From an uncultured archaeon (GTDB lineage: Archaea > Asgardarchaeota > Lokiarchaeia > Sigyniarchaeales > SOKP01), in the NCBI GenBank assembly GCA_964583985.1, contig CAZOYD010000092.1:1-11032 (forward strand): 11,032 nucleotides of DNA, in the 5' to 3' direction. Numbering within the stretch: the stretch's first letter is position 1; every line of letters starts with the position of its first letter. The position numbers were made by a program, and so were the translations under genes. Positions 1 through 11,032 of the stretch are shown here, piece by piece. The notes beneath the pieces were generated by a model. It did no database searches and was not told the origin of the DNA. It was given only the letters and a program-made list of their open reading frames with translations.

Positions 1-66
1 GTGTTGTTGGTATTGGTTTTTCTTCTATAGGTGTTGTTGGTATTGGTTTTTCTTCTACGGGTGTTG
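1..66. repeat. 30-bp coding tandem repeat (at least 2 copies, truncated by the window edge) encoding P(I/V)EEKPIPTT
   Basis: 1-30 gtgttgttggtattggtttttcttctatag and 31-60 gtgttgttggtattggtttttcttctacgg differ at 2 positions, followed by partial gtgttg. The unit is a multiple of 3 and in frame with the GTPase ORF. Confidence 0.95.
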
Positions 67-1129
67 GAGGAGTTGGTGGAGATTGGCTAGTTTTTTGAAG
101 GAGACCCTTTATTTTCTGAGCTTTTTCATAAAATTCCCTCCCTAATGAGTCATCACCTAATTCTATGCACAAATAACTAATTTTTTCAAATAAGAGAGCT
201 GCATTTTGAAAATCTGCATTTTCTAGTGATTTCGTAGCCTGTTCTATTAGTGTATCTCTCTCTAAAAGTGGCTTTAACAACGGTGAAATCTCAGCACTCA
301 TTTCTAAAATATCAGCAATAATTTGAATCATTTTATCTCTATTTTTAGCTTCTTTCGCAATCATGGAATAGGTTTTTAATCCTAAGATCTTCTCAATCTG
401 TTCCGGTTTCAAGGAAACGCTAAGATCTTGCTTATTTCCTATTACTGCTACATGAGCGTTTCCAGCTTGTTCTTTAATCAATTCTAAAAAAAATTTACTC
501 TTTTCAATATTTTCTAAAGAGGAATCCGTGATTAAGAGGACGGCATCACTTCCCTTTATGAAATTATTCCAAAGATAACTAAATTGTTCCTGTCCAGCAA
601 AATCCCATAAATGGAAATATAACTTTCCTATTTTAATTGTTGCAATATCACCTGTAATCGTAGGGACGTGTTGCATGGGTATCTCTTCAGCTTTAATTAA
701 TTTAGTGATAGTTGTTTTACCTACGCCAGAGAATCCAACAAGAGATATCTTCGGACGTAGATTTCTATGAATTGAATCAATGGTGGGATCAAAAACTTCA
801 AATGTTTTAGAATCATATTTATGGGCCAAGATGTCTTCAAATAAATTCAAAAATTCTTTTTTGCATTTGATTAATTCCTTCTTAATACTCTCGAAATTAT
901 CAGTAAGACCTGTGACGAAAAGAAATACTAGATTGAGATCCTTTTCTGTGATGTAGGACATTCGATATTTATAATAGTCATGATAATCGACTTTATTTCC
1001 TCCTTTACCTAAAGCCTCATTCAATAATTCTCCGATGATGGAATCAAACATGTCTTTCTTAATTGCTTTTCCAAAATGTCTGTAGTAAATGATTTCTCCT
1101 TCTTTTAAAATATAAACCTGTCGTAAAAT
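1..1129 (-). CDS. Multidomain small GTPase: N-terminal longin-like domain, Arf/Rab-like GTPase, MIT/TPR-like helical domain and Pro-rich repeat tail (3' end beyond the left window edge)
   Basis: Manual translation gives an open frame of 376 codons from ATT(1129) to the edge: (M)LRQVYILKEGEIIYYRHFGKA...YRMSYITEKDLNLVFLFVTGLTDNFESIKKELIKCKKEFLNLF (longin-like pattern). GTPase motifs: G1 GFSGVGKT (736-713), G2 PT, G3 WDFAGQ (607-590), G4 NKQD (436-425). These are followed by RDTLIEQATKSLENADFQNAALLFEKISYLCIELGDDSLGREFYEKAQKIKGLL and SPPTPPTPVEEKPIPTTPIEEKPIPTT. The GTPase call is strong; the longin and MIT/TPR calls are pattern-based. Confidence 0.93.
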   Translation of the reverse strand, partial: MLRQVYILKEGEIIYYRHFGKAIKKDMFDSIIGELLNEALGKGGNKVDYHDYYKYRMSYITEKDLNLVFLFVTGLTDNFESIKKELIKCKKEFLNLFEDILAHKYDSKTFEVFDPTIDSIHRNLRPKISLVGFSGVGKTTITKLIKAEEIPMQHVPTITGDIATIKIGKLYFHLWDFAGQEQFSYLWNNFIKGSDAVLLITDSSLENIEKSKFFLELIKEQAGNAHVAVIGNKQDLSVSLKPEQIEKILGLKTYSMIAKEAKNRDKMIQIIADILEMSAEISPLLKPLLERDTLIEQATKSLENADFQNAALLFEKISYLCIELGDDSLGREFYEKAQKIKGLLQKTSQSPPTPPTPVEEKPIPTTPIEEKPIPTT

Positions 1130-1135
1130 TATAGT

Positions 1136-1142
1136 TCACCCC
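1136..1142 (-). promoter_or_regulatory. Archaeal Shine-Dalgarno GGGGTGA upstream of the GTPase gene
   Basis: The minus strand reads ttGGGGTGAactataATTttacga, with 6 nt between the SD and ATT at 1129. Confidence 0.7.
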
Positions 1143-1174
1143 AATTTCGATAGTCTTGTATTTTCATTACAATA

Positions 1175-1669
1175 TTATAAGCTTGATATATAATTAACAA
1201 GATCCTTGATAATTGAATATTTTTGATCTTTAATTTTTGCTGTGGATAATGTCTCTTCCATGGTTTTAATCTCTTTAGAAAAATCAAATGTAGAAAATTC
1301 TTTAATTTCATATTCTTTTGATTCTTCACTCACTCTATCCAAAAAAAATTTAATGCTCGGCATAAATTTTGCTAAATTCATATCCAATCCCAACTTCGAG
1401 ATTAATATTAATTCTTCATTAAACGTAAATAAATAATTATATTTCTCTGCTTCAACAGCAAAAGAATTAATTTTATTTAGGTTTAGTTCCTTCGCAATAT
1501 CTTGAGAGTTCGATATTAAAGAAAGAATTTTATGCGGAATAATTTTACCTTGAGAAAACTCTTTTATTTTCGATGATAATACTATTCCAAAATTATTAGC
1601 AATAGCGCAATCTGAATTCAATTCTTTCTGTAATTGAGAGATTATTTCGTTGTAATTCGTCTTGTTCAT
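1175..1669 (-). CDS. Roadblock/LC7 (MglB/LAMTOR-like) domain protein with a C-terminal helical extension
   Basis: 164 aa. An N-terminal amphipathic helix (YNEIISQLQKEL), the CAIANNFGIVLSS hairpin, a helix ending AKELNL, strands INSFAVEAE-YNYLFTF-LILISK and a MNLAKF helix match the roadblock secondary-structure pattern. It lies 45 nt upstream of a small GTPase gene on the same strand. Confidence 0.7.
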   Translation of the reverse strand: MNKTNYNEIISQLQKELNSDCAIANNFGIVLSSKIKEFSQGKIIPHKILSLISNSQDIAKELNLNKINSFAVEAEKYNYLFTFNEELILISKLGLDMNLAKFMPSIKFFLDRVSEESKEYEIKEFSTFDFSKEIKTMEETLSTAKIKDQKYSIIKDLVNYISSL

Positions 1670-1772
1670 AATTATATAGCATTGATGATTGAATAAATAA
1701 TAATATCAGATTTATTTATATTTATTTAAACCAATATTTCAACGCAAAATTTATCTGCAAAAAACATCCAAA
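1670..1772. promoter_or_regulatory. AT-rich divergent promoter region with TATA-like elements
   Basis: 103-nt gap between divergent starts, containing TTTATA/TTTAAA-like boxes (1711-1730) and a BRE/TATA-like cgcaaaatttatct (1743-1756). Exact elements cannot be pinned down at this AT content. Confidence 0.45.
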
Positions 1773-2558
1773 TTGAAAATATATAAAAATCATTTTTCAG
1801 AAAAAGAATCGGATCTCACAATTATCTCAGAATCGAAGAATGCTATCCTAAAAGCAAAACAAACATTTTTCTATCATCGAGAATTATTAGAAAAATTCGC
1901 TACAAAAAACCAAAATTTCTTAAAATCATTCAATCCAATAACTGTCTCATCTCCGTATGAGATAATTCAACTAATGATCAGATATTCAAAAATATGTAAT
2001 GTTGGACCCATGGCCACTGTAGCAGGAGCCTTGGCAGATCTAATGCTAAATGCAATGAAAGAGTCTGAGAAAAATTTTATTCCCGCAAGAGTAGCTTTAG
2101 TAGAAAATGGAGGGGAAATCGCAATTGACTCCGAGAAGTTGATGCGAATCGCTTTATATGCCGGTGAAAATAAACTTAATTTAAATATAGGGTTTTTGAT
2201 TGAAAAAAAAGATTGTCCCATAGGTATTGCCACGAGTTCCGCCACGGTAGGTCATGCCATCAGTTTAGGGCAAGCCGATGCCGTAACCATATTTGCAGAA
2301 AATGCAACTCTTGCTGATGGAGCTGCAACCCGAATCGCCAATTTAGTTAAAGGGGATGATGTTGAGAAGTCCATTAAAACTGCACTGGATGCAACTGAAG
2401 ATATACCCGGAATTAGAGCGGCTTTAATTAGTCGAGGAAATAAGGTTGGACAGATAGGGAATTTACCAAAGATCTTTAAAATTATTGGGAATAAGGATCA
2501 AATTCTAAAAGCTAAACTTGATACCATTCTTCCCGGAGATTATGAAGTTTTTAAATGA
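1773..2558 (+). CDS. UPF0280 family (ApbE-like superfamily) protein
   Basis: 261 aa, TTG start. Family motifs VGPMATVAGALAD, VENGGEIA, GIATSSATVGHAISLGQADAV and LADGAATRIAN. Confidence 0.9.
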   Translation: MKIYKNHFSEKESDLTIISESKNAILKAKQTFFYHRELLEKFATKNQNFLKSFNPITVSSPYEIIQLMIRYSKICNVGPMATVAGALADLMLNAMKESEKNFIPARVALVENGGEIAIDSEKLMRIALYAGENKLNLNIGFLIEKKDCPIGIATSSATVGHAISLGQADAVTIFAENATLADGAATRIANLVKGDDVEKSIKTALDATEDIPGIRAALISRGNKVGQIGNLPKIFKIIGNKDQILKAKLDTILPGDYEVFK

Positions 2559-4824
2559 CCCAATATAGAGGAGAATCATCTCCCGTAGAGCTTTTTGAAG
2601 AGAAAATTCGATTTAAGTAATTCATGTGATAATATTCTTCAACTTCCTCATCAGAAAGCTCGCTAAAAATCGACGAAGAAAAAGCATTGTAATAATGCTT
2701 TGATACAAGTAAATATACTGAAGTATTATACATCTTTTTTAAATTTGTTAAGACGTTTATTCCATTTTGGATGTGCAAGGATGGTTTTAAATAAGTGTCA
2801 TTTACCGTGATATATCTATTAACCACCGGTATCGACTCATTAATCTGAATGTTCACGTTCTGATATCCAAAAAAAATGAATGCTGGTGCCCACCCAAATT
2901 CAGAAATGATAATATTGTTTGTTGTACCATATTTTGAATAAGTATCAATTAAATTGGCGTCATTATTATCCAAACTCCAAATATTGACAGCATAATCTTC
3001 ATCAGTATAGGTTATAATTAATGATAATGTAATAATCAAGGTAAGCATTAATTTATTCTTTAATAGCTTGATTGTATGGGTTTTAATTAATTTATAGATA
3101 TACGCTGAAAACCCTATTGCAAAGATTGGAGAATTTAAATATAAGATTCGTGAAGCAAATGAATAGGAACCATACATCACGTCAAAAGCAACACCCGCTA
3201 ATAAGAGTGTCACTAAACCTATTCCCCAAAACCATAATGGTTTGCCTCTATTTTTGAATTGAAATGAAATCATTCCCCAAATACCAAATAAGATAAGAAT
3301 AACTAATTCAAATCCATAAATTAGATCCAACACGTTATAGTTGAAGAAAAGGGTATTCATTATCCCAAATAACAAGATAGCAATAAAAGATAAGGTAAAG
3401 ATTCCAGGGACAAGATACTTTTCTTCAATGATTTTTAAAATTTTGAATTTTTTCCCCTGTATTATTTGTTCATATTTACCCTTAGTGAATCCGACATTTT
3501 TTCGAATAAAATATAAGATACAACCAAGAAAAATGCCCGCTCCACCAATTAACATCAATATTATTTGGAAGGGAATGGTTGATAATGAATCGAATACTCT
3601 AAAATGCCCCGTACTGATGCCTTGAATGTATAAGATGAAAAACATCAGCAAGCACATGCATAATATTAAAAAATCAAATCCCCGGCGATAATCAATGATG
3701 AAATAAACCAAATAAACCCATAAAAATGATACAAGTAAGATCATTGCTATTAATGAGTGGGAGAATAAAGAACTTAAAAATACTAGAAGAATTATGGGAT
3801 ATATGACCTTAATATTACCCAATACTTGTTTTAAGGATGGAACTCTCTCTTTTACAAAGTCTTGAATCCTAGTATAGAGTAGGAAAAATATGAATAAACC
3901 TTGAATTAATACGATACTTGAAGGCCAAAATTGATACATCATGTTTGAAAAACCTAGCGAAGAAAAGATCAAGATAAAAACTCCAAACAATGCGAGGTTT
4001 TTGCTCCGAAATATCCTTTTCAACAATATATAAGCGATTAAGGCGGATATTGGAAATGTATAGAAGACAAAATACCTCGGGATTAGCATGATATTAATGC
4101 CAGAGAAATACTGAATTACTACACCAAATACGTGTATTCCATATGTTCCAAAATAATCATTTATCGGTAATGTATGAGTTATTGTTATATATTTGATGAT
4201 TGAAATATGCAACCATCCATCTGTTCCAACAAAAATATCTACTCGAGCCAAATCTAAAACACAAGTTAAAAACACGAATAGAATGAGATAAAAGGAATTA
4301 GATTTAAGAATTCTCTTTAAAACATTCAAGGGATTCAATTCAATATTTATCTCTTTTATAGATGTTTTATGGGTCCTACTGAAGAGCATGGGATCTGAGC
4401 TCTTAAAATCAATTATAAATATCACACATAATATAAGTAAAAATGAAATTGTCATTACTAAAAAGAAATATAGTGCAGTTAGAAGACAATTGGCATAATA
4501 ACCAATTATTCCACTCACGATATATAATGCCATGTTTGATATTATAGTAATTGCCAATTTTTCTATCAAAGTAAACCCAGAATTTCTGAATAATTTTAAT
4601 ATCAAGGGATATAATGGTAAGAATAAAATCGCGTTTATCATGCTAATATACACCATGACATTAAAAAAAAGTGATAGAATTACCAAATTTGAATCTTGAA
4701 TCATCTGATTGAAGCCTAAAATATGTAATAGAATAAAGCAAATCGTCATGAGAGACCAGAGAATTGAAAAGAAATGAAATCTAAGGCGAATGTATTGCAC
4801 ATACTTTAGGATATTAAATGGCAT
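2551..4824 (-). CDS. Multi-pass membrane protein, probable GT-C fold (lipid-phosphate-sugar-dependent) glycosyltransferase
   Basis: 757 aa with many hydrophobic segments. GTDGWLH...LP...YFGTYGIH follows a TM helix, resembling the D-x-x-x-H external loop 1 of GT-C enzymes. It has a soluble C-terminal domain and lies beside DPM1-like GT2 genes. Its stop overlaps the convergent UPF0280 gene by 8 bp. Confidence 0.65.
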   Translation of the reverse strand: MPFNILKYVQYIRLRFHFFSILWSLMTICFILLHILGFNQMIQDSNLVILSLFFNVMVYISMINAILFLPLYPLILKLFRNSGFTLIEKLAITIISNMALYIVSGIIGYYANCLLTALYFFLVMTISFLLILCVIFIIDFKSSDPMLFSRTHKTSIKEINIELNPLNVLKRILKSNSFYLILFVFLTCVLDLARVDIFVGTDGWLHISIIKYITITHTLPINDYFGTYGIHVFGVVIQYFSGINIMLIPRYFVFYTFPISALIAYILLKRIFRSKNLALFGVFILIFSSLGFSNMMYQFWPSSIVLIQGLFIFFLLYTRIQDFVKERVPSLKQVLGNIKVIYPIILLVFLSSLFSHSLIAMILLVSFLWVYLVYFIIDYRRGFDFLILCMCLLMFFILYIQGISTGHFRVFDSLSTIPFQIILMLIGGAGIFLGCILYFIRKNVGFTKGKYEQIIQGKKFKILKIIEEKYLVPGIFTLSFIAILLFGIMNTLFFNYNVLDLIYGFELVILILFGIWGMISFQFKNRGKPLWFWGIGLVTLLLAGVAFDVMYGSYSFASRILYLNSPIFAIGFSAYIYKLIKTHTIKLLKNKLMLTLIITLSLIITYTDEDYAVNIWSLDNNDANLIDTYSKYGTTNNIIISEFGWAPAFIFFGYQNVNIQINESIPVVNRYITVNDTYLKPSLHIQNGINVLTNLKKMYNTSVYLLVSKHYYNAFSSSIFSELSDEEVEEYYHMNYLNRIFSSKSSTGDDSPLYWVI

Positions 4825-4997
4825 CTTTTATCGCAGAACTTCCCATCTGGTTTAATTTAATATAATAATATTATTTTTGTAAATTATTAGTTTTCTTGTT
4901 ACAAAAGAAATCACGATACTAATAATAAAATCAAATAATTACCATACATTTTAATTCTCATGGAAATAAAGTAATCTAATTAGGAGATCAATACATC
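4825..4997. promoter_or_regulatory. Divergent AT-rich intergenic/promoter region, with SD AGGAGA (4982-4987) for the epimerase gene
   Basis: 173-nt gap between divergent ATGs, very AT-rich; taggagatcaatacatcATG. Confidence 0.5.
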
Positions 4998-5966
4998 ATG
5001 TTAAAAAACAAAAAAATATTAATTACTGGTGCTGGGGGTTTTATTGGCTCTCATCTTACAGACGAATTATTAAAACATGATAATTTTGTCGTGTTGATAG
5101 ATAATTTCAATGATTATTATTCTGGAAAAGAAAAACAACTTAATGATATAATCAAGAATTATAAATTACACGAAAATTTTGAATTATATAAAGATGATCT
5201 TCTTAAATCTTCCTTGTATGATCATATTGAAACGGATATCGAATACGTGTTTCATCTAGCCGCTCAAGCAGGAGTTAGATACTCTTTAGAGCATCCTTCT
5301 GAAGTTTCTCATAATAACATTATAAGTACTGTGAATCTTTTTGAATTCTCAAGAAAATTAGAGAATTTAAAAAAAGTGGTTTTTGCTTCTTCTTCCTCAG
5401 TCTATGGAAATCCAATGTACACTCCTGTAGATGAACAACATCCAAAAAATCCCATTTCACCTTATGCGGTTTCAAAATTAAGTGGAGAATTATATGCTGA
5501 GTTATATTACAGAGAATTTAACTTGCCAATTAATTCATTAAGGTTTTATACTGTGTATGGTCCTCGCGGTAGACCAGACATGGCGATTCGAAAATTTTTT
5601 GATTTGATTCTTCAAGGAAAAGAACTCATACTATATGGTGATGGAACTCAACGCCGAGACTTTACTTATATTTCTGATATTATCAGTGGTATAATTCTTG
5701 CTAGTGAGATTCAAAATATCAATGGAGAAGTCTTCAATCTTGGAAAGTCTGATCCAATTATTATTAATGATTTAGTTGATTTCATGTATGAAATTTCAAA
5801 AAAACCTAAAAAAGTTAGATATATCGAGAAACAAAGAGGAGATGTTGAAGTCACTCACTCAAATATAGAAAAAGCAAAAAGAAACCTCAATTATAATCCT
5901 CAAATTTCGATAAAACAAGGATTATTAAGACAATATAATTGGCAAGTCAAAAATAGTTTAAATTAA
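4998..5966 (+). CDS. NAD-dependent epimerase/dehydratase, UDP-glucuronate 4-epimerase-like extended SDR
   Basis: 322 aa. TGAGGFIG, HLAAQAGVRYS, ASSSSVYG, catalytic YAVSK and RFYTVYGPRGRPDMA. The AQAGVRYS and GRPDMA motifs are typical of the UDP-GlcA 4-epimerase subfamily. Confidence 0.88.
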   Translation: MLKNKKILITGAGGFIGSHLTDELLKHDNFVVLIDNFNDYYSGKEKQLNDIIKNYKLHENFELYKDDLLKSSLYDHIETDIEYVFHLAAQAGVRYSLEHPSEVSHNNIISTVNLFEFSRKLENLKKVVFASSSSVYGNPMYTPVDEQHPKNPISPYAVSKLSGELYAELYYREFNLPINSLRFYTVYGPRGRPDMAIRKFFDLILQGKELILYGDGTQRRDFTYISDIISGIILASEIQNINGEVFNLGKSDPIIINDLVDFMYEISKKPKKVRYIEKQRGDVEVTHSNIEKAKRNLNYNPQISIKQGLLRQYNWQVKNSLN

Positions 5967-6054
5967 CAAAATTTATAACAACAATTAACTATATATCTAA
6001 ATGCAGTAATGATGTTTAAGTGTAATTAATGGATTTATAAAAGGTGCTTAGCAT

Positions 6055-7029
6055 TTGACTATTTTAAGTTCAAGCGAAGACATAACAGCTGATTCGCTTC
6101 ACAAAAGTATTCTAAAAACCCCTCAAGATGATCACTTTCAATCTTTATATGATTTCATGGAGAAATTCATAAAGAGAAATGATCAAGTCATAATGTCCAT
6201 TATCTTACCGATGTATAATGAGGAAAAGACAATTAAAAACGTAATAGAAAGTCTTCCAGATAGTAAAAATATTGAAGTGATCGTTGTTAACGATAACTCA
6301 ACAGACAATAGTTTAAAAGAAATTGATAAGATCAAAAAGCATTTAAATTTAAAAATTGTAACTCATAAATTCAATAAAGGCTATGGATCAGCTATATTAA
6401 CAGGCATTAAGAATTCAAAAGGTGAAGTTATAGTCACCATGGATAGTGATGGTCAACATGATCCAAGAGATTTACTTACATTGGTTCGACCCATTTTTAC
6501 TAAAGAAGCCGATTACACCATAGGTTCCAGGTATTTAGGAACTTATTTTTACCAATTACCCGTTTCTACAAGGCTTGGTGAGCTGTTTGTTGAAAAGTTG
6601 TTGCAAATTTTTTTTGGCAAGAAGATTATGAACAATCAAAATGGGTTTAGAGCTTTCAATAGGAAAATTCTAACAATTTTTGAGAATGTAAGATATGATG
6701 GATATGCTTTTTGCACTGAACAAATTCTAAGAGCATCTATTGAGGGATACAAGATAAAAGAATGTCCCATTAAACTATATGATAGAAAATATGGCTCATC
6801 TCATGTCGTTCTATCAAAATTAGCAATAAATATCTTCTCTCTTTTTTTTAAATATCTTGTAAAAAAAATCCAGCTCACTGTAATCAAGAAAGACCGAAGT
6901 GGCACGTTGAATATCTATGAAAAAGCATTAAAAAAGAGTTCTGAATTAAAAGATCTCCGAATTAATAGAGAGTTAATTTATATCAATTCAAAATTCTTTA
7001 TCGAACATAGGTTTACGGCGCCTCCATAA
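6055..7029 (+). CDS. Glycosyltransferase family 2, DPM1-like (polyprenol-phosphate glycosyltransferase), paralog 1
   Basis: 324 aa. SIILPMYNEE, NDNSTD, NKGYG, DxD motif MDSDGQH, IGSRY, GFRAF and R..GSS. TTG start with AGGTG upstream (6042-6046); the exact start is uncertain. Confidence 0.9.
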   Translation: MTILSSSEDITADSLHKSILKTPQDDHFQSLYDFMEKFIKRNDQVIMSIILPMYNEEKTIKNVIESLPDSKNIEVIVVNDNSTDNSLKEIDKIKKHLNLKIVTHKFNKGYGSAILTGIKNSKGEVIVTMDSDGQHDPRDLLTLVRPIFTKEADYTIGSRYLGTYFYQLPVSTRLGELFVEKLLQIFFGKKIMNNQNGFRAFNRKILTIFENVRYDGYAFCTEQILRASIEGYKIKECPIKLYDRKYGSSHVVLSKLAINIFSLFFKYLVKKIQLTVIKKDRSGTLNIYEKALKKSSELKDLRINRELIYINSKFFIEHRFTAPP

Positions 7030-7040
7030 TTATTGAAGTG

Positions 7041-7059
7041 TTTTTTTCTTGGTTTTTTC
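7041..7059 (+). terminator. Possible archaeal oligo-T terminator
   Basis: tttttttcttggttttttc begins about 11 nt after the stop of the first GT2. Confidence 0.4.
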
Positions 7060-7154
7060 GCTAATGAATTAATTTTATTAGATTCGTGCAATTTATAATA
7101 CCAAGTTACTTTCATTTCTTTTAGTCTTGGAATGAGAACTATCGGAGTATTGAA

Positions 7155-8018
7155 TTGAACACATTGTCGCAGAAACATAATAATCATCAGAATCTAGGAA
7201 AAAATGAAATTAAAACTAATCACAGAGATTTAGGTTTTAAAGAATTAAATAATTACATAGATAAATTCAGTACATCGACAGATTCGGTTCTTATTTCAAT
7301 CATATTGCCAGTGTATAACGAAGAAAATACAATAGGGACTATTTTGCAAAATCTCCCAAATCACCCTTCTGTAGAAATCATTGTAATCGATGATAATTCC
7401 ACAGACACAAGTTTAAAAGAAATAGAGAAAGTAAGGAAGAATAGAAAGATAAAGGTGTTGCATCATAAGTTTAACAGGGGTTATGGAGCAACAATCATGA
7501 CTGGGTTTAAAAATGCTACAGGTCAAATTATAGTAACAATGGATAGTGACGGACAACATAGCCCAGATGATCTTTATCATTTGATAAAGCCCATTCTTGG
7601 TGGAAATTCTGATTTTACTATAGGATCCAGATACTTAGGATCTTACCATTACAGACTCCCCTTTTCGACACGATTTGGGGAATTATTTACCGAAAAATTG
7701 CTCCGTATTGTTTTTGGTGTTAACATTTTGAATAATCAAAATGGATTTCGAGCTTTTAAAAGCGAAATAATTCCTATTTTTAATGACATGCGATATTTTG
7801 GATATGCATTCTGCATTGAACAAATTCTAATTGCTACTTCTTTTGGATATCATATTAAAGAAGTTCCGATAAAAGTCTATGATAGAGAATTTGGTTCATC
7901 AAAAATCGTTTTGTGGAAATTAGCATTCGATATTTTATCAAGTATATTAATTTATGGCTTGAAAAACATTAAATGGGTACTCACACATAAAAGTGAGATA
8001 AGGAAACTGTTTATCTAA
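7155..8018 (+). CDS. Glycosyltransferase family 2, DPM1-like, paralog 2
   Basis: 287 aa. SIILPVYNEE, DDNSTD, NRGYG, MDSDGQH, IGSRY, GFRAF and REFGSSK. TTG start with GGAG at 7144-7147. Confidence 0.9.
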   Translation: MNTLSQKHNNHQNLGKNEIKTNHRDLGFKELNNYIDKFSTSTDSVLISIILPVYNEENTIGTILQNLPNHPSVEIIVIDDNSTDTSLKEIEKVRKNRKIKVLHHKFNRGYGATIMTGFKNATGQIIVTMDSDGQHSPDDLYHLIKPILGGNSDFTIGSRYLGSYHYRLPFSTRFGELFTEKLLRIVFGVNILNNQNGFRAFKSEIIPIFNDMRYFGYAFCIEQILIATSFGYHIKEVPIKVYDREFGSSKIVLWKLAFDILSSILIYGLKNIKWVLTHKSEIRKLFI

Positions 8019-8058
8019 CCAAATAATTGAAAAATTATGCATTTTTGTGTGAAGTGAT

Positions 8059-8898
8059 ATGGCTAAAAAAGCAAATAAAGGTACGATTGAATCCACGATG
8101 TTAGGTCCCTTATATGCAAGGGCCAAATATGGAGCAATTTATCCCGAAATTTTAAAGGATCCTCAAGCGGAGATTTTTCTCAAGCAGGTTTATGAAATGT
8201 ATCCGGATCAACATGAAGAATTTGCCATGCTGGAAAAATTTATGGATGAATTTGCAAGTTTAAATTTTTTGTATCGTGCGAGAAAATTCGATGATGAAAT
8301 TAGGAAATTCAAGTCTTATCATCCTTCCGCCACAATAATTAATCTCGGTTGTGGTTTAGATACTTCCGATTCGCGAATAGGAAATAAAAATCTGAAGTGG
8401 TTTCAAATAGATTTACCCGATGGTATCGCTTTTCGAGAAAAATTGATATCTCCAATCCCAAACTCTAAAAATATTGCAAAATCAATTTTTGACTATAGCT
8501 GGTTCGAGGATATTGAATTTGATGAAAAAACAGGGGTTTTAATACTTGCTGCAGGATTATTTAATTATTTTCAAGAAGAACAATTAAAAAATTTCTGCCA
8601 TAATTTAGCAACCCATTTTAAAGGAGCGACTCTTTTATTCGATATCCCCTCAGTACTTTTAAAAAAAATACTTAATCGAAAATATAAAAGATTAGGATAT
8701 CAAGGTGCAGACCACGAATTCGGTTTAGGTAACCCCAAAACGATACTGAAATGGTCTAATGCAATAAAGGCAATATCTTGTACTATCTTTTTTCAAGGAT
8801 TAGATTTGAATCCAAAATGGAATAAAAGAACTCGCTTTCTTATGAAATTATTTCGAACACTAAAATTTTATAAACTCGTGAAGGTGGAATTTAAATAA
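8059..8898 (+). CDS. Class I SAM-dependent methyltransferase, LCM / TcmP-like (carboxyl/O-methyltransferase) family
   Basis: 279 aa. TMLGPLYARA...DP.A, RARKFDDEI, IINLGCGLDT, WFQIDLPD...RE, SIFDYSW and AAGLFNYF. Confidence 0.88.
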   Translation: MAKKANKGTIESTMLGPLYARAKYGAIYPEILKDPQAEIFLKQVYEMYPDQHEEFAMLEKFMDEFASLNFLYRARKFDDEIRKFKSYHPSATIINLGCGLDTSDSRIGNKNLKWFQIDLPDGIAFREKLISPIPNSKNIAKSIFDYSWFEDIEFDEKTGVLILAAGLFNYFQEEQLKNFCHNLATHFKGATLLFDIPSVLLKKILNRKYKRLGYQGADHEFGLGNPKTILKWSNAIKAISCTIFFQGLDLNPKWNKRTRFLMKLFRTLKFYKLVKVEFK

Positions 8899-8935
8899 TA
8901 ATCAACAATCATTATTATAGGTAGATCATAATCTT

Positions 8936-10006
8936 ATGAAGAAAATTATTACTTGTATCGGGATTCGACCTGATATTATTCGATTATCTCAAATAATTAA
9001 GAAATTGGAAAATAATTTTAAAAATTTAATCGTAGATAGTGGGCAACATTATGATTACAATTTAAATAAAATATTTTATGAACAACTAGGTGTTCGACAT
9101 CCTGATTATAATTTAAATATAAAAAGTGGTACTCATGCCTCTCAAGTAGCTCGCTTAATGATTGAGTTTGAAAAAGTTCTAATGAAAGAATCACCCGAAT
9201 TCGTGATCGTTTTAGGTGATAATAATAGCAGTTTAGGGTTTGCATTGGCAACCGCCAAGTTGAATATTCCTCTCGTGCATATTGAATCAGGAATGCGTAG
9301 TAAAAATTGGTTCATGCCTGAAGAAAAAAATAGAAGAATTATTGACCATCTTGCAGATATGAATATATGCTATTTACCGGAGCATAAGGATAACCTCCTA
9401 AGGGAAGGATTAAATCCCAGACGATCCTGGGTGGTGGGTAATCCAATCATTGAGGTAGTTCAATCTATCAAACTCTCTTTTTCGCAAGAAACGCCTTTTT
9501 ATTTAGTAACATGTCATCGAGCAGAAAATATTGAAATAAAGCAAAACCTTGAAAAAATATTGCAATTCCTTGGGAAGCTTTACTCCCATTATAACACTGA
9601 AATTAAATTCATCTTAATGCCAAAAACAAAACTTATGATGGAAAAATATGAGTTACAGTTTCCAGAAGGGATCAATTCCATTCCTCCACAAGGATTTATA
9701 GAATTTTTGGGTATGGAAAAAGAAGCAGCTCTCGTTTTAACAGATAGTGGGACAGTGGTGGAAGAATGCGCTATATTGGGAACTCCTTGCCTAACTATTC
9801 GTGAATCTACAGAACGCGTTGATTTGATAGAGTTAGGAGTAAATACCTTAACTGGATTAGATGTCGAACAGATGTTAGACTCTGCCACATTAGCATTATC
9901 TAGAGAAATTGAACCCGTAAATCATTATGGGAAGAATATTGCAGAAAAAATTTGTAATATATTAATAGGCAATTCTCTTAAATTTCAAAAAAATGCTGAT
10001 AGATAA
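8936..10006 (+). CDS. wecB: Non-hydrolysing UDP-N-acetylglucosamine 2-epimerase family (WecB/WbjD/FnlC-like)
   Basis: 356 aa. GIRPDIIRL, SGQHYD, VLGD, HIESGMRS...MPEEKNRRIIDH, VGNPI, TCHRAEN, TDSGTVVEE and RESTER. The IIRL, NRRIIDH and DSGT variants lean toward the WbjD/FnlC subgroup. Confidence 0.9.
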   Translation: MKKIITCIGIRPDIIRLSQIIKKLENNFKNLIVDSGQHYDYNLNKIFYEQLGVRHPDYNLNIKSGTHASQVARLMIEFEKVLMKESPEFVIVLGDNNSSLGFALATAKLNIPLVHIESGMRSKNWFMPEEKNRRIIDHLADMNICYLPEHKDNLLREGLNPRRSWVVGNPIIEVVQSIKLSFSQETPFYLVTCHRAENIEIKQNLEKILQFLGKLYSHYNTEIKFILMPKTKLMMEKYELQFPEGINSIPPQGFIEFLGMEKEAALVLTDSGTVVEECAILGTPCLTIRESTERVDLIELGVNTLTGLDVEQMLDSATLALSREIEPVNHYGKNIAEKICNILIGNSLKFQKNADR

Positions 10007-10028
10007 AGAGAATTAGTAATAACTTAGA

Positions 10029-10913
10029 TTAGGCCATTTCATATTCTTTCAATCTTAGAATAGCCGTTTTCATATCCGTCTTTTGTATTAGTTTTTCAAG
10101 TAAGTGATAATTTGTGCTCAGCGAGCGATCTACACTCTGATCTGGAATGTTTACTCGATTGATCTGCAAATTTTTATTAAAAATGTCATTGAAAATGTTC
10201 ATCAATTCGAATTTATTAACTGTAGGATTTTGAATGAAATGCTGAATCGGAGATTCTTGAACCAACTCATCGTATTTATCAAGAGTTATAATCTTCTCAC
10301 AAATTTGAGCAAATTGAAGCGTGGTAACTCCATTCCAACTATGATGTTCATAACCTCCTATTGTACTACCTACTTCTTGATTCAAAAACCATTCATATAA
10401 GAAGGATTTCTGTTCTTTTGGTTCAGGACCAATAATAGAACAACGAATTAATAAAGCTGAACCATCGAAAACTTCTCCAAGACTTTTTGATTTACCATAC
10501 ACGTCTAATGGATCATGAGGATCATCTTCAGTGTACAATCCTTTCTTTCCCGAATATACACAATCCGTGGCAATTTGGATGACCTTTATGTTATTTTTTC
10601 TAGTATATTCAGCTAATTCCCAAGGGAATTTGGAATTTATGGCAATTGCCCTTTTTACTCCGGCAGGATCATCATCTTTAGAAAAAGGTTTCGTGATTCC
10701 GATACAATTAATAATATACTCTATCTTTAGATTAAGAAATTGGGCTGATTCGAGTTGGGAAATATCATACGCATCAAACAACATGATTTTTTCCCGTTTA
10801 TACTTTGGATTTCTTACTGTCCCATAAACATTCAGATCCGGATTTTTTGATAAATAATCAAATACCATTGAACCTAACATCCCACTCACGCCAAGAACTA
10901 AAACATTCTTCAT
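10029..10913 (-). CDS. RmlD-like NDP-4-keto-6-deoxysugar reductase (dTDP-4-dehydrorhamnose reductase family)
   Basis: 294 aa. VLGVSGMLG, INCIG, ATDCVYSG..G.YTEDD...P.DVYGKSKSLGE and RCSIIGPE. Strong SD GGAGG at 10925-10921. Confidence 0.9.
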   Translation of the reverse strand: MKNVLVLGVSGMLGSMVFDYLSKNPDLNVYGTVRNPKYKREKIMLFDAYDISQLESAQFLNLKIEYIINCIGITKPFSKDDDPAGVKRAIAINSKFPWELAEYTRKNNIKVIQIATDCVYSGKKGLYTEDDPHDPLDVYGKSKSLGEVFDGSALLIRCSIIGPEPKEQKSFLYEWFLNQEVGSTIGGYEHHSWNGVTTLQFAQICEKIITLDKYDELVQESPIQHFIQNPTVNKFELMNIFNDIFNKNLQINRVNIPDQSVDRSLSTNYHLLEKLIQKTDMKTAILRLKEYEMA

Positions 10914-10924
10914 ATTTTTCCCTC

Positions 10925-11032
10925 CTATCGATTCTCAACATCCCATATTTCTTGTCCCCAATAATCTACGGGATATCGATAATCATCTCCTTTACTTTCC
11001 TCTAAAGAAGCTGTTGAAAAGAAAAGAATTCT
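10925..11032 (-). CDS. C-terminal fragment of a probable cupin-fold NDP-sugar 3,5-epimerase (RmlC-like), 5' end beyond the right edge
   Basis: Manual translation RILFFSTASLEESKGDDYRYPVDYWGQEIWDVENR*, with TAG at 10927-10925 overlapping the SD of the reductase. I recall the FST..LEES..DD.R tail from short RmlC-like cupins. Only 35 aa are visible. Confidence 0.6.
   Translation of the reverse strand, partial: RILFFSTASLEESKGDDYRYPVDYWGQEIWDVENR

Follow-up and report, generated by a model that had tools for sequence, protein, structure and literature searches.

A conserved roadblock and longin-GTPase gene pair with a probable AUU start codon suggests a small-GTPase switch module in one order of Lokiarchaeia

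Small GTPases number in the dozens in Asgard genomes, as do proteins of the roadblock and longin types, and there is no means of matching regulator to GTPase. Operon analysis was listed as an open question by Dey et al. (2016), and Tran et al. (2024; PMC10933270) found genome layout to be of little help in matching regulators to GTPases, those of MK-D1 as a rule sharing no operon with a roadblock or longin gene. The locus described here lies at the left end of an 11,032-nucleotide contig from an uncultured archaeon (C92, the whole of which is our window) and raises the question of whether a small GTPase can be encoded side by side with its own regulator. The answer that we favour, and consider fairly probable, is that the two genes form a small-GTPase switch module, probably co-transcribed and conserved in one order of Lokiarchaeia, in which the roadblock partner would set the nucleotide state of the GTPase. 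Such a conserved, single-copy pair of GTPase and candidate regulator encoded in cis is rare, and it could go straight to expression and assay.

Both genes are on the minus strand. The roadblock gene, P0002, occupies 1178..1669, with its ATG at 1669 and its stop codon TAA at 1175-1177, and encodes 164 amino acids. A spacer of 45 nt (1130..1174, read from the sequence), in which no T run is visible, separates it from the GTPase gene, P0001. The P0001 frame stays open over 378 codons, from 1135 as far as the contig end (base 2); counted from an ATT at 1129 it comprises 376 codons and begins 45 nt past the P0002 stop, which matches exactly the description in the initial annotation of a roadblock-like gene 45 nt upstream of an open frame of at least 376 codons. 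The frame leaves the contig at the start of a Pro-rich disordered tail (1..85), in which a 30-nt unit coding PIEEKPIPTT occurs twice in tandem (about 1-60), and the assembly break falls at this repeat. The contig to the left, from which the C-terminus was to be recovered, was found: C61 shares 57 nt with the left end of C92, within the 30-nt repeat, and the tail goes on there (L031 8931-9998, minus strand). Joined across the two contigs, P0001 is 713 amino acids long and colinear with a 712-amino-acid orthologue in L002. The gene had indeed been overlooked by the ORF track, because there is no ATG, GTG or TTG at its true N-terminus and because the contig ends within it.

Where the GTPase begins is indicated by homologue N-termini and by the codon pattern in orthologues, which together make the ATT at 1127..1129 its probable initiation codon. 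Homologues begin M-LRQV[YF]I at the ATT position. The spacer contains a Shine-Dalgarno site, GGGGTGA, at 1142-1136, so placed that the start codon lies 6 nt after GGTGA, and the TGA of this site stops the frame two codons ahead of the ATT. Among 79 orthologous loci the start codon is ATT in 50, ATA in 20, ATC in 4 and ATG in 5 (non-ATG in 74/79); an in-frame canonical start upstream of it is absent from 76 of the 79, and GGTG occurs at the fixed spacing in 52, with AGGT in about 21 more. The GTG within the Shine-Dalgarno site is out of frame and was rejected as a start, and initiation at 1051, the first ATG of the P0001 frame, would lose strands beta1-beta2. With ATT as the start codon, the true N-terminus escapes ORF callers. 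Starts of the ATT, ATA and ATC types also appear in other genes of the genome. The combination of a weak start codon, AUU, with a strong Shine-Dalgarno site might result in less GTPase than partner.

The identity of that partner was not evident from standard searches. P0002 matched no Pfam family at E values up to 0.1, so that the Robl_LC7 model was not passed, and none in NCBIfam. Its AF2 model (pLDDT 84) has the order alpha-beta-beta-alpha-beta-beta-beta-alpha (H6-17, E20-25, E29-33, H46-61, E69-73, E77-83, E87-94 and H99-119), a core of residues 1-120 that is followed by two additional C-terminal helices. When this model was compared with the PDB by Foldseek, the best-ranked among the matches listed were roadblock proteins (E 2e-5 to 5e-4); the matches include MK-D1 Roadblock3 (9jue), the Thor roadblock 7f8m, 7yh1, MglB, dynein LC7 and LAMTOR, and Rag C-terminal domains are also among them. 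In addition, a profile of the P0002 family (A2, 24 members) matches the solved MK-D1 roadblock 7yh1 with an E value of 1.3e-5 and 28.3 bits. The roadblock fold proposed for the upstream protein is borne out by these two comparisons, and P0002 is, by predicted structure and family profile, a divergent roadblock/LC7 homologue that is invisible to standard annotation. In a set of 1.84 billion proteins this small family has 38 representatives, and P0002 is single-copy in the genome, which fits a dedicated partner. A 360-amino-acid upstream protein in other Asgard families was rejected as a P0002 homologue (hhalign probability 0.2%).

A second fold that had been proposed, a longin domain of about 125 residues at the N-terminus of the GTPase, was likewise recovered by structure comparison. 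P0001 itself has no longin-type match in Pfam, and Foldseek on the whole GTPase model gave G-domain matches only; the longin fold surfaced only in a wide VIA-align search. The AF2 elements of the domain (residues 4-125, encoded by 761..1126) are E6-11, E14-20, H27-43, E50-54, E57-64, E69-76, H81-99 and H109-125, in the order beta-beta-alpha-beta-beta-beta-alpha-alpha. They align with the longin domain of VAMP7 (4afi_B) at Z 14.6 and rmsd 2.9 over 118 residues, with synbindin (2zmv) at Z 14.0, Sec22 (3egd_C) at Z 13.8, AP2 mu/sigma at Z 12.2 and sedlin at Z 12.0, all of these matches spanning model residues 1-128. Among homologues, L118 (~35% identical, from another Asgard family) passes the Fuz_longin_1 cut-off of 26.1 bits with 27.2, and L119 matches Pfam Longin at 18.3 bits, below threshold. 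Residues 1-125 of P0001 are therefore, on the predicted model, a longin domain. A conserved arginine finger within it is unsupported, given that distant homologues have Lys in place of the Arg of YYRHFGK.

The longin domain is followed by an Arf-like G domain (residues 128-278, encoded by 302..754). As had been noted, the G1-G4 motifs are intact: GFSGVGKT (G1, 713-736), DFAGQ (G3, 590-604) and NKQD (G4, 425-436) were read directly from the sequence and are invariant in 58 homologues, and a switch I segment, PTIT, is located around 653-664. This PTIT, with a 15-residue inter-switch stretch before WD, is what we take to be the Arf1 pattern. Pfam Arf matches residues 126-259 with 78.3 bits (cut-off 22.3, E 6.5e-22), ahead of Roc (63) and Ras (56), and the best Foldseek matches of the GTPase model are Arl1, Arl3, Arf and Rab. 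The Arf-type N-terminal amphipathic helix and myristoylated Gly2 are absent from P0001, which starts with a longin beta strand. Its inter-domain geometry in the AF2 model is uncertain (pTM 0.50, with the pLDDT of switch I below 50).

The succession of a longin and an Arf-like domain mirrors the pairing of SRX with SRbeta, and one could envision that the fused longin is an effector or regulator acting in cis, clamped onto the switch regions of the adjoining G domain in the way that the SRX of SRalpha holds SRbeta-GTP, the roadblock protein being an unrelated neighbour or an accessory. SRbeta (2fh5_B) does align with the G domain (Z 12.7), yet Rab, Arf and Rho chains score higher, and the Pfam SRPRB match, at 20.8 bits, is weak and under its cut-off of 25. 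The best longin matches are SNARE and TRAPP longins, with no SRX chain among the matches listed. Further, the two domains are fused in cis in P0001, which is without SRP-receptor context, and a hydrophobic N-terminal segment that could serve as a membrane anchor is absent from its sequence. This arrangement would also leave the conserved roadblock gene unexplained, and we consider it very unlikely.

Another possibility is that the complex is organized as in Rag and Ragulator. Here the roadblock protein would heterodimerize with the fused longin, and this pair, equivalent to the dimer of C-terminal roadblock domains in RagA/RagC, would be a scaffold that positions the G domain and not an enzyme-like GAP or GEF. 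Rag with Ragulator (LAMTOR), GATOR1, FLCN-FNIP and C9orf72-SMCR8 likewise combine roadblock/longin platforms with small GTPases, and P0002 has LAMTOR and the C-terminal domains of Rag proteins among its Foldseek matches, which points in the same direction, as does a Gtr1_RagA score above its cut-off for the G domain (31.1 versus 22). Tran et al. (2024; PMC10933270) place such longin-GTPases in a 'Rag-like' structural class. The closest paralogue of P0001, a short longin-GTPase on C41, bears both on this reading and on the switch module that we favour: directly upstream of it is a gene for a 310-amino-acid Rag/Gtr1-like GTPase, of RagA's length and with RagA as its best PDB match (1.3e-9), which is a candidate for carrying a C-terminal roadblock domain. 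This arrangement of a short longin-GTPase with an upstream Rag-like gene recurs in L022. P0001, however, lacks the C-terminal roadblock domain that defines Rag proteins, its G domain being followed by three helices and then disorder; it also has no DENN module and no evident conserved arginine finger, and Arf is by far its best Pfam match. Moreover, we know of no eukaryotic complex with a roadblock-longin heterodimer. We regard the Rag-like organization as improbable.

The gene pairing, which the initial annotation took to be conserved, holds well beyond the genus in our synteny survey. In a set drawn from 40 relatives, the roadblock gene lies directly upstream on the same strand in 26/29 loci, and at species level it lies directly upstream in 74 of the 77 testable loci, the spacer there measuring roughly 12-53 nt. 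Where the pattern fails, at three loci, the GTPase gene is duplicated in tandem, one duplication retaining a roadblock remnant, or the DNA is masked. The long form of the GTPase is found in 39/39 sampled genomes of the family. One interpretation of these counts is that they reflect inherited synteny without functional coupling and that the roadblock protein serves others among the genome's dozens of candidate GTPase genes. Neighbouring genes (a 261-amino-acid divergent gene, a 757-amino-acid membrane protein and aspartate kinase) are likewise syntenic in 61-73 of 80 loci, and no general operon logic for Asgard GTPases was found by Tran et al. (2024; PMC10933270). Since the whole neighbourhood is syntenic within the family, the 74 loci are for the most part not independent observations, and the pairing argument rests on fewer, distant loci. 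There, the pair outlasts its other neighbours: it is kept in other families of the order, in which the roadblock protein is only 28-32% identical and the window's flanking genes are absent or rearranged, and L019-L021, L024, L025 and L027 retain the pair without those neighbours. The distant loci have longer spacers, from about 28 to over 150 nt, which makes co-transcription there less certain. That the two genes are always directly adjacent on the same strand and that a roadblock remnant accompanies a tandem duplicate argue against synteny alone. So does the distribution of Shine-Dalgarno sites, one before the second gene and none visible before the ATG of the first, which fits an operon. Adjacency without functional coupling seems very unlikely to us. 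A fused roadblock-GTPase form was not found among 1.84 billion representatives, and hence there is no Rosetta-stone support for the pair.

Roadblock and longin proteins everywhere dock small GTPases on a flat platform of beta sheet and helix. In the switch module that we favour, a roadblock homodimer, or the roadblock protein together with the fused longin, would form such a platform and dock the GTPase, and the docked platform would then set its nucleotide state. The partner might act as a GAP, a GEF or a scaffold. Our leading guess, by analogy with the action of MglB on MglA, is that it stimulates GTP hydrolysis in a GAP-like manner; a GEF or a pure scaffold would also be possible. In the MglA/MglB system of Myxococcus and Thermus, in which the roadblock protein is a GAP, a roadblock gene likewise adjoins a small GTPase gene, and MglB structures (1j3w, 3t1x, 6hjm and 6h5b) match P0002 in Foldseek with E values of about 7e-5 to 1e-4. 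MglB also has C-terminal helical extensions, as P0002 does, at a sequence identity of about 18%. The G3 motif of MglA is a variant, whereas the G domain of P0001 is Arf-like with a canonical DxxGQ and is accompanied by its own longin domain and a long tail. A more far-reaching proposal, which we think doubtful, is that the cryptic roadblock protein and the fused longin make up a mixed platform that regulates the Arf-like G domain in one complex, a minimal archaeal precursor, encoded in one operon, of the roadblock/longin platforms of eukaryotes (Ragulator-Rag, TRAPP and longin GAPs), with a stoichiometry set by the conserved AUU start as part of a wider, undescribed AUU/AUC/AUA initiation in Shine-Dalgarno-led genes of the lineage.

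Longin-Arf-like fusions have been known in Lokiarchaeota since 2016 (Klinger et al. 2016, as cited in PMC4917890), and they are also covered by Zhu et al. (2025, PMC11914678) and by Tran et al. (2024, PMC10933270), in agreement with the earlier remark that they are not new as a class. The lokiarchaeial fusions share with P0001 the core of an N-terminal longin and an Arf-like (structurally 'Rag-like') G domain and come from the same organism group; orthologues of P0001 are named 'ADP-ribosylation factor-like protein' or 'GTP-binding protein' in databases. Those papers catalogue architectures, to which P0001 adds a TPR-like unit, a Pro-rich tail of ~290 residues with a motif, a coiled coil, a roadblock neighbour and a non-AUG start. 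The roadblock-GTPase pair, which Tran et al. (2024; PMC10933270) do not list, would depart from the rule that they describe, and our literature search, which covered few subscription papers, returned no description of a roadblock-GTPase operon, a dedicated partner, the TPR-like unit, the tail, the coiled coil or AUU starts in Asgard archaea. Standard profiles fail to recognize at least one roadblock family, and gene callers shorten the GTPase and other genes owing to AUU, AUC and AUA starts; therefore, catalogues of eukaryote-like proteins in Asgard archaea may be biased.

All computationally testable parts of the initial interpretation held, including the prediction of further C-terminal domains beyond the G domain, which are present in the AF2 model. 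The four-part architecture stood as far as its longin, G-domain, helical and Pro-rich parts are concerned, but these are not all: to them must be added a short conserved motif and a coiled coil at the C-terminus. The GTPase chain runs from the longin through an Arf-like G domain with all catalytic motifs and a TPR-like unit to a disordered Pro-rich linker with one linear motif and a coiled coil. The TPR-like unit (residues 288-350, encoded by 86..274) consists of three predicted helices, 288-305, 309-325 and 329-350. It was barely covered by the fold searches; in sequence profiles, TPR_8 appears below threshold in 16/28 homologues and MIT in 1/28 (E 0.063). Because the profile matches are all below threshold and mostly to TPR_8, an MIT domain is unsupported. 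Against PDB sequences the unit gave no significant match, calpain-7 reaching only E 1.5. Residues 351-640 are 20% proline and predicted to be disordered, and homologue alignments of the tail contain a conserved motif, GLxLNPEDFM[VI]KQRPKT..VPKDA..KLKTSP, as well as, at the C-terminus, a coiled coil with ..LDFDMKELTGEIT... Partner binding, oligomerization or tethering may be the task of the helical unit, the motif and the coiled coil, and the tail might dock effectors, as the initial annotation had it. Homology of the coiled coil to a ~110-amino-acid downstream protein of other Asgard families is only suggestive (probability 23.5%, E 8.6e-4). A SHOCT-like C-terminus was set aside as a single weak match (E 0.011), as was a CdvA-like coiled coil, which is absent from P0001 and scores below threshold in homologue P0100 (23.9 bits versus 30). 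Homologue P0103 also carries a CdvA-like match.

The gene for P0002, a 164-aa protein, runs at 1669..1178 on the minus strand (ATG start, 164 codons, TAA stop), and the frame of the longin-Arf-like GTPase P0001 begins 45 nt past it, on the same strand, with an ATT at 1129 and stays open for 376 codons to the contig end. On rereading of the sequence, the gene coordinates, 45-nt gap and 376-codon count of the initial annotation proved exact. The window takes in the complete contig C92 (11,032 nt), and its nearest protein relatives carry the labels Promethearchaeota or Lokiarchaeota; the source genome measures 3.8 Mb, at 31.7% G+C. As documented below, the roadblock/longin-Arf-like GTPase pair is real and well conserved, a variation on a known kind of module, and its main value lies in providing a matched GTPase and candidate regulator ready for biochemistry.

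P0002 gave no Pfam match. An AF2 model built from 24 family members (pLDDT 84) showed an alpha-beta-beta-alpha-beta-beta-beta-alpha core followed by two extra helices, and the top-ranked among the Foldseek matches listed from the PDB were roadblock proteins: MK-D1 Roadblock3 (9jue), a Thor roadblock (7f8m), MK-D1 7yh1, MglB, dynein LC7 and LAMTOR. The sequence profile of the P0002 family also matched 7yh1 (E 1.3e-5). The fold and profile matches together therefore identify P0002 as a true, though divergent, roadblock homologue overlooked by standard models, which bears out the initial description of the upstream gene as roadblock-like. The family has 38 representatives among the 1.84 billion proteins searched, none of them a fused form, and a single copy is present in the source genome.

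In 40 related genomes, a P0002 homologue adjoins the GTPase gene upstream and on the same strand at 26 of 29 loci; across about 80 species this holds for 74 of 77 testable loci, where the spacers measure roughly 12-53 nt. Of the three others, two carry tandem duplications of the GTPase gene and the third contains masked DNA. The duplications of the long longin-GTPase gene lie in two species (L094, 910-4878; L112, 1914-5887), and L112 retains a roadblock gene remnant (3828-3959) between the copies. Because the entire neighbourhood is syntenic within the family, loci within it are not independent. The pair is also kept in other families of the order (P0002 28-32% identical, GTPase 58-61%), where the flanking genes of the window are absent or rearranged, so that the synteny survey proposed in the initial annotation came out in favor of a conserved pairing. 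Within the family, all 39 genomes sampled contain the long form; beyond the order, the searches turned up only a short longin-GTPase, about 285 aa long.

The end of contig C61 from the same genome (21645-21701; L031 9944-10000) and the start of the window (1-60) share 57 nt within a 30-nt tandem repeat coding for PIEEKPIPTT, in which the assembly broke. Joining the two contigs yields a single gene of 713 aa, counted from the ATT and with the repeat copy number as assembled, which is colinear with a 712-aa orthologue from a genome of the same genus; the C-terminus sought on the contig to the left is thus supplied by C61. More than 1,000 full-length homologues were found, of 610-660 aa and with 70-94% identity across the first 330 residues. 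Residues 351-640 contain 20% proline, and the homologue alignments revealed a single conserved short motif, GLxLNPEDFM[VI]KQRPKT..VPKDA..KLKTSP, together with a conserved C-terminal coiled coil (..LDFDMKELTGEIT..).

Pfam assigned an Arf-type G domain to P0001 residues 126-259 (78.3 bits) and nothing to the first 125 residues. The G motifs reported as intact, GFSGVGKT, DFAGQ and NKQD, are present and unchanged throughout 58 homologues. The AF2 model resolves residues 6-125 (beta-beta-alpha-beta-beta-beta-alpha-alpha), a G domain at 129-276 with switch I at low confidence, and a unit of three helices at 288-350. Foldseek with the whole model returned G domains only, and the longin fold was found by an all-against-representatives structural search, in which the VAMP7 longin domain was the top match to the N-terminus (Z 14.6, 118 residues, rmsd 2.9), confirming the proposed longin domain; synbindin, Sec22, sedlin and adaptor mu/sigma chains likewise aligned to residues 1-128. 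A homologue of about 35% identity from another Asgard family scored above the cut-off of the Pfam Fuz/Mon1 longin model. For the helical unit, an MIT identity was unsupported; the profile matches stayed below threshold, with TPR_8 in 16 of 28 homologues.

Longin-GTPase fusions are a known class, as the initial annotation had cautioned, because they appear in reports from 2016, 2024 and 2025. In 2016, five longin domains were reported in fusion with Lokiarchaeal Arf-like GTPases (PMC4917890, with reference to Klinger et al.); for MK-D1, Tran et al. 2024 (PMC10933270) mapped the architectures longin-GTPase, GTPase-roadblock and longin-GTPase-roadblock and found GTPase genes generally outside operons with roadblock or longin genes; and Zhu et al. 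2025 (PMC11914678) mention Asgard Arfs with longin N-termini. In the literature searched, we came upon no account of the cryptic roadblock partner, tail or start codon of this GTPase. Unlike Arf proper, P0001 has no amphipathic N-terminal helix; unlike Rag, it has no C-terminal roadblock domain; and unlike SRbeta, it has no anchor, its SRbeta profile score being sub-threshold.

The folds and motifs, the architecture, the adjacency and the start pattern are demonstrated; the most likely mechanism is one in which P0002, as a dimer by itself or with the fused longin domain, would form a docking platform for the Arf-like G domain. We infer that this platform would control the nucleotide state of the G domain, as GAP, GEF or scaffold, and the tail might serve in partner binding or oligomerisation. 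Control of this kind is exerted by MglB on MglA and by longin or roadblock complexes on Rab, Rag and Arf proteins. The nearest paralogue of P0001, a short longin-GTPase-TPR protein on contig C41 (351 aa, 57% identical), lies in a minus-strand cluster (L032 3578-6235) with a 310-aa Rag/Gtr1-like GTPase, directly upstream and overlapping its start by 23 nt, and a 184-aa Ras-like GTPase that follows it; the gene order is repeated in another genome (L022). This pairing of a longin-GTPase with a Rag-like GTPase, the latter with a putative C-terminal roadblock domain, parallels the roadblock-longin logic and supports it.

In other Asgard families (L113-L117, L120), a short longin-GTPase of about 283 aa lies between a conserved 360-aa protein (MPLGMIVVRWDNRLG...), whose winged-helix matches are weak, and a Pro-rich coiled-coil protein of about 110 aa. 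Between this smaller protein and the C-terminal coiled coil of the long form there is a weak resemblance (hhalign probability 23.5%), and the long-form tail may therefore have originated by gene fusion.

A side observation of this analysis is non-AUG initiation. Homologue N-termini read M-LRQV[YF]I, and the same position in the P0001 gene is the ATT, 6 nt past a GGTGA Shine-Dalgarno site (both within 1127-1142, minus); the last three bases of this site, TGA, form an in-frame stop. The first ATG lies 26 codons inside the frame, in keeping with the claim that the ORF track had missed this gene, and starting there would remove strands beta1 and beta2. The sequence past the ATT shows conservation at the protein level with synonymous changes and is therefore translated. 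ATT, ATA or ATC occupies the start in 74 of 79 orthologous loci (50, 20 and 4, respectively; ATG in 5), and 76 of the 79 have no in-frame upstream canonical start; remoter orthologues have ATG, GTG or TTG at this position. A genome-wide control (GGTGA, 6 nt, a codon and at least 150 open codons) gave 61 sites, with ATG at 19, ATT at 12 (four-fold over the 5% background), and ATA and ATC at 4 each. Three genes of this type, a TFB-like, a TrmB-like and a Ras-like one (C45:4802, C52:8361 and C5:51845; loci L121-L123), have Pfam domains from residues 2-15 and a first canonical start 28-38 codons in. Given this enrichment and these early domains, AUU/AUC initiation looks like a habit of the lineage rather than a single-gene oddity. 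Gene callers shorten proteins having AUU, AUC or AUA starts. A 12-codon upstream ORF with an ATG start (MKIQDYRNWGEL; 1129-1167, minus) ends in a TAA that shares one base with the ATT (TAATT) and has no obvious conservation in the other loci.

Downstream of the long longin-GTPase gene lies an aspartate kinase gene. On the other side, there is a divergently transcribed 261-aa gene (1773-2558, plus), syntenic in 73/80 loci, whose matches to the 'hypothetical protein' models of NCBIfam PRK04334 fell short of their cut-offs (213 bits vs 262). The region 2551-10913 is a glycosylation-type gene cluster, in which Pfam identified an NAD-dependent epimerase/dehydratase, two GT2 glycosyltransferases, an LCM-type methyltransferase, a UDP-GlcNAc 2-epimerase and an RmlD-like reductase, beside a 757-aa polytopic membrane protein with no Pfam match.
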